DNA from: Myxococcota bacterium
GTDB lineage: Bacteria > Myxococcota_A > UBA796 > UBA2385
Assembly: GCA_044344255.1 (NCBI GenBank)
Contig: JBIJDH010000005.1
Span: 160,001 to 224,000 of the forward strand
Reading direction: 5' to 3'
Length of the DNA stretch: 64,000 bases
Part shown: one piece after another, positions 1 to 64,000 of the stretch
Numbering within the stretch: the stretch's first letter is position 1
Layout of the letters: each line of letters starts with the position of its first letter
Notes under the pieces: model-generated
What the model saw: only the letters and a program-made list of their open reading frames with translations
The model's database searches: none
What the model was told of the DNA's origin: nothing
Position numbers and translations under genes: made by a program

Positions 1-372
1 CTCCCGGCCATGACCGAGGCCATGCTGGGGGCCGGCCTCGAGGAGGAGGCCGTCCAGGCCCTCTTCGCGCGCATGGCCGAGGACCCGGACGCCGCCTTCG
101 AGGCCCTGCGCGGGCTCCTCTTCGAGGTCTCCCTCGCCCTCTACCGGGCCCCCGACCTCGACGCCGCCGCCGCCGTCCTCGCCGCCGCCGCGGAGCACCC
201 CTTCGCCGGCCTGCTGCACCACTACGCGCTCTCGGCCTGGGTGCTCTACGCCCGGGCCTACGCCGGCCCCGAGCGGGAGGTGGACCCTGCGGTGGAGCTC
301 GACCGCGCCCTGCGGGCGGCCCCGGTGGCCCTCGACCACCTGGCCCAGGCCTGGCTGCGCGGTGGTGGGTGA
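1..372 (+). CDS. Hypothetical protein, C-terminal part (5' end lies outside the window)
   Basis: Frame is open from base 1 to TGA 370-372, with strong G/C third-position codon bias and helical, protein-like sequence (LLHHYALSAWVLYARAY). No family recognised. Confidence 0.7.
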   Translation, partial: LPAMTEAMLGAGLEEEAVQALFARMAEDPDAAFEALRGLLFEVSLALYRAPDLDAAAAVLAAAAEHPFAGLLHHYALSAWVLYARAYAGPEREVDPAVELDRALRAAPVALDHLAQAWLRGGG

Positions 373-560
373 GCGTGGGGCACGTCCGCCCGCGGCCCGC
401 GAGTCGGCACGCGCTGGCGGCGGCCGCCCTGGGGATGGACCTCGGCAGCCCCTTTCAGCGGAGCCGCGGGGGCCCGGGGGGTTGGTGGATCCTCTCCGAG
501 CCCGAGCTGCACCTGGGCGGTGACGTGCTCGTGCCTGAAGGTTCCCGAGATTGGGCGTAG
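369..560 (+). pseudogene. Truncated Uma2-family (PD-(D/E)XK) endonuclease fragment
   Basis: PRPASRH...GGPGGWWILSEPELHLGGDVLVP matches the typical myxobacterial Uma2 segment. Similarity stops at VLVP, just before the expected catalytic PD(L)AGW, and the N-terminus is also missing. Confidence 0.7.
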
Positions 561-886
561 CGTGGCGTCAAGGTCCAGGACGCAGGCCCCGCTCTCGCAG
601 ACAGGAGGGGGATCGTCGCATTCGTCGGCGTCCGTGTAGGTGGCCTCGGGGAGGAATGTGGAGAACGACACCTTCGGTGTCGTCCGCATAGGCGGTCGAC
701 AGGGTCCCCGTGGACTCGTCGGAGAAGGTCAACATGAGGGCCTCATTCGAGCTCGTCGTCGCTGCTGCTGGATCGTTCGGGAGGGTCGGCTGCCGGGCGC
801 CCAACGGCCTGCGAGGCCCCAGAGGAGGGGGAGCCCTGTCCATCGCCCTCGGTGCCCACCGCCGCGGGCGGCGATAGCTCAGCCGG

Positions 887-2122
887 ATGGTGAGCCCCGT
901 CCCTCCTCGCACCTCGCTCGGCCGTGACTGGCTCGTGCGGCTCCGTTGGGGGCAGCTCGTCGGGCTCTCGGCCACCGCGCTCTTTGGGGCCTTTGGGCTC
1001 GACCTCTCGCCGCAGCCCGCGGTGCTGGTGGGGCTGCTGGTGGCCATGGTGGCCTCGAACCTGGCCCTCGGGAGGAGCGAGCGGGAGGGCGCGCTCCCGG
1101 CGGCGATGCTGCTCGACCTTGGGCTGCTCACGGGGCTCTTGCTCGTGTCGGGCGGGGCGTCGAACCCCTTCAGCGTGCTCTACCTGCTGCACGTGGCGCT
1201 GGCGGCGGTGCTGTTGAGCCCGGGGTGGACCTCTGTCTTCACGCTGCTGGCGGTGCTCGGCTTCGGCGGGCTCTTCCCCTTTACGGACCCCCACGCCATG
1301 CACAAGGGCGGGGCGGGCGTGATGGCGGCTCACCTGTGGGGGATGTGGGCGGCCTTCGCGGTGACGGGGGCGGGCATCTCCTGGTTCGTCGCCCGCCTCG
1401 CCCGCGCGCTCCGAGATCGGGAGGCCGAGCTCGAGGGCCTCCGGCGGGATCGGGAGACGCGGGAGCGGGTGCTCAGCCTCGGCACCCTGGCGGCGGGGGC
1501 GGCGCATGAGCTCGGCTCGCCGCTCGCCGCGGTGGCGGTCTCGGCGCGGGAGGTGGAGTGGATGGCGGGCGACAACGTCGAGCTCCGCGAGGAGGCACGC
1601 TCGATCCGCGCGGCGGTCGAGCGGTGTAAGTCGATCGTCGGGCGGCTCACCCAGCGGGCCGGGGCCGGGCGGGCCGAGGCGGCGGAGGAGGTGGAGCTGT
1701 ACGGAATGTTATCGGCGTTACGCGATGAGCTCTCGCCAAAGGAGGCAGAGCGCTTGCGCCTCCCTGCCCCGGGCGAGGCAGCGTCGGTGCGCGCGCCGCC
1801 CGTGGCCCTGGCCGAGGCGCTGCGCTCCGTGCTCTCCAACGCCCTCCGCGCCGGCCCTGGGGAGGTCCGCGTGGAGGTCCGGGCCGAGGGGGCGACGCTC
1901 CGCCTGGAGGTGCAGGACGTGGGTGAGGGGATGGCGGCGGCCGTCCTGGCCCGGGCTGGTGAGCCCTTCTTCACCACCCGCCCGACCGGCGAAGGCATGG
2001 GCCTCGGCCTCTTCCTGGCTCGGCAGACCCTCGAGGGCCTGGGCGGCACCCTGCGCCTGCGGTCGAGCGCGGGGCGCGGTACGCAGGTCGAGCTGGTCAT
2101 CCCGCGGAGGAGCGAAGAATGA
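887..2122 (+). CDS. regB: RegB/PrrB/ActS-family membrane sensor histidine kinase
   Basis: LVRLRW start, several TM helices, GGxxNPF motif (SGGASNPF), HLWGMW, H-box AAGAAHELGSP, ERC Cys, HATPase N/G/F boxes (DVGEG, EPFFTT, GMGLGL). Confidence 0.9.
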   Translation: MVSPVPPRTSLGRDWLVRLRWGQLVGLSATALFGAFGLDLSPQPAVLVGLLVAMVASNLALGRSEREGALPAAMLLDLGLLTGLLLVSGGASNPFSVLYLLHVALAAVLLSPGWTSVFTLLAVLGFGGLFPFTDPHAMHKGGAGVMAAHLWGMWAAFAVTGAGISWFVARLARALRDREAELEGLRRDRETRERVLSLGTLAAGAAHELGSPLAAVAVSAREVEWMAGDNVELREEARSIRAAVERCKSIVGRLTQRAGAGRAEAAEEVELYGMLSALRDELSPKEAERLRLPAPGEAASVRAPPVALAEALRSVLSNALRAGPGEVRVEVRAEGATLRLEVQDVGEGMAAAVLARAGEPFFTTRPTGEGMGLGLFLARQTLEGLGGTLRLRSSAGRGTQVELVIPRRSEE

Positions 2123-2721
2123 GCGTGTCCAGGTCGGCGGCGCCGGTCGTAGGGGAGGGGCGCAGCCTGCTCTTCGTGGAGGACGATGAGGCGCTGCGGG
2201 GCCGCCTCGCCCAGGCCCTGCGCCGCCGGGGCTTCGAGGTGACCGCCGTGGGCACCGCCGCCGAGGCGCGGGCCGAGGCGGCGCAGGAGAGCCCCGAGCT
2301 GGCCCTGCTCGACCTCCGCCTCCCCGATGAGGACGGCCTCGCCCTGGCGGCCTCGCTGCACGCCCTCGACCCCCGCACCCTCATCGTCATCCTCACCGGC
2401 TACGGCAGCATCCCCACGGCGCTGGAGGCGGTGCGGGTGGGCGTGACCTGGTTCATCACGAAGCCGGCGGACGCCGATGACGTGCTCGCGGCCTTCGCGC
2501 GCGGCGATGAGGGGCTGCGCCAGGCCCTCGGCCTCCCCGAGCCGGAGTCCCGGGCCGAGGTGGCGCCCCGCCCGGCGCCGACGCTGGCGCGCCTCGAGTG
2601 GGAGCACATCCAGCGGGTCCTCGCCGACTGCGGCGGCAACATCAGCCACGCCGCCGAGGCCCTCGGCCTGCACCGGCGCACGCTGCAGCGGAAGCTCTCG
2701 AAGCGGCCGAACCTCCGCTGA
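2119..2721 (+). CDS. regA: RegA/PrrA/ActR-family response regulator (receiver + Fis-type HTH)
   Basis: Receiver motifs VEDD, LLDLRL, LTGYG, KP. C-terminus LEWEHIQRVL..CGGNISHAAEALGLHRRTLQRKLSK. ATGA overlap with the kinase. Confidence 0.92.
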   Translation: MSVSRSAAPVVGEGRSLLFVEDDEALRGRLAQALRRRGFEVTAVGTAAEARAEAAQESPELALLDLRLPDEDGLALAASLHALDPRTLIVILTGYGSIPTALEAVRVGVTWFITKPADADDVLAAFARGDEGLRQALGLPEPESRAEVAPRPAPTLARLEWEHIQRVLADCGGNISHAAEALGLHRRTLQRKLSKRPNLR

Positions 2722-2737
2722 GCCCGGGGGCCTGGGT

Positions 2738-2752
2738 GCGACAACAGGCCGC
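2738..2752. promoter_or_regulatory. RegA/RegR-type binding box
   Basis: GCGAC-AACAG-GCCGC is the reverse complement of GCGGC-N5-GTCGC. It lies about 90 bp upstream of the lipoprotein gene at 2842. Confidence 0.7.
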
Positions 2753-2841
2753 AGCGCCCGCGCCGGGTGGCGTGGATAGGCGGGTCCAGCGCTCGGGGGG
2801 CCCTCCTCCGAGGCCCCTCCTCGTCGCGTCCGGAGTGATCC

Positions 2842-3246
2842 ATGGTGCTGTTCCTGCTGCTCTTCGCCTGCAACAAGGGGGGTGACACCGGTGAGGCGGC
2901 CACGGCGCCCACGGTCGAGTGGCTCAACCCCATCGAGGGGGACAGCCTCACGGCGGGGCCACAGGCGGCCTCCCTGCTCGTTGAGCACTTCTCGCTCGTC
3001 GATCCGGCCAAACACAGCGAGGGCGGCGCGGCTGGGTACGTCGGCGTCTCGGTGGACGGCGCGGAGGTGCTGCTCACCGGCAGCACCACCTTTGAGTTCG
3101 ATCTCGTGGCCGGCGCCCACGAGATCGCCGCGACGCTGTACTACGACGACGGCGATGAGGTGAGCGCCAAGGACGGGCTCCTCTGTGAGGAGGGTGACGC
3201 CGGCTGCGCGACGGTCGAGGCGGTCGTCGCGGTCACCGTGAACTGA
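2842..3246 (+). CDS. Small predicted lipoprotein, beta-rich, unknown function
   Basis: Hydrophobic N-terminus ending in lipobox-like LFAC; GGAG upstream; acidic, with a C-terminal Cys pair. Confidence 0.75.
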   Translation: MVLFLLLFACNKGGDTGEAATAPTVEWLNPIEGDSLTAGPQAASLLVEHFSLVDPAKHSEGGAAGYVGVSVDGAEVLLTGSTTFEFDLVAGAHEIAATLYYDDGDEVSAKDGLLCEEGDAGCATVEAVVAVTVN

Positions 3247-3283
3247 AGGGGAGCGGCGCCCGCGTCCCGCCGACAGGTGGGCC

Positions 3284-4165
3284 TCAGGGCGTCCACAGGA
3301 CGCCCAGCCGCCCGTTGATCCAGGCGGGGGCCGCGCGGCCGAGCCCGCCGCCTGGCAGCTCGGCGCTGAGCGAGGGCAGGAGGCGGAGGGAGGGGCTCGG
3401 GCGGTAGGGCAGGGAGAGGCCGAGCTCGGCGGCCCAGGCCCCGCCCGTGTCGAACCAGGGGGCGGCGACGCCGAGCAGGTCGAGGCCCTCGGTGAGCGTC
3501 CAGCCGGCCACGAGGCTCGGGCGGAGGCGGTGCCCCGCGCCCGCCTCGAAGGGGTGCTGCCAGCCGAGGCCGAGCGCGTAGGGCCCCTGGCCGCTCCGGC
3601 CCTCATAGGACAGCGCGGCCGAGCCCACCAGCGCCCCGGCGCCGTGGACGTCGGCCCCCGTGACACCGTTGGCCTCGGCGGCCGAGCCGCCCGTCGGGAG
3701 GCTGAGGGCGACGGACAGGGCAGGGTCCCAGAGGTGGGGGCGCGGATCGCGGCCGCCGTCGCGGCGCGCCGACAGGCTGAGGTCCGCGAGGCCGAGATCG
3801 GCCTCCGCGGCGTCGCCGAGGCGATGGTCGAGGCGCTCCACCGGTAAGCCGGCTCCGAGCTGGAGCCGATCGGCCACCCGGAGCAGGAGCGCGGGCTGGA
3901 GCTGCAGCGCGCGGCGGTGGTCGGCCCCCGCCGGCGCCCAGGCGCCGTCGAGGCCATGGTTCCCCGTCCAGGCCCCGGCGCGGACGCCGAGGGCGAAGCC
4001 GAGGCGCTCCTCCGCGCCGAGCACCTCGGGGCTGGCGCCGCCGGCGGGCAGGCAGCAGGTGGCGGCTCGCGCAGATCCGCCCGTGAGCAGCCCCCCCGCC
4101 AACAGCGCGCCCCAGCGGCTGAGCCCGTGCGGCCGGTCGCGGGAGGCTCGAAGGGGAGGGGTCAC
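3284..4165 (-). CDS. Exported, probable outer-membrane beta-barrel/transporter-like protein
   Basis: Signal peptide (ARA-ATCC), alternating beta-strand patterns, LADLSL and LSLPTG segments, aromatic C-terminus (GVLWTP). 4-bp overlap with the upstream gene. Confidence 0.6.
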   Translation of the reverse strand: MTPPLRASRDRPHGLSRWGALLAGGLLTGGSARAATCCLPAGGASPEVLGAEERLGFALGVRAGAWTGNHGLDGAWAPAGADHRRALQLQPALLLRVADRLQLGAGLPVERLDHRLGDAAEADLGLADLSLSARRDGGRDPRPHLWDPALSVALSLPTGGSAAEANGVTGADVHGAGALVGSAALSYEGRSGQGPYALGLGWQHPFEAGAGHRLRPSLVAGWTLTEGLDLLGVAAPWFDTGGAWAAELGLSLPYRPSPSLRLLPSLSAELPGGGLGRAAPAWINGRLGVLWTP

Positions 4166-4551
4166 TCGACCTCGATCGTCAGCGTGTAACCTTCTGTTAT
4201 GGAGCCGTCGGACACCTCGCCCTCGATCTCCCAGGCGCCCGCCATGCTGAAGGAGAGAGGCACGGCGTAGTCCCCCTCCCCCTGCTCTTCGGCGGCCGTG
4301 GCCTCACCGCCGTGGTCCATGCCGCTCATGCTGGCGAGGGCGGTGACGACGAGCCCGGTCGCCGGCTCCCCCTCGGCCTCGACGTGGAGGTGCAGGGTCG
4401 ACTCGCCCTCCGAGAGCGGCGCCTCCGCGGTGGAGACGATCCAGGTGCCGCCGTCCGTCTCGGCATCGAGCACGAGCGTGTCGGGGCCGCAGGCGGCGAG
4501 CAGGAGGAGGGTGGGGGAGGCCAGGAGACGGGCGGTGCGGTGCGTGGACAT
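4162..4551 (-). CDS. YtkA/FixH-like lipoprotein, probable Cu-binding
   Basis: ATG at 4551; lipobox LAAC; MSGMDHG and GDY...SFSMAGAWEI motifs typical of YtkA-like domains. Confidence 0.8.
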   Translation of the reverse strand: MSTHRTARLLASPTLLLLAACGPDTLVLDAETDGGTWIVSTAEAPLSEGESTLHLHVEAEGEPATGLVVTALASMSGMDHGGEATAAEEQGEGDYAVPLSFSMAGAWEIEGEVSDGSITEGYTLTIEVE

Positions 4552-4585
4552 GGGGCCTGGGTAGCGCGGCCGGCGCCGCCCGTGG

Positions 4586-4642
4586 ATGCGGCAAGGTGTC
4601 GCGGCCGCGGCGACGCTCAAGGGCTGCGACACCCTGCCGCAT
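4586..4642. promoter_or_regulatory. Divergent promoter region with two oppositely oriented RegA/RegR-type boxes
   Basis: GCGGC-AAGGT-GTCGC at 4588-4602 and GCGAC-ACCCT-GCCGC at 4626-4640. With flanks they form a 21-bp inverted repeat with 2 mismatches (4586-4606 / 4622-4642). Confidence 0.75.
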
Positions 4643-4700
4643 GGGTGGGTCTCAGGCGAGCGGGTAGACGACTGGCTACCCTCTCTCCGTGAGCCCGCCG

Positions 4701-5597
4701 ATGCGCGACACCCTTGCCCTGTCTGTCCTCCTCACCCTCGCCGCCCCGCTCGCTTGCTCCGGCGACAAGGCAGACACGGGCTCCTCGGGCGGTCACCACG
4801 ATGGCGGATCAGACAGCGGGGGCGCGGAGGGGGTCGCCACCACCATTCAGTTCAGCGCGGGTGCGGGGGACACCCCCTTCTCCTGCACGACCCCGCTCAC
4901 CGGGCTCGGCCTCACGGCGACCACGTGGACGCCCTCCGATCTTCGGCTCTACCTCCATGGCTTCTCGCTGATCGACGCCGCCGGGGAGGCGACGCCCCTG
5001 ATCCTCGAACAGGATGGCCTCTGGCAGGTCGAAGACGTCGTGCTGCTCGACTTCGAAGACAAGACCGGGACCTGCTCCAACGGCACCACCGACCGGAATG
5101 ACCGGGTGGTGGGCACCGCCCCCGCGGGCGAGTGGACGGGCCTCCGCTTCTCGGTCGGTGTGCCCTTTGCGCTCAACCACGGCGACGCCGCCACCGCCCC
5201 TTCGCCCCTCAACCTGAGCTCGATGTTCTGGGGCTGGGAGGGCGGCTACAAGTTTGTGCGCATCGACGGCAGCAGCACGGGGCAGCCCGCGGTGCTCACC
5301 CACATCGGCTCGACGGGCTGCGTGGCGGGGGACGACGGCGAGATCACCGACTGCGCCCAGGAGAACGTCTCGACCCTGACGATCGAGGGCTTCGACCCTG
5401 CCGTGAACACCCTGCGGCTCGATCTGGCCGGCCTCTTCGCGGGCACTGACCTCGACGCCAACGCCGACGGCACCATGGGCATCTGCATGTCCGAGCCCTC
5501 CGATCCCGACTGCGGGCCGATCTTCGCGGCGCTCGGCATCGGCTTCGGCGGCGCGGCGGCAGACCCCACCGCGCAGACCACCTTCGTGGTGGAGTGA
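4701..5597 (+). CDS. mbnP: MbnP-family copper-binding lipoprotein
   Basis: Lipobox LAC; DLRLY, LLDFED..GTC, GVPFALNH, PLN..SMFWGWEGGYKF (WxW motif), HIGSTGC, CMS....PDC. Confidence 0.9.
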   Translation: MRDTLALSVLLTLAAPLACSGDKADTGSSGGHHDGGSDSGGAEGVATTIQFSAGAGDTPFSCTTPLTGLGLTATTWTPSDLRLYLHGFSLIDAAGEATPLILEQDGLWQVEDVVLLDFEDKTGTCSNGTTDRNDRVVGTAPAGEWTGLRFSVGVPFALNHGDAATAPSPLNLSSMFWGWEGGYKFVRIDGSSTGQPAVLTHIGSTGCVAGDDGEITDCAQENVSTLTIEGFDPAVNTLRLDLAGLFAGTDLDANADGTMGICMSEPSDPDCGPIFAALGIGFGGAAADPTAQTTFVVE

Positions 5598-6751
5598 GCG
5601 TGCGGGCCGCCGCGCTCGGGCTCCTGCTGCTCGCCTGCGCCGACAAGGGGGCCCGGAGCGGTGACTCGGACGCCGCCGACGGTTGGGACTGGGGCCTCCC
5701 CGAGGGCTTCCCCGAGCCGAACGTGCCCGTGGACAACCCCATGAGCGCCGCCAAGGTGGAGCTCGGCCGGTACCTCTTCTACGACGTGCGCCTCTCCTAC
5801 AACGAGACCCAGTCCTGCGGCACCTGCCACGAGCAGGACAAGGCCTTCACCGACGGGCGCGCCCAGGCCGAGGGCTCTACCGGCGAGGCGCACCGCCGCG
5901 GCTCGATGGCCCTCGGCAACGTCGCCTGGGCCTCGGGCCTCACCTGGGCCAGCGTCTCCGTGCGCACCCTCGAGGACCAGGCGCTGCTGCCGCTCTTCGG
6001 CGAGCACCCGGTCGAGCTCGGCATGGCGGGGCACGAGGATGAGCTCCTGCGGCGCTTCGCGGAGGACGCCGGTTACCGCGCGCTCTTCGGTGAGGTGTGG
6101 CCGGAGGACGCCGCGCCGGTCACCCTCGCCCACCTCGCCCAGGCCATCGCCGCCTTCGAGCGCTCGCTCGTCACCGCCGGCTCCCCCTACGACCGCTTCC
6201 GCTACGCCGATGACCCGGGCGCGATGTCGGCCTCGGCCCGTCAGGGGATGGGGCTCTTCTTCAGCGAAGAGCTGGAGTGCTTCCACTGCCACGGAGACCC
6301 GCTCTTCACGGACTCCACGGAGACGGCGACCTCCACCTTCGAGGAGCTCTTCTTCCACAACACCGGGCTCTACAACGTGGACGGGGCCGGCGCCTATCCA
6401 GAGCGGGATCAGGGCATCTTCGAGCAGACCGGCCTCGCGCTCGACATGGGGCGCTTCCGGGCGCCGCCGCTGCGCAACGTGGCGCTCACCGCGCCCTACA
6501 TGCACGACGGATCGATCCCGACGCTCGAGCTGGTGCTCGACCACTACGCGGCCGGCGGGCGGACCGTCTCGTCGGGGGAGGACGCGGGTGTGGGGAGCGA
6601 GAGCCCGGTGAAGAGCGAGCTCATCCAGGGCTTTGACCTCGATGAGGCGGACCGACAGCGCGTGATCGACTTCCTCCACGCGCTGACCGACGAGGGCTTC
6701 CTCACCGACGCGCGCTTCGGGCCGCCCGACTCCGCCTCTCCCCCGCTGTGA
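5594..6751 (+). CDS. mbnH: MbnH-family di-heme (MauG/CcpA-like) enzyme
   Basis: Two CxxCH motifs (CGTCH, CFHCH); NPMSAAKVELGRYLFYD; FRAPPLRNVALTAPYMHDGS. GTGA overlap with mbnP. Confidence 0.9.
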   Translation: MSVRAAALGLLLLACADKGARSGDSDAADGWDWGLPEGFPEPNVPVDNPMSAAKVELGRYLFYDVRLSYNETQSCGTCHEQDKAFTDGRAQAEGSTGEAHRRGSMALGNVAWASGLTWASVSVRTLEDQALLPLFGEHPVELGMAGHEDELLRRFAEDAGYRALFGEVWPEDAAPVTLAHLAQAIAAFERSLVTAGSPYDRFRYADDPGAMSASARQGMGLFFSEELECFHCHGDPLFTDSTETATSTFEELFFHNTGLYNVDGAGAYPERDQGIFEQTGLALDMGRFRAPPLRNVALTAPYMHDGSIPTLELVLDHYAAGGRTVSSGEDAGVGSESPVKSELIQGFDLDEADRQRVIDFLHALTDEGFLTDARFGPPDSASPPL

Positions 6752-6794
6752 TGCTCCGCTGGGATTCTCCGCTGTGATTCTCCGCTGGGATGAG
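6743..6794. repeat. Tandem repeat, 4 x 13 bp (CCGCTGKGATKCT)
   Basis: Units ccgctgtgatgct, ccgctgggattct, ccgctgtgattct, ccgctgggatgag. The array begins across the mbnH stop codon. Confidence 0.85.
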
Positions 6795-6897
6795 CGCGGA
6801 CCCGGCCCGATGCGCGGCGCGGTGCGCGCTCATCGCCGGCGGCGCGAAGAGCTGGACATAGCGGAGGTTGAACCGTTCGGCGGGGGTGCGGGGCGCC

Positions 6898-6912
6898 TGG
6901 CACGGCGCGTGC
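6898..6912 (+). promoter_or_regulatory. Putative sigma54 (-24/-12) promoter
   Basis: TGGCACG-GCGC-GTGC versus consensus TGGCACG-N4-TTGC: one mismatch, correct GG-N10-GC spacing. About 50 bp upstream of the small ORF at 6964. Confidence 0.65.
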
Positions 6913-6963
6913 GAAAGGGTCCTGCACGCCAACCCGGCGCCCACCAACCCCTGGAGCCCCCCC

Positions 6964-7080
6964 ATGAACGCCCCCGTCAAGCCCGTCTTCGCCGCCTCCG
7001 CTCGCTCCACCCTCTCCGTCACCGTCAAGACCGGCATCCGCGCTGGCCGGGCCGCCGAGGAGGAGCAGAAGCGCGGCTGA
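6964..7080 (+). CDS. 38-aa peptide, candidate RiPP precursor (MNAPVKPVFAASARSTLSVTVKTGIRAGRAAEEEQKRG)
   Basis: ATG with GGAG 7 nt upstream; nearly all codons end in G/C; upstream promoter and downstream hairpin; followed by two peptide-modifying-type enzymes. Confidence 0.7.
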   Translation: MNAPVKPVFAASARSTLSVTVKTGIRAGRAAEEEQKRG

Positions 7081-7090
7081 GGGACAGAGA

Positions 7091-7117
7091 CGGAGCGGGT
7101 CGATTCGGCCCGCTCCG
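7091..7117 (+). terminator. GC-rich hairpin between the peptide gene and the enzyme genes (attenuator/stabiliser or leaky terminator)
   Basis: CGGAGCGGGTC pairs with GGCCCGCTCCG (one G-U pair); only a short T run follows. Confidence 0.6.
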
Positions 7118-7122
7118 GTCCT

Positions 7123-7827
7123 TTGGCTTCACTCGATCTCCCTCTCCCGCTCCCGCTCCCTCTCCCGCTCCCTCTCCCCGCGCTGCCGCTGCCGGAGCCC
7201 CTCGTGAGCCGCCCCTCTCCCCTTGGTCACTCCCCGATCCGGCTCTCCCAGCGCCCCGAGGTCTGGATGGTGGATGGGTTCATCGACCCCGGCACCGCCG
7301 CCGCCCTCTCCGCCCTGGGGAGGGACACCGAGCGTGCGCGGCTCGCGGAGAGTGAGCCCACGATCAACGAGACGGGCTTCTGCCTCGAGGTGCCGATCGA
7401 GGGGGCGCCCCTCCTCGAGACGCTCCGGGAGCGGATCGAGGGCCTCTTCGAGGTGCAGAGCGACGTCTACGACTGTATTCGGTATCGAAATTATCGACCG
7501 GGTGAGGGGCACCCCGCCCACCTCGACTGCTACGAGATCGAGGGGCGGGAGCTGATCGCCACGGCCCTCCTGTCCCTGCGGGACACGCCGGCCGGGGGAG
7601 AGACGGAGTTCACCGAGGTGGGCCTCGCTGTCCCTCCTCGCCTCGGTCGCCTGCTCTGCTGGTACAATCACAGCCCGGACGGCGCGCGGGACCCTCTCTC
7701 TCGCCACGGCGGCCTGCCGGTCATCGAGGGAGAGAAGGAGGTGCTCCTGTACTTCATCTACAAGCAGAAGGAGTACGCCGCCCACCGTCCCTTCGCTGCG
7801 GGCGAGACCGAGGTGGCGGGTGGATGA
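7123..7827 (+). CDS. 2OG-Fe(II) oxygenase, prolyl-4-hydroxylase-like
   Basis: YRPGEGHPAHLD (HxD), RELIATALLSL, GGETEF, DPLSRHGGLPVIEGEK (distal His and 2OG-binding Lys). Start codon (TTG) is uncertain. Confidence 0.85.
   Translation: MASLDLPLPLPLPLPLPLPALPLPEPLVSRPSPLGHSPIRLSQRPEVWMVDGFIDPGTAAALSALGRDTERARLAESEPTINETGFCLEVPIEGAPLLETLRERIEGLFEVQSDVYDCIRYRNYRPGEGHPAHLDCYEIEGRELIATALLSLRDTPAGGETEFTEVGLAVPPRLGRLLCWYNHSPDGARDPLSRHGGLPVIEGEKEVLLYFIYKQKEYAAHRPFAAGETEVAGG
7138..7179 (+). repeat. 6-bp tandem repeat encoding (Leu-Pro)7
   Basis: CTCCCN x7 at the N-terminus of the oxygenase ORF. Confidence 0.85.
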
Positions 7828-8803
7828 GACGATCCTCGTCCTCACGGCCTCGACCCTGGCCGACGCCGGGGTCGAGCGGGTCTGTGAGGCCCTGCGCTCC
7901 ACCGGGCGCCGCGTCATCGAGGTCGACTCCGCGCGCTTCCCGCTCGACACCCAGCTCTCTGTCGACCTCGATCGCGCCACCCTCCACGACGGTGAGACCG
8001 TGGAGCTCGACCACGTGAGCGCGGTCTGGCACCGGCACACCGACGTCGCGGGCGCCCTCGGGGACGCCCTTGACCCCACCTGGCGCGACGCCGTCGTCCG
8101 GCAGTCCGAGCTCGCCCTCGCCGTGCTGGCGGCCGACCTCCCTTGCCTGCACGTCGATCACCCCGACCGCACCGAGGCCGTGCCCGGCTCACCGGGCATC
8201 CTCCGCCTCGGCCGCGCGGCTGGCCTCGATGTGCCTCGCACGTTGGTCTCGAACCACCCGGGTCGGGTCCGGGACTTCGTGCGCGGCTGCGAAGGCGGCG
8301 CGGTGCGGAAGCTCCTGCACAGCTCCTCGGTCATCATCCACACCGAGGCGGGCGACGTCCGGGGCAGCACCGAGGCGGTCTCCCCCGACGATCTGGTCGA
8401 TGACAGATCCATCGCCGCCTGCCCGATGGTGTGGCAGGAGCGGGTCCCGAAGCTGCGCGAGCTGCGGGTGACCGCGGTGGGGCGCCGCCTCTTCGTCGCC
8501 TCGATCGACCCCCGCGCCTCGGTCCAGGGCGCGGTGGACTGGCGCCAGGACCCTGCGCTCGTGCGGGCCTTCGAGGTCGACACGCTCCCCCCAGCGGTGG
8601 AGGCCGCCGTCCACCGGCTGCTCGACCGCCTCCGCCTGAACTTCGCCACCCTCGACATCATCCGCACGCCCGAGGGGCGCCATGTGCTGCTGGAGGTGAA
8701 CACGCTCTCCTTCTTCGCCTTCGTCGAGGACGCGACCGGCCTGCCCATCTCCGCCGAGCTGGCGCGCCTGCTGGCCGGAGAGGTGCCCTCGCGGGCGCCC
8801 TGA
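7820..8803 (+). CDS. ATP-grasp ligase, MvdC/MvdD (graspetide synthetase)-like
   Basis: ARFP, VSAVWHR, GLDVPRTLVSN, QERVPKLRELRVTAVG, VDWR, LDIIRTPEGRHVLLEVN, GLPIS; 327 aa; overlaps the oxygenase stop codon. Confidence 0.85.
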   Translation: MDETILVLTASTLADAGVERVCEALRSTGRRVIEVDSARFPLDTQLSVDLDRATLHDGETVELDHVSAVWHRHTDVAGALGDALDPTWRDAVVRQSELALAVLAADLPCLHVDHPDRTEAVPGSPGILRLGRAAGLDVPRTLVSNHPGRVRDFVRGCEGGAVRKLLHSSSVIIHTEAGDVRGSTEAVSPDDLVDDRSIAACPMVWQERVPKLRELRVTAVGRRLFVASIDPRASVQGAVDWRQDPALVRAFEVDTLPPAVEAAVHRLLDRLRLNFATLDIIRTPEGRHVLLEVNTLSFFAFVEDATGLPISAELARLLAGEVPSRAP

Positions 8804-8861
8804 CTGGGGCCGCGCGGCGGCGCCGGTGGCCGGGGGCTGGGACCGCGAATAGTCCTTCTGC

Positions 8862-9278
8862 ATGACCCGATTGCGGCAGCCTGCCCCCGACTTCGCCTCC
8901 GCAGCGCTTCGGCACCTTCGTGACGCCGATGTCCTGGTGACGACCTCGCCGGTTCAAAGCCTACACCTCGCGGGGTTCGGCCCGGAGTGCGCTCGAAAGG
9001 CGGCTCTGACGAGGGGTTGGGCGACTCGGGCGCTCGGTCACGACGCGGCCCAACCCGAGCTTGTCGCCTGGGCGCTCGATCTGGACGGGGTCGCCGCTCG
9101 AACTGTGGGCACCCCTGCACCCGACCTCGGCTGGCGGCCGGACTGCCGCTATTGGGCCTCCGGCGCTCGAACCGGCGCCGAGGCGCGTGCGATGGTGGAC
9201 CGGTGCGCCGCGGACGCTATGCCCATCCTCGTCCGCCTCTGGGCCCAAGGGCGGTGGGCGGGAGATAACGAGTCATGA
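8862..9278 (+). CDS. HEPN-like domain protein
   Basis: 138 aa, helical. DFASAALRHLRDADVL, HLAGFGPECARKA, LGH and WRPDCRY follow the HEPN helix pattern (A..L / E...KA / H / RY). Confidence 0.65.
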   Translation: MTRLRQPAPDFASAALRHLRDADVLVTTSPVQSLHLAGFGPECARKAALTRGWATRALGHDAAQPELVAWALDLDGVAARTVGTPAPDLGWRPDCRYWASGARTGAEARAMVDRCAADAMPILVRLWAQGRWAGDNES

Positions 9279-10591
9279 CGCTTGATTATCAAGATGTCGT
9301 GCCGGAGGTGCTGCGCGTCTTCGTGGAAAGTCGGGCCTGGGGGGCGGGGGTTCGAGCCCTCATCGTGCGCACCCTGCACGGAGCGGTCCGGCTTGTGCTT
9401 GACGCTGACCATACACAGCCCGAGCACATCAGCGAGCTTGAACAGTCCCTGGTGACAGCGCTCGGACCGTGGTTTCGGGGCCCCGTGATCGCGCCGAACA
9501 TCGTCCCGGAGGGCCTGCGACGGATCGCTCGCGAGCTTTGGAGAGGAGCCGAGGAAACCGCTCGACAAAAGCCGGATTGGGCGGATCGCTGGCCGACCGG
9601 CTGGCCTGCGGAGGTCCCTGGCGCCCTCCCTGGTTCGCCGGCCATCGCGCTGGGCGGGCGAGTGGAGGCCCGTCAGGAGGCCCTGGGCAAGGAGCCCTGG
9701 GTGGCCCCGGAGCTCGGGCATGCGCCCTGGCCGATGGCGCCCCGGACCCCGCGCATCACGGCCTTTCACGGGTTCAAGGGTGGTGCAGGCCGCACCACCG
9801 CCCTGGGGATGCTGGCGTGGCTTGTGGCCGCGCGACGCGAGCGGGTTGTGTGTGTCGATCTCGACCTGGAGGCACCGGGGCTGTCCTATTTTCTCCCGGG
9901 AGATCAGCCGGTCCAGCGGGGCGTTATTGACTTTCTGCTCTCCCACGCGGCAACTGGGCAGGGGGGGGCACTTCCTGTGCAGGCGGTGCAGATTCTTGGT
10001 CAAGAGCTCCACGTCGTGGCGGCTGGAGTGGTAGACGACCTGTATGTAGAGAAGCTCAGTCGCCTGGATACGCTCCACGGCGACACCAGCCGGAGTCCTG
10101 TCCATCTCGCCCTGAATGAGCTCTTGGAGCGCATCAAAAGGGACATCAAGCCGCAGCACATCTTCCTCGATTGCCGAGCCGGTTTGCATGACTTGGCCGG
10201 CCTCGCGCTGAACGATCTGGCTCACGTCAACGTGTTTGTGGGTCGTGGTGGGGTTCAGGAGATGGGCGGCCTCTACGCCTTGTTGCGTCGACATACGAGT
10301 CGCAGGGCGTCGGACGATCAGCTCCTCTTATTCCTGCGTACCTTTCATCCGCTTCCAATCGAGCCGGACCGCCTCGACCGGCAGCGGCAGGCGCTCTTTG
10401 AGCTTTGCACAGAAGTGATCAAGCCCTATCTCCCGCAATATTCGGACCAGGGAGCGGCGCACGATCCTGCTCCCCTGGGCTACCACGACGAGGTCACTCG
10501 AGCGGACCACTTGGGGAAGATCCCGATGCTGGCCATTCAGCACCCTCTCGTGGTAGAGGCCCTGGCCCGGCTGGAGGCGCTTTGGACATGA
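9275..10591 (+). CDS. ParA/MinD-like ATPase with variant Walker A (KGGAGRTT) and N-terminal extension
   Basis: FHGFKGGAGRTT, VDLDLEAPGL, GVIDFL, FLDCRAG. ATGA overlaps at both ends. Confidence 0.85.
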   Translation: MTLDYQDVVPEVLRVFVESRAWGAGVRALIVRTLHGAVRLVLDADHTQPEHISELEQSLVTALGPWFRGPVIAPNIVPEGLRRIARELWRGAEETARQKPDWADRWPTGWPAEVPGALPGSPAIALGGRVEARQEALGKEPWVAPELGHAPWPMAPRTPRITAFHGFKGGAGRTTALGMLAWLVAARRERVVCVDLDLEAPGLSYFLPGDQPVQRGVIDFLLSHAATGQGGALPVQAVQILGQELHVVAAGVVDDLYVEKLSRLDTLHGDTSRSPVHLALNELLERIKRDIKPQHIFLDCRAGLHDLAGLALNDLAHVNVFVGRGGVQEMGGLYALLRRHTSRRASDDQLLLFLRTFHPLPIEPDRLDRQRQALFELCTEVIKPYLPQYSDQGAAHDPAPLGYHDEVTRADHLGKIPMLAIQHPLVVEALARLEALWT

Positions 10592-12195
10592 ACACGGACC
10601 TGAGTTCGGTCGAGCGACGGAGACTCCAGGGCCTGTTGGTGGATGCGCTCGCGCCAGAACATCCACAGGTCCCGGATTCGAGCATTATCGCGTCTTTCCT
10701 CCCCCTCCGTGTACACGAGACTATGTTGAATGGGCGGCGCTTCCTTGTGGAGGGTGAGCGGGGTGCTGGTAAGACGGCGCTCTTTCGCTTCATGCGAGCC
10801 TTGACACCGACCGTGTTGCCGATTGTCTTCCCGCAGGCGCCGCCGGGGCTCCGCTGGGTGACCGGCTTCGAAGACTCCAGGGCCTTTCCCAACCCGCAGG
10901 CGCTCTACGATTGGGCTGAGCGCGCTTCACCGCAGGTGATGGAGCGCGCCTGGTTCGCGCTCTTGGTGGAGACGCTGGCTCGGCACCTGCCCGACACGCC
11001 GCTCCCACCGTCAGTCGCCGACGCGCTGCGGCCGTTGAAGGAAAATCCCTCCGACGTGGCGAGGTGGGTGCTCTCGTTCGAGCCGGTGGCCGGCCTATCG
11101 ATGGCGTGGATGGACACCCTCGAGGTTTACCTCGGAGCGAGCAGCTCGACGATCATCATCGCGTATGATGATCTTGACATGATCTCGCGGGCCGCGGACC
11201 TTCGCACCGCGGGTCGGCTGTGTGGAGCGCTCACCGGGACCTGGATCACGCTGTCTCGGCGGCTCCAACGGGTACAGGCCCGGATCTTCATTCGGCCCGA
11301 TCTGGCCGATCTCACCCGCTCTGCCGCGACAGACGCGAGCAAGTTGCGGGACAGCTCAGTCACCCTCCGTTGGTCAGGGGAAGACGTGTTCCGTGCCCTG
11401 CTCCGGCGGGTGGGGAGCCAGAAGGCCCTGCGGGACTGGCTCCGAAAGGCCCCCGCGGCGGTGGATTTCAGCCGTCGCCCGACGCTGGGATGGATGCCCC
11501 CGAGCGTCCTCCCATCGGTACCCACACAGCTTTCCCTCGGTTTTGCAGCGTCGCCGGAGGGCTTGTCCGAGAGCAGCCAGCGGGCTTTTGCCGAGCGCCT
11601 CCTTGGCGCCACCATGGGGAGCGGCTCCAATAAGGGCTACACCCACACCTGGATCCTGAATCACTCCGCCGATGCGCGGGGCACCGCGCTTCCGCGCGTC
11701 ACCTTCAACCTGATTCGAAAGGCGGCTGAGCTTGCGATGGTCAGGGGTGAGGGGATCCACGGCCTTCACTTGATCGGTACCGCGCAGCTGGAGGGGGCGC
11801 AAGCGGAGGCGGGGAGACAGCGCCTTGATGAGCTGAAGGAGTTCCACCCGGTCGTTCGGCGGCTCGAAGCCCTTCGGGGCGAGTCGCTCCCGAAGCCGTT
11901 TGGAGAGGCGGCCGCTCTCCTCGGCCGTCATCCTGTGGAGGAGGATGCGCTCGGTACGGACGGGGAGGCCGTGATCCGGGCCCTGATGGGGATCGGTGTC
12001 CTGGTACGTCGGCCACCGTCCCGGCGCCGCCCCGGCTCCGTGCCGTCGAGTGACCCCGCCTCGGAGGAACAGCGGATCGATCTCCCCGACCTCTTTCGGA
12101 AGGCCCTCGACTGTGGGCGGAAGGGCGGGCCCTTGCAGCTCTCTCGACCGGAGTCGACGCACGGGGGGCGCGACCGAGGGCCCGGCGCCGGATAA
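10588..12195 (+). CDS. P-loop ATPase (STAND/KAP-like) of unknown function
   Basis: ATG 10588 overlaps the previous stop codon. Walker A VEGERGAGKT, Walker B IIIAYDDLD, RIFIRPD, LRWS, WILNHSAD....PR. Confidence 0.8.
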   Translation: MNTDLSSVERRRLQGLLVDALAPEHPQVPDSSIIASFLPLRVHETMLNGRRFLVEGERGAGKTALFRFMRALTPTVLPIVFPQAPPGLRWVTGFEDSRAFPNPQALYDWAERASPQVMERAWFALLVETLARHLPDTPLPPSVADALRPLKENPSDVARWVLSFEPVAGLSMAWMDTLEVYLGASSSTIIIAYDDLDMISRAADLRTAGRLCGALTGTWITLSRRLQRVQARIFIRPDLADLTRSAATDASKLRDSSVTLRWSGEDVFRALLRRVGSQKALRDWLRKAPAAVDFSRRPTLGWMPPSVLPSVPTQLSLGFAASPEGLSESSQRAFAERLLGATMGSGSNKGYTHTWILNHSADARGTALPRVTFNLIRKAAELAMVRGEGIHGLHLIGTAQLEGAQAEAGRQRLDELKEFHPVVRRLEALRGESLPKPFGEAAALLGRHPVEEDALGTDGEAVIRALMGIGVLVRRPPSRRRPGSVPSSDPASEEQRIDLPDLFRKALDCGRKGGPLQLSRPESTHGGRDRGPGAG

Positions 12196-12216
12196 CGAGA
12201 CCGTCGGAGGTCGCCC

Positions 12217-14394
12217 TTGCCCCACACGACCCTGCTCCTGTCCCTCCTCCTCGCCTGTGGGTCGGGCAAGGTCGGCCGAGATGAGGCCGACGGGGCCGAC
12301 GGCGCGGATGGCGCCGACGGTGCCGACGGTGCCGACGGGGCCGTGGGAGACAGCGGCCTCAGCGGAGACAGCGGCTCGGCGGATGGCTGTCCGACCCTCA
12401 CCCTCGCCGTCGCGCCCCGGCCGGCTCAGCTCGAGGGCGTGATGGCGGAGTGGGCGGTCGAGGCCGACGCTGTCGACGGCGAGCGCATCACGGTCGAGGT
12501 GGCGGCCGACTCCGCTGGCGACGGGGTGTCTGTCGCGGGCACCCTCGCGGCCACGGTCGAGGCCGGAGTGGCCACATTCTCTGAGGTGGAGCTGGTCGGG
12601 ACCGGTGAGGTCACCCTCCACCTGCGCGCGGCGGACTGTGAGCCCGGGCTCGCGGTGGGGCCGCTCGTGGTGGGCTCCTCGATGCGCTTCGAGCCGGTCT
12701 ACCTGCCCGGCGGGCGGGTGGGCTCCGGGTACTTCGAGCTTCGAGGCTGGGACGCGGTCGAGGCCGGCGCCCTGCCGCCGGGCCTCGACTGGGCCGCCGG
12801 CGCGCTCAGCGGCCTCCCAGAGGCCACGGGGGCCTATTCATTCGAGGCGGCGGCCTCGGAGGGGAGCGCGGTTATTCGGTACGGGGTCCAGCTCCCGGTC
12901 TTCCCGAGCGACGACGCCCTGTCCTCCGCCCCGGCCGACCTGTCCCTGCCCGGCCCCTACGACGCGGACAGCGTGGAGCTGAGCATCCCGAGCGTCTCGA
13001 CCAGCCGCGGCACGCTCTCGGGGGTCGCGGTTCGCGTCGCCTATCCCACAGACCCCGACGGGGCGATGGCGGAGGGCCCCTTCCCGCTCATCGTCTTTCA
13101 CCACGCCGCCCACAGCCCGTCGCAGATCTACGATGATTATACGGAGCTGCACGGCCACTGGGCGACCCACGGCTACGTGGTGGCGAGCGTCGATGGGAGC
13201 GCGCTCGTGTCCTCCTCCCAGAGCTGGGACAACCTGAGCGACATGAGCGCGGTCCAGCTCGCGGGGCGGGAGCTGTTGCTCGCCGAGAGCGCCGACGAGA
13301 CGACCGCCTTCGCCGGGCGGATCGATCCCGACCGGGTCTTTGTGGCCGGTCACTCCCGCGGGGGTGGCGCCAGCCTGATCTCGCTCTGGCGAGAGCCCGC
13401 GCTGGCCGGGGCCCTCTGCTTCGCCCAGGTGAGCCCGCTGCAGACGCCCGATCCCGACTGGGGAGACCCCGAGGAGAACGGCGACCGGCCCTTCCCGGAG
13501 CGCCCCCTCCTGTTCCTCGCCGCCGGGGACGACCTGGACGAGCCCTGGCCCCTCCCGCACTCGGCCTATGACCAGAACAGCGGCCCCACCGTATTTGTCG
13601 TCGAGCATGGCACCAACCACGAGTGGGCCTATGATGAGGGCACCCCCGGCTGGACCACGAGTGACTCCGACATCTCCTGGGGTGAGCGACACGCCCTCGA
13701 TCAAGCCTGGTCTACCGCCTTCCTCGAGCGCTTCGCGCGGGGCGATCTCGATTACGAGGCCTCCCTCTTCGGCGCCCCGGCCCTGAGCTCGACCCTGAGT
13801 GACCGCGGGGTGAGCACGAGCGGCCGTCGTTACCTCGACAGTGAGCTGCTCGTCGATGACTTCAGCGGGGAGACTGGAGAGGACCTCCTCGGCGGTGTCG
13901 TGGAGGGCGGCGGCCTCGACACGAACGAGAACGCGCCACCCTATACAGACGGGCTCGTCGCCGCCGGCCGGGGGAGCACGCAGGTCGAGCGGATCGCCGA
14001 TTGGACCCCCGCCCGTCGCCTCGGCTGGGGGGAGGAGGAGGCGAGCCTGCGCTTCAGCCTGTCCCCGGAAGGGGGGGGCATCGACCTCCGGGAGCAGCGT
14101 GCGCTGCACCTCCGCCTGTCGGCACCCTGCGCGCCGCCTCCCGGGGACTGTGAGGAGGTAGAGCCGTCCTTGTCGGTCACCCTCATCGACGCCGACGGCG
14201 CCGAGCTCTCCGTAGAGGCGGAAGAGGGGATGGGCGCGCTGGGCGTCGTCGGTCGGCACTGGGGGCAGGTCGTCCTCCCCCTCGACAGCTTCCTGCCGGT
14301 TGACCTCTCGCGGGTGGTGGCGATCGAGCTCCGCTTCGCGGCGGCCGCCCCTCCGAATGACGAGCTGTGGGTGGACGACCCCCGCCTCGAATGA
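12217..14394 (+). CDS. Lipoprotein with Ig-like domains and an alpha/beta-hydrolase (chlorophyllase/PAF-AH-like) domain
   Basis: Lipobox LLAC; GALPPGL Ig-like segment; GPFPLIVFHH, WATHGYVVAS, nucleophile elbow GHSRG; beta-rich C-terminal domain. Confidence 0.75.
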   Translation: MPHTTLLLSLLLACGSGKVGRDEADGADGADGADGADGADGAVGDSGLSGDSGSADGCPTLTLAVAPRPAQLEGVMAEWAVEADAVDGERITVEVAADSAGDGVSVAGTLAATVEAGVATFSEVELVGTGEVTLHLRAADCEPGLAVGPLVVGSSMRFEPVYLPGGRVGSGYFELRGWDAVEAGALPPGLDWAAGALSGLPEATGAYSFEAAASEGSAVIRYGVQLPVFPSDDALSSAPADLSLPGPYDADSVELSIPSVSTSRGTLSGVAVRVAYPTDPDGAMAEGPFPLIVFHHAAHSPSQIYDDYTELHGHWATHGYVVASVDGSALVSSSQSWDNLSDMSAVQLAGRELLLAESADETTAFAGRIDPDRVFVAGHSRGGGASLISLWREPALAGALCFAQVSPLQTPDPDWGDPEENGDRPFPERPLLFLAAGDDLDEPWPLPHSAYDQNSGPTVFVVEHGTNHEWAYDEGTPGWTTSDSDISWGERHALDQAWSTAFLERFARGDLDYEASLFGAPALSSTLSDRGVSTSGRRYLDSELLVDDFSGETGEDLLGGVVEGGGLDTNENAPPYTDGLVAAGRGSTQVERIADWTPARRLGWGEEEASLRFSLSPEGGGIDLREQRALHLRLSAPCAPPPGDCEEVEPSLSVTLIDADGAELSVEAEEGMGALGVVGRHWGQVVLPLDSFLPVDLSRVVAIELRFAAAAPPNDELWVDDPRLE
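12286..12342 (+). repeat. 9-bp tandem repeat encoding (Ala-Asp-Gly)6 linker
   Basis: GCSGAYGGN x6 following the lipobox. Confidence 0.85.
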
Positions 14395-14402
14395 GCGGTT
14401 GC

Positions 14403-17400
14403 CTATCGGTGGGGGTTGGCGCCCGTCCAGCCCGGAACCAGGACACGCGACAGGCGGAGCGGGTCTATCACCCCCTCCCGCGCCATCCAGGCCCGGCCCA
14501 CGGGGTTCGGCTGACCGAGGTGGTCGAGGGTGATCCGCGCGGCGGCGGCGTGTAAGGCCATGTCGGCCTCATCGAAGGCGCGCACCGCGCTGTCGAGCAG
14601 GCGGAGGCCCTCGTCGGCTCGGCCAGACAGGAAGGAGAGGGCGCCCTGGATGGAGAGCGAGAGGTTGGGGCCCCAGGGGAGATCTTCCGCGGCGAGGCCG
14701 CGGGCGTCACGCTGGATCGCCTTCCGGAGCGTCTCTGCCTCCGTCCCCCGGACGGTACCGGCGTCGAGGCGGGTCAGCGCGACGCGGGCTCGGAGGTGGG
14801 TGGCCTCGATGCGCACCATCTGCAATCGCAGCATCTGGGCGTTCTTCATGCGCGGCCAGGCCTGGCTCAAGCGGTCCCAGGCGGCCTCTGGCTGTCCGAG
14901 GTAGAGGTCGAGGTGCACGCGGGCGATGAGGTGCATGTAATGCTGCGTGTGGAAGCCCGACTCGCCGCTCCACAGGCTGATGGCGTCGTCGGCCTGGCGG
15001 CGGGCCTGTCCGGGCTGGTCGAGCGCCAGCCAGGCGAGGTTGGGGAGGCCCGTGGACAGAGAGGCCGCGCCGAGCATGTTCCCGCGCTCGCGTGCCTCTT
15101 CGAGCAGGGCCGGGAGCCGCTGCCGCATGTGGCTGAGCTCCCCCAGATAGGCGGTGGACCACATGCCGAAGATGTGGGCGTTGGTGAGCTCCCAGGTCAT
15201 CCCGGGGCGGTGGGCGCGGAGCAGCGCCTCGGCCGCCGCGGCGCTGTCGCGGGCCTCTCGGAAGCGTGCGGAGAAGAAGGTGCTGGCGCTCGTGCAGATG
15301 AGGGTGATCGCTGCTTCGGCGGGATCGGCCGTGGCCGCGGTGATGCGGCGGGCGGCCTCGAGCGCCTCGGCGGCGCGGCGGCGGTTGGGGGCGCCTCCCT
15401 CGCTCGAGATGAAGGCGGCCTCTGTCCCGAGGGCGCGGGCGACCCGCGTGGGCTCGCCGCAGTCCAGGGCGAGCTGAGTGTATCGGCACTGGAAGACCGC
15501 CGAGCGGACAGAGTCCACCCAGCAGAGGCCGACCGCGGTGGCCCAGCAGGCGTCCACCCGCTGGAGGGTGGCGGGCTCGAGGTCCTCCGCCCGCCGCTCG
15601 CGGTAGCCGAGCCCGCGGAAGCGCAGCCGCAGCCGTTGGAGCACGAGGGCGGCCAGGGCGGCGGTGGGATTTCCGGGGAGGGAGAGATCCATCCCCTGGA
15701 GCACGCTCTCGAGGGTGCGCAGGCCCTCCTCGAGGTGCCCGCTCCGGAGCCAGTGTTCGGCCGCCTGTCGCTGGAGCTCGGCCCGGCGCGGATCATTCGG
15801 GGCCTGTCGGGAGAGGTCTCTGGCGGCCTCTGAGAAGGCGACGGCGGCCTCTCCGCCGAGCCCAGAGGCGGCCAAGGCCTCTGCCCTGCGACGGAGGAAG
15901 TGCCAGCGGGCAGCCCCCTCCGGCAGCAAGCGGAGCACGAGCTGGAACTGCTCGGCGGCGAGGTGGAAGGCGAAGGTCGACATCGCCTGCTCCGCTGCGA
16001 CCTCGGCCTGGGCCTGGGCCAGCTCGGTCTGTCCGCTCTCGAGGTAGTGACCGATCAGGTGGCGCGGATCGGCGCCCTCCAGGGTGACGAGGGAGCGGGC
16101 GAGCTCGGCGTGGAGGGCCTGGAGCGCCGGCGTGTCGAGGCTGGCGAGCACAGCCTCGCGGACCGCGTTCTGGAAGAGGTCGAGGCGGGCCTGGCCGCCC
16201 GAGATGACCCGCCGGAGCAGGTGCGCGGAGAAGAGCTGGGCGGTGACACGGGGGGCCTGGTCGCCCACCCGGGCGGCGGCGGTCGCGGCGGCGGCGTCGA
16301 GCGGGCGGCCCGCGACCACCACCACCTCGAGCAGGCGTCGGGCGGGGGCGGGCAGCGCGGCGACTCGGGCCCGAAGCAGGTCTTGGAGGGAGGGCGGCGG
16401 CCCGCCGGCGCGGGCCCGGAACGAGCGGGTGAGCTCGGCGGTGAGCAGCGGCGAGCCAGCGCCCTCGGCGACGAGGGTGGAGATGGGCACGGGCGCCTCT
16501 CCCTCGTCGGAGAGCAGGCGGTCGACCAGCACGCGGGCCTCGTCGTTGGAGAGCCGGCCGAGCTCGATTCGAACCTGGGGCGCCTCGGGCATCCCGGGGG
16601 CGTCGGGCTGGAGGGCGCCGATGAGCGCGCCCTCGGCCCGGTCTTCGGTCCGGTACGAGAGGACGATGAGGACCGGCGGCGCGTCCGGCGGGCGGATCAG
16701 CTCGCGGAGGGCGAAGGCGCTGTCGAGGTCGCCCCACTGGAGGTCGTCGATCCAGAGCACGATCGGGCGGTCGCGGCCGAGGGCGCCGAGGAGCTCGCGG
16801 AGGGCCTGGAAGGCGCGGCGCCGCTGCTCTGTGGGCCCGCCGTGCCGGTGTTCGTCGCTGTGCCAGGGGATGTCGGGGACGCCGGTGAGCACGGGGAAGA
16901 GGCGGACCAGCCCCGGGGCGGAGGGCGGCACCGTGCGCGTGCGCAACAGGGGCGACATCTGGAGGAGGTGGCGGCTGATCCCGTCGATGAGCGCGTCGAG
17001 GGCCTGGAAGGGGACGTGCTCGGCGGGGTGGCAGCGGCTCGTGAAGGAGAAGGCCGTGCCGGCCTGCCGCAGCTCGTCGAGGAAGTGCTCCACCAGGGCA
17101 GACTTGCCCATGCCCGCGGCGCCGCTGAGCTGCACGAGCCCTGCGCCGTCACGACGGACGGCGCCGAAGGCCTCGTGGAGGCGGGCGAGGGGCTCGGCTC
17201 GTCCGACAAAGATGGGCTCGCCGAAGGTGGGGGCGGCGGCGAGGTCGGGGCTGCGGGAGACCCCGAGGGCGGCGCGGATGCCGATGGCGTCCGGACGGCG
17301 GCTGGGATCGGGGTCGAGGAGGGCCCACACGAGCTGCTCGAGCTCCGGGGGGACCTCCGGGGCGACCTGTCGGAGGGGGACGAGGTCGCGGGCGTCCTTC

Positions 17401-18131
17401 GCCGCCAGCACGTCGATGAGCTGGCCCTGGAAGGGCTTCTTGCCGGAGATGGCCTCGTAGAGCACCACCCCGAGGGCGTACCAGTCCGAGGCGGGCGAGA
17501 GGGCGGTGCCCCAACCTTGTTCCGGTGCCATGTAGGCGATGGTGCCCACCACCTTGCTCAGCCCGGCGAGGTCCCGGGCCCGCGGTGTCAACAGGGTGAC
17601 CACGCCGAAGTCGAGGATCTTCAGTCGGCCTTCGCGGTTGACGAGCACGTTGCTCGGCTTGATGTCGCGGTGGAGGTGGCCGGTGCGGTGCAGCGCGTCG
17701 ATGCCGTCTACGAGCTGGCCGGTCAGGGAGCGCAGCGCGTCGAGCTCGACGGGGTTGAGCTGGGGATCGGCTTCTCCAGCCTCTCGTCTGCGCTCCACAC
17801 CCCGTCGGACATGCTGGACGAAGGTGCGTCCGTCTACGAGCTCCATGGTGAAGAAGCACTGACGGCCGTGGGTCTTCAGCTCGTAGAGCGTGACGAGATT
17901 GTCGTGGACGATCCCGGCCAGCGCTCGAAACTCCTGCTTGAGGCGATAGATCTCTTCGCCTTCCGGCCAGTGGAGGGTCTTGGCGGCCATACGCCGCCCG
18001 GTGGCGTCTTCGACCTCGTGCACCACGCCCATGCCGCCGGAGCCGAGGCGCCGGAGGATGCGGTATTCACCATTTCCGTCGAGAGTTTCCACGCTCGGAA
18101 GAATATGTCCCGGCGGTGCTCGCCCGGCCAA
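14403..18131 (-). CDS. Ser/Thr protein kinase + AAA/STAND-like NTPase + helical repeats
   Basis: LGSGGMG, AAK, HRDIKPSN, DFG, YMAPE; FVGR, Walker A GAAGMGKS, Walker B WIDDLQW. Exact start is uncertain. Confidence 0.9.
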   Translation of the reverse strand: MAGRAPPGHILPSVETLDGNGEYRILRRLGSGGMGVVHEVEDATGRRMAAKTLHWPEGEEIYRLKQEFRALAGIVHDNLVTLYELKTHGRQCFFTMELVDGRTFVQHVRRGVERRREAGEADPQLNPVELDALRSLTGQLVDGIDALHRTGHLHRDIKPSNVLVNREGRLKILDFGVVTLLTPRARDLAGLSKVVGTIAYMAPEQGWGTALSPASDWYALGVVLYEAISGKKPFQGQLIDVLAAKDARDLVPLRQVAPEVPPELEQLVWALLDPDPSRRPDAIGIRAALGVSRSPDLAAAPTFGEPIFVGRAEPLARLHEAFGAVRRDGAGLVQLSGAAGMGKSALVEHFLDELRQAGTAFSFTSRCHPAEHVPFQALDALIDGISRHLLQMSPLLRTRTVPPSAPGLVRLFPVLTGVPDIPWHSDEHRHGGPTEQRRRAFQALRELLGALGRDRPIVLWIDDLQWGDLDSAFALRELIRPPDAPPVLIVLSYRTEDRAEGALIGALQPDAPGMPEAPQVRIELGRLSNDEARVLVDRLLSDEGEAPVPISTLVAEGAGSPLLTAELTRSFRARAGGPPPSLQDLLRARVAALPAPARRLLEVVVVAGRPLDAAAATAAARVGDQAPRVTAQLFSAHLLRRVISGGQARLDLFQNAVREAVLASLDTPALQALHAELARSLVTLEGADPRHLIGHYLESGQTELAQAQAEVAAEQAMSTFAFHLAAEQFQLVLRLLPEGAARWHFLRRRAEALAASGLGGEAAVAFSEAARDLSRQAPNDPRRAELQRQAAEHWLRSGHLEEGLRTLESVLQGMDLSLPGNPTAALAALVLQRLRLRFRGLGYRERRAEDLEPATLQRVDACWATAVGLCWVDSVRSAVFQCRYTQLALDCGEPTRVARALGTEAAFISSEGGAPNRRRAAEALEAARRITAATADPAEAAITLICTSASTFFSARFREARDSAAAAEALLRAHRPGMTWELTNAHIFGMWSTAYLGELSHMRQRLPALLEEARERGNMLGAASLSTGLPNLAWLALDQPGQARRQADDAISLWSGESGFHTQHYMHLIARVHLDLYLGQPEAAWDRLSQAWPRMKNAQMLRLQMVRIEATHLRARVALTRLDAGTVRGTEAETLRKAIQRDARGLAAEDLPWGPNLSLSIQGALSFLSGRADEGLRLLDSAVRAFDEADMALHAAAARITLDHLGQPNPVGRAWMAREGVIDPLRLSRVLVPGWTGANPHR

Positions 18132-18247
18132 CCGCGCGCGTCGCCAGATCGACGGCTGGCCGGGCGCGGGCGGGGGTCGGCGAGAAAGTTTTGACTGCGC
18201 TTGCTTCCGGCGCCGCGACGGCTACCATGGGCGCCGGAGAGCTGCCC

Positions 18248-19183
18248 ATGTCGCGCCTCATTTCCGCGGAGCCCCCTCCTCCTGGTTCCGCCCCGCTGGA
18301 GGCGATGCCGGGGCGTTCGAGGGAGCCCGCCGAGCGCGGGCCCGGCGGCCTCCAGGTGTTCCTGCCGCACTTCCTCGCCAATGTGCTGGCGATGGTGGGT
18401 ATCGCCTGCTCGGTGTTGTGGGTGGTGCGCGGAGATCGGGCCGCCGAGCAGGTGCGCCTGGACGCGATGCAGGGCGAGCTGCGAGCGCTGCGCCAGGAGC
18501 GGGACCGGCTGAGTGACCTCACCCATGCGCTGGCCCAGGAGGCCCACGACACCGACGTCGAGGCTCGCCTCGTCCACGCGCGGCTCGAGCAGACGGAGGG
18601 GCGGCTCCAGGCCCTGACAGAGCCGTCCCGCGGTCGCGCGGCCGGTCGCTCGCGCAGCGCCGAGCTTGTCGTTGAGCTCCCGCGGCTGGCCGCCCTCGGC
18701 GCCGCCTCACCCGCTGGCGCTGCCTCGTCTGCTGCGGTCCACGCCCCGGCGGGGCTCGCGCCTGGGTTCGAGGCGCCGGCCGTCCCTGCGGTCTCTCCTG
18801 CGCGCGAGACCGGCGCCCAGGCCCTGGCCCGCGCCATCGGGGCCGGCCCCTTCGAGCCCTCGGAGGTTGAGCTCGACATCCCGCGACTCAACCCCGAACG
18901 CAGCCAGCTCGACCGCGATCGTGCCCTCGTCGCCTGGCGACAGGTGATGATCGAGGCGGCCGAGGCCGAGTGCGGCTCCTGGCGAGGCGCCGACGGGCGC
19001 TGTGAGTCGGATGTACGCTCCCACCTCTGGCCCTTCGGCCGTGAGGCGGTGGACTGCATGCTGTCGGGCAACGCCATCCCCGACTACGTGGCCCACATCC
19101 GGCCAGAGAGCACGCCCACGCACTCGATCCCGCTGCAGAACGGGGCCGTGATCCTCTGTGACGGGGCCCTCGACAACCCCTGA
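18248..19183 (+). CDS. Hypothetical bitopic membrane protein with coiled coil and Cys-containing C-terminal domain
   Basis: One TM helix, heptad-rich segment, Pro/Ala linker, four C-terminal Cys. ATG 18248 has GGAG upstream and a TTGCTT-N16-TACCAT promoter-like element. Confidence 0.65.
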   Translation: MSRLISAEPPPPGSAPLEAMPGRSREPAERGPGGLQVFLPHFLANVLAMVGIACSVLWVVRGDRAAEQVRLDAMQGELRALRQERDRLSDLTHALAQEAHDTDVEARLVHARLEQTEGRLQALTEPSRGRAAGRSRSAELVVELPRLAALGAASPAGAASSAAVHAPAGLAPGFEAPAVPAVSPARETGAQALARAIGAGPFEPSEVELDIPRLNPERSQLDRDRALVAWRQVMIEAAEAECGSWRGADGRCESDVRSHLWPFGREAVDCMLSGNAIPDYVAHIRPESTPTHSIPLQNGAVILCDGALDNP

Positions 19184-19299
19184 CGCTCGACAGGCCCATC
19201 CCGTGAATAGCCGAAGCTTCGGGGCCTCCGGCGGGAGTCGGCGCTTGACGAGGGGTGAGCGGGGGCATAGGCCGTGCCCCCTGTACGACGGGAGCGTGT

Positions 19300-19620
19300 A
19301 TGGCCCGAATCACGGTCGAAGATTGTCTGGAACAGATCCCCAACCGCTTCTCGCTGGTGCTGGTCGCCGCTGAGCGCGCGAAGCAGCTCCTCAAGGGCGT
19401 GGACCCGCTCATTGAGGATGGGCGCACCAACAAGGAGGTGGTCACCGCGCTTCGAGAGATCGCGGCCGGTCGTGTGCACGCCGATCTCTCGTCCTTCGAT
19501 GAGAACGAGTCGCTGCGGAGCTTCGCCGGTCCCGCCTCTCGGGAAGACCTCCCGCCCGCCGCCGACGAGGACGACCTCCCCCCCGCTGCCGATGACGACC
19601 TCCCGCCGGCCGCTGATTGA
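19300..19620 (+). CDS. rpoZ: RNA polymerase omega subunit
   Basis: [10 protein letters not shown]...[17 protein letters not shown]...[12 protein letters not shown]. Confidence 0.97.
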
Positions 19621-19652
19621 TCAGAGACCCTGCAGGGTCCTCGGAGTACGCC

Positions 19653-19862
19653 ATGGAAAAGAAACTCGAAGCCCTCTTCGACAACCGCGTCGTCGAACGT
19701 CACATCGGCAAGGGCCTCACCGACCAGGCTGCGTATGAGGCGTATCTCGCCTCTCTGGAAGACGTGGCCGACAAGGCTCGTAATTCCGACGTGAAGTTCA
19801 CGCACTCGGGCTTCGGCCGGCGCGGCCGCACCTACCCGCTCTCGACCGACACCTCGGACTGA
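19653..19862 (+). CDS. Small conserved-looking hypothetical protein
   Basis: GGAG plus ATG; LFDNRVVERHIGKG...YEAYLASLED; codon bias typical of real genes here. Confidence 0.7.
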   Translation: MEKKLEALFDNRVVERHIGKGLTDQAAYEAYLASLEDVADKARNSDVKFTHSGFGRRGRTYPLSTDTSD

Positions 19863-19892
19863 GCGTTCGGGCGGGGAGCGCGCCGGCTCCGC

Positions 19893-21293
19893 TTAGACCT
19901 CGGTAGAGGCCTCTCCTTCGGCGGCGGAGGTCGCCGCGCCGGGGCGAGCGCCGCGTGGGAGGAGCCAGCGGCCCAAGAGATAGCCGCCGACCCCCGTCAC
20001 GCTGGAGGCCCCGAGTACCGCCAGCTTCGCGGTCTCCAGCGTCGGGCCCGGTGGGAAGGCGAGCTGGGCGATGAAGAGGGCCATGGTGAAGCCGATGCCG
20101 GCGACGCCGCCCACGACGGTGATGTCGGTCCAGCGTATGCCGCGGGGCAGCGCGGCGAGGCCGAGCGCCGTGGCTAAGCGCGCCAGGGTGAAGACGCCGA
20201 CGGCCTTACCCACCGCGAGGCCGACCGCGATGCCCGCGAAGACGCGCCAGCCTCCCCCCTGGAGGTTGAGGGATCCGAGCGAGACGCCCGCGTTCGCGGC
20301 GGCGAAGAGGGGCATGACCAGCCAGGCGACCCAGCCGTGGAGGGCGTGCTCGAGCCGCTCGACCGGCGAGATCGCCTCTCTCGCCGCTCGGGAGACCGTG
20401 TCGAGCTCCTCTTGGATGTCGAACCCACCCTCCCGGGTGACCTCCCGCACCCGCCGCGCGGCCTCCTCCGCTGCATCCGCGAAGGCGTTCGGACCGAGCC
20501 ACACGCCCACGGGGGTGGCCAGGCCGATGAGCACGCCGGCGAGGGTGGGGTGCACCCCCGAGGCGTAGGTGGCGCCCCAGGTGAGGAGCGCGGGCCCGAC
20601 GTAGGCGGCGGTGCTCCGGACCCCGAAGAGCTGAAGCCCGCCAATGGCCGCGAGCCCGAGGCCCGCGAGCCCGAGGGCGCCCGGGTGGACACCTCCCGAG
20701 TAGAACAGCGCGATGACGACGATGGCGCCCACATCGTCGATGACGGCGAGGGCGAGCAGCAGGACGCGGAGCGCGGGGGGGACCCGGTCGCCGAGGAGGG
20801 TGAGGGCGCCGACCGCGAAGGCGATGTCGGTGGCCATCGGCACTCCCCAGCCGGCCGCGGCGACGGTGCCGGCGTTGAAGGCCACGTAGATGAGCGCCGG
20901 GACGATCATGCCACCCAAGGCCGCCGCGATCGGCAAGGCGGCCCGGCGGAGCTCACTCAGCTCTCCGCGGTAGGCCTCTCGGCGGATCTCGAGGCCGACC
21001 ACGAAGAAGAAGACCGTCATCAGGCCGTCGTTCACCCACCAGCGGAGGTCGCGGGAGAAGGAGAACGGGCCGAGATTGAAGCCAAGGGGGGTGGTCCAGA
21101 GCGCCTCGTAGAGGTTCGCCCAGGGTGTGTTGGCCCAGACCAGCGCGGCGGTGGCAGCGCAGAGGAGGACGACGCTGCTCGCGGCCTCGACCGCGAGGAA
21201 GCGCTCCACCGGCGCCCGAAACAGGCGGGCGAGGCGACGGGCGGGCGACCAGGAGCGGGGAGGGGCCGAGGTGGGGCCCGGAGGAGCGCGCAT
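19893..21293 (-). CDS. nhaA: Na+/H+ antiporter NhaA
   Basis: WVNDGLMTVFFFVVGLEIRRE, GWGVPMATDIAFA, LAVIDD, GVHPTLAG, AGIGFTMALFI. Confidence 0.96.
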   Translation of the reverse strand: MRAPPGPTSAPPRSWSPARRLARLFRAPVERFLAVEAASSVVLLCAATAALVWANTPWANLYEALWTTPLGFNLGPFSFSRDLRWWVNDGLMTVFFFVVGLEIRREAYRGELSELRRAALPIAAALGGMIVPALIYVAFNAGTVAAAGWGVPMATDIAFAVGALTLLGDRVPPALRVLLLALAVIDDVGAIVVIALFYSGGVHPGALGLAGLGLAAIGGLQLFGVRSTAAYVGPALLTWGATYASGVHPTLAGVLIGLATPVGVWLGPNAFADAAEEAARRVREVTREGGFDIQEELDTVSRAAREAISPVERLEHALHGWVAWLVMPLFAAANAGVSLGSLNLQGGGWRVFAGIAVGLAVGKAVGVFTLARLATALGLAALPRGIRWTDITVVGGVAGIGFTMALFIAQLAFPPGPTLETAKLAVLGASSVTGVGGYLLGRWLLPRGARPGAATSAAEGEASTEV

Positions 21294-21364
21294 GGCGACC
21301 TCTCGTGGCTGGCGGCCCGACCAGCGCTGATCCTGCAACGAAGACCGCTGCACCCGTCTGTCGG

Positions 21365-21976
21365 CTATTTTGCGGGCGCAGCTTTGTCGACGGGGCAGGA
21401 GAGGCGGGCGACCAGCGCCGGCAGACCGATCAGCGCCCGACCGCGGTGGCTGACGCGGTTCTTCTCCGCCATCGAGAGGTCAGCCATGCAGCGGCCGGGG
21501 ACCTCGTCGGGCCAGAAGAGGGGGTCGTATCCGAAGCCCTGGCTGCCTTGGGGCAGGTGGCCGATGTGGCCCTCGCAGGCGCCCGAGAGGGTGGCTTCGC
21601 CGCCGGGGCCGACCACCGCGATCACGCAGCGAAAGCGCGCCCGCCGATCGGTGACGCCGTCCAAGGCCCGCAGCAGCGCTCGATTGTTGGAGGCCGCCGT
21701 GGCCTCCGGCGTGTACCGCTTGGAGTGAACCCCGGGGGCGCCGCTAAGGGCCTCCACTTCGAGACCGGAGTCGTCTGCGACCGAGAGGAGCCCGGTCTCG
21801 GCGTAGACAAAGCGGGCCTTCTGGAGCGCGTTCGCCTCGAAGGTGTCGCCGTCCTCGGGGGGCTCGGGCACTCGGGGGTGCACGTCGAGCCCCTCGACCT
21901 GGAGGGGCTGCCCCGCGAAGAACGCTGCCACTTCCTCAAGCTTGTGGGCGTTCGTGGTGGCGAGGAGGATGCGCAT
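21365..21976 (-). CDS. rdgB: Non-canonical purine NTP pyrophosphatase (RdgB/HAM1)
   Basis: LATTNAHKLEE, TFEANALQKA, ADDSGL, PGVHSKR, GFGYDPLF, KNRVSHRGRA. Confidence 0.96.
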   Translation of the reverse strand: MRILLATTNAHKLEEVAAFFAGQPLQVEGLDVHPRVPEPPEDGDTFEANALQKARFVYAETGLLSVADDSGLEVEALSGAPGVHSKRYTPEATAASNNRALLRALDGVTDRRARFRCVIAVVGPGGEATLSGACEGHIGHLPQGSQGFGYDPLFWPDEVPGRCMADLSMAEKNRVSHRGRALIGLPALVARLSCPVDKAAPAK

Positions 21977-21996
21977 GGGACGCTCCGACGGGGCGC

Positions 21997-23346
21997 TCAG
22001 GTGGCGCCGGCGTAACGCCGCGCCTTGTCGATGCGGCTCCGGCACTTCTCGATGCCGAGCAAGGCCAGCACCGGGGCGAGCTGGGGGCCCTCGCGGTTGC
22101 CGGTGAGCACCATGCGCAGCGTGCCCAGCGCGCGTCCCGGAGCTTCGGCCTTGGCGCGGAAGCGGAGCACGGCCTCTTGCCACTCGGCGTCGCTGCCGGT
22201 GGTGACCACCTCCAGCGCCCGCTCGAATTCGGTCACCAGGGCCTGCGTGGTGGGCAGGCGGATGGTGCGGGCCATGTCCTTGTCGTAGTCCACTGTCGGG
22301 ATGAGCAGCAGGGAGGCCAGCAGCTCGGCGTCGGCCAACGTGTTCATCTCGGCGGTCGCGGTGGCGACGAAGCGGGCCTGCCAGCCGGCCTCGCGCTCGG
22401 CGATGGGGTAACCGCGGCGGGTGAGGTGCTCAGAGACGGCCTGGATGCGCTCGGCCTCGGGTAGGGCCCGGAGCACCGCGCCGTTGGCGGAGCGGAGGGA
22501 GGCGACGTCGAGGTCGGGGACGACGCTCGCGAGGTCGGTGAGCGAGAAGCGGGCCGCCATCGCGGCGACGTCGATGTCATCGCCCGGATCCCAGCCGGCG
22601 CGAGCGATGGCCTGAATCACAGCGCGGGGGTGGTAGCCGCCCGCCCGCAGCTCACCGATGGCCAGCGCACCGGCGGTGCCCTTCCATTCGGGGAGGATGG
22701 CGAGGCGGGGGAGCTCCCAGCCGAGGGCCTTGGCGATGATCGCCCGGTAGGGGATCTCGGCGGCGAAGCGCTCTTCGACCATCCCGATGTCGGCCTTGGC
22801 GACCTGATCGTCGACCAGGGCGGCGAAGGCGGGCATCGGCCCCCCCTCGCTCCGCGTGAGCGCGAAGTCGAAGTCGGGGGCGGCCGTGGAGCTGCGCCCC
22901 TCGACCGTGGTGATGGTGACGGAGGTACCGGGAGGCACGATCAGCCGGATGCTCGGCGCGCGCCCGCCCTTTCGGAGGGCCTTGCGGTCATCCTCGGAGA
23001 GGAGCCGGCAGCGGCCGTCGTATTGCACCGCCTCCGGGATCCCGGAGCTGTTCGGCTGCATCTCACGGAACTCGGTCGCACCGCAGAAGCACTGGTAGGC
23101 GTGCCCGCTGGCGATGAGCCCGTCGCAGGTCGCGGCGTAGCGGTCCACGCGGGGAGCGCTGGTCATGCCGTCTGGCTCGACGCCGAGCCAGGCGAGGTCG
23201 TCGAGGGCGGCGGGGCTCTCGTTGGAGGCCACGACGTGGCCGCCCTGGGCGCGGGTCCAGAGCGTGCTGAAGAGGCTGAGGCGAGCCTGGGCCAGATCCA
23301 GCGATCGACCCGGCAGGAAGTGCAGGCGGAGGCGCAGCTCGGACAG
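21997..23346 (-). CDS. Glutamyl-tRNA synthetase-like protein with degenerate active-site motifs
   Basis: LDDLAWLG, HAYQCFC, YDGRCR, DFALTRSEG, ALVDD, GYHP.A, LRMVLTG...GPQL follow GluRS order through the anticodon-binding domain. The frame extends 38 codons above the ORF-track start to a CTG at 23346 with GGAG upstream. Confidence 0.8.
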   Translation of the reverse strand: MSELRLRLHFLPGRSLDLAQARLSLFSTLWTRAQGGHVVASNESPAALDDLAWLGVEPDGMTSAPRVDRYAATCDGLIASGHAYQCFCGATEFREMQPNSSGIPEAVQYDGRCRLLSEDDRKALRKGGRAPSIRLIVPPGTSVTITTVEGRSSTAAPDFDFALTRSEGGPMPAFAALVDDQVAKADIGMVEERFAAEIPYRAIIAKALGWELPRLAILPEWKGTAGALAIGELRAGGYHPRAVIQAIARAGWDPGDDIDVAAMAARFSLTDLASVVPDLDVASLRSANGAVLRALPEAERIQAVSEHLTRRGYPIAEREAGWQARFVATATAEMNTLADAELLASLLLIPTVDYDKDMARTIRLPTTQALVTEFERALEVVTTGSDAEWQEAVLRFRAKAEAPGRALGTLRMVLTGNREGPQLAPVLALLGIEKCRSRIDKARRYAGAT

Positions 23347-23376
23347 GGGGTGCTCCGGGATCGGCGGGGTTCGCGA

Positions 23377-23880
23377 TCAGGCCGTGGCGGGCGGCGGGGT
23401 GAAGATCTGACCGATCTCGTCCTGGATCGTCTTCTCATCGGTGTCTTTGGCCACCGAGATCTCCTGTACGAGCAGGCTGTGCGCCTGATCGTACATCTTG
23501 CGCTCCCCGAAGGAGAGGTTCTTGTCCATGCGGAGCAGCGCGAGGTCACGGAGGACCTTGGCTACCTCGATGGGATCGCCGGTCTGGATCTTGTTGAGGT
23601 ACTCGCGATACCGCCGATTCCAGGTTTGGTTGTCGGTGGGCACGTCGCGGTCGCGGAGGACCTCGTAGACCTTGTCGACCTGGACCAACGAGATCACGCC
23701 GCGCATGCCGAGCGCGCTCGCGTTCTGGACGGGGACGCGGATCGTCATCCCGTTGTCGAGGATCTTGAGGACGTACATCGTCTGGCGGATGCCGTCGTAA
23801 TCAGAGGTCTCGACGCCTTTGATGACCCCGACACCGTGACCCGGGTAGACTGCCTTGTCCCCGACCTTGAAGTCCATCAT
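23377..23880 (-). CDS. carD: CarD/CdnL-family RNA polymerase-binding transcription factor
   Basis: FKVGDKAVYPGHGVG, QTWNRRYR, LSFGERKM; 167 aa with no HMGA-like tail, i.e. CdnL type. Confidence 0.95.
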   Translation of the reverse strand: MMDFKVGDKAVYPGHGVGVIKGVETSDYDGIRQTMYVLKILDNGMTIRVPVQNASALGMRGVISLVQVDKVYEVLRDRDVPTDNQTWNRRYREYLNKIQTGDPIEVAKVLRDLALLRMDKNLSFGERKMYDQAHSLLVQEISVAKDTDEKTIQDEIGQIFTPPPATA

Positions 23881-24054
23881 CCACTCCACAATGCGACCCA
23901 CAATGCGACCAGGGACCCTCAAGACCGAGCGGTGATGGCTCGATCAGATCCGCAGGCTCCCTCTGTTCGCCGACTTTTCCGGAGCCTGGCACCTCGTTGG
24001 AGGAGCGACGAGCGGTTCCGGTTCTGCGAAGCCGAGGTATTCTGCGGCGGGCGC

Positions 24055-24082
24055 ATTATATGCACCGGCCGCCGTTGGTCAA
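24055..24082 (-). promoter_or_regulatory. Near-consensus sigma70 promoter for the carD operon
   Basis: Minus strand reads TTGACC-N16-TATAAT followed by a GC-rich discriminator (GCGCCCGC). Confidence 0.8.
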
Positions 24083-24133
24083 CCCTCTGCAAGCGCTTGG
24101 TTGAAGGGAGCCCTGGACCGTGGGGTCTGCCCG

Positions 24134-25141
24134 ATGAGCCCGCTCTCCCGCCTGGTCGTCGCGCCCGTGCTGCGCCCGATGTTGTTGTCCTGGGGGGCGA
24201 TCACCGGCCTCGGCCTTGCCTTGTTCGCGGCGCAGGCCCTGGCTCGAGCCCCTGTGCTGCCCTCGCCGGTGGGGGCGCTCTGGGTGCTGCTCGGCTTGCT
24301 CCCCGCGGTGGCCGCGGTGGGGCTGCCGGTGAGCCTGCTCTTCGGGGTGGTGGCCGCCGCCGAGCGGAAGGCCCGCGAGGGGGAGTGGTTGGCCCTCGCC
24401 GCCTCGGGGCTGCCGGCTCGCCGCCTCGCGCCCCCCTTGCTCGTGCTCGGTTTGGTCGGCGGGATCGTCGAGGCCGGCCTGACCCACGGGCTCGAGCCGA
24501 TGGGGAGGGCGACCGTGCGCCGTGCGCTCGAGGGGGCCGTGTCGGAGCTCCGGCTGCAGCCGGGGCAGCCCGCGGTGATCGGCGAGCTGCTGCTGCTGGC
24601 GGGTGGGGTGGAGGGGCCGCGGATGACCGACCTCTTCGTCGCCGTCGGGGACACCGCGCTCGCCGCGCGAGGGGGGCGGGTGGAGGCGGGCGTGCTGGTC
24701 GTGACCGACGGCGAGGCCGAGGGCCGCGGGGCGGGCGGTGGGGCCTCTCTCTGGTCGCTCACCTTCGAGCGCGCCCGCCTCCCGCTCGCGGCGGGTGGCC
24801 TGCGGGTGGAGGCGGCGGAGCGAGACGACCGCGCGCTGCTCGACCTCATCGACCGGATGGAGGCGAAGGGGCGGCGAGCCGACTTCGAGCGGATGACGCT
24901 CTACAAGCGCAGCGCCCTGCCCCTGTCGGTGCCGCTGCTCACCCTGCTCGGGCTCCCGCTCGGCGCTCGGCGGGCGCGCCCGGCCTTGGTCGCGGCGGGG
25001 ACGGTGCTCGGGTGGTGGGTGTTGATGCGGCTCAGCGATCAGTCGGTCTCGACGGTGGGGGCCCTCTTGGCGAGCGGGATCCCGCCAACTGCGCTCGCGA
25101 TCGCCGCCCTGGTGGGCTGGTCGCGCTGGGGGGCGCGTTGA
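24134..25141 (+). CDS. LptF/LptG-family permease
   Basis: Three N-terminal TMs, LPVSLLFG, EGEWLALAASGL, periplasmic beta segment, three C-terminal TMs (LLGLPLG). Confidence 0.8.
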   Translation: MSPLSRLVVAPVLRPMLLSWGAITGLGLALFAAQALARAPVLPSPVGALWVLLGLLPAVAAVGLPVSLLFGVVAAAERKAREGEWLALAASGLPARRLAPPLLVLGLVGGIVEAGLTHGLEPMGRATVRRALEGAVSELRLQPGQPAVIGELLLLAGGVEGPRMTDLFVAVGDTALAARGGRVEAGVLVVTDGEAEGRGAGGGASLWSLTFERARLPLAAGGLRVEAAERDDRALLDLIDRMEAKGRRADFERMTLYKRSALPLSVPLLTLLGLPLGARRARPALVAAGTVLGWWVLMRLSDQSVSTVGALLASGIPPTALAIAALVGWSRWGAR

Positions 25142-25971
25142 CCGCCCCCCGCCTCGTCTTCAGAGCGGTGTTCGGCTGGACCGCCCTGGTGCTGCTGCTG
25201 GCCCTCGGCCTCGTCACGTTGACCACCGCCGTCGAGACGACGGCCTCGGCCCCGCACGCACTCCTCGCCGCCCTCCTCCGCGGCCCGGGCCTGCTGCTCC
25301 CGCTGCTCCCTGCGGCGGTGGGCCTCGGCGCGGGCCTCGCGGCGGCGCGGATGGAGGCGCGGGGTGAGCGCGCGGCGCTCCAGGCCTCGGGCCTCGGGCC
25401 AGGGCGCACGGGGCGGGCGGCGGCGGCGGCGGGGCTGCTCTGGGCCCTGCTGGGGGCGGGGCTCCAGGGCGGCCTCGTCTGGCCGGCGGAGCGCGCGGCC
25501 CGGGCCTGGGTGCCGGCGCCCACCGCCGACTGGGTGCTGCTCGACGGCCTCGCCCTCCGCCCCGCGGACGAGACCGCGATCCGGGTCGGCGAGGGTCGGC
25601 TCGAGCGGGTGGCCGCGGGGGAGATCGATCCCGCCCGCTTCGTCGAGGCCCGGGAGCTCGAGCGCCCCGCCCAGAGCCGCCTCCCGCTGCTGTGGTCCCA
25701 CGGCGGCCCGGCCGGCCTCCGAGAGCTCCAGGGTCGAGGCGGGCGGCTGGTCCAGGCGGGCCTCTTGGCCTGGCTCTGCTGGCTGCCCCTCGGCCGCTCA
25801 CCGGGGTCGCAGGTGGGCCTCGCCTTGCTGCTCAGCCTCGGGCTCTGCGGTGGGGACCTCCTCTTCGGCGCCCTCGCTGCCCAGGGCCGCCTCGGTGGGC
25901 TCGTCGCCGTGGGCCTGCCGGTCGTCATCCTCTCCGCGATCCTGGTCTTCGGCCTGCGCCGGCGCGGCTGA
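25138..25971 (+). CDS. LptF/LptG-family permease (short, divergent)
   Basis: TTG start overlapping the previous stop codon; LLPAAVGLG, RGERAALQASGL; six TM segments. This is the real 3' part of track ORF 22630..25971. Confidence 0.7.
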   Translation: MTAPRLVFRAVFGWTALVLLLALGLVTLTTAVETTASAPHALLAALLRGPGLLLPLLPAAVGLGAGLAAARMEARGERAALQASGLGPGRTGRAAAAAGLLWALLGAGLQGGLVWPAERAARAWVPAPTADWVLLDGLALRPADETAIRVGEGRLERVAAGEIDPARFVEARELERPAQSRLPLLWSHGGPAGLRELQGRGGRLVQAGLLAWLCWLPLGRSPGSQVGLALLLSLGLCGGDLLFGALAAQGRLGGLVAVGLPVVILSAILVFGLRRRG

Positions 25972-25989
25972 TCGGCGCGCGGGAGCGGT

Positions 25990-27279
25990 TCAGGGCGTTC
26001 GCCGTCGGCGGACGAGGCGGTCGACGTTGCCGAGCAGCGCGTGGTCGACGGCGGAGAGCGCGGTGTGCACCGCCGAGCCCGCGGGGCCCTGGATCGCAGG
26101 GGCGGCGCGGGTGCGCCAGGCGCGCAGCACCTCGGAGGCGGGCACGGTCTCGGGCGGGCGCGCCGGTGAGTAGCGGCCGTCCTCGGACTCGAGGAGGAAG
26201 CCCGACTCCTCGAGCACCTCGAGGGCGCGCTGCACATGCCGCGGCTCGGCGCCGGTGAGGGCGACCACCGCCTCCTTCGTGGGGGCCCCCTCGTCGCCCA
26301 TCCAGCGCTCGACCACGACCGCCAGCACGTTCAGCGCGAAGAAGCCGTCGGCCTGACGGTCCCCGGAGAGGGGGTCGACGGCGCGGCGGCGCTGGGAGTC
26401 GACGAGGGCGCCGTGGTTCTGGACCAGCCAGGCCACCTCGACCCCGAAGAGCACGATGAGCCAGAGGGTGTAGGTCCAAATCAAGAAGACCGGGAGGAAG
26501 GCCACCGAGCCGTAGATGCGCGCGAGGTTGTCCTTTGTGCCGAGCATCTCGGTGTACTCGCCGAAGCCGGCCTTGGCCGCCTCGAATGCGATCGCGCTCA
26601 CGAGGCCGCCGGTGAGCGCGGCCCGCCAGGACACCGGCGTGCAGGGGAGGAGGCGGATCGCGCTCACGAGCGCGGTGGCCGTGATCAGCACCGGCAGGAC
26701 GCGGCCGAGCAGCCGGGCGTCGGAGGCCGTGGCGCCGAGGCGGGCGGAGAGCACGAAGCCCGTGGCGATGAGCAGGGGCCCGAGCGTGATGCCTGCATAG
26801 AAGAGCACGAAGCGGAGGAGCCAACTGCGCTTCACGCGGGTCTGGAAGATGTCGTTGTACGCGAGCTCGGCGTTAAAATAGAGCTGGGCCCCGATGAGCA
26901 TGATGCCCACCACGCCGAAGATGCCGAGCGTGCCGATGTTGGCGCCCACGAGCAGGGTGTCCAGGGCCGAGCCCACCTCCTCGACGCTGTCGGCGAGCAT
27001 GGAGTCGTAGAGCACCGCCCGCACGGCGCCGCTCGTGGTGGCGGCGAGGCCGAGCGGCCCGGTCAACGCGAAGCCGAGCACGAGGATGGGTACGATGGCC
27101 ACGGCGGTCCAATAGGAGAGCATCGCCGCGCGGACGTGGAGGCGGTCGCGGATGAGCTCGCGGACCAGCACCACGAGCACGTGGATGAGCTCGACCACCC
27201 CGCGGAACAGCGGGGAGCCCGCGGGGCCGAGGCGCCCGGCCGCCGCGTCCTCATAGAGCCGACGGAACCACGTCCACAT
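25990..27279 (-). CDS. YihY/BrkB-family membrane protein with C-terminal wHTH-like domain
   Basis: RAAMLSYWTAVAIVP, ELAYNDIF, IYGSVAFLPVFLIWTYTLWLIVLFGVE. Confidence 0.88.
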   Translation of the reverse strand: MWTWFRRLYEDAAAGRLGPAGSPLFRGVVELIHVLVVLVRELIRDRLHVRAAMLSYWTAVAIVPILVLGFALTGPLGLAATTSGAVRAVLYDSMLADSVEEVGSALDTLLVGANIGTLGIFGVVGIMLIGAQLYFNAELAYNDIFQTRVKRSWLLRFVLFYAGITLGPLLIATGFVLSARLGATASDARLLGRVLPVLITATALVSAIRLLPCTPVSWRAALTGGLVSAIAFEAAKAGFGEYTEMLGTKDNLARIYGSVAFLPVFLIWTYTLWLIVLFGVEVAWLVQNHGALVDSQRRRAVDPLSGDRQADGFFALNVLAVVVERWMGDEGAPTKEAVVALTGAEPRHVQRALEVLEESGFLLESEDGRYSPARPPETVPASEVLRAWRTRAAPAIQGPAGSAVHTALSAVDHALLGNVDRLVRRRRTP

Positions 27280-27309
27280 GGGAGCCCCCTTCGACCTTCG
27301 GCCGGCCGT

Positions 27310-29445
27310 TCAGACGTCGAGGCCGATCACGGCCCACTCGAGGGTCGGCGGCGCGCGCTTGATGCCCGTCCCCTTGACCCAGACCCGGCCGCCGCTCGGC
27401 AGGCGACGGAGGGGGCTGAGGTCGGTGACCTGCGGGCAGTCGGAGAGGATGAGGGCCCGGAGGCCGCGGAGGGCCGACAAGGGGGTGAGGTCGCGGAGCC
27501 CATGGCAGCCGTGCAGGGCCAGGGCCTGGAGGTTGGGCAGGCGGGAGAGGGGCTCGAGGTCCTTGATCGCGGTGCAGCCGCCGAGGTCGAGCCAGCGCAG
27601 CTCCGAGAGGGAGCCGAGCGGCTCGAGGTGCTCGATGCCCACGCAGCCGCGGGCGTCCATCCACTGCAACTTTCGGTTGAAGGCGAGGGGGGAGAGGTCG
27701 GTGACCCGGACGCAGCCGTGCAGGTCGAGTCGGCTGAGCTGGCGGAGGTGGGAGATCGGACCGAGGTCTACGATCTCCGCACAGTCGGCCAGCGAGAGGG
27801 CGACCTGGTCTTCGAGGGCGGCGAGGGGCCGCAGGTCGCGGGTCCAGGGGGGGACGCGCCCCCGGTCGGTCGCCCAGCGTCGGATGGCCTCGCCGACGAG
27901 GCGATGGGCGGCGGTGCGCATCTTGTCGGGCACGGCGGTGTGATCGCGGATGGCCTGGGCGAGCGGGCCGAGCGCGTCCATGTCGGCGAGGGTCTGGCGG
28001 CGACCGCCGCCGAGGAGCTGCGTGTAGACCTTCTCGGCCTGCGCCGGATCGGCCGCGAGCTGCTCGAAGACCTGTCCGAGCTCGACCGCACCCTCTCGTC
28101 GGCGGGCCCAGCCCTTGAGCGCGGCTACCGACTGGGCGCTCGGGGCCTCGGCCTGGAGCGATCGGGCGATGCTGCCCGCCGCGAGGTGGACCTGCAGCTC
28201 GGCGGAACAAAAGCGGACGGAGCGGTCGGTGGCGTCGAGGAAGGGGGCGCGCTCCAGCACCAGCTCGACGAAGGTGCTGGCGACGACCTCGCCGGGGTCC
28301 TCCTCGTGGGTGGCACGGGCGGCGGCGCGGGCGAGCTCGGTGACCTCCTCTTGCGGGACACCGCCGTCCCCCTGGCCAGAGCGCGCCGCGAGGTCGCCGA
28401 AGAAGCGCCGCCGGGCCTCTCCGCCGAGGCCGGAGGCGTCGCCGAGGAGCCCGATGGTGACGTCGCGGAGCTGATCGAGCAGCCCGGGGAGGCTGTTGGA
28501 GAGCCCTCCCGGACCCTCCCGCGCGAGGGCGAGCAGGGGGAGCCAGCAAGGCAGGCGGCTCCCGAGCCTGCGGGAGGCGACCTCGAGCTCCGCGGCCAGC
28601 GCTCGGCCCTCCGCCGCCTCGGCCTCCGGGGTGAGGTGGCGGAGGGAGGTCCAGCGCTCCGACCAGGCGCGGACCTGGTGGGCGTCGAAGGGGTGGATGT
28701 GCCAGGCGGGCACCTCCACCTCGGCCGAGGCCGACACGGTGGCCAAGGACGGCGGCAGGTCTTCGTCGGGGGAGACCTCCTCCCGGAGCGGCAGGGCGCC
28801 GTAGCGGGCGGCGTCGGCGGTGATGAGCCAGGTGCAGGAGGGGAAGCGCCACATCCCGTCGAGGATCGCGTCGCGGAGGGCCTCGCGGGCGCCACGGTCC
28901 TCGACCTCGTCGTAGCCGTCGAGCACGAAGAGCACCTGCCCGCGGTCGAGGAGGGCCAGCAGCACGCTGTCGAGGCCGGGGTACCACCAGGGGCGCCCTT
29001 GCTGGAGGGAGAGCAGCGCCTCGACGGTGCGCCCCATTCGTTGCACGGCGAGGCGCCGCAGCGGGAACCAGAGCGGCACCATCCGGCCGAGGCGGTCGAT
29101 CACCGGGTTGTGCGTGGGGTCGGTCAGGGCGTGGATGAGCTCGGCGGCCAGGGTGGAGCGACCGCCCCCGCGCGGGGAGAGGAGCACGATCCTGCGGTGC
29201 AGGTCGAAGAGATCGAAGAGGTCGACCGTGGCCGAGGCCTTGCCTGCGACGGCCGGCGAGGGCCCGAGGCGGGGCGGGATGTAGAGCTCGCTCAGCGGTA
29301 CGAGCCCTCCGCTGCCACCGCGCGGAGCGGGGACAGGCAGCGAGGCGTGCGCCTGCCGGTGCCAGGCCAGGTAGCGGATGAGCGAGCCGTGATCCCAGGG
29401 GTTGAGGAAGGCCCCGGGGTCGGGCGTGGAGCTGGAGCGGTTCAT
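27310..29445 (-). CDS. NACHT-like NTPase with C-terminal leucine-rich repeats (bacterial NLR-like)
   Basis: LSELYIP, IVLLSPRGGGRST (degenerate Walker A), VLFVLDGYDEV (Walker B); about six 23-aa LRRs (L..L.L.GC....DL.PL). Confidence 0.8.
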   Translation of the reverse strand: MNRSSSTPDPGAFLNPWDHGSLIRYLAWHRQAHASLPVPAPRGGSGGLVPLSELYIPPRLGPSPAVAGKASATVDLFDLFDLHRRIVLLSPRGGGRSTLAAELIHALTDPTHNPVIDRLGRMVPLWFPLRRLAVQRMGRTVEALLSLQQGRPWWYPGLDSVLLALLDRGQVLFVLDGYDEVEDRGAREALRDAILDGMWRFPSCTWLITADAARYGALPLREEVSPDEDLPPSLATVSASAEVEVPAWHIHPFDAHQVRAWSERWTSLRHLTPEAEAAEGRALAAELEVASRRLGSRLPCWLPLLALAREGPGGLSNSLPGLLDQLRDVTIGLLGDASGLGGEARRRFFGDLAARSGQGDGGVPQEEVTELARAAARATHEEDPGEVVASTFVELVLERAPFLDATDRSVRFCSAELQVHLAAGSIARSLQAEAPSAQSVAALKGWARRREGAVELGQVFEQLAADPAQAEKVYTQLLGGGRRQTLADMDALGPLAQAIRDHTAVPDKMRTAAHRLVGEAIRRWATDRGRVPPWTRDLRPLAALEDQVALSLADCAEIVDLGPISHLRQLSRLDLHGCVRVTDLSPLAFNRKLQWMDARGCVGIEHLEPLGSLSELRWLDLGGCTAIKDLEPLSRLPNLQALALHGCHGLRDLTPLSALRGLRALILSDCPQVTDLSPLRRLPSGGRVWVKGTGIKRAPPTLEWAVIGLDV

Positions 29446-29455
29446 TCGCGTGGGT

Positions 29456-30361
29456 TCAGGACCGTTCGGCGGAGCGGCCCGGCACCCGGCGATCGATCAG
29501 GGCCGCCAGGAGCGCCTGCGCGGTCGACGCGTCGAGCAGGGCGTCGGCCAGCCAGTCGGCCTCTTCGGAGGAGGGCGCAGCGAGCAGCGCGGCGCGGGCC
29601 TCCGCCTCGGCGGGGAAGCGCCGCTCGAGTTGGCGGGCGAGGAGCCTGCGCTGCCCTTCGGCGATGCCTTCGGCGATGCCTTCGGCTTTGCCCTCGGCCT
29701 TGCCCTCGGCTTTGCCCTCGGCTTTGCCCTCGGCTTTGCCCTCGGCCTTGCCCTCGGTGTGTCCCTCGGCGCGGACCTCGTCGAGGTCGCGGTATCCGAA
29801 ACGTTGGAGCATGTTGCGCAGGACGACGGCCTCTGCGGCGCCAGGGCTGTAGAGGGCCTCGACCGGGACGGGGTTCTCGAGCACGCCGGGGGCGTGGAGC
29901 CACTCGCCTGCGACCCGCGTCACGCGCGGGCGCCCGGGCTCGTAGACCTCGACCCTCCGAGGCCCGTCCAGCCGCACCACCCACAGGTGCTTCGTCCCTG
30001 CGGCCAGGAGCTCTTCGATCTTCAGGCGGAGCTCGGTGAAGTCCTGCCCGGGCCCCGCGTACTCGATGGCCAGCGGGGGCGCCTTCCGCTCCCAGTCGTC
30101 GTCGCCGCCCTCGTCGCTGAAGACGGCCACGTCGGGCGCGCGGAGCATGCCGGGGTGTGTGCTGACCCCGAGCTCCACGCCGGCCCGCTTAACGAGCGGG
30201 TCGCTCTTGACGATCGCCGCTCCCCAGGCCTGGGCCTCGCTGCCGCCCTTCTTCGTCGGCAGGCACTCGACGCGCCGACCGTTGGAGAGCTCGACGGGGT
30301 CTCCGCTGCGGATCTGGTCGGCGGTCCAGGATGGGGTCGGGCTCAGGAGTGGTTCAGGCAT
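29456..30361 (-). CDS. Uma2-family endonuclease with C-terminal (AEGK)n tail
   Basis: ELSNG, RAPDVAV, PPLAIEYA, KIEELLAAGTKHLWVV; Rpn-like C-terminal helical tail. Confidence 0.85.
   Translation of the reverse strand: MPEPLLSPTPSWTADQIRSGDPVELSNGRRVECLPTKKGGSEAQAWGAAIVKSDPLVKRAGVELGVSTHPGMLRAPDVAVFSDEGGDDDWERKAPPLAIEYAGPGQDFTELRLKIEELLAAGTKHLWVVRLDGPRRVEVYEPGRPRVTRVAGEWLHAPGVLENPVPVEALYSPGAAEAVVLRNMLQRFGYRDLDEVRAEGHTEGKAEGKAEGKAEGKAEGKAEGKAEGIAEGIAEGQRRLLARQLERRFPAEAEARAALLAAPSSEEADWLADALLDASTAQALLAALIDRRVPGRSAERS
29651..29770 (-). repeat. 12-bp tandem repeat, 10 units, encoding (A/T)EG(H/K/I/Q)
   Basis: AEGH TEGK (AEGK)5 (AEGI)2 AEGQ. Confidence 0.9.
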
Positions 30362-30434
30362 AGGCCATCCTACCCGGAAAGGTCCGGCCGTGCAGGCGGG
30401 GGCGGCCGAGCGGCGGTCGAGCGGCGGTCGAGCC

Positions 30435-32993
30435 TCAGGTCGTGCCGCGGTCTTCGACCTTTTGGAGCCGATCTCGCAGCGCCTTGTTCTCGTCGCGGAG
30501 CTTGTCGAGGTCGGCGCGCAGGGTGGAGAGGCCGGCCTCGGTGCTGCGCCCGGCGGCGACGCGGTTGGCCGCGTTCCAGGCGGTGCGGGCGAGGCGCCCG
30601 TCGCCGTCGCTCTCGTGGATGGCGTGCAGGAGCGCGAGGGAGCGCGGGTCCTTCGCGGCGCCGAGCCCGCCGATGGCGGCCATGCGGACCCGGAAGGGGG
30701 CCTCACGGGCGAGCTCGAGGAGGGCGTCTACGGCCGGGCGGCGGGTGGACTCGACCTCATCGGCGAGGCGGCCGAGCGCGGCGGCGGCGGCGGCGCGGGG
30801 GCGGGCGCCCTTGTCGGGGCTGGTCCAGGAGAGGAGCAGCGGCAAGGCGGCGGGATCCTGGGCGGCGCCGAGGGCCTCGAGAGCGCGGCTGCGCAGGAGG
30901 TCGTTCCAGGCGTCTCGACGGAGCGCCGCCTCGGCCCGGGCGAGGTTGCCGGGGGCCCGCAGGCGCCCGAGCGACTTGATGAGCTCCCCCTCCACCTGGA
31001 GCGAGGCGTCCGGCGCCTCGGCCCGGGCGAGCAGGGCCTCGACCACCTTGCGGCTGCGGACGCCACCCAGCGCGGTCACGATGGCCTTGCGCACCTTGGG
31101 GTGCGGATCGTCGAGGGCCAGGATGAGGGCGGCCTCCGCGACCTCGCCGCCCCGCTTGCCGAGGAGGCCGGCGAGCTCCACCCGCACCCCCCAGAAGGTG
31201 TCGGCGCGGAGGGCGGCGCAGAGGCCGGTGATGGCGGCCTTGGAGCCGTCCTTCAAGAGCGCCTGGCCGGCGCGGACGCGGCCGACAGGGCCCGGATCCT
31301 GCTGCAGCGAGGAGAGCAGCCAGCCCCGCGGCCCGGAGAGCGTGAGCTCGAGCAGCGTGCTGAAGTGCGCGTCGACCTCGACCCGCAGCGGCTCCTCGGC
31401 GAGCGGCAACAGGAAGGAGCGCTCGCGCTCGGTGACCCGGAGGACCCGCTCGACCGGCGTGCCCTCGGCGCCGACGACGCGCAGCGAGAGCGGGAAGTGG
31501 AAGGCCTCGCTGACCCCCTCCCCGGACTGGGTCTGCTTGACGGAGACGCTGAGCGCGCCTTCGCCGTAGGCGAGCGAGACCTCGACGGTGGGGTGCCCGG
31601 CCCCCTCGACGCGGCTCTGGAAGAAGCCGTCGAGGTTGCGGCCGCTGGCCTCCTCCATCGCCCGCTGGAGGTGCCGGGTGTGGACGGTGCCACCGCCGTG
31701 CCGCTCCAGATACTGGCGGGTTCCGGCCCAGAAGGCGGCCTCGCCGAGCTCGGTGCGCAGGCTGTGGAGCACGAGGCCGCCCTTCTCGTAGAGGTGGCGG
31801 TCGAAGAGGTCGATCGGGTTCTTGAAGCGGTAATGGACGATCGAGCGCCGGTAGGAGCCGCCGTCCTCCTCCAGATAGCCCTGGAGCTGGCCGTACAGGC
31901 CGTACTCCGCCTCGTCGGCGCCGAGGTCGTGGCGGGCCCAGAGGTACTCGCTGTAGGTGGCCCAGCCCTCGTTCAGCCAGGCCTGGCTCCAATCCTGGCA
32001 GGTGACGAGGTCACCGAACCACTGGTGGGCCAGCTCGTGGGCGATGAGGTCTTCGGCGTCCCAGTCGAGGGCGGCGCGATCATCGGTGAGCACGAGGTCG
32101 GTGAGCGTGGTGGCCCCCGCGTTCTCCATGCCGCCGAAGATGAAGTCGTGGACGATGATCTGATCGTAGCGGGGCCAGGGGTAGGGGACCCCGAACGTGG
32201 CCTCGAAGAGGCGGATCATCGCCGGGGTCTTGTGAAAGCAGCGGGTCATGACCGCGGGATCGGCCCCCACCGGCGCGAGGTAGCGCACGGGCACCTGGCT
32301 CGCAGGGTCGTCCACGACCACGAGCGGGCCGACGATGACGGTGACGAGGTAAGCGGGGATCGGCCGCTCCTCGACCCAGCGCCAGCGCACCTGATCACCC
32401 TCGACCTCGCGCGACACGAGGCGGCCGTTCGACACGACCTCGTCGCCGGCCGGGGCGACCACGGTGACGCTCACGGGCTGCTTCACAGAGGGGTGGTCGA
32501 GGCAGGGGAAGAGGTAGTGGCCGTCTTCGTCCTGGCACTGGCTCCAGGCCATGTGCGGGCGGCCGGGCTCCGACGGCGTGGGGCCGGTGAAGTAGAGTCC
32601 GCGGCTGGGCTTGCCGGAGTGGGCCACCTGGATGCGGGCCGTGGCGCCCGACAAGCCCGAGACGGACACCACGCCGTCGCCCAGGCGGTAGGGCAGCGGG
32701 CGACCGGCCTCGTCGGTGACCATGCTCACCGCTTGATCTTCGAGGTCGAGCACGACGGGGTTGGGCAGGGAGCCCTGCCAGGCGCTCACCGTGACCGTCG
32801 TGCGCCCGGACAGGGTCTGGGCGACGGGGTCGATGTGGAGCTCGATGTCGAGGTGATCGACCCGGACGCCCCGGTCGGGGGCGTACCGCGGGGCGACGCC
32901 GGGCTCGGGGAAGGCTTGGGCTCCCGCGACCGCGAAGCCCCCAAAGCGGGACTCGAGCGCGAGCCCCTTATCGGTGAGGAAGTGGCTGCTCAT
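30435..32993 (-). CDS. pepN: M1-family aminopeptidase with HEAT repeats and C-terminal coiled coil
   Basis: GGMEN, HELAHQWFG...WLNEG, YEKG; HEAT repeats; ATG 32993 with GGAG upstream. Confidence 0.92.
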   Translation of the reverse strand: MSSHFLTDKGLALESRFGGFAVAGAQAFPEPGVAPRYAPDRGVRVDHLDIELHIDPVAQTLSGRTTVTVSAWQGSLPNPVVLDLEDQAVSMVTDEAGRPLPYRLGDGVVSVSGLSGATARIQVAHSGKPSRGLYFTGPTPSEPGRPHMAWSQCQDEDGHYLFPCLDHPSVKQPVSVTVVAPAGDEVVSNGRLVSREVEGDQVRWRWVEERPIPAYLVTVIVGPLVVVDDPASQVPVRYLAPVGADPAVMTRCFHKTPAMIRLFEATFGVPYPWPRYDQIIVHDFIFGGMENAGATTLTDLVLTDDRAALDWDAEDLIAHELAHQWFGDLVTCQDWSQAWLNEGWATYSEYLWARHDLGADEAEYGLYGQLQGYLEEDGGSYRRSIVHYRFKNPIDLFDRHLYEKGGLVLHSLRTELGEAAFWAGTRQYLERHGGGTVHTRHLQRAMEEASGRNLDGFFQSRVEGAGHPTVEVSLAYGEGALSVSVKQTQSGEGVSEAFHFPLSLRVVGAEGTPVERVLRVTERERSFLLPLAEEPLRVEVDAHFSTLLELTLSGPRGWLLSSLQQDPGPVGRVRAGQALLKDGSKAAITGLCAALRADTFWGVRVELAGLLGKRGGEVAEAALILALDDPHPKVRKAIVTALGGVRSRKVVEALLARAEAPDASLQVEGELIKSLGRLRAPGNLARAEAALRRDAWNDLLRSRALEALGAAQDPAALPLLLSWTSPDKGARPRAAAAAALGRLADEVESTRRPAVDALLELAREAPFRVRMAAIGGLGAAKDPRSLALLHAIHESDGDGRLARTAWNAANRVAAGRSTEAGLSTLRADLDKLRDENKALRDRLQKVEDRGTT

Positions 32994-33015
32994 CGCGGGG
33001 GTCGCTCCCTCAGGC

Positions 33016-33777
33016 TCAGGCGCCGGCCTGACGGGTGGTGGGGAGGAGGATGTAGCCGTCGCGCAGATCGCCGAGGAAGGCGCAGGCCTCGGGGCCGCGG
33101 AAGTCGAGGTAGGCCCCGACATAGGCGGTGAGCACGGCCTGGAGCCGCTCTTCAAGCTCGCCGACCCGGCTGCCGTTGCTGGAGGGGAGGTCCGCCTCGA
33201 CGAGCTCGGTGAGCTGCGGGCTGTCGACCAGCGGGGGGTCGGCGTCACCGAGGGTGTTCTGGATGAGGTCGCGGATGCGGTCGACCGCGTCCTTCCGCGC
33301 GCCGACGGGGCCGGCCTTCATGCGGATCGGCCGCTCGAGCTCGAAGAGCATGACCTGGGCGGCCTGCGTGCAGGTCTCGACGAGGCGATCACCCTCGGCG
33401 GTGGGGTCGGGATCGAAGCCCATGCGCATCAGGGCCTTGGCGATCGTGCGCGGATGCGAGCTGTTGATCGTGTTGACCGAGTACTCGTCTACGTGGTTGC
33501 GCTTGAAGTGCTCGTCGAGCAGAACGTCGCAAGGGCGGCGACCGCCGGTGTTCTCGACGATGACAGGGGCGTTGACGCTGATGATGCAGCCGTATCGGCC
33601 GCGGTTGCGGGCGATCCAGGAGAGGATGTCTTCGTGGGTGCGCAGCGACACCGCGCTCAGCAAGCGGACACCGCCGTCTGCGGTGGCCTCGAGCACGGCG
33701 CCGCCGGAGGTGTTGCGGGGCGCCCAGGCGAGATCCAGCCCCAGGTAGCGGGGGGTGCGGGCCTTTGGTTCGGTCAC
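33016..33777 (-). CDS. DUF429-family predicted nuclease (RNase H-like fold)
   Basis: YLGLDLAW..RNTSG, SVNAP, G.RPCD, GDLRDGYILLP. Confidence 0.75.
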   Translation of the reverse strand: MTEPKARTPRYLGLDLAWAPRNTSGGAVLEATADGGVRLLSAVSLRTHEDILSWIARNRGRYGCIISVNAPVIVENTGGRRPCDVLLDEHFKRNHVDEYSVNTINSSHPRTIAKALMRMGFDPDPTAEGDRLVETCTQAAQVMLFELERPIRMKAGPVGARKDAVDRIRDLIQNTLGDADPPLVDSPQLTELVEADLPSSNGSRVGELEERLQAVLTAYVGAYLDFRGPEACAFLGDLRDGYILLPTTRQAGA

Positions 33778-35330
33778 TTGGTAGCCTTCCAGCGGTTGAG
33801 GAGCCCTGATAGCGCGCCGCGTACCCCCTGCAACCGATCGCCCCCCTTGCGGGTGAGCTCGATGAGACCGCGGGTCGCGTCGATCAGGGCGTCATTGTAG
33901 GGGTACCACCACATCTCGTGGGGCCCCGAGAGCGCGTCTACGACGACCGTGCGGGGGCGGGTCATCTCGTAGAGCGCGAAGCGAGAATTGGTGACCCCGT
34001 GACCGGAGTCTTTCACGCCGGTCCAGGCGCCGTCGGGCAGCGCGCCGGTGAAGGCGTGGTTGTTGATCGTGACCACGCCCGTCGCGAAGGAGCCGGCGAG
34101 TGCCTCGCCGTGGATGAGGTTGCTCGTCCACACCGAGGCCGTGAGGCCGTAGGCGCTCGCGTTGGCGCGCTCGATCACGGCGTCGATGTCGTCGAAGGGC
34201 ACGATGGGGAGGACCGGCCCGAAGGTCTCCTCCCGCATGACGGCCATGTCGTCGCGGACGTCGGTGAGCACGGTGGGCTCGTGGTACCAGCCAGGGCCGG
34301 GCGCGCCGCCGCCGCAGCGGATCTTCGCCCCGCCCGCGACCGCCTCAGCGACCTGCCGGCGGACGATGTCGAGCTGGGCCTCGGTGACGAGGGGGCCGAT
34401 GTCCTGGAGGGGGCGGAGCGCGCGGGTCGCCTCGACGGCCATGTTCACGAAGCGATCGTAGATGCTGCGGTGGACGTAACAGCGCTCGATCGCGGCGCAG
34501 TTCTGCCCAGCGAAGCCGAAGGCCGCCCAGACCACGCCGTTGACGGTGCGCTCGAGGGGGGCGTCGGCCAGCACGACGGCGGCGTCCTTCCCGCCGAGCT
34601 CGAGGCTGGCGGGGATCATCCGCTCGCCGGCGATGGCGCTGATCCGCTTCCCGGTGCGCACGCTGCCGGTGAAGAAGATGCCGTCGATTTGATCGCGGAC
34701 CAGGGCCTCGCCCACCGCGCCCCCGCCTTGGAGGAGGGTGACCACCCCCTTCGGGAGGTGTTTGTCGATCAGCTCGTGCAAGAAGGCGCTCAGGCGCGCG
34801 GTGTGCTCGGAGGGCTTCCACACCACCGCGTTGCCGGCCAGCAGGGCGGGGACGAGCATGCGGAGCGGGATCGCGACGGGGAGGTTCCAGGGGGTGATGA
34901 GCCCGAGCACCCCCTTCGGCTCCAGGCGGACGACGCCGCTCTTCCGCGGGTAGTCGAGGGGAGACAGGGAGAGGGGGAAGGCGGTGAGGAGGTCGTCGAT
35001 GTGGCCGAGCCAGTAGGAGAAGAGGCCATTGTTGGCGACGATCTCGGCGGTCCACGCCTCGCCGGCCGGCCGGCCGCACTCCTCGGCGAGCAGATCGGCG
35101 ATCTTCTGGGCGTTCTCCAGGAAGGCCTGGTGGAGGTCGGCCACCGCCCACTTGCGGCGCTTGAGGCCGAGCTCCTCCCACTCGCGCTGCGCCGCCCGTG
35201 CGCCCGCGACGAGGGCGGGCACCTCAGAGACCGCCGTGCATCGGATCTTCGCGCCCCGCTCAGAGAGGTCACGCGGATCGATGCTCTGGATGTGCTCGCC
35301 GGTGTCGTCTCGGCGGATGGAGGCGCTCAA
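33774..35330 (-). CDS. Aldehyde dehydrogenase family protein
   Basis: ITPWNLP, WKPSE, FTGS, LELGGKD, GQNC, EETFGP. Confidence 0.95.
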   Translation of the reverse strand: MSASIRRDDTGEHIQSIDPRDLSERGAKIRCTAVSEVPALVAGARAAQREWEELGLKRRKWAVADLHQAFLENAQKIADLLAEECGRPAGEAWTAEIVANNGLFSYWLGHIDDLLTAFPLSLSPLDYPRKSGVVRLEPKGVLGLITPWNLPVAIPLRMLVPALLAGNAVVWKPSEHTARLSAFLHELIDKHLPKGVVTLLQGGGAVGEALVRDQIDGIFFTGSVRTGKRISAIAGERMIPASLELGGKDAAVVLADAPLERTVNGVVWAAFGFAGQNCAAIERCYVHRSIYDRFVNMAVEATRALRPLQDIGPLVTEAQLDIVRRQVAEAVAGGAKIRCGGGAPGPGWYHEPTVLTDVRDDMAVMREETFGPVLPIVPFDDIDAVIERANASAYGLTASVWTSNLIHGEALAGSFATGVVTINNHAFTGALPDGAWTGVKDSGHGVTNSRFALYEMTRPRTVVVDALSGPHEMWWYPYNDALIDATRGLIELTRKGGDRLQGVRGALSGLLNRWKATK

Positions 35331-35331
35331 G

Positions 35332-35967
35332 TCAACCTGCCCGGAGCCGGCGGCTCGTCTGGTAGAGGTAGATGGCGGGCACGAAGAAGGCGATCGCCTG
35401 CACCGGCCCCGCCACGTTCATCGGCGTGGCGATGGGGCTCTTCGCGATGGGGATGGTAGTGCCGGCGAGCCACTCGGCGGTGGTGCCGTAGGCGAAGTAT
35501 CGGTCGAGGGTGAGCCCCCAGAGGCCGAACCAGATGAAGAGCCCGGCCCCGAGCACGGCGAGCCCCCCGATCGTGCGGCCCCGCTGCAAGGCCGCGGCCG
35601 TCAGCGTGTGCCCGGCGAGCGCGGCCACGACGAGGCACACGCCGAAGAGGGCGTGCACGAAGCCGATCGGGGCCTGGGCGGCGGGCAGCAGGTAGGACAA
35701 CATCCAGTCGGGGGCGTAGAGGGCGAACCAGGTCACGCTCAGCCAGAAGAAGGCGGCGAAGCCCACGGCGGAGCGCGCGGAGGCGCCGAAGAGGTTGGGG
35801 GAGTCTGCGATCAGACGCCTCCGCCCGAGGAAGGCGAAGAGGCTCCCAGCGCAGAAGACAAAGGGTGGGTCGATGAGGAAGGTGACGCACCTCCAGCCGA
35901 GGATCCGGCGACAGCGGAATGTAACTCCATGCCCCCCGTCGCCGGGAGGGGCCCGGCCGGATGTCAT
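35332..35967 (-). CDS. Hypothetical membrane protein (about 5 TM); start uncertain
   Basis: Hydrophobic region FLIDPPFVF to VPAIYLY with G/C third-position bias. The nearest in-frame ATG is 35967, but the true start may be near 35880, after a GGAGG. Confidence 0.65.
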   Translation of the reverse strand: MTSGRAPPGDGGHGVTFRCRRILGWRCVTFLIDPPFVFCAGSLFAFLGRRRLIADSPNLFGASARSAVGFAAFFWLSVTWFALYAPDWMLSYLLPAAQAPIGFVHALFGVCLVVAALAGHTLTAAALQRGRTIGGLAVLGAGLFIWFGLWGLTLDRYFAYGTTAEWLAGTTIPIAKSPIATPMNVAGPVQAIAFFVPAIYLYQTSRRLRAG

Positions 35968-36051
35968 CTCGGTGGAGGGCTGCGGCCTTCTCCCAGGCCC
36001 TGCCGCGAGGGGCTCGCGGTTGGTTAGGATGGCGGCCCAAGGAGGGGTGCG

Positions 36052-37263
36052 ATGCGCGTGTTGTTGGTGGACAAGCTGGCGGTGACGGTGGTCTCCCGCC
36101 TGGAGGGCGCTGGCTGCACGGTCGTCGAGGAGCAGGGCGTCAAGGGCCCGGAGCTCACGGCGCGCCTCGCGGCCCTCGATCCCGATGTGCTCGTCGTGCG
36201 CTCGACCAAGGTCCTGGCCGAGCACCTCACGGCCGCGCCGTCGCTCTCGCTCGTGATCCGAGCCGGCGCCGGGGTCGACAACATCGAGATGGACACCGCG
36301 AACGCCCGCGGCATCTACGTCGCCAACTGCCCGGGGAAGAACGCGATCGCCGTCGCCGAGCTGGCCATGGGCCACCTCATCAACCTCGACCGCCGCATCA
36401 CCGACAACGTCACCGCCCTGCGCGCCCACCGCTGGGCCAAGTCTGACTTCAGCAAGGCGCGCGGCCTCTACGGGCGCACCCTCGCGGTGCTCGGCACCGG
36501 GGGCATCGGGCGGGAGCTGATCAAGCGCGCCCAGGCCTTCGGGATGATCGTGCGGGGCTGGGACAAGGCGCTCGACCCCCGCACCGCCGCCGCCCTCGGC
36601 ATCCAGCACTGCGCGACCGCCCGCGAGGCCTGCAAGGGGGCCGACGCCCTCAGCGTGCACCTCGCGCTCACGCCGGAGACCCGCGGCCTCATCGGCGCCG
36701 AGCACTTCGAGGCGCTGCGCCCCGGCGCCTACTTCATCAACACCTCCCGGGGTGAGGTCGTAGACCAGGACGCGCTGCTGGCGGCCGTCCGCTCCCGCGG
36801 CCTGCGGGCTGGCCTCGACGTCTTCGCCGTGGAGCCCGCCAAGGATGGGCCCTACACCGAGCCCATCGCCGATGAGCCCAACGTCTACGGCACACACCAC
36901 ATCGGCGCTTCGACCGATCAGGCCAGCGACGCGGTCGCCGACGAGGTCATCCGCATCATCGAGGTCTGGCTCTCCTCGGGGCGGGTCGAGAACTGCGTGA
37001 ACCTCGAGAGCTCACCCCCGGCCACCCACCTCCTCGTCATCCGCCACGCTGACCGCGTGGGGGTGCTCGCCACCGTGCTCGGCCACCTCCGCGAGGCCGG
37101 CTGCTCGGTGCAGAACATGGAGAACATCGTCTTCAAGGGCGCCGCCGCCGCCTGCGCCCGCATTCAGCTCGATCGCGCCCCCTCCTACGCGCACCTCGCG
37201 CGGATCAAGGAGTCGGCCGACATCTTCGCCACCTCCCTCGTCGCCCTGGAGAGCTCACGATGA
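36052..37263 (+). CDS. serA: D-3-phosphoglycerate dehydrogenase with ACT domain
   Basis: RAGAGVDNI, NAIAVAEL, GTGGIG, INTSRG, LDVF..EP, HIGAST; C-terminal ACT domain; coupled to serC. Confidence 0.9.
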   Translation: MRVLLVDKLAVTVVSRLEGAGCTVVEEQGVKGPELTARLAALDPDVLVVRSTKVLAEHLTAAPSLSLVIRAGAGVDNIEMDTANARGIYVANCPGKNAIAVAELAMGHLINLDRRITDNVTALRAHRWAKSDFSKARGLYGRTLAVLGTGGIGRELIKRAQAFGMIVRGWDKALDPRTAAALGIQHCATAREACKGADALSVHLALTPETRGLIGAEHFEALRPGAYFINTSRGEVVDQDALLAAVRSRGLRAGLDVFAVEPAKDGPYTEPIADEPNVYGTHHIGASTDQASDAVADEVIRIIEVWLSSGRVENCVNLESSPPATHLLVIRHADRVGVLATVLGHLREAGCSVQNMENIVFKGAAAACARIQLDRAPSYAHLARIKESADIFATSLVALESSR

Positions 37264-38360
37264 GCCGCGCCCACAACTTCTCTGCTGGCCCCGCCGTGAT
37301 GCCGCTCTCCGTAGTGGAGGAGCTGGCCGCTGCCCTCCCCGAATTCGGCGACACCCGCCTCGGGCTCATGGAGCTCTCCCACCGGAGCAAGGCCTTTGAG
37401 GCGGTGGTGGCGAGCGCGCAAGCGCGCATGCGCCGCATCCTGGGCATCCCGCAGGACTACCGCATCCTCTTCCTCCAGGGCGGGGCCAGCCTCCAGTTCT
37501 ATATGCTGGCCCTGAACCTCGCCCTCCCCGGTGAGAAGACGGACTACATCGTGACCGGCACCTGGGCGACGAAGGCCCTCGAAGAGGCCCGCCGCTGCAG
37601 CGACGCCGCGGGCATCTGGACTGGAAAATCCGCCAAGTTCAATCACCTGCCCTCTCACGGCGAGGTCACCCCCCGCGAGGGCAGCGTCTACACCCATTAC
37701 ACGACCAACAATACGATCTACGGCACCCAGTTCCCCGGGCCCCCGGCGGTCGAGGGTCGGCTCCTCGCCGATATGTCGAGTGACATCGCCAGTCGGCCGA
37801 TCGACGTCTCCCGCCACGAGCTCATCTATGCGGGCGCCCAGAAGAACCTCGGCCCCTCCGGCGTCATCGCGGTCATCCTGTCGCCCTGGGCCCTCGAGCG
37901 GAGCAAGCTCGCGAACGCCGCCCGCCCGGGTGGGCTCCCCGCCATGCTCGATTATAACGTGCAAGCGGAGAATGACTCCCTCTACAATACCCCCAACACC
38001 TTCGGCATCTATGCGCTGGAGCGGGTGCTCGCCTGGATCGAGGCGGAGGGAGGTCTGTCGGTGATCGCCGCGCGAAACACCGAGAAGGCCAATCTGCTCT
38101 ATGCCGAGCTCGACCGGAGCGGCTTCTGGCGGCCCCATGTGGCCGGAGAGGTCCGCTCCCAGATGAACATCCCCTGGCGGCTCCCCACCGAGGCGCTGGA
38201 GGACCAGTTCGTGAAGGAGGCGGAGGCCGCCGGGCTCAAGGGGCTGAAGGGCCACCGCTCGGTGGGGGGCCTGCGGGCCAGCCTCTACAACGCCTGCCCG
38301 GTGGAGAGCGTGGCGGCGCTGGTGGGCTTCATGCAGGACTTCGAGCGGAAGAACGGCTGA
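37260..38360 (+). CDS. serC: Phosphoserine aminotransferase
   Basis: HNFSAGP, MELSHRS, LQGGAS, DMSSD, YAGAQKNLGPSG, YNTP, GHRSVGG.RASLYN. Confidence 0.97.
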   Translation: MSRAHNFSAGPAVMPLSVVEELAAALPEFGDTRLGLMELSHRSKAFEAVVASAQARMRRILGIPQDYRILFLQGGASLQFYMLALNLALPGEKTDYIVTGTWATKALEEARRCSDAAGIWTGKSAKFNHLPSHGEVTPREGSVYTHYTTNNTIYGTQFPGPPAVEGRLLADMSSDIASRPIDVSRHELIYAGAQKNLGPSGVIAVILSPWALERSKLANAARPGGLPAMLDYNVQAENDSLYNTPNTFGIYALERVLAWIEAEGGLSVIAARNTEKANLLYAELDRSGFWRPHVAGEVRSQMNIPWRLPTEALEDQFVKEAEAAGLKGLKGHRSVGGLRASLYNACPVESVAALVGFMQDFERKNG

Positions 38361-38386
38361 GCATCAGGCGGCCCCCTGCGGGCCCC

Positions 38387-40282
<1,896 letters not shown>

Positions 40283-40464
40283 GGCGGCGGTGTATCCCGC
40301 CCGAGGGCGGCGCTCCCCTCCGCCGTCGACGGCCGGCCTCGGCCTCCCTCGCGGTGGGCGCTGCCCCCTCTTTCGCGATAGCGGAGGGGCCCTCTCTCGG
40401 ACGCCCTTTGACCCAGACGCCCGCGCCCCTCCCGGCCCCGCCCGCTCCGCCCCGCCTCCCCCCT

Positions 40465-41685
40465 GTGGTGTACGCGCTCGTCTTCCTCGGGTTGCTGCTC
40501 GCGCTCGCGGCCGGAACCGCCCGGTATTACGGGCTCGAGCCCGCCGATGCGTCGCTGCGCGCCGGCAACCCGGCGAGCCGGGCCTACCTCGCCAATGACG
40601 TGCCGAGCCTGAAGGTGACCGACCTCGGCCCGCGAAAGTGGAAGATCATCAACGTCCACGAGCACCTGCGCGACATGGCCGAGGCCGAGCGCCTGCTCCG
40701 CCACATGGACGCCCTCGGCGTGCAGCGCACCTGCCTGCTCGGGGCCTCGAAGTACACCTTCACGCTCGACAAGCAGTACGGGTTTGAAGAGTTCGAGGCC
40801 AACAATCAGGAGCTCCTCAAGATCAAGGCGCGCTGGCCCGATCGGTACTGCGCCTTCATCACCTTTGACCCCGGGCAGGGCGTTGACCTCCCCCGGCTCC
40901 AGGCCGCCTTCCGCGACGGCGCAGACGGCGTGAAGCTGTTCCTCGGGCACGGCGAGAGCCACGGCAAGGGCCCCTTCCACGACATGCCCCTGGACGACCC
41001 GCGCATGGAGCCCGTCTATGTCTGGCTGGAGGCCGAGCAGATCCCCATCGTCTACCATGTGAACCTGAAGAAATACTGGGATGAGTTCCTCCGGGTGATG
41101 GAGGCGCACCCCTACCTGCGCGTGGACATCGCGCACTTCGGGCTCCAGAAGGGCACCGCCGAGCGCCTCGCCCGCCTGGGCTTCCTCCTCGACCGGTACC
41201 CCAACGTCTACTCTGACATCAGCTTCGGTCATTACTCCTTTCAGTCCGAGGGCTTCGAGGCCCTGGCGAAGTGGCGCTCGCGAAGCCACACCTACCTTCG
41301 TCGGTATCAGCACAAGATGCTGTTCGCCTCCGATATGGTGCTCGAGCCCACGAAGACAGAGGACTACATCTCCGATACGATGCGCGCCTACATGCAGCTC
41401 ATCGAGTCGAAGCAGTTCCGCTTCTTCCTTCTGCCGGAGAAGACGATGCACGGCCTCGAGCTTGGAGACGAGGCCCTCCGTTCGATCTACGAGACGAGCC
41501 CCGCGGCCTTCCTCTTGCTCGACGCGGAGGGGCGCCTCCCGGACCGCCGCGCCGGCTGGCCGGTCGCCGGTCTCCCCGAGCCGCCGCGCCCCCCGATCCC
41601 TCCGCTCTCGTCGGTCACCGTGCCGGCCATCTCCTCGCCTTCGTCCCCCGCTGCCGAGCCGGCATCCCCCCCGAGCGCAGAGTGA
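40465..41685 (+). CDS. Exported amidohydrolase-family (TIM barrel) protein; start uncertain
   Basis: N-terminal TM/signal; INVHEH, GVKL, YHVN, AHFG, FASD metal-ligand pattern. Confidence 0.8.
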   Translation: MVYALVFLGLLLALAAGTARYYGLEPADASLRAGNPASRAYLANDVPSLKVTDLGPRKWKIINVHEHLRDMAEAERLLRHMDALGVQRTCLLGASKYTFTLDKQYGFEEFEANNQELLKIKARWPDRYCAFITFDPGQGVDLPRLQAAFRDGADGVKLFLGHGESHGKGPFHDMPLDDPRMEPVYVWLEAEQIPIVYHVNLKKYWDEFLRVMEAHPYLRVDIAHFGLQKGTAERLARLGFLLDRYPNVYSDISFGHYSFQSEGFEALAKWRSRSHTYLRRYQHKMLFASDMVLEPTKTEDYISDTMRAYMQLIESKQFRFFLLPEKTMHGLELGDEALRSIYETSPAAFLLLDAEGRLPDRRAGWPVAGLPEPPRPPIPPLSSVTVPAISSPSSPAAEPASPPSAE

Positions 41686-41706
41686 AGAACACCAGTGAAG
41701 AAACCC

Positions 41707-42996
41707 ATGGGACTCAGCCTGCTCCTCAGCCTCTTCTTCGCCTGCTCCGGGGACCCGGCCAAGGCCCCTCCTCCCGCCGAGGGGCGGGCCGAAGCCCCGG
41801 AGAAGGGTGAGGAGGGGGGGCTCGCGCAGACGGTCGGGGAGGACGCAGAGGGCGCGCCCGCCTCGCTCCCCAAGGCGGCCAAGGTGGAGAGCAGCGCCGC
41901 GCTCCGGGCCGTCCAGGCGGAGAACGCGGCGCTCCGGCGAGAGCTGGCGACCGGCTCGCGGCCCGACCCCTACGCCAGCCTCGGCCTCGTCAACGCGCAT
42001 GAGCACCTCTATGCCACCAAGCACCTCGACCGGTACCTCGAGGCCGCGCGGCGGAGCGGGGTGTCCTCGACCATCTTCGTAGCCAGCCCGGCCTTCACCC
42101 TCGAGGGCTCGGGCCCGAAGGGGGAGCCGGGCATGTCGGACAACTTCGACGAGATCATGGTCGCCGCGGCCGAGCACCCCGGCGAGGTCATCCCCTTTTG
42201 CACCATCGACCCCGCCGATCCCGACCGCCTCGATCGCCTCAAACGGCACGTCGCGGCCGGCGCGAAGGGCGTCAAGCTCTACTCGGGCCACTCGAACCTC
42301 TCGGCCGGTCCCCTCAATTCCCCAGAGATGGAGCCCGTGTACGCCTATCTGGAGGAGACGGGCCTGCCCGTGAATTGGCACGTCAACGTGCTCAAGTACG
42401 GCGAGCAGCTCGAGGCCGTGCTCGACGCCCACCCCAAGCTCAACGTGATGGTGCCCCATTACGGGGTCACCTTCTGGAAGCCCCGGGACGGGGGCCTCGA
42501 GCGCTTCAAGCGGATGATGAGCGAACACCCCAACCTCTATACGGACTCGAGCCTCGGAACGCGGGAGATATTGCTGAAGGGCCTCGCGGTGATGGAGCAG
42601 GATCCATCGATCTTTCTCGACCTCTTCCGATCCTTCCCCGACCGCATCGTCTGGGGCACAGACTCCGTCGTCACGGGCAACAGCGAGAAGACGCCGGCCT
42701 GGTACAGCACGGTGATCTGGGCCACGCGGGACCAGCTCGAGCAGGAGGTCTTCACGACCCCCCTCGGCGCCGGGTGGAGCCGCTATTACCAGAGCGGCCG
42801 CGACGGCGACGGTCGTTATAAGGGCTTGAAGCTCGATCCGGAGACCCTTCGTAAGGTGTATCGGGACAACGCGGTGGCCTGGCTGCGCATCCCGCTCCCG
42901 GCGCCAGCCGCCGCGCCAGCGATCTCACCTGCGGCGCAGACGGCTGGCGAGGTGACCCCGCCCCCTGCGGCGACGGGCGCTCCCTCGGCGCGTTAA
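41707..42996 (+). CDS. Amidohydrolase-family lipoprotein
   Basis: Lipobox FFAC; VNAHEH, GVKL, WHVN, PHYG, WGTD; paralogous to the upstream gene. Confidence 0.82.
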   Translation: MGLSLLLSLFFACSGDPAKAPPPAEGRAEAPEKGEEGGLAQTVGEDAEGAPASLPKAAKVESSAALRAVQAENAALRRELATGSRPDPYASLGLVNAHEHLYATKHLDRYLEAARRSGVSSTIFVASPAFTLEGSGPKGEPGMSDNFDEIMVAAAEHPGEVIPFCTIDPADPDRLDRLKRHVAAGAKGVKLYSGHSNLSAGPLNSPEMEPVYAYLEETGLPVNWHVNVLKYGEQLEAVLDAHPKLNVMVPHYGVTFWKPRDGGLERFKRMMSEHPNLYTDSSLGTREILLKGLAVMEQDPSIFLDLFRSFPDRIVWGTDSVVTGNSEKTPAWYSTVIWATRDQLEQEVFTTPLGAGWSRYYQSGRDGDGRYKGLKLDPETLRKVYRDNAVAWLRIPLPAPAAAPAISPAAQTAGEVTPPPAATGAPSAR

Positions 42997-43033
42997 CTGC
43001 GGCGGCCCGCGCGCTCTGCGGGAGGGAGCGCCG

Positions 43034-44578
43034 ATGGACATCCCCTGGAACGTCAGCCGTGAGGTCACCGAGGGCGTGAAGATCTGGCTCCTGGGCGGTG
43101 GGCTCGGCCTCCTCTTGGCCTGGTGGTGGCTCCCGCGGCGGATCGGCCGGGGGCTGCTCGCCCTGCTCGCGGTGGTGGCGACCCTCAACTATTCGCGCTG
43201 GGGGCCCGACACCCCCTTCAAGAAGGTCGACCCCTACGACCTCATCCACTACTACCTGAACGCCAAGTATTTTGACGAGCTCGGGTATTACGATCTCTAT
43301 CCGGCCTGTCTTCTGGCGGACGCCGAGAACGGCGGGCCCTTCTTCCCGAAGCAGGGCTCCGTCTACATGGCCCAAAATGAGGCCGGTCACGGGAAGCTGC
43401 CGATCGAGCAGGGCATCGAGGCGGGCCGCGCGCTGCGGGCGAGCCGCTTCACACCGGAGCGCTGGGCGTCCTTCGAGCATGACTTCTTGCACCTCCAGCG
43501 CGAAGAGGGGGGTCTGACGAACAGCGTCTGGCGGGAGCTCATCCAAGATCACGGCTTCAACGGCACCCCCGCCTGGACCTTCGTGGCCCGGCCCATCGCG
43601 TCGGCGGTGCCGGTCGAGTATGTCAAGGCGCTCGGCTACATCGATCTCGGGCTGCTGTTCGCGGGGATCGGCGCGGTGGCCTGGGCCTATGGAGCGGACG
43701 CCGCGCTCTGGTCTTGGGCCTTCCTGATGATGAGCTACTCCTTACGGTGGCCCACCATCACCTGGGCCTTCCTCCGCTACGACTACGTGGCGGCCTTGCT
43801 CATCGGCCTCTCGGCGGTGAGGCGGGGCTGGTACTTCGTGGGTGGGCTGATGACCGGCTGGGCGGCGACGCTCCGCCTCTTCCCCGCGATGTGGCTCTTC
43901 GGGCCGGGCGCCAAGGGCTTCGCCGGCCTCGCCGGGCGGAGGGTGCACAAGCAGCTCCTCGTGCTGCTGGCGGGCTTCGTCGTCTCGACGGCGGTGATGG
44001 AGGGGCTGAGCGTCCTCTCGCTCGGCGTGGACACCGCGGTCACCCACCTCGAGAACATGGAGGACCACAACAAGGCCGAGAAGCTCTCCTCCCGCCGGAT
44101 CGGCCTCGCGCTCGGCCTTGCCTTCACCGGGGACCTCCTCCCCAAGAACATCGAGCCCGCCCGAAAGGACCTCATCGAGCGCCAGAAGCCTGTTCGTTTC
44201 GGTATTTCGGCGATCATCCTCGCCGCGCTCGGCTGGGGGCTGCGGAAGGCGGACGACGACGAGGCCTATGCCTTCGGGTTCATCCCCTTCTTCCTGCTCA
44301 CCACGGCCAGCTATTACTACTATGTCGTGCGGGTGGTGCTCGTGGCGATGCACGCGGGCGACCTGCGCAAGCCCAGGAACGTGGTCGGCCTCGCGATGCT
44401 GCTCGGCGTCGAGCTCTTCAGCAACGCGGCCGAGATCTACCTCCCTGGCCACCGCGTCTTCCTCATCGGCGGCACGGCCTGGGCGCTGACCGCCTACGCC
44501 GTGGTGATGTCGGTCTGGTTCCTCATGGACTCCCGGCGAGCAGGGCTGGAGCCGGCGGCGGATCGGCCAGGGCCGTGA
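43034..44578 (+). CDS. Polytopic membrane protein, possibly a GT-C-fold glycosyltransferase
   Basis: Many TMs with a large first extracytoplasmic loop (YDLIHYYLNAKYFDELGY, DHGFNGTP); LRLFP motif. Confidence 0.6.
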   Translation: MDIPWNVSREVTEGVKIWLLGGGLGLLLAWWWLPRRIGRGLLALLAVVATLNYSRWGPDTPFKKVDPYDLIHYYLNAKYFDELGYYDLYPACLLADAENGGPFFPKQGSVYMAQNEAGHGKLPIEQGIEAGRALRASRFTPERWASFEHDFLHLQREEGGLTNSVWRELIQDHGFNGTPAWTFVARPIASAVPVEYVKALGYIDLGLLFAGIGAVAWAYGADAALWSWAFLMMSYSLRWPTITWAFLRYDYVAALLIGLSAVRRGWYFVGGLMTGWAATLRLFPAMWLFGPGAKGFAGLAGRRVHKQLLVLLAGFVVSTAVMEGLSVLSLGVDTAVTHLENMEDHNKAEKLSSRRIGLALGLAFTGDLLPKNIEPARKDLIERQKPVRFGISAIILAALGWGLRKADDDEAYAFGFIPFFLLTTASYYYYVVRVVLVAMHAGDLRKPRNVVGLAMLLGVELFSNAAEIYLPGHRVFLIGGTAWALTAYAVVMSVWFLMDSRRAGLEPAADRPGP

Positions 44579-45452
44579 GGCTCAGGCGGACGAGGCTGAT
44601 CCAGACGAGGTCGGCCACGAGCAGATGGGTGATCTGCAGGCTGGCGGGCACGAGCAGGGCGAGGTTCGTGAAGCCGACCCCGATCTGGGTGAGGTAGAGC
44701 AGGCCGAAGATCAGCGCCGCCCGGCGGCAGTGTGGCCGGTGCACCGCCACGAAGAGGGCGGCCAACAGCACGAAGAGGCCGGTGCCGAGCGCGCCGAGCG
44801 GGTGGAGCACCCGGAGGCGGATGAGGAAGTGCGCGGTGGGGGAGAGGTCCTGCGCTACCCCTTCGGCGAGGCTGGCGGCGGGGAAGAGGGTGTCTCCGAG
44901 CGCGGTGATCGCCCCGCTCACGCCGAGGGCCATCAGCGCCAGCAGGGCGAGGCCGAGGCCCAGCGCGAGGAGCGGCTGGCGGCCGATGCGGGGCGCGCTC
45001 TTTCCACCGGCCCAGAGCGCGGTCACCGTGTATGCGCCGATGAGGAGGAAGGTGTTGACGAGGTGGATGGCCATCACGATCGCGCGGGCGACGGAGTCAT
45101 CCTTGGCGACTAAGCCCTGAAGCACGAGCAGGGCGCCCACTCCGGCCTCGGCCACCATGAAGCCCATGCAGGCCCAGGCCCCGCGCCGGACGAGGCTGCC
45201 CGCGGGGGCCACCCGTCGCGCCCAGGCGACCTGCACCACTGTCATCAACAGGACGAGCCCGCTCGTCACCCGGTGGGTGAGCTCGATGACCGTCTCCGCC
45301 GCCGGATCCCGAGGAAGCACCTGACCATTACACAGGGGCCAGTGCTCTCCACAGCCGGCGCCGGAGCCGCTCACGCGGACCCAGGCACCCCAGAGGATGA
45401 CGAGGAGGTTGGCGGCGAGCAGGAGCCAGGCATAGGCGCGGAAGCGGGACAT
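44523..45452 (-). CDS. ctaA: Heme A synthase (COX15/CtaA family)
   Basis: GAWVRVSGSGAGC..HWPLC, IELTHR and further conserved His in TMs; 8 TM. Confidence 0.9.
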   Translation of the reverse strand: MSRFRAYAWLLLAANLLVILWGAWVRVSGSGAGCGEHWPLCNGQVLPRDPAAETVIELTHRVTSGLVLLMTVVQVAWARRVAPAGSLVRRGAWACMGFMVAEAGVGALLVLQGLVAKDDSVARAIVMAIHLVNTFLLIGAYTVTALWAGGKSAPRIGRQPLLALGLGLALLALMALGVSGAITALGDTLFPAASLAEGVAQDLSPTAHFLIRLRVLHPLGALGTGLFVLLAALFVAVHRPHCRRAALIFGLLYLTQIGVGFTNLALLVPASLQITHLLVADLVWISLVRLSLTALADPPPAPALLAGSP

Positions 45453-45601
45453 GGGGCGGCTGTATCGCTCTGGTGACGGAGCGTCCCGCCGGCTTGCCAG
45501 CCGCGGGAGGCGCGGGGTAGGACGCTCGCCCCTCCGCGCCCCAACATCCGCCTCCCCGGCGGAGCTGGGCGCGGGCGACGAGATCTGCATCGGAGTCTGT
45601 G

Positions 45602-47062
45602 ATGGCCGTGCCTACCAAGAAGAGCCGCAAGCCCAGCGCGAAGAAGTCCCCCTCCACCGTCGACGCTGCGGTTGAGTCCCCGGTCGTCGAGTCCCAGGTC
45701 GTCGAGGCGCCGGAGGAGGCCGCGGCCGTCAGCCAGCCGGCCGAGGTCGAGGCCCCGCCCGCCGCGCCGCAGCCCACCCTGCACCAGACCAAGCGCATCG
45801 GCCTCTCGCTCGGCGCCGACATCTGCTGGGCGGGCTCGTACGAAGAGATCTTGAAGCGGCTCAACCTGCGGATGGAGCTCGGGCACCGGGTGGTCGACCT
45901 CGTCACCGAGCGGTTGACCGTCGAGCCCTATGATCTGAAGCAGCCCGTTCGGTACGACGTGGTGATCGACCGGCTGACCCACTGGTTCCACACCAGCCGC
46001 GAGTGGATCAAGAAGGCCGTCATCATGGACGGTCTCTACGTGCTCAACAACCCCTGGGCCATCCAGGGCTACGAGAAGCACACCACTTACGCCGCGATGA
46101 TGAAGCTCGGGCTCAACGTGCCCGAGACCTGGATGATCCCGCCGAAGGAGCGGGTGGACCACCCCGACGTCGGCCGCCTGATGAACGCCTACGGCCGCCC
46201 CTTCGACGTCGCCGAGGTGGGCCGAAAGGTGGGCTACCCCTGCTTCATCAAGCCCTATGACGGCGGCGCCTGGGTGGGCGTCACCCGGGTCAAGAACGAC
46301 GCCGACCTCCGCAAGGCGTACAATGAGAGCGGCCAGCGGATCATGCACCTCCAGGCGAGCGTGGAGAACTACGATCTGTTCGTGCGCACCGTCGGCATCG
46401 GGCCCCAGTGCCAGGTGATGAAGTACGATCCCACGGCGCCGCTGCACGCCCGCTACGAGGTCGCCTTCAACTTTGTGAACGGTGCAGAGGAGTGGCAGCT
46501 CCTGGTCGATCAGATGATGACGATCAACAGCTTCTTCGGCTGGGAATTCAACTCCTGCGAGAGCTTGCGCAAGGACGGGGTCTATTACCCGATCGACTTT
46601 GCCAACGCCTGCCCGGACTTCCAGGTCACGAGCCTGCACTTCTACTTCCCGAACCTCGTCAAGGACATGCTCCGCTGGTCGATCTTCTGCGCCGCCACCG
46701 AGCGCAAGATGCAGATGAACCAGGACTGGACACCGTACTACGCGGTGGCCAAGAAGGATCTCCCCTTCCGCGAGCGCCTCTCCGAGTACGCGCGGATCGG
46801 CCGCGAGCGTCTGGAGGCCGATCGGTTCCAGGACTTCTGCGATCAGCACCTCGGCCACCTCGACGAGGTCGTCTGGGAGTTCTTCGGCACGCCGCGGGCC
46901 CACGAGCTCGTGCGGGAGAAGGTCACCGCCCTCTTCCCGGCCCATGAGGTGGACAAGTTTACGGCCCACTACTGGGGCCTCCTCAAGTTCTGGCGCCGCA
47001 CCGAAGCCGATCGCCTCGCTGCGGCGGGCAAGCCGGTCGACGGGCGCGTGATCGGAGCCTGA
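45602..47062 (+). CDS. ATP-grasp (RimK-like) carboxylate-amine ligase
   Basis: VIDRLTHW, VLNNP, LGLNVPETW.IP.K, GYP.FIKPYDGGAW..V, IDFAN.CPD; low-complexity N-terminus. Confidence 0.82.
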   Translation: MAVPTKKSRKPSAKKSPSTVDAAVESPVVESQVVEAPEEAAAVSQPAEVEAPPAAPQPTLHQTKRIGLSLGADICWAGSYEEILKRLNLRMELGHRVVDLVTERLTVEPYDLKQPVRYDVVIDRLTHWFHTSREWIKKAVIMDGLYVLNNPWAIQGYEKHTTYAAMMKLGLNVPETWMIPPKERVDHPDVGRLMNAYGRPFDVAEVGRKVGYPCFIKPYDGGAWVGVTRVKNDADLRKAYNESGQRIMHLQASVENYDLFVRTVGIGPQCQVMKYDPTAPLHARYEVAFNFVNGAEEWQLLVDQMMTINSFFGWEFNSCESLRKDGVYYPIDFANACPDFQVTSLHFYFPNLVKDMLRWSIFCAATERKMQMNQDWTPYYAVAKKDLPFRERLSEYARIGRERLEADRFQDFCDQHLGHLDEVVWEFFGTPRAHELVREKVTALFPAHEVDKFTAHYWGLLKFWRRTEADRLAAAGKPVDGRVIGA

Positions 47063-47063
47063 G

Positions 47064-47807
47064 ATGGACAAACGTTCTGGGAGCTGGCGCTCTCCTCACC
47101 TCGATCGTGAGGTGCTCATCGCGCGGTGGGGCCACGCCGGGCAGCCCGTGCTGCTCTTCCCCACCTGCGGCGGCGACGCCGAAGAGTGCGAGCGCTTCTT
47201 GATGATCAAGGTGCTCAGCCCGCTCATCGAGGCGGGCCGCATCCGGGTCTTCTCGGTCGACAGCGTGTCGGGCCCTGTGTGGATCGATGATGAGGTCGGG
47301 CCGGTCGAGAAGGCCAAGACCCAGACCCGCTTCGACCGCTTCCTCTACCGGGAGCTGGTCCCGCTCATCCAGCGGGAGAGCGGGGCCGATGGGGCGGCGG
47401 CGGGTGGCATCATCACCGCGGGGGCCTCGATCGGGGCCTTCAACGCGGTGGCGACCCTCTGCCGGCACCCCGACGCCTTCCGGGGCGCGGTGGGGATGAG
47501 CGGCACCTATGACCTCAGCGGGTGGATGAACGGGGTCTACACCTACGACTTCCACGTCTCCTCACCGCTGCACTTCGTGCCGCAGCTCCCCGATGGTGAT
47601 CAGCTGCGCGCCCTGCGCGAGCGGATGGTCTACCTCGTCGTCGGAGAGGGTCGGTGGGAGCGCCCGAACAACTCCTGGGCCATGGGCGCGGCCCTCGGCG
47701 CCAAGGGTGTGCCCAACCGGGTGGACTTCTGGGGCCAGGAGCACGATCATGACTGGGTGTCTTGGCGGGCCCAGCTCCCGCATTACCTCGACCTCATGAC
47801 CCGGTAG
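47064..47807 (+). CDS. Alpha/beta-hydrolase (esterase family)
   Basis: WGHAGQPVLLFPT, GASIG nucleophile, MSGTYD, HDHDW..W. Confidence 0.88.
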   Translation: MDKRSGSWRSPHLDREVLIARWGHAGQPVLLFPTCGGDAEECERFLMIKVLSPLIEAGRIRVFSVDSVSGPVWIDDEVGPVEKAKTQTRFDRFLYRELVPLIQRESGADGAAAGGIITAGASIGAFNAVATLCRHPDAFRGAVGMSGTYDLSGWMNGVYTYDFHVSSPLHFVPQLPDGDQLRALRERMVYLVVGEGRWERPNNSWAMGAALGAKGVPNRVDFWGQEHDHDWVSWRAQLPHYLDLMTR

Positions 47808-47811
47808 GCCG

Positions 47812-49044
47812 ATGGCCCGCGCTCCGCTGAACGTTGTCTTCGTCGCGCCCTTCTTCCTCGACACCACCGTGCGCTTCATCCGCTCGGTGGCGGAGCTCGG
47901 GGGGGCGAAGGTCGGGCTCATCAGCCAGGACCCGATCGAGAAGCTCGACCCCGCGGTCCGCGCGCGCCTCGCGGCTCATTACCGGGTGGAGGACGGGCTC
48001 AACCCCGAGCAGCTCACCGCCGCCACCCGCTGGATGGGCGTCCGCTTGGGCTCGGTCGACCGGCTGGTGGGCGCGCTCGAGCAGCTCCAGGTGCCGCTCG
48101 GGCAGGTCCGCGACCGGCTCGGCCTCGACGGGATGCGCGAGGAGGCGGCCCGGAACTTCCGAGAGAAGTCCCGGATGAAGGATGTGCTCGGCGCGGCGGG
48201 GATCCAGGTCGCCCGGCACAGGCTGGTGAGTTCGGTGGCCGAGGGGGTGGAATTCGCTCGGACCATCGGCGGGCCGGTGGTGATCAAGCCGCCCGACGGC
48301 GCCGGGGGCTTCTCCACCTACCGGGCCGCCAACTTGACCGAGGCGGCGCAGATCCTCGAGGCCCAGCGGCCGAGCGCCGCCCGCCCGAGCCTCGTCGAGG
48401 AGTTCATGACGGGGCTCGAGCGCAGCTTCGACGCCGTCACGATCCAGGGCCGGCCGGTCTGGCACTCGCTCACGGTCTATACGCCCACGCCGCTCGAGGT
48501 GCTCGAGAACCCCTGGATCCAGTGGACGGTTCTGCTCCCGCGGGAGACGGACCACCGCCGCTGGGATGAGGTCCGGCGGGTGGGCGTCGAGACGCTGCGC
48601 GTGCTCGGCATGACCACCGGGCTCAGCCACATGGAGTGGTTCGAGCGTCCAAACGGGAGCGTGGCGGTCTCCGAGATCGGGGCGAGGCCCCCCGGGGCCC
48701 GCATCGTGCCCCTCATTGGCTACGCCCACGACTGCGACTTCTTCCACAAGTGGGCCCGCCTCGTCGTCTTCGAGGAGTTCGACGCCCCCGAGACCCGCTT
48801 CGCGGCGGGGGCTGCCTACCTCCGCGGGCAGGGCACGGGGAAGGTGAAGGCCATCCACGGCCTCGACGCCGCCCACCGAGAGCTCGGCCACCTCGTCGTC
48901 GAGGCGCAGCTCCCCAAGATCGGGCAGGCCGCCAGCGCCTCGTACGAAGGGGAGGGGACGGTCATCCTCCGCCACCCCGAGACTCGCGTGGTCGAGGAGG
49001 GCCTGAAGCGCCTCGTCTCCCTGGTCCGGGTCGAGCTCGGCTGA
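47812..49044 (+). CDS. ATP-grasp domain protein
   Basis: FREKSRMK, PVVIKPPDGAG, LVEEF, HMEWF, SEIGARPPG. Confidence 0.88.
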   Translation: MARAPLNVVFVAPFFLDTTVRFIRSVAELGGAKVGLISQDPIEKLDPAVRARLAAHYRVEDGLNPEQLTAATRWMGVRLGSVDRLVGALEQLQVPLGQVRDRLGLDGMREEAARNFREKSRMKDVLGAAGIQVARHRLVSSVAEGVEFARTIGGPVVIKPPDGAGGFSTYRAANLTEAAQILEAQRPSAARPSLVEEFMTGLERSFDAVTIQGRPVWHSLTVYTPTPLEVLENPWIQWTVLLPRETDHRRWDEVRRVGVETLRVLGMTTGLSHMEWFERPNGSVAVSEIGARPPGARIVPLIGYAHDCDFFHKWARLVVFEEFDAPETRFAAGAAYLRGQGTGKVKAIHGLDAAHRELGHLVVEAQLPKIGQAASASYEGEGTVILRHPETRVVEEGLKRLVSLVRVELG

Positions 49045-49138
49045 CGGGCCGGCCCTCCGCCGCCGCCACTTGGGTCCGGCAGGTTTCACGGTGCGGCCCC
49101 TGGCGGAAGGCGGTTAGGCAGCGCGGGTTGGAGAGTCC

Positions 49139-50200
49139 ATGCGCATGTCCCGACCGTCTTCTGTGAAGTTCCTCCTCGTCCTCGCGCTCGGCGGCCTGAG
49201 CCTCGCCCAGAGCGGCTGTGGCTCCTGCGTCGCCAAGAAGGAGGTCGAGAAGCCCGTCGTTGAGAAGAAGGGGAAGAAGGCCCCGAAGAAGGAGGCTGTC
49301 CCCAAGACCGCCTCGCGAGACATGGTGCCGACGGGCACGATGGTGGCGGTGCAGGTGGGGGCGCGCAGCTACCTGTGGTCCGACAGCCGCACCGGCATGC
49401 TCTCGATGGACACGGACAAGCTGGCCTGGTCGCCGAACGGCTTCGAGAGCCCGGACCTCGGCGGGACCAAGGTGCTCGCCCCGGGCGGCGCGCAGTACTG
49501 GCGGTTCACCCCAGGGAAGGTGAAGACCACCCCCATCAAGGACCTCTACGCCGCCCCGGGCGCGGCCCCCGAGGGCTACGCGATCTCCGCCGATCCCGGC
49601 AAGGCCAACCGCATCGAGGTCACGATGCGCGGCCCGGAGGGGCGGTATATCCGCGTGGGCCTCTTCCCCGAGGCGCCGACGGCGACCACCTGGCTCCAGG
49701 GAGTCCTGCCCACGGGGGTCAAGGTCGCGCCGCGGCTCGACAAGTCGAGCGGCTGGAAGCTGTCCGATGACGGCACCGCCAAGGCAGAGATCCCCGACGG
49801 CGCGACACCCGCCACCATGACCGCCCCCTCCGACGATCGGCTCAAGGGCTGGCTCGCAGACGCCGCCAAGCTGCGCGGTGGGGAGGTGAAGGCCCTGTGG
49901 AGCGGCGTCCTCGACCTCGACGGGGACCCCGAGACCGAGGGCCTGCTGTGCGTGAGCGGCGGCAAGGGGGATTACCCCTGCCTCGTGGTGGACGAGGTGG
50001 GCGGCGAGCGCCGGTACCACGCGGTCAACCTGCCCTACGATGACGTCTCGAAGGGCGCCGCCCCGATCGCCTTCGCCAAGGACGGCGCCAACTACGTGAT
50101 GTGGCTCGGTCCCGTGGCGCGGGCCCCGGCGGGCTCGCCGGCGCAGATCCAGACGGTCCGCTTCACGGGCGCTGCCTTCCAGGCCGAGACGATCCGATAG
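49139..50200 (+). CDS. Hypothetical exported (lipo)protein
   Basis: Signal peptide with SGCGSC, Lys-rich linker, DLDGD motif; strong codon bias. Confidence 0.72.
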   Translation: MRMSRPSSVKFLLVLALGGLSLAQSGCGSCVAKKEVEKPVVEKKGKKAPKKEAVPKTASRDMVPTGTMVAVQVGARSYLWSDSRTGMLSMDTDKLAWSPNGFESPDLGGTKVLAPGGAQYWRFTPGKVKTTPIKDLYAAPGAAPEGYAISADPGKANRIEVTMRGPEGRYIRVGLFPEAPTATTWLQGVLPTGVKVAPRLDKSSGWKLSDDGTAKAEIPDGATPATMTAPSDDRLKGWLADAAKLRGGEVKALWSGVLDLDGDPETEGLLCVSGGKGDYPCLVVDEVGGERRYHAVNLPYDDVSKGAAPIAFAKDGANYVMWLGPVARAPAGSPAQIQTVRFTGAAFQAETIR

Positions 50201-51723
50201 CGCTGCCGCGCTGGGTCGAGCTGCACGTCGATGACCGGCTGATCTCCCGCGAGCCCGAGCGGGCCCCGGAGGCGGCGCGGCTGCTCGAACAGCTCTGCGA
50301 CCTCGCCGAGGGCGCAGGCGCTCGCTGGAGCCTCCGCGTCCGAGAGTCCTTCGCCCTCGCCGATCGCGGGCTGCTCCTCGAGCTCTCTCGTCGCGGGCAC
50401 GAGGTGGGGGTGCACGCGCACGGGAGCCGCCTCGGCGCCGCGGTGGCCGCCCTTCGCAGGGCCGGGCTCGCGCCCACCGTGGGTGCGCCCGGCCTCGTCC
50501 AGGCGAACGAGGCCCGCGGCGCCCTCTTGCGGGAGGCCTCCGCCCATGGCCTCCGCCTCGTCACCGACCACGGGCCCTCCCCCGCCTGGCCCGGTGAGGG
50601 CCGGCAGGTCCGAGTCGAGGGGGGGCTCGCGGTGATGGCCCCGACCGTCCGCCCCGAGGACTGGGGGCTCTTCGAGGGGGAGGGTGAGCAGGCGGGCCTG
50701 TGCCCCGAGAAGGTTGATCGGCTGCACGAGATCGAGGATCGGGCCGCCGAGCTCGGCGCCGCCTACTTCGGGCTCACCTTCCATGAGCATGACCTCTGTC
50801 CGCCGGGCTCCCTCCGCCCTCGTCCCGGCGCTTTGCGGGCCCTGGAGAGGCTCTTCTCTCGAGGGGCGGTCCCCTCGGCGGAGGCGGCCCGGGTCCAGGG
50901 CGCGGGGCCGCGTCCGATCCCGCTTGGAGATCCCGCCCTCTGGCTCGCCCGCGCCCTCGGACGGGGCGCAGGCTGGCTGCGCGGGCGGCGGTGGCGGCGC
51001 TCCCCACCCCGCCGCCTCGATCGGGTCTATGTGCCCGTCGGCGAGCGGGGGCTCTGCGCCTCGCGGATCGGGCCGCCGCGGCCCCGCGCGATCGTGCTGG
51101 CCTCGCACGCGGGGCCCCACGGGGGGCGCGCCGTCGGCCTGCGTCCCTTCGGCCTCGACGACGACGCGCTCGCGGAGGTCGGCGTGGCGCTGTGGCTCTA
51201 CGATCGATCCGGCACCGGCGACAGCGCCGCGCTCGGCCCGCCCGGCCCGGCCACGCCGGGGAGCCCCGCGCATGTCGAGGATTGGCGCGCCATGCTCGCC
51301 CGCGCCCGCGAGGAGGGGCGCCCGGTGTTCGCGCTCTCCTGGTCGAGCGGGCTCCTGCCGGTGCTGCGGGCCGCCGCAGCGGGCGATCGGCCCGACGCCC
51401 TGCTCGACGCGGAGGGCCCCTCCGATCGGTTCAGCCTCGTGCCGCCTCCGGGAGCTGGCGCCCCGCTGACGCTCGCCGCGCGCTCCCCCTTTGACGACGC
51501 GGCCTGGGTCGGCCTCGAGCCGGTCGGGCTGCTCGGGTCGCTCGGGGCCCCCTACATTCGGCTGCAAGGGAGCCCGGATCACCTGCACGGAGACTGGTCT
51601 GGTCACGCGGCGGCCCTGCTCGACGCGGCGGGTCGAGCTGGCCTCCAGCGGCCCGCGCTCTCGGGTCCGCGTCCCCTCGGTGAGCTGCTGGCCCTCGTTC
51701 GAGCGCTCTCCCTCAGCGTATGA
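50197..51723 (+). CDS. Fusion of a NodB/polysaccharide-deacetylase-like domain and an alpha/beta-hydrolase-like domain; start uncertain
   Basis: ELHVDD, RGHEVGVHAH, LTFHEHD in the N-terminal half; YDRSGTGDS and LSWSSG in the C-terminal half. No canonical start codon lies immediately after the upstream stop. Confidence 0.6.
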   Translation: MALPRWVELHVDDRLISREPERAPEAARLLEQLCDLAEGAGARWSLRVRESFALADRGLLLELSRRGHEVGVHAHGSRLGAAVAALRRAGLAPTVGAPGLVQANEARGALLREASAHGLRLVTDHGPSPAWPGEGRQVRVEGGLAVMAPTVRPEDWGLFEGEGEQAGLCPEKVDRLHEIEDRAAELGAAYFGLTFHEHDLCPPGSLRPRPGALRALERLFSRGAVPSAEAARVQGAGPRPIPLGDPALWLARALGRGAGWLRGRRWRRSPPRRLDRVYVPVGERGLCASRIGPPRPRAIVLASHAGPHGGRAVGLRPFGLDDDALAEVGVALWLYDRSGTGDSAALGPPGPATPGSPAHVEDWRAMLARAREEGRPVFALSWSSGLLPVLRAAAAGDRPDALLDAEGPSDRFSLVPPPGAGAPLTLAARSPFDDAAWVGLEPVGLLGSLGAPYIRLQGSPDHLHGDWSGHAAALLDAAGRAGLQRPALSGPRPLGELLALVRALSLSV

Positions 51724-54700
51724 TGCGCCGGATGCCCATCCTTCCCTCTTCGCCGCTGCTCACCTCCCTGTGCGGGGTCCAGCACCGTGTGGGGAGCGGT
51801 CGCCTGGGGACGGTCTACCGCGCGACCCACCTCGAGACCGATCGCCCGGTCGCCCTGCGGGTCCTCTCGGAGCCCGTGAACGGCGACCACGGCCTCCGCC
51901 TCGCCTGGTGGCGAGAGGCCCGCCAGGCCGCAGGGCTCCGGCACCCCAACGTGGCGGCCGTCTATCGGGCGGGGGCGATCCAGCGCTCGGAGGAGGGGCT
52001 TACGCCCTTCCCGGTGGGGTCCCTCTGGCTGGCGTCGGAGTGGCTGGAGGGGCCCGCCCTCTCCAGCCAGCGCCTCGCCTTTGCGGATGTGGTGCCGATC
52101 GTCTCCAGCCTGTTGCGGGCCCTCGCCCACCTGCACGCCCGCGGGTATCGCCACGGCGCGGTGCGGGCGCGGAACCTGCGGTGCTCCACCCCGGGAGGGG
52201 CGGCCCGGCTCTGTGACATGGGGATGGACCGCATCGATGCGCTGGTCCACGAGAGCAGCGATCTGGCCAGCCTCCACGGCCCGGTGGTCACCGACCTCGC
52301 CTCGGTGGCGGTGCTCGTCTCCGCGCTGGTGCCCGCCCCGCGTCCGCCCGGCGTGGACGACTGGATCGCCGGCCTCCGCGGCGTGGGCCGCGCGCGCCCC
52401 TTCACCCACTCCGCGGACGCCCGTCTCGCCTGGGAGGCCCTCACCGGCGTCCCCTCCGAGGCCCCCGTCGAGGATGCGTCGAACGCCGCTCGCTACCTCA
52501 ACTTTGATGGCGCCCCCGATCCCTGGCCCCTCGTCGGCCGGGGCGCTGAGCGGGAGCTCCTCGACTCCGCGCTCCGGCGCGTACGGGCGGAGGGCCGCCC
52601 CCGCGCCGTGGTGCTCTCGGGCCCCCCCGGGGTCGGTCGCGACGCCCTCGCGAGCGCGCTGTCCACGGGGGCCGACGAGCTCGGCCTCGCCTGGTCCCTC
52701 GTCGCCTGGCACGGGCCCTTCTCGACGCGGGGCCACGGTCTCGGCGGGATGATGGCCCGCTTCCTCGGCTGCGACGGGATGGTGCCGCCCCTCTCCCGCA
52801 TCCGCGCCGAGACCCGCCTCCAAGACCTCGGGGTCGACGCGGAGTTCGTCCGCCGCTTCGTTGCGGTCTGGGTGGAGGACGGCTCCGGGCGGGTGCCGGC
52901 CAGCCCGGTGGAGCAGGCCGAGGTCCTCCAAGGCCTGCTGGAGCGCCTCTCCCGAGAGAAGCCGGTCATCCTGCGGCTCGACGAGGCCCACTGGAGCCAG
53001 GACGCCCTGGCGCTCGCCGACCACCTGCTCTCGTCGCCGCAGACCACGAGCCTGCCCGTCCTGCTCGTGCTCACCGTGCGCTCCGACCTCGTCCCCCGGC
53101 GCCCCGCCGAGGAGGCCCGCCTCCGCCGCCTCCTCGAGCGGCCGCACTGCGGGCTCGTCACGCTCGGCCCCCTCGGGATGACCGAGCGGCGGGCCCTCCT
53201 CGAGGACCAGCTCCACTTCCTGCCCTCCGCCGCGACCCGCCTCGCCGAGGCCTCGCTCGGCAGCCCGCTCTACCTCCACGAGGTGCACGCGCAGCTCCGA
53301 GCGACCGGGGGCCTCCGCCGGCCGGCCCGCGGGGAGGTCGCGCTCACCGACGAGGTGTCGGCGCTGCCCTCCGACGTCGACGTCATCTGGCAGCGGCGCC
53401 TCCATCACCTGCTCGACGAGGTCGCCCCCGGCTCGAGTGACGCGGTCGAGATCGCGGCCGTGCTCGGCGGCCTCGTGGACGCGCGGGAGTGGCGGGAGAT
53501 CTGCGCCAAGGAGCGCGCGAACATCGACCCTGGCCTCGTCGACCTCCTGTTCCACGAGGGCCTCGCCCAGCCGATCCCCCGCGCCGCGCCCGGCGCCTGG
53601 CGCTTCAGCCACGGGCTCTTGGTGCGGGCGATCATCCACCGGGCGGCGCGCGGAGGCCGCCTCGCGAGCCATCACAGGGCGGTGGCCCGCTACCTCGAGA
53701 GCCTGCCCGAGGACAAACACCCGGCTCGCCGGGCCCGCCCCTTCCGACACCGCCTCGCCGCCGGCGAGGTCGACAAGGTCTTCGAGACGGCGGTGGGCCT
53801 CGTGCGCAGCTCGCTCGCCGGGGGCCTCCTCCGCGCGGCCCTCGAGCTGACCGATCGGCTCGAGCGGGCCATCGACGTCGCCGGGGACGGCCCCGAGGCC
53901 GTGCGCCGCGCCTGGCTCTGGGCCCTCCGCGCCGAGGCGCGCACCCTCGAGGGGGCCTCCGAGCAGGCCTGGCCGCTCATCGCGCGCACCGAGGCCACCT
54001 CCCGGCGCTTCGGTTGGTCGAACCTCCTCGCGCTCTCGCTCGTCCTCCGCGTCCGGGCCCAGCGCGCCGAGCGGGAGCCCGAGCTCACCCGCAAGCGGCT
54101 GATCGAGGCGGAGGCCCTGCTCGAGCGGGGCGGTCCCGCCTGGCTCCGAGCCCGGGTGCGCATGGAGGCCGCCCGCCTCGCCCTCGAGCAGGGGGACTGG
54201 GAGGGGGCCGCCGACGAGCTCGCCGAGGCCCGACCCCTCTGGGAGGAGGCCCGCGATCCGGTCGGCGTGGCCCACTGCTGGCTCGGCCTCTCGCGCCTCG
54301 CCGCCTTGGAGGGCGACAGCGACGTCGCCGCGCGCCGCCTCGAGGCCGCGATGCACCACTTCGAGTCCGCAGGCGCCTGGCTTGGGGTGGCGGAGGCCCA
54401 CGCGCTCGCCGGAGATCAGCTCCGCCACGGCGGGAGCCTCGAGCCGGCGCTCGCCCGCTACTCGGCGGGGCGGCGCATCGTCGACGCCCTCGGCCTGCCC
54501 GGCCTCCTCGACGCAGAGCTGGGCGAGGCCCTCGTCGAGGTGGGCCGAGGCGACTGGCGCCAGGCTCGCCGGCTGCTCGTCCCCCTGCTCGACCGCGTGG
54601 CCGGCGGCGCCTCCCCGGTCCTAGAGGCCGGCGCCCAGCTCGGGCTCGCCGCCTGCGCCGCCGGGCTCCACGATCGGCCTGCCCTCGACCGGCACCTCGA

Positions 54701-54899
54701 CGCGGCGCGGCAGAGCCTCCGCGACTCCGATCGGGTCGACATCGAGCTCGCCCTCCTCGCCGAGCGGGTGGGCGAGCTCTCCTCCGCCATCGAGGACAAG
54801 TCCCACGCCCGCCGCGCCTGGCGCCTCGCCGCCTCGCAGCTCCGGGGCCTCGGTCGGGTCGAGGAGGCGGCGCGGGCCGAGACCCTCTCCTCTGGCTGA
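51720..54899 (+). CDS. Pseudokinase + degenerate AAA NTPase + TPR-like repeats
   Basis: VGSGRLGTVYRA kept, but VALR, HGAVRARN and DMG replace VAxK, HRDLKPxN and DFG; LVGR, GPPGVGRD, LDEAHW. Confidence 0.8.
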   Translation: MMRRMPILPSSPLLTSLCGVQHRVGSGRLGTVYRATHLETDRPVALRVLSEPVNGDHGLRLAWWREARQAAGLRHPNVAAVYRAGAIQRSEEGLTPFPVGSLWLASEWLEGPALSSQRLAFADVVPIVSSLLRALAHLHARGYRHGAVRARNLRCSTPGGAARLCDMGMDRIDALVHESSDLASLHGPVVTDLASVAVLVSALVPAPRPPGVDDWIAGLRGVGRARPFTHSADARLAWEALTGVPSEAPVEDASNAARYLNFDGAPDPWPLVGRGAERELLDSALRRVRAEGRPRAVVLSGPPGVGRDALASALSTGADELGLAWSLVAWHGPFSTRGHGLGGMMARFLGCDGMVPPLSRIRAETRLQDLGVDAEFVRRFVAVWVEDGSGRVPASPVEQAEVLQGLLERLSREKPVILRLDEAHWSQDALALADHLLSSPQTTSLPVLLVLTVRSDLVPRRPAEEARLRRLLERPHCGLVTLGPLGMTERRALLEDQLHFLPSAATRLAEASLGSPLYLHEVHAQLRATGGLRRPARGEVALTDEVSALPSDVDVIWQRRLHHLLDEVAPGSSDAVEIAAVLGGLVDAREWREICAKERANIDPGLVDLLFHEGLAQPIPRAAPGAWRFSHGLLVRAIIHRAARGGRLASHHRAVARYLESLPEDKHPARRARPFRHRLAAGEVDKVFETAVGLVRSSLAGGLLRAALELTDRLERAIDVAGDGPEAVRRAWLWALRAEARTLEGASEQAWPLIARTEATSRRFGWSNLLALSLVLRVRAQRAEREPELTRKRLIEAEALLERGGPAWLRARVRMEAARLALEQGDWEGAADELAEARPLWEEARDPVGVAHCWLGLSRLAALEGDSDVAARRLEAAMHHFESAGAWLGVAEAHALAGDQLRHGGSLEPALARYSAGRRIVDALGLPGLLDAELGEALVEVGRGDWRQARRLLVPLLDRVAGGASPVLEAGAQLGLAACAAGLHDRPALDRHLDAARQSLRDSDRVDIELALLAERVGELSSAIEDKSHARRAWRLAASQLRGLGRVEEAARAETLSSG

Positions 54900-54942
54900 T
54901 GGCTGGGTGGACGGGGTGGCGGCCCTGGGGGTCGGCGTGGGC

Positions 54943-55722
54943 TCAGCCGAGGTCGAAGACCTCATGCCGCCGCGCCGCCCCTGCGAAGCCGGTGAGCTCC
55001 TGGCCCTCCGGCACGGCGGTGTGGTGCATGAGGGTGACCTGCCCGCGCAGAGACGCGGGGAGCGTGCAGAGCTCGGCGAAGTGGGTGTGGACGGTGCCGC
55101 GGAAGGGCCGCGCGAACATGCACTCGTGGAAGATGCGGTCGGCCTCGGCGGCCTCGGCGATCCAGCCGGGGGAGAAGGTGGTGTCCCCGCTCCACCAGAC
55201 CCTGCGGTGGCGGTCGCGGATCTCGATGCCGTAGGCGGCCTTGTCGACGTGGGCGCCGACGACGTGGGGGACGCGGAACCACCGGAAGCGGACACCGCCG
55301 ATCTCGGTCTCCTGCGTGCGGTGGCGGCGGAGCAGGGCCTCGATGGCCCCGCTGCGGGCCTCTCCGTGGGGGTCGGAGAAGGGGTCGAGGAAGGGCTCGA
55401 GGGAGCGGCAGAGCGGGTCGATCAGGTCTTCCGGGCCGACGAGCTCGGTGTGCGCGAAGGCGGGCCCCTCGCCGGGGTGGGGCGGCAGGTACATCCGCTC
55501 CCAGATGAGCTGCTCGGGGCTCGCGTGATCGGCGTGGAGGTGGGTGAAGAGGATGGCGCGCAGGGCCGTGGCGTGGACGCCGAGCTCCCGCAGGCTCTGG
55601 GCGGCGGTGGTGCCGCAGTCGAGCAGGACGGGGCCCTCTTCGGTGTCGACCAGCGCGTTGTTGTGGTAGTTCACGCGGTAGTCGGTGAAGGCTCCGCCCG
55701 AGCCGAGGAAGGTGATGCGCAA
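54943..55722 (-). CDS. MBL-fold metallo-hydrolase (RNase Z/phosphodiesterase-like)
   Basis: TTG start with GGAGG; ITFLGSGGAF, LLDCG, THLHADH, VPH, SGDT, FHEC, VHT, LMH. Confidence 0.9.
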   Translation of the reverse strand: MRITFLGSGGAFTDYRVNYHNNALVDTEEGPVLLDCGTTAAQSLRELGVHATALRAILFTHLHADHASPEQLIWERMYLPPHPGEGPAFAHTELVGPEDLIDPLCRSLEPFLDPFSDPHGEARSGAIEALLRRHRTQETEIGGVRFRWFRVPHVVGAHVDKAAYGIEIRDRHRRVWWSGDTTFSPGWIAEAAEADRIFHECMFARPFRGTVHTHFAELCTLPASLRGQVTLMHHTAVPEGQELTGFAGAARRHEVFDLG

Positions 55723-55767
55723 GACGGCCTCCGCAGAGGAGCCTATCTGTCGGCGCCCCGCCGACGC

Positions 55768-55804
55768 CACTGACCAGCGGGACACTGACGGAGAGGACAC
55801 TGAC
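55768..55804. repeat. Three CACTGAC direct repeats at 15-bp period in a divergent intergenic region
   Basis: Copies start at 55768, 55783 and 55798. Confidence 0.75.
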
Positions 55805-55852
55805 CGGGGGGAGGCGCTCGGGTTAGGGCGCGCCCCCCCACAGAGGTGTCCG

Positions 55853-56317
55853 GTGGCCCGAACCTGGCTGATGAAGAGCGAGCCCAGCGTCTTCTCGATC
55901 GACGACCTCGCCCGCGTGGGCACCACGCATTGGGAGGGCGTTCGGAATTACCAAGCGCGAAACTCGATGCGCGACGACATGAAGGTCGGCGACCTGGTGA
56001 TCTTCTACCACTCGAACGCCGAGCCCACCGGGGCCGCGGGCGTGGCGCGGGTCTCTCGCGAGGCCTACCCCGACCCCGACGGATGGGACCCCGAGTCCCC
56101 CTACTTCGATCCGAAGGCCTCCCCTGAGAACCCGCGCTGGGTGCTGGTCGACCTCAGCTTCGTCGAGCGCTTCCCCGCCGTGGTGAGCCTCGTGACCTTG
56201 AAGGCCACCCCCGCCCTCGAGGGGATGATGGTGACCAAGAAGGGGATGCGCCTGTCCGTTCAGCCCGTGGAGGTCGCCCACTTCGACGAGGTCGTCCGGA
56301 TGGGCCGCGGCGCCTGA
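55853..56317 (+). CDS. EVE domain protein
   Basis: WLMKSEP..FSIDDL, WEGVRNYQARN, FYHSN, YFDPK, RLSVQPV. Confidence 0.95.
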   Translation: MARTWLMKSEPSVFSIDDLARVGTTHWEGVRNYQARNSMRDDMKVGDLVIFYHSNAEPTGAAGVARVSREAYPDPDGWDPESPYFDPKASPENPRWVLVDLSFVERFPAVVSLVTLKATPALEGMMVTKKGMRLSVQPVEVAHFDEVVRMGRGA

Positions 56318-56336
56318 GCGAGGGCGCCGTCGGGCC

Positions 56337-59300
56337 TCAGGCGCCTCGCCCGAGCTCGAGCTTCAGGGCGTCGGCCTCGGCGCGCCAGGCGGGATCAGCC
56401 TCGAAGCGGAGGGCGAGCCTCAGGGCCTCGAGGCGGAGCTGCCGCAGCCCGGGGAGGGTGGTCCGGTGGAGGGCGTCCCGGGAGACCGAGACCGCGGCCG
56501 GATCTCCCGCCTTGCGGAGGGCCTGACCGAGGTCGAGCGAGGCCCGCGCCGCGAAGGCGGGCAGCGGCGCCGGGGGCCGGAAGAGGGCCGACTGTGCGGC
56601 CTTGATGGCACGGCGGGGGTCGGAGGCGGAGAGGGCCCGCGCGCGCACCGCGGCGTGGGCGGTGAGCGGGTCTTCGAGCAGCATGCGCCCGACCCCGGGG
56701 GGCTCCCGCAGCAGCCCGGCGGCCTCGTCGGGGCGGTCGGCGAGGCAGAGGGCCCGGGCGACGAGGACCACGGCGAGCAGCTCCTGGCCGTTCATCGAGG
56801 CCTGCGCGAAGGGGCGGGCGCCGTAGGTGGCCAGCTCGGCGCTGCGGCTGGCCTCGTCGCGGTCGCCGCGCAAAGCGTGGGCCTCGACGGAGATGGCGAG
56901 GCCGCGCAGCGCCCAGGTCGGGGCGCCGGCCGCGCGGAGGAGCCGCTCGGCCTCGCCGGCGCGCTCGGCGGCCTCCACCAGCCGACCGTCGACGAGCGCG
57001 AGGTCAGCCTGGTGGATGAGCAGGCGGCCGAGGGGGGCTCCGCCGGTCTGCTCCCGGAGGCGGTCCTCGGCGGCCTCGAGGATGTTGCGGGCCTGGGCGA
57101 GGTCTCCCTCGATCTGCGCGGCGGCGGCCCTCCCGAGCGCGGCGTCGGCCTGCAGGGCCCGGCTGCCGGTCTGCTCGCCCAGCCGCTCGAGGGCGTCGAG
57201 CAGGTCACGGGCCCCCGCGAGCTGCCCGCGGTGGAGGCGCGCCAGCATGAGGGTGACGGCGACCCGCGGCCAGAGGGGGTCGCCGGGCGGCAGCGCGGTG
57301 ATGGTGGGGTCGAGGGCCGCCACGGCGCCGTCGCCGTCGCCTCGGGCGGCGCGGACGAGGCCGATGCCTGCCTGGGCGCGCGTCATGCCCTCGGCGTCTC
57401 CTTCGCCGCTGGCCCAGTCGAAGGCCCGCTCCCACGAGCCCAAGGCGCCTGTGAGCTCGCCGGAACGCTCGAGGACCTCCCCCTCCAGGGCGTGGAGCTG
57501 ACCGCGGAGCTTGCGGGCCTCCACGGGCGGGAGGCGGGGCTCGGCGGCGGGCCCGGCGTCAAGGGCCTGTCGGAGCAGGCGGTGGGCCTCGGGGACCTCG
57601 TCTGTGCGCAGCTTTCGGCGGGTGGCGTCGATCAGCAGGGGCCAGGCCTCGGCCACCTGCCCGCCGCGCTGGAGGTGGTGCGCGATGAGCTCGGACCACG
57701 CCCCGGCGCGCCGTCGGGCTCGCCGGCGGAGCGCGGCCGCGGCGCCGCGGTGGAGGGCGATGCGCTGCTCGGGCTCGATCAGGCCGTAGAAGAGCTCGCG
57801 CTGACCGGGGCGGCCGAGCGCGACGAGCTCTTGGACACCCTCCACCCAGGTGCGCACGAGGCCCTCCTCTCCGAGCAGGGCGACCGAGCGTTCGACCGTG
57901 CCCATGTCGAGGCCGGCGGTGTCGGCGATGAGATCAGCGGTGACCTCCATCGCGAGGACGACGACGGCGTCCCAGATCTTGCGGCTGTCGGGGTCGAGGC
58001 CGACGAGGCGCGCCGCCTCCTCGTGGAGCACCCGATCGGGCACCGGAAGGGGCTCCTCGCGCAGGGCGTCGAGGCCGCGGGTGGCGCGGAGGCCCTGTTC
58101 GTCTTCATCCCGGACGAGCCAGCCCGCGCGGATGAGGGCGGCGATGTGCTCGACCACGAGCCCGGGGAGTCCGCCGAGCTCGTCGTGGAGCCGGGCCCCG
58201 AGGGTGACCCCGGCCGCGCCGCCGACGCCCCGGTCGCGCACGAGGGCGATGACGGACTTGCGGTCCAGCGGGCCGAGCTCCAGCACGTCGGGGGAGAGGC
58301 CGGTGGCGGCGCCGGTGCAAAAGGCGGCGACGTCGCCCTCACGGCTCGCCACCGCCGTGATCACGAGCAGGGGCTCCCCCTCGATGGCGACGGCCTGCCG
58401 GACGAGCTCGGTGAGGGCGTCGCGGTCGGCGCCGCCCACCCGATCGAGGTCATCGACCACGAGGGTCCAGGGGCGGCCGCGGGTGCGGGCGCTCAGCAGG
58501 GCGGCGCCGCTCTGGTTGGGGAGGTCGGCGGCGACGGGCACCTGGGCGGCGAGGCGGTCAATCACCCCGGCGTCGGCGGCGCTGGAGGCCACGTCGTGGC
58601 CGCTCTGGCGGGCTTGATCGACCAGCTCGGCGAGGAGGGAGGAGCGGCCGACGCCGGGGTCGCCCTCGAGCACGATCACGCCGCCCCCCAGCGTGGGCAG
58701 GCCCTCGATCCGCCCCAGCAGGCGCACCAGCTCCGCCTCTCGGCCGTGCAGCGGCGACCGCTCTGGGCGCTCCTCCTGATCGAGGGCGGCGAGCACCTGG
58801 CGGGCGCTAGCATAGCGCTGGGATGCGTCCTTTCGCAGCAGCCGCATCGCGATGCGCTCGAGGTGGGCGGGCACCCGGGGATCGATCTCGGAGGGCGCCT
58901 TGGGCGTGTGCGTGAGGTGGCGCGCGAGGTAGCCGGCGATGTTGTCGGCCACGATGGGCCGCTCGCCGGTGAGCATGAGGTAGAGGCAGGCGCCGAGGCT
59001 GTAGAGGTCTGCGCGGGCATCGACCCCCTCCGCCATGATCTGCTCGGGGGCCATGAAGGCGACGGTGCCCACGAGGCGGCCGGCCATCGTGAGCTGCGTG
59101 CTGAACATGCCGCCCTGGGCCTTGACGACGCCGAAGTCGGTGAGCTTGGGGCGACCGTCGGCGGTGACGAGCACGTTGCTCGGCTTGAGGTCGCGGTGGA
59201 TCAGGCCCCGCTCGTGGACATACGCGAGGGCGGCCGTGAGCGCGCGGAAGATGGCCTCGACCTTAGCGAATCGTCCGGCGGGAGGGTCTGACTTCCAGCC

Positions 59301-59618
59301 GTCGAGCACGGTGCCGAGGTCGGTCCCGTCGACGTACTCCATCGCGATCCAGGGGTAGGCCCCGTGGCGGCCGGCCTCGATCACCCGCACGATACCGGGG
59401 TGGTCCAAGTCGCGGAGGGTAAGGAATTCTCGCTTGAACCTTCGCTCCTCCTCGGTGTCGGCCTTGCCGGGGTGCAGGATCTTGAGCGCGACCACCCCGT
59501 GCTCGGCGCTCTCGGCCCGGTACACCGTCGCCATGCCGCCGACGCCGAGCATCTCGGCGAGCGCGTAGGCGCCTACCCGGTCGCCGGGGAGGGGGGGCGG
59601 TGTGACGGCAGGAGGCAT
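56337..59618 (-). CDS. Ser/Thr protein kinase + AAA-like NTPase + TPR-like repeats
   Basis: LGVGGMA, VALK, HRDLKPSN, DFG, MAPE; LHGR, GDPGVGRS, VVDDLD. Confidence 0.9.
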   Translation of the reverse strand: MPPAVTPPPLPGDRVGAYALAEMLGVGGMATVYRAESAEHGVVALKILHPGKADTEEERRFKREFLTLRDLDHPGIVRVIEAGRHGAYPWIAMEYVDGTDLGTVLDGWKSDPPAGRFAKVEAIFRALTAALAYVHERGLIHRDLKPSNVLVTADGRPKLTDFGVVKAQGGMFSTQLTMAGRLVGTVAFMAPEQIMAEGVDARADLYSLGACLYLMLTGERPIVADNIAGYLARHLTHTPKAPSEIDPRVPAHLERIAMRLLRKDASQRYASARQVLAALDQEERPERSPLHGREAELVRLLGRIEGLPTLGGGVIVLEGDPGVGRSSLLAELVDQARQSGHDVASSAADAGVIDRLAAQVPVAADLPNQSGAALLSARTRGRPWTLVVDDLDRVGGADRDALTELVRQAVAIEGEPLLVITAVASREGDVAAFCTGAATGLSPDVLELGPLDRKSVIALVRDRGVGGAAGVTLGARLHDELGGLPGLVVEHIAALIRAGWLVRDEDEQGLRATRGLDALREEPLPVPDRVLHEEAARLVGLDPDSRKIWDAVVVLAMEVTADLIADTAGLDMGTVERSVALLGEEGLVRTWVEGVQELVALGRPGQRELFYGLIEPEQRIALHRGAAAALRRRARRRAGAWSELIAHHLQRGGQVAEAWPLLIDATRRKLRTDEVPEAHRLLRQALDAGPAAEPRLPPVEARKLRGQLHALEGEVLERSGELTGALGSWERAFDWASGEGDAEGMTRAQAGIGLVRAARGDGDGAVAALDPTITALPPGDPLWPRVAVTLMLARLHRGQLAGARDLLDALERLGEQTGSRALQADAALGRAAAAQIEGDLAQARNILEAAEDRLREQTGGAPLGRLLIHQADLALVDGRLVEAAERAGEAERLLRAAGAPTWALRGLAISVEAHALRGDRDEASRSAELATYGARPFAQASMNGQELLAVVLVARALCLADRPDEAAGLLREPPGVGRMLLEDPLTAHAAVRARALSASDPRRAIKAAQSALFRPPAPLPAFAARASLDLGQALRKAGDPAAVSVSRDALHRTTLPGLRQLRLEALRLALRFEADPAWRAEADALKLELGRGA

Positions 59619-59663
59619 CGAGGGGGGAGTCTACACCGGCGGGAGGGCGTGCCGCGTCCGGCT

Positions 59664-62600
59664 TCAGGCGCCGTCACCGCCAGCGCCCGCCTCCGCCTCG
59701 TCGCCGCCGGCCTCGTCCGCCTCCTCTTCCTTGTCGATCTTGTTGGCCTTGTCGGCTCTCTCGATCCGCTCGGAGCGGGCGGGGCGGCTCCGCTGGAGGG
59801 CGGCGAGGCGCTCGTCGCGGGCCGCCTCGGCGCGCTTGCGGACGGTGGCGCGGCTCGGATCGAGGCGCATCACCGTGGCGTAGGCGGTGTAGGCGGCCTG
59901 GGCGTCACCCTCGGCGGCGGCCTGATCTCCCTCGGCCTCGTATGTGTCGGCGAGGGCGGCGGAGGGGCCCGCTATCTCGGGGTGGTGGTGATCCCAGGAG
60001 CGCGCCGTGATGAGGGCGTCGGTCTGCGTGCGGCGATCGGCGGTCGCCTCGGCGGCGGCGAGGTAACAGCCGGCGATCGCGCGCTTCACCCTGGGGAGGC
60101 CGGCCGTCTGCCAGTCTTCGTCTCGAGAGACATGGCGGGTGGCGTTCTTCCATTGGCCCCAGGCCGCCCCGCAGAGGGAGGGGTCTTGGGCGAGCTCGAG
60201 GGCGTTGGAGAGGTCGGCCTCAGCGGCGGCGTGGGCGGCCTCGCGGCTGACGATCTTCACGCGGAGCCCGGTGATGAGCTCTCCGGGCAGGTATCGGAAT
60301 TCGACGGGCGGGAGCTGGACCGCCGGGGGCGCGGCCTCGACCGCCGGGGGCGCGGCCTCGGGGAAGCTGTCGGTGGCGAGGGGCAGGGGCGCAGGCGGGG
60401 CCTCGGGCTCGGGGCCACGGCCGACGTGTTCGATGACCTCACCGGTGGCCTCGTCGAGGAGCACGATGCCCACGTCGTACTCACCCTCCGGCAAGGTGGT
60501 GGGGACGTTGAGGCGGTAGCGGCCGAGCACCTTCTCGTCGGGCTTCCACTCGTCGGGCTTGTACCAGTCGTAGCCGGGGGCGAGCGCGGCAGAGGCCTGG
60601 TGGCCCTGCCCGTCATCGAGGAAGGCGAGGATCCGGAAGCCGGCCTTGCGCGGGTTGGTCTTCCAGGCGGTGTCGAGGAAGAGCTGCCCGCCGGGCGCGA
60701 CCTCGGGGGCGGGCGCGGTGATCGAGAGCAGCCGGAGGCCCTGCTCGAAGCGCGCGGCCTCGGGGCCGAGGGGGGAGGTGTCGGGGAGGGCGAGGAGGTC
60801 CTTGCGGATGTGGTTGCCGACATGGAGCTGCCGGCCGCCGCTCGGGAAGCCGGGGATCTCGATGTAGCGCTCCTTCCAGACCTTGAGCTGCGGGATCTTG
60901 CTCGTCTTGGCCCAGCCGGAGTGGACGTGGGCGAACTCGGGGTTCCGCTCGCCGAAGACGTAGTCCTCCATGAACTCGCGGCTGAAGTCCTTCTGGTGTC
61001 GCGCCATGGTGACATCGACGAGGCCGGCCAGATCGACGATGTCCCAGCCCGAGAAGTACATGTGGGCGCCCATGTCGACGTCGAGCAGCGTGACGTGGTC
61101 GACGTCGAGGCGCTCTTGCACCCAGGTCATGTAGGTGACCCGGCGGTGGACATCGCGGACCGCGGTCTCGGGGGCTTGGGCGAATTCGCTGCTCCGCCAG
61201 GCCTCGACCCCCACCCAGGTGAGCGCGACCGGGGCGAAGGCGAGGAGGCGCCACAGCGGCCGGCGGTCGATGGTCGTGGCATCGGCCTCCGGGCGGGGCA
61301 GGAGGAAGAGGTCGATGAGCTCGCCGAGGCCGAGGGCCAGGAGCGGGAAGAGGCTCACCGAGACGTGGTTGAACCAGCGGTGAGCCTTCATCCAGTCGCC
61401 GCCTGAGTACAGGGCGAAGAACACGGCGAAGGAGGCGCTGGCCCACAAGAGGCAGCGGGCGAGCCAGCCCGGGCGGCCAAAGATCGAGAGGCCGAGCAGC
61501 ACCACCGCGCCGCCGATGCTCCAGACGCGGGCGTTGACCCAGAGCCGCTGCACGTCGCGGAACCAGGCTGGCGGGACGCCGATATACTCCCGACCGTCCC
61601 AGAAGAGCAGCACGCCGAGCACGAGGCAGAGGGGGACGAGCAGCCACTTCCGCCAGCGCGAGAGGCCGAGGGTGGCGATCCCGAGCAGGGGCAGGACGTA
61701 GACGACCCCGTGCGCCTTGAAGTAGTTGTTGATGTACTTCCAGCCGCCGCCTGTCCAGTTCCAGGGCTTGAAGACCCCGCCGCCATCGACCTTCTTGGCG
61801 TAGTACGTGTTCGGGAAGGGCCAGCCGAAGTACGAGTAGCGCCAGGCGTGGAAGAGGGCGGTGGGCAAGAGGAAGGTGAGGAACCAGGCGAGGATCGGCC
61901 GCCAGCGTCGCTGATGGACGTTGCCCAGCGTCACGCCCAAGGCCCCGATGGCGGCGTAGGCCGGGCCCTCCGGGCGGGTCATACAGAGCAGGGACAGCCA
62001 GAGCGCGGAGCGGGGCGGCCCCTTTACGGCGGGGGCCCCCGCGGAGGCGTCGTCGAGCTCCGCCACCACGCCGCGCATCCCGGCGGCGAGCAGCAGGCAG
62101 AACAGCGAGTTCTCGAGGCCGCTGGCGTTCCAGATGACGAACTGGGGGGAGGCGGCGAGCATCAGGGGCGGCAGCAGCGCGACGTCGACGGGCAGCCCCG
62201 GGCGGGCCCGTCGTGTGAGGTCGTAGACCAGGGGCAGCGTGAGCACGCCGAAGACCGCGCCCATGATCTTGGCGCTCGTCCAGGGGGAGACCCCGAGGGC
62301 GTAGAAGATCGCGCAGAGGAAGGTCCACAGCGCGTTCGAGAAGCCCTCGACCCGCTCCCCGCCTGGGTAGGTGGCGAAGCCCTCACCGTCTACGACGTTG
62401 CGCGCGTAGGCGAAGGAGATGCCCGCGTCCTCGATGAAGAAGGGCTGGGGCACACAGTAGACGAGGTAGTGGGCGATGTAGCCCAAGCCTACGAGCCCGA
62501 GGGCGGTGCTGTGCACCCGCCCACGGTCATCCAGAGATCGCCACCAGCGGGCGAGGCGACGAGGCACGTGATCCATCCGCCTGCTCCGCTCCTCCGTCAC
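59664..62600 (-). CDS. Large polytopic membrane protein, GT-C-fold glycosyltransferase-like, with extracytoplasmic C-terminal domains
   Basis: EDAGISFAYARN, GERVEGFSN.LW, SGLEN, TRPEG, PNTYYAK, GGDWM...R, VDLAGLVD. Confidence 0.75.
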   Translation of the reverse strand: MTEERSRRMDHVPRRLARWWRSLDDRGRVHSTALGLVGLGYIAHYLVYCVPQPFFIEDAGISFAYARNVVDGEGFATYPGGERVEGFSNALWTFLCAIFYALGVSPWTSAKIMGAVFGVLTLPLVYDLTRRARPGLPVDVALLPPLMLAASPQFVIWNASGLENSLFCLLLAAGMRGVVAELDDASAGAPAVKGPPRSALWLSLLCMTRPEGPAYAAIGALGVTLGNVHQRRWRPILAWFLTFLLPTALFHAWRYSYFGWPFPNTYYAKKVDGGGVFKPWNWTGGGWKYINNYFKAHGVVYVLPLLGIATLGLSRWRKWLLVPLCLVLGVLLFWDGREYIGVPPAWFRDVQRLWVNARVWSIGGAVVLLGLSIFGRPGWLARCLLWASASFAVFFALYSGGDWMKAHRWFNHVSVSLFPLLALGLGELIDLFLLPRPEADATTIDRRPLWRLLAFAPVALTWVGVEAWRSSEFAQAPETAVRDVHRRVTYMTWVQERLDVDHVTLLDVDMGAHMYFSGWDIVDLAGLVDVTMARHQKDFSREFMEDYVFGERNPEFAHVHSGWAKTSKIPQLKVWKERYIEIPGFPSGGRQLHVGNHIRKDLLALPDTSPLGPEAARFEQGLRLLSITAPAPEVAPGGQLFLDTAWKTNPRKAGFRILAFLDDGQGHQASAALAPGYDWYKPDEWKPDEKVLGRYRLNVPTTLPEGEYDVGIVLLDEATGEVIEHVGRGPEPEAPPAPLPLATDSFPEAAPPAVEAAPPAVQLPPVEFRYLPGELITGLRVKIVSREAAHAAAEADLSNALELAQDPSLCGAAWGQWKNATRHVSRDEDWQTAGLPRVKRAIAGCYLAAAEATADRRTQTDALITARSWDHHHPEIAGPSAALADTYEAEGDQAAAEGDAQAAYTAYATVMRLDPSRATVRKRAEAARDERLAALQRSRPARSERIERADKANKIDKEEEADEAGGDEAEAGAGGDGA

Positions 62601-63328
62601 ATGGTCTTCTTCACGGACTCTGCGGCGGCGGCTTGACCGGCGGCTTCTTTCTTCGCGGCCATCTGGCGCTTCATCTCTTCGAGCTGGGACTTGGCGCCAG
62701 CGTTGGCCGTCTTGGCGCGGATCTTCGCCAGCTTGGCGTCGAGGGACTCGCCCTTGATCTCGGAGGTCACGTCGGCCTCAGCGGCCTTCTTGTGGATGCT
62801 CTCGCGCACGTTCTCGAGGGCCTTGATGTCGGCGTCGGTGCTGAGGCCGTCGAGGGACTCCTGGATCTTGATCCGGGCCTCGGCGTTCGCCTTCTTGGCG
62901 AGCATCGACTCTTTCTCGCGCTTGAGCTTCTCGATCTCGCCCTGGAAGGTGAGCAGCCCCTTCTTGGACTCCTCCGCCTGGGTGCTGATCTTGTCGAGCT
63001 CGGCTTTCAAGTTGGTGATCTGGCCCTCGAGCTCCTCCTTCTTCTGGATGAGCACAAGCGCGGCCTCGTCTTCGCCCTCTTCGACGGCGATGGGCAGCGA
63101 GAGGCAGACCTCCTTGTAGTCTTTCTCCTTCGCCTCGAGCTCGGACTGGATCTTGTTGCGCAGGTACACGATGCCGCTGACGGCCTTCTTCAGCTCGCCG
63201 TGCTTCTTGATGCGCTCCTCGATCGCGCCTTCGTAGACGGCCTCGGGGTTCTTGGCCTCCACGCCGGAGATCCAAAGGCCGATGAAGCCCTTCCAAACCT
63301 GACCCAGCCGTTCGAACAAGCCCGCCAT
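62597..63328 (-). CDS. pspA: PspA/IM30-family protein
   Basis: MAGLFERL amphipathic N-terminus, NPEAV, GEDEAA, long coiled coil, 243 aa. Confidence 0.85.
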   Translation of the reverse strand: MAGLFERLGQVWKGFIGLWISGVEAKNPEAVYEGAIEERIKKHGELKKAVSGIVYLRNKIQSELEAKEKDYKEVCLSLPIAVEEGEDEAALVLIQKKEELEGQITNLKAELDKISTQAEESKKGLLTFQGEIEKLKREKESMLAKKANAEARIKIQESLDGLSTDADIKALENVRESIHKKAAEADVTSEIKGESLDAKLAKIRAKTANAGAKSQLEEMKRQMAAKKEAAGQAAAAESVKKTM

Positions 63329-63531
63329 CTGCTACTCCTGCCGCCACGCGTCGCGCCGGGGTTCGGCAAAGCTACTGTGCGCCCGAAGCGGGCGCAACAC
63401 GCTACGCCGTGGCTATGCGGCTATTGCAGGCCTGTCACGCAGCCCTCTGCGGGCCGGACGGCAGGGGTGGACGGCGGGGTGGACGAGGCGACCCATGCGA
63501 CCGCCGAGGGCAGCGGTTACCCTCCGTCGTC

Positions 63532-64000
63532 ATGATCGAACGCCGCTCCTCTCCGCCTCCGAGCTGCGCTGCCCGTCCAGCGGCGCGCCGCTCCGCCTCG
63601 CCGCCCTGGCAAGGGTTGGTCCTCCTCGGCGCCCTCGGCATCGGCCTGCCGGAGGGGGCCTTCGCAGACACGGGCGCCCTCGACACGGGAGACACCGGGT
63701 CGGGAGAGGTGGAGCTCCCGGTCGCCCTCGCCGGCCTGCCCCTGCTCGCCTACCCCGACGACACCGTGCAGCTCGACGGCTCCGCCTCCTATGACCCCTC
63801 GGGTGCCCCCATCACCCGCTGGCTGTGGAGCCAGGTGGGGGGCCCCGAGGTCGAGCTGTCGGGCGTGGACACCCCCACGCCGCAGTTCAAGGTGAAGGAC
63901 CCGGGCACCGTCTCGGTCTCCCTCGTGGTGAGCACCGCGACCGGCAGCTCCGCCCCCGACGTCGTGGATGTGGTCGTGGTCGATCCCGAGGCCGGCACCC
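63532..64000 (+). CDS. Exported PKD/K319-like domain protein (runs off the window)
   Basis: Own translation from ATG 63532: hydrophobic signal, then PVALAG...VQLDGSASYDP...WLWSQVGGPEVEL...TPTPQF. Confidence 0.8.
   Translation, partial: MIERRSSPPPSCAARPAARRSASPPWQGLVLLGALGIGLPEGAFADTGALDTGDTGSGEVELPVALAGLPLLAYPDDTVQLDGSASYDPSGAPITRWLWSQVGGPEVELSGVDTPTPQFKVKDPGTVSVSLVVSTATGSSAPDVVDVVVVDPEAGT

Follow-up and report, generated by a model that had tools for sequence, protein, structure and literature searches.

The window, a stretch of 64,000 nucleotides from a Myxococcota bacterium, represents contig C70 of its host genome (8.2 Mb, 71% GC), and the features examined in this study are listed in Table 1. 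A box resembling a sigma54-dependent promoter, a Shine-Dalgarno (SD) sequence, a 38-codon open reading frame (ORF), a hairpin and two enzyme genes, which overlap by 8 nt, were all found where the original prediction had placed them. The host-like codon bias that it had ascribed to the short ORF was also borne out, because codon adaptation of this frame is 0.83 and that of five other frames 0.21–0.48.

Table 1. Positions of the cluster features in the window (counted from its first nucleotide)
Feature	Position	Strand	Comment
Sigma54-type promoter box, TGGCAC-N5-GTGC	6898..6912	+	Correct −24/−12 spacing; putative function
Shine-Dalgarno sequence, GGAG	6953..6956	+	Common to the paralogs
Precursor peptide gene	6964..7080	+	38 aa, ATG to TGA
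PVFA, residues 7–10	6982..6993	+	Ligase-binding motif of the leader; PFFA(RFL) in worn form
Leader end KTGIRAG, residues 22–28	7027..7047	+	Putative double-Gly-like cleavage site
Core, residues 29–38	7048..7077	+	Predicted lactam pair Glu32 (7057–7059) and Lys36 (7069–7071)
Hairpin between precursor and enzyme genes	7091..7117	+	12 pairs, no U tract; −25.2 kcal/mol
2OG-Fe(II) oxygenase gene, P4H-like	7204..7827	+	PF13640, E 2e-6
ATP-grasp ligase gene, MvdC/D fold	7820..8803	+	PF21068; TIGR04184 207.6 bits

We have assigned the start of the short ORF to the ATG at 6964, because the SD sequence and four paralogs of the same genome point there; a longer 70-aa form starting at TTG was rejected on the same grounds. 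A single sigma54-type box is weak evidence for a promoter, and boxes of this type occur 74 times in the genome and 43 times in one base shuffle of it. When the box was combined with an SD sequence and a short ORF, 13 rows were obtained genome-wide, and eight of the 13 are peptides having the leader end of the precursor type. An RpoN-box motif was found on contig C36, and a sigma70 promoter was rejected because the scan found none; we infer that the precursor gene is transcribed from the sigma54 box. The contigs of three runs examined for expression did not cover this stretch, which speaks neither for nor against transcription. The hairpin recurs in the precursor copy on contig C26 and may be an attenuator or an RNA stabiliser; it is not among the calls of the terminator scan, and the 133-nt stretch containing it folds no better than its shuffles (z −0.26). 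Upstream, the cluster is flanked by MbnP/MbnH, and the gene that follows it codes for a KGGVGR ATPase; the examination of neighbouring genes, MbnP/MbnH and ATPases, disclosed no beta-lactamase and, in agreement with the original prediction, no adjoining protease or exporter. MbnP/MbnH were rejected as a part of the cluster, as they are absent beside every other clade locus examined.

The short ORF has three paralogs in the same genome, on contigs C26, C77 and C83, with 68–76% identity and a fourth, more distant one on C51, and because of these it is more than a chance ORF. A canonical TGGCAC-N5-TTGC box lies 52, 53 and 72 nt upstream of the copies on C77, C83 and C51, respectively, and the C26 copy has no such box. 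Neither a ligase nor an oxygenase was found beside any of the four paralogs, and the oxygenase is a single-copy gene in this genome. Contig C54 carries another ligase of this clade, which is 38% identical to the ligase of the window and has no precursor beside it, and about 9 kb away a C39 peptidase-ABC transporter is found, flanked by an HlyD-like ORF and a second ABC-like ORF (labels read from the sequence rather than from a scan). A PF03412 match on C83 was also considered as an exporter and rejected, as it is a single 387-aa ORF in which no ABC part was seen. The original prediction had mentioned neither these in-trans paralogs, the second ligase and the exporter, nor the Glu-x3-Lys rule with its reversed order and the corallotide precedent described below.

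When 17 short precursors were aligned, only M1, P7, F9, A10, G28, E32 and K36 were invariant. The sequence PVFA aligns with PFFA, and the Arg of PFFAR is absent at its position. Group 1 precursors, both in the set of loci examined here and in the available part of the PMC13097080 table, likewise have a PFFA-type element together with the leader end [KR]T-x-[VI]-[KR]-AG. The view that the microviridin PFFARFL leader is lacking therefore had to be abandoned: because P7, F9, A10 and G28 are invariant and PVFA aligns with PFFA, the leader of the window is regarded as a worn leader of the microviridin type. The linked precursor has the Phhx(1,2)h leader motif, which is described for graspetides in the accessible portion of PMC8939145, together with donor and acceptor residues in the core. 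A double-Gly-like cleavage site has hydrophobic residues at −4, −7 and −12; at the putative site of this peptide, which is AG, these positions are occupied by Ile, Lys and Leu, of which Lys is not hydrophobic. The part of the literature available on this point lists GG, GA and GS as canonical sites, AG not being among them. In the leader end of the 17 precursors, position −6 or −5 is conserved as Ser or Thr. The core of the window has neither Pro nor Asp, and the peptide had no match in Pfam or NCBIfam families.

The ligase was modelled with a pLDDT of 89, and its closest structure is MdnC (5IG9; TM 0.85, 28% identity). It scores above the cut-off of PF21068 and far below those of the MvdC/MvdD equivalog models TIGR04184/5 (207.6 bits against a TIGR04184 cut-off of 475, and 184.9 against 425). 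A single-sequence search of the genome contigs at the level of the locus gave no relative, but an alignment-based search did find relatives. Among 40 homologs, the top 19 either carry a changed C-terminal motif, in which EvN-T-x-S-F replaces EvNPxG, or group with its carriers. In a FastTree phylogeny of 107 rows (local support, midpoint root, rows outside the clade subsampled), the clade forms one branch of 52 rows with an SH value of 99. Ser297 is present in 49 of the 52 clade rows and Gly occupies this site in 323 of 325 others; H73, P122 and T295 are further clade-specific residues. When 154 genomes of the order were searched, 13 had a ligase match with E ≤1e-85, and nearly all of these hold a member of the clade.

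The available parts of the PsnB preprint and PMC12848669 report as necessary R72/R213 of PsnB, the D(F/W)R loop and Q207/E215 of MdnC; K166 is a further conserved catalytic residue. The window ligase keeps R72, R216, the D240-W-R242 loop, Q206, E214, K164, D279, E292 and N294, as well as D190/D191, which correspond to the leader-binding acids E191/D192 of MdnC. One change stands out. Ser124 replaces the Lys equivalent to K125 of MdnC, which we take to be an ATP contact; this Lys is kept in 320 of 325 other MvdC/D-like rows and in the C54 ligase, and is lost in 28 of the 29 rows of the subclade to which the window ligase belongs. The remaining catalytic residues vary little or not at all among these 29 rows, with dN/dS of 0.08 and 0.28 in two pairs. 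In 14 of the 29, Arg is found at position 163 beside K164, and this Arg might compensate for the lost Lys. Co-folding of ligase and peptide scored 0.42 and the best control 0.02, the runs sharing at least 54% of contacts with a partner pLDDT of at least 54; the mark used is reached by 116 of 157 solved pairs and by two of 215 mismatched pairs, of which both mismatches but just 18 of the solved pairs have values up to 0.60. This gives weak model support to the predicted leader binding and may reflect the likeness to 5IG9.

We have examined the DNA context of the clade ligases at 22 loci. Short precursors adjoin the ligase at eight loci, and at eight others its neighbour is a long protein whose leader contains P[LFI]FA; of the remainder, three have upstream DNA but no precursor (the C54 locus of the same genome, L192 and L050), and for three the DNA starts with the ligase gene or within it. 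The conserved peptides at 16 of the 22 loci thus answer positively the question whether homologous ligases have a conserved neighbouring peptide, and the proposal of a graspetide-type unit composed of precursor, oxygenase and ligase stands. 

All of the 20 short cores, coming from 10 genomes or contigs, contain Glu-x3-Lys (E-x3-K), with 4.0 expected from shuffles. The corresponding occurrences are 4/20 for E-x3-R (3.2 expected), 3/20 for K-x3-E (4.0) and 5/20 for K-x2-E (4.4); no other Glu–Lys spacing and no Ser/Thr-to-acid spacing is enriched in these cores, and a tricyclic core is absent. Of the 38 Lys residues in the cores, 29 lie at Glu+4; eight of the 20 cores have no Lys, Ser or Thr ahead of any acid, and in one core Glu and Lys each occur only once. 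Among 29 motifs, the three residues between Glu and Lys are highly variable. As for the origin of the motif, 12 cores suggested it, three were obtained with a profile holding the E and K columns, and five were found after the motif had been noted, by searches blind to it; all five fit. Since paralogs are not independent, we also took a single core from each of seven sources, for which the joint chance is 2e-5.

Long proteins encoded just upstream of clade ligases, which were kept apart from the definition of the motif, give the same picture. In seven of them (L223, which is almost a copy of L222, was omitted), E-x3-K occurs 54 times against 12.5 expected (z 13), E-x3-R is depleted (6 against 12.4), and K-x3-E (11 against 12.6) and K-x3-D (3 against 9.9) are not in excess. 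The genome background of E-x3-K is 1.19-fold (2659 ORFs). When the precursor profile was applied to 154 genomes, all matches with E <1e-4 were in genomes having a clade ligase (seven genomes), and most of the weaker matches inspected were precursors of group 1. L141, a sister ligase placed outside the clade, is accompanied by one precursor with E-x3-K and one with E-x4-K. Two long precursors tested had no Pfam or NCBIfam match, and a search of the ESM Atlas with L222 gave only unnamed matches, under 0.9. These counts bear on several views of the original prediction. The absence of a TxKxPSD core was confirmed, as TxKxPSDx(D/E)(D/E) is lacking in 20 of 20 cores. Of the three Glu proposed as acceptors, only Glu32 is conserved, so that Glu as a likely acceptor stands and the number does not; among the donors proposed, Lys appears likely, and upstream Ser/Thr and a hydroxyl made by the oxygenase lose their standing, as none of the spacings from Ser/Thr to an acid is enriched.

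In the oxygenase, H106-x-D108 and H168 of the HxD...H triad and K178, the 2OG-binding Lys, are invariant in 12 homologs. The best solved relatives are prolyl 4-hydroxylases, such as that of Bacillus anthracis (5iax, E 5.8e-10). The oxygenase adjoins the ligase at four of the 22 clade loci and not at the other 18, and at two more loci (L242 and L258) it is found beside an E-x3-K precursor without a ligase; the gene orders of these six linked loci differ. Three close oxygenases (L267, L271 and L272) have no peptide within 1.5 kb, and conversely L032, L033, L115 and L212 have short precursors with no oxygenase nearby. More distant oxygenases are fused to an ATP-grasp domain, which was RimK-like by HMM in both fusions tested, and in genus g25 all three loci have an upstream protein of 115–173 aa with 8–12 E-x3-K motifs (z 4.5–6.6). 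A search of 401 genomes of the phylum found an oxygenase match in 31. Among 27 new loci thus obtained, 22 carry, in frame, a C-terminal motif of the ATP-grasp type; an upstream protein enriched in E-x3-K (z >3) is present at 12, none lies directly upstream at 14, and one has no upstream DNA. E-x3-R occurs six times in the upstream proteins of the phylum loci against 15 expected.

In logic, corallotide is the closest known system, and it is a mirror image in order. According to the available part of PMC13097080, a KxxxD lactam is formed in it and then 5-hydroxylated by the PF13640 enzyme CorC, which is also an activator of the ligase. The CorABCD system (Corallococcus, graspetide group 15) and the present one share a graspetide synthetase with a PF13640 2OG-Fe oxygenase, a side-chain lactam of the i,i+4 type, which is predicted for the present system, and the occurrence of large repeat-bearing precursors. 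Corallotide has Lys-x3-Asp with the amine first, a 22-kDa precursor, a helical N-domain and the beta-lactamase CorD, and is confined to Corallococcus; the present cluster, compared with CorB/CorC by description, has Glu-x3-Lys with the acid first, a 38-aa precursor with a microviridin-type leader and no beta-lactamase. The repeated KxxxD of a large precursor is absent here, the 38-aa precursor having no Asp.

In leader and fold, microviridins and myxomiditides are the closest. Microviridins (group 1, MdnB/MdnC, 5IG8/5IG9) share the ligase fold (TM 0.85), the PFFA-type leader, the TGxKAG-type leader end and the leader-binding acidic pair; the window differs in lacking the TxKxPSD core, in having a single ligase in place of the MvdC and MvdD pair, in scores far below the TIGR04184/5 cut-offs, in EvN-T-x-S-F, in the loss of the K125 equivalent and in a predicted product with a lactam only, acid first. 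Myxomiditides (MyxF subclade), as described in the accessible part of PMC12848669, are microviridin-like products of Myxococcota with short Lys/Glu lactam rings and the same leader type; their Lys(i)-Glu(i+3) links made by MyxF before a tricyclic core, and their four ligases, contrast with the predicted Glu(i)-Lys(i+4) of the window, where (KxxE)n and a tricyclic core are absent. Bacterial and algal prolyl 4-hydroxylases (5IAX and 2JIG) share the HxD...H iron triad and the 2OG-binding Lys, but the core of the window has no Pro and the oxygenase family tracks E-x3-K substrates and ATP-grasp partners. Judged by its sequence features, the cluster belongs neither to group 1 nor to group 15, and, apart from the lost Lys and a cleavage site that is putative, it has those of the graspetide class. 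In every link described, for microviridin, plesiocin, myxomiditide, rosaritide and corallotide, the donor comes before the acceptor in the available parts of PMC13097080, PMC12848669, PMC8939145, the PsnB preprint, PMC9576775, PMC11626197 and PMC10885120. No description of graspetides with E-x3-K was found in the literature searched, and an acid-first link may be described in subscription literature outside it. Neither a member of the precursor family nor the clade ligase HEX7154399.1 is among the matches listed for the accessible precursor table of PMC13097080 (20,891 rows), nor among those listed for the available supplements of PMC8939145.

The best reading of the locus is that the cluster represents an undescribed graspetide group, for which an i,i+4 lactam with the acid first is predicted and which has an oxygenase as accessory enzyme. 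We estimate a probability of roughly 70% that the ligase joins Glu(i) to Lys(i+4) in a lactam, in this case between Glu32 and Lys36, with the acid before the amine. The short precursor would be expressed from the sigma54 promoter, and the ligase would bind its PVFA/PFFA leader, phosphorylate the carboxylate of Glu32 with ATP to an acyl-phosphate and allow attack by the amine of Lys36; a single lactam of this type, with the acid N-terminal to the amine, would have the geometry of a one-turn helix staple. The oxygenase would act after bridging and hydroxylate the bridged unit. It probably modifies some residue of the motif; by analogy with CorC, the delta carbon of Lys is a tentative choice with odds somewhat against it. 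Cleavage after Gly28 and export of the 10-residue product by the C39 peptidase-ABC transporter of C54 would complete the pathway, a step for which we see even odds. The enzymes of the window would also serve the orphan precursors on C26, C51, C77 and C83, and sigma54 control of five scattered copies would fit a putative secreted signal or inhibitor. In relatives, ligases of the same clade would act on helical proteins of 180–350 aa having 3–15 E-x3-K motifs.

Several other explanations were weighed against this lactam reading. The same product could be formed although the ligase of the window is weak or inactive, the C54 ligase acting in trans or the oxygenase being needed as an activator. Ser124 in place of the K125 equivalent, the retention of this Lys in the C54 ligase without an adjoining precursor, and the partner dependence reported in the available parts of PMC13097080 and PMC12848669 (CorB needs CorC, and MyxD2 needs MyxF/MyxD1) speak for it. 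We nevertheless consider it unlikely, because the other catalytic residues are conserved under the low dN/dS given above and Arg163 might compensate; moreover, the single MvdD-like match of one 94% complete genome (G019) is of the Lys-lost type and adjoins a protein with nine motifs. The oxygenase, too, could be an ordinary P4H-like passenger which leaves the peptide untouched, as its prolyl 4-hydroxylase relatives, its absence beside 18 of 22 clade loci and its stand-alone copies would allow. This is equally improbable in our estimate in view of the 8-nt overlap with the ligase gene, the six loci linked with ligase or precursor in differing gene orders, the fusion of the same family to an ATP-grasp domain behind E-x3-K proteins and the corallotide precedent, as far as the available part of PMC13097080 describes it.

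The meaning of E-x3-K itself can also be questioned. Glu(i)/Lys(i+4) is a favoured pair in helices, and the long precursor L111 was modelled, with low confidence (mean pLDDT 62), as long helices; the motif could then form a salt bridge within a helix or mark the protein for recognition, and the ligase could add an outside amine or acid, for which the RimK-like domain of the fused system gives some room, or cross-link two chains. A salt bridge would accept Arg, however, and E-x3-R is not enriched in any of the three sets (4/20; 6 against 12.4; 6 against 15), while the genome background of E-x3-K is merely 1.19-fold; outside ligation requires one residue rather than a fixed pair, and the fold is nearest to macrocyclases. 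This alternative is thus slightly less credible than the two preceding ones. The least plausible is an alternative of the original prediction, in which the tail Glu would be esterified by upstream Ser/Thr or by a hydroxyl that the oxygenase introduces. Esters are the commonest graspetide bond, and the leader end has a conserved Ser/Thr at −6 or −5. This Ser/Thr is shared by group 1 leaders, however, and lies at differing distances from the conserved Glu in the 17 precursors; moreover, the cores show no enriched spacing between Ser/Thr and an acid, and the short precursors of L032, L033, L115 and L212 have no oxygenase nearby.

If the predicted lactam is correct, the order of acid before amine would overturn the pattern of the links described so far, and the clade-specific residues S297, T295, H73 and P122 would be candidates for the cause of the reversed order; tailoring by lactam formation and a 2OG oxygenase would also extend beyond Corallococcus. 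The Glu(i)-Lys(i+4) lactam is the classic chemical helix staple, and an enzyme installing it on varied sequences would be a useful stapling tool. A wider view, which we put forward with the balance slightly against it, is that E-x3-K stapling is a general and hitherto undescribed modification code in this phylum, used by two ATP-grasp lineages on both short peptides and helical proteins of 115–440 aa and finished by hydroxylation. The two lineages would then be the MvdC/D-like clade with its PFFA leader and the RimK-like domain that occurs in fusion with this oxygenase family, and up to 15 staples would be introduced per protein, some of the proteins having RRE-like or Tat-like segments. The cluster of the window would in that case be the smallest natural programmable system for helix stapling, with the order of donor and acceptor reversed.

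Immediately 5' of ligases in the clade that includes the window ligase, and specifically of those without the Lys matching MdnC K125, we have found genes for long helical proteins of 180-350 aa at eight loci (L111, L112, L113, L042, L114, L012, L222 and L223). These proteins combine a leader of the form P[LFI]FA with 3-15 E-x3-K motifs, the proposed acid-first lactam staples, and the two that were tested had no matches in Pfam or NCBIfam. Outside the clade, a sister ligase in the cultured strain Nannocystis sp. RBIL2 (L141) is accompanied by two precursors whose cores place Glu ahead of Lys at spacings of i+4 and i+5, and this system is possibly an acid-first relative. Other MvdC/D-like ligases occur in tandem, three to five per cluster (L026, L005, L015, L016 and L017; genomes G005, G056, G003 and G015), and the precursors of G005 resemble myxomiditides in having Lys/Glu-rich segments ahead of a KYPSD core. 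One protein, P0059, carries two MvdC/D-like ATP-grasp domains on a single 716-aa chain.

Features around the cluster and precursor-like peptides elsewhere in its genome (G000; C, contig)
Feature	Location	Remarks
MbnP-family copper-binding protein and MbnH-family di-heme enzyme	window 4689-6751	same strand as cluster, directly upstream
CT-rich low-complexity repeat	window 7129-7183	between hairpin and oxygenase start
KGGVGR-motif AAA ATPase, then Sll1717-family P-loop ATPase	window 9275-12195	GC3 below that of flanks
Extra precursor copy	C26:123429-123536	no sigma54 box, no enzymes
Leader-end peptide	C69:28435	
Leader-end peptide	C75:3706	
Leader-end peptide	C5 near 33970	
Leader-end peptide	C73:27084	upstream of an ORF labelled by eye from sequence as cupin-like
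Leader-end peptide	C77:189107 (-)	upstream of an ORF likewise labelled as lanthipeptide-dehydratase-like

The similarity of the extra precursor copy to the window starts right after the sigma54 box and takes in the hairpin, and the copy may be a recent promoterless duplicate. The five short peptides with a leader end of the window-precursor type all lack E-x3-K, and four are preceded by a sigma54 box; this leader end seems to be common to several RiPP classes within the genome. Around the cluster itself, the MbnP/MbnH genes were not found next to the other clade loci examined, and the ATPase pair is possibly an acquired module. A TTG start at 7123, if used, would add a spurious Leu-Pro extension from the CT-rich repeat.

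In many genomes of the phylum, a RimK-like ATP-grasp domain is fused to the oxygenase family (L273-L275 in G034, G432 and G054; L281-L307), and E-x3-K-rich proteins are often encoded upstream of these fusions. A weakly PqqD/RRE-like N-terminus and a Tat-like segment are present in some of the upstream proteins. In genus g25, these proteins have a PKVI tail in common at their C-terminal end. The fusion loci look like a second, undescribed stapling system.

Follow-up and report, generated by a model that had tools for sequence, protein, structure and literature searches.

The three genes and their arrangement

The locus consists of three open reading frames on the forward strand, here called A, B and C, which encode proteins of 138, 438 and 535 amino acids and lie within a stretch of 64,000 nucleotides (the whole of the DNA analysed, called the window below, to which all coordinates refer unless a relative's locus is named). 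Gene A (8862..9278) encodes a HEPN-T protein resembling Pfam family PF05168 (PDC-M28A / PA-HEPN1), a predicted RNase effector; gene B (9275..10591) a KGGVGR-variant ParA/MinD ATPase of the ConB2 type with an extra N-terminal domain (PDC-M28B); and gene C (10588..12195) a predicted ORC-CDC6/STAND-like P-loop ATPase, Sll1717-like (PDC-M28C). As an earlier note made from the sequence alone had described, and as the ORF coordinates bear out, the genes are joined by two 4-nt ATGA stop-start overlaps, at 9275..9278 (A/B) and 10588..10591 (B/C); in many relatives B and C form a single polypeptide, while the 4-nt overlap of A with B recurs at 43 of 84 related A-B junctions. A longer version of C, starting at a TTG at 10405, was considered but rejected because the C proteins of relatives begin near 10588.

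The cassette starts 58 nt after a gene for an MvdD-like ATP-grasp ligase and ends 21 nt ahead of an alpha/beta hydrolase gene, and each of its genes is present in the genome as a single copy. At its ends there are no notable terminal repeats, and neither a sigma-70 promoter nor a terminator was found above chance. Positions 8780-12260 are also covered by one contig in each of two further public runs, which differ at 6 letters and show not a single gap; the triad is therefore not an assembly artefact, although these runs are near-identical and their independence from the source is uncertain. One RNA contig (341 nt, depth 2.9) maps on B, which falls short of proving transcription.

Gene A

None of the three proteins scores above the cut-off of any Pfam family, and their assignment draws on structural models, other profile libraries and conserved residues. 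The model of A has the HEPN-T fold, the same as that of PF05168 (AF0298, TT1696, ST0689 and the sacsin HEPN domain), though no solved structure with a sequence relationship to A was found. The match to PDC-M28A (E 1.4e-6) is weak and partial, covering residues 9-51, or about a third of the protein.

Among 71 relatives of A, whose mean pairwise identity is 29%, G38, E42, K46, R96, Y97 and the loop histidine H60 are kept without exception; the codons of H60 and R96 are at 9039-9041 and 9147-9149 (both +). The earlier note had taken the sequence RALGH as a possible HEPN motif, and this must be ruled out, since although RALGH is present in A its arginine (R56) is kept in only 9 of the 71 relatives. 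Nor is there a conserved His after R96-Y97, so that the canonical Rx4-6H is absent. What A does share with the HEPN-T family, which likewise has no Rx4-6H histidine, is an alternative His, placed between the second and third helices, together with a basic residue. This combination has been proposed as an active site for the HEPN-T class, some domains of which are thought to be non-catalytic (PMC3710099). A non-canonical RNase site around H60 and R96 is plausible in A because E42, K46, H60, R96 and Y97 are kept in all 71 relatives; however, A lacks Rx4-6H and the related HEPN protein AbiV is reported to use such a segment (10.1101/2024.05.05.592566), so that the alternative site is a putative one. 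When the earlier note called nuclease activity uncertain it was looking at the wrong motif, an alternative His and a separate Arg being conserved.

Gene B

Gene B scores 135.7 bits against NF047398 (KGGVGR-variant ATPase), over the curated cut-off of 90, and matches PDC-M28B with an E of 2e-39, while its model matches ParA/Soj/MinD structures with a best E of 3e-8. The deviant Walker A motif, KGGAGRT (9776..9796, +), occupies residues 168-174 and follows an N-terminal extension of 155 residues; K168 is the signature Lys and R173 replaces the P-loop Lys, so that both peculiarities pointed out in the earlier note (Arg for the second Walker A lysine and a long extension) are real ones. Conservation in relatives is nearly absolute, with R173 kept in 71/71, K168 in 70/71, and the sensor residues D195 and D197, P201 and the Walker B residues D299-x-R301-x-G303 in 71/71 each. 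An Arg in Walker A and a PG following sensor-1 have been described as marks of the ConB2 clade (10.64898/2026.10.19.760177), and B has DLDLEAPG at 195-202, with PG (P201-G202, nearly invariant in the relatives) following the DxD sensor in just this way. In contrast, B falls far below the cut-off of every ParA/MinD equivalog model, and features of ParABS and MinCDE systems are missing: Arg replaces the Lys of KGGxGK[ST], and the neighbours scanned include neither parB nor minE.

The N-terminal domain of B (approximately residues 1-100, 9275..9574, +) is, from its secondary structure, a small alpha/beta domain of order helix-strand-strand-helix-helix, and it is the fastest-evolving part of the protein, with a mean pairwise identity of 20% as against 39% for the ATPase core. 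It would correspond to the “iNTase” of HINPO (see below), a nucleotidyltransferase-like fold without the catalytic Asp, but the structural likeness is weak: in Atlas structure rows the TM scores against Pol-beta/MNT clusters are 0.60 and 0.52, neither of which reaches the naming bar, and other folds score 0.47-0.58. There is no conserved catalytic Asp pair on strand 2, and a profile of the domain finds no match to solved nucleotidyltransferases.

In one clade of B-C fusions the same N-terminal slot looks BolA-like. Eight of 21 fragments give a weak match to Pfam BolA (E 0.0015-0.1), all eight coming from fused forms, and 11 of the 16 PDB matches to a profile of this clade are BolA-type domains (best E 0.0013) if UVI31+ and a SufE-like entry are counted as such, which is our assumption. 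When the N-terminal profile of this clade is compared with that of the unfused clade, the two fail to align (probability 0.1). Examples of these BolA-like N-termini lie at L133:5632-5931, L141:616-915, L145:5323-5622 and in L146, L147, L150, L157 and L174; as we take the BolA motif to run, its His is lacking in them.

Gene C

Gene C matches PDC-M28C with an E of 2.4e-37 and reaches 74.4 bits against NF047389 (Sll1717), just below the curated cut-off of 75. Its Atlas neighbours include Sll1717-like, ORC-CDC6-like (13% of members) and nSTAND1 (19%) clusters as well as ParA fusions of 890-920 aa, while matches among solved structures related to it in sequence are to the P-loop only. The Walker A motif G56-K62 (G56, G61 and K62), the Walker B motif Y193-D194-x-L-D197, R236 and the pair P369-R370 are each kept in 20-21 of 21 relatives (G56, G61, K62, D194, D197 and P369-R370 in 21 of 21), and we read these motifs as equivalents of STAND sensor-1 and GxP. 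On profiles, motifs and Atlas neighbours taken together, C is classed as an ORC-CDC6/STAND-like ATPase. It has no visible repeat sensor domain and no visible N-terminal effector domain, and the profiles of B and C are not alike. A basic C-terminal tail is found on C and most of its relatives, and conservation along C is highest towards the C-terminus (46%). With this, the three domain calls of the earlier note (HEPN fold, ParA/MinD ATPase and STAND-like ATPase) have all turned out to be right.

Conservation of gene order

Gene order was followed from two sides. An A profile built from 36 sequences yielded 28 genome loci, mostly in Myxococcota records, and in 26 of these B and then C lie directly downstream; the other two end at a contig edge, 124 and 189 nt past the A match. 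Members of a wider A profile, which drew partly on genes upstream of B, match PDC-M28A on their own in 26 of 28 cases and PF05168 in 13 of 28.

From the side of B, the sample comprised 40 stretches of same-phylum genomes, each surrounding a match to NF047398 (three matches over the cut-off being left out and one under it included), together with the best 80 of 528 metagenome loci, a choice that is biased because these were ranked by likeness to B; 6 of the 40 genome stretches are apparently the same contigs as loci found through A. Among the resulting 118 distinct B loci, C is downstream in 72, as a separate gene in 46 and fused to B in 26, and a HEPN-like gene stands directly upstream in 67 of those 72. 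As to the five exceptions, three have less than 500 nt upstream before the contig ends, and two show other ORFs there. A further 7 loci have A but end too early for C, and 39 have neither A nor C, being other KGGVGR architectures or cut. Co-conservation of the three genes, which the earlier note had proposed checking, is thus borne out from both directions.

Two kinds of irregularity may be recorded here. Operon copies at L057, L061, L064, L113 and L151 appear frameshifted, through either decay or sequencing error, the first three of these being the only such cases among the 26 full loci found through A. The ORFs that occupy the HEPN position upstream of B-C fusions are at L099:6783-7214 (-) and L189:3322-4737, and from reading them by eye we take them to be transposase-like and IscB/HNH-like, respectively.

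Base composition and genomic context

The GC3 values of A, B and C are 0.76, 0.73 and 0.79, whereas the remaining 43 genes of the window have a median of 0.93; they are the three lowest among the 46 window genes (called with a crude in-house caller), which confirms the excess of A/T-ending codons that had been visible by eye in the earlier note, and in the genome as a whole, with 5,741 genes called, they rank in the bottom 2.0-4.2%. Once 6 cut or broken loci are set aside, the triad's GC3 is under the flank median at every one of the 22 related loci compared, although in one only marginally so. Distribution is patchy: a search of 22 host-family genomes (completeness 68-96%) found C in 2, and in a quick tree of ParA (114 rows, 5 short cores omitted) the B of the window clusters with rows of another class and order rather than with the row of its own family. 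Flanks vary between loci and are mostly housekeeping genes. Patchy spread, low GC3 and differing flanks at most loci together form the pattern of a mobile conflict cassette, and on these grounds horizontal acquisition, as the earlier note had supposed, is likely.

Nevertheless, the neighbour content of the nearest clade argues against defence-island enrichment. When 110 of 136 listed neighbours in 23 loci (L038-L061) were scanned with PADLOC models at E 1e-8, there were 8 matches, a raw count without a background rate, of which only two look like real defence genes, these being helicases at L043 and L049; the remainder are kinases, one HTH protein, one HEAT protein and one short weak match. 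With 2 of 110 neighbours defence-linked, the island enrichment of homologues that the earlier note had put forward for checking is weak in this clade. The scanned neighbours of the triad in the window itself include no defence genes, and among 15 neighbouring genes scanned against Pfam there is no ParB or replication gene, in keeping with what had been noted before. A single-sequence pattern search of viral contigs, which reaches close relatives only, found no relative of B, and among the public-run contigs compared there is no joint that cleanly skips the triad, nor does any close genome span the locus.

Some observations on individual loci belong here. At L043:4024-8935 and L049:6397-9716 the triad comes after a helicase operon on the same strand (BrxHI-like in the one case, SNF2 HmaA/BrxHII-like in the other) with several unannotated genes. 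At 12230-12260 of the window, a single contig in each of the public runs X18 and X19 joins the start of the hydrolase gene to one common other sequence over a match of only 31 letters, a hint that in related strains the slot of the triad is filled differently. At 7497-8000, two runs contain a strain in which differences are numerous and concentrated in the genes for the 2OG-Fe(II) oxygenase and the ATP-grasp ligase, but in the triad only 2 differing places are listed; such clustering beside a near-unchanged triad suggests local recombination.

Relation to known systems

The earlier note could match the triad to no named system. PADLOC, however, returns PDC-M28A, B and C in order, and the architecture is that of HINPO, so that the triad is almost certainly a member of the HINPO / PDC-M28 family. 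It has already been catalogued twice, once under each name, and what is new is a further, unfused copy. The literature searched contains no experimental test or phenotype for HINPO or PDC-M28, although subscription papers could hold one.

HINPO was described in a computational study by Li, Burroughs and Aravind (10.64898/2026.10.19.760177) as a HEPN gene followed by a ParA with an inactive nucleotidyltransferase domain and then an ORC-CDC6/STAND ATPase, with the ParA and ORC/CDC6 parts fused in some cases, the N-terminal domain of ParA evolving fast, and the system being enriched in multicellular bacteria. The triad shares the upstream HEPN, the ConB2-type ParA, the downstream ORC-CDC6/STAND ATPase and, in its relatives, the B-C fusion, a likeness of architecture and motifs as these are given in the preprint's main text; its nearest relatives are mostly Myxococcota, consistent with the multicellular enrichment reported there, while the copy in the window keeps its three genes separate. 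The PDCs, 145 in number, are predicted candidates whose discovery rested on their lying inside BREX, DISARM or type I RM loci (Payne et al., 10.1101/2024.01.29.577857); the main text of the PADLOC-DB 2.0.0 paper leaves M28 unnamed and notes that many defence systems occur solo. Adjacent A, B and C match the three PDC-M28 HMMs in order (weakly and partially in the case of A), but unlike the founding candidates the present copy stands outside any other defence system.

More distant comparisons can be made. HEPN-MNT toxin-antitoxin pairs may be akin to the triad in that the gene next to the HEPN begins here with a putative MNT-like fold (a weak likeness); the domain of B differs in lacking the catalytic Asp and in being fused to a ParA ATPase, and a third gene for an ATPase is added. 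HepS of Gifsy-1 (PMC13043305), which itself senses a phage protein, and AbiV (10.1101/2024.05.05.592566), which is held by an RNA, both use Rx4-6H, unlike the triad, and neither is described in these reports as needing two ATPases. The dyad of MAE_18760 with a ParA/Soj protein (PMC3710099) also sets a HEPN beside a SIMIBI ATPase, with nucleotide-dependent control proposed, but it has only two genes and its HEPN belongs to another family that keeps Rx4-6H.

Proposed mechanism and alternatives

A defence role for the triad, whether anti-phage or anti-plasmid, is likely, in agreement with the conflict role assigned to it by the earlier note. As to mechanism, the reading favoured here, to which we would give a probability of about 0.6, is that the two ATPases gate A as a HEPN RNase effector, so that an infected cell is arrested or killed. 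A would dimerise and cut host RNA, probably tRNA or rRNA, at the site of H60 and R96. B would keep A silent, perhaps through its nucleotidyltransferase-like N-terminal domain, in the manner of MNT-fold antitoxins with HEPN toxins. C, which would work with B because the two are so often one polypeptide (26 of 72 loci), may sense invader DNA or protein and change its nucleotide state; this change would flip the ParA switch of B, and A would be freed or activated, with dormancy or death as the outcome of infection.

HEPN toxins are usually paired with MNT-fold antitoxins, and it is by this analogy that the N-terminal domain of B might be what holds A silent, a suggestion that is at best tentative. 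How far A has diverged correlates about equally with the divergence of the ATPase core of B (rho 0.77) and with that of the N-terminal domain (rho 0.74), and there is therefore no special sequence support for the latter in this role. More broadly, and somewhat doubtfully, HINPO could be viewed as a HEPN-MNT pair stripped of its nucleotidyl-transfer chemistry and placed under a two-ATPase switch, with a dead MNT-fold leash on the ParA, a STAND-like trigger and His60/Arg96 as the putative RNase site; the leash slot would be exchangeable, because one fused clade has a BolA-like domain there.

The authors of HINPO read the same system differently, favouring nucleotide sensing by the N-terminal domain of ParA where the reading preferred here makes that domain the holder of the HEPN. 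In the model put forward in their preprint (10.64898/2026.10.19.760177), C acts on the DNA of the invader, where its binding nucleates multimers of ParA and replication is blocked by them, with A as no more than a backup effector. The conserved basic tail of C, the high conservation of its C-terminal part and the B-C fusion, which marks the ATPases as a tight pair, all fit such a scheme, but DNA binding by C is predicted only, and A is kept in 67 of 72 loci, with three of the five exceptions cut by contig ends, which is more than would be expected of a dispensable backup; we regard this model as unlikely. It is less probable again that the triad serves no anti-phage purpose and is a stress-response or addiction module, i.e. 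an ATP-gated toxin-antitoxin that slows translation under stress or maintains itself. Solo insertions amid housekeeping genes would suit a module of that kind, but we know of no reason to expect a STAND-like third gene in a plain toxin-antitoxin pair, which counts against it. A HEPN and ParA/Soj dyad has indeed been proposed as a toxin-antitoxin pair (PMC3710099); on the other side, PDCs were chosen because some of their members sit inside BREX, DISARM or type I RM loci, and many defence systems are themselves solo (10.1101/2024.01.29.577857).

Finally, B might be a positioning or partitioning ATPase outside any conflict, which positions a cargo, with A as a non-catalytic adaptor. This would accord with the ParA/MinD fold of B and with an A that has no canonical HEPN motif; yet no ParB or replicon gene is present among the scanned neighbours, no ParA/MinD equivalog model reaches its cut-off, the distribution is patchy and low in GC3, and the His, Arg, Glu and Lys of A are conserved, all of which makes such a function very improbable.

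If the more doubtful view of HINPO as a HEPN-MNT pair under a two-ATPase switch is correct, B would be the first ParA with an Arg P-loop shown to gate an RNase. The discovery itself is a modest one, but the triad provides an intact and compact test case that bears on whether HEPN-T domains with an alternative His are RNases, on the role of ParA proteins with Arg in the P-loop, and on whether the N-terminal domain of B is a toxin holder or a nucleotide sensor, and the alignments pinpoint the residues to mutate.

Other genes of the window

Immediately upstream of the triad, at 7123-8803, the genes for the 2OG-Fe(II) oxygenase and the MvdD-like ATP-grasp ligase, both below equivalog cut-offs, form a possible peptide-modification pair, and the ligase has a paralog on contig C54. 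Further upstream, at 4701-6751, is a pair comprising MbnP and a di-haem cytochrome c peroxidase (which we take to be MbnH-like), probably concerned with copper handling. Two genes downstream of the triad, at 14403-18131 (-), is a gene for a 1.2-kaa fusion of a Ser/Thr kinase with an AAA_16 ATPase; proteins of this type are common in myxobacteria.
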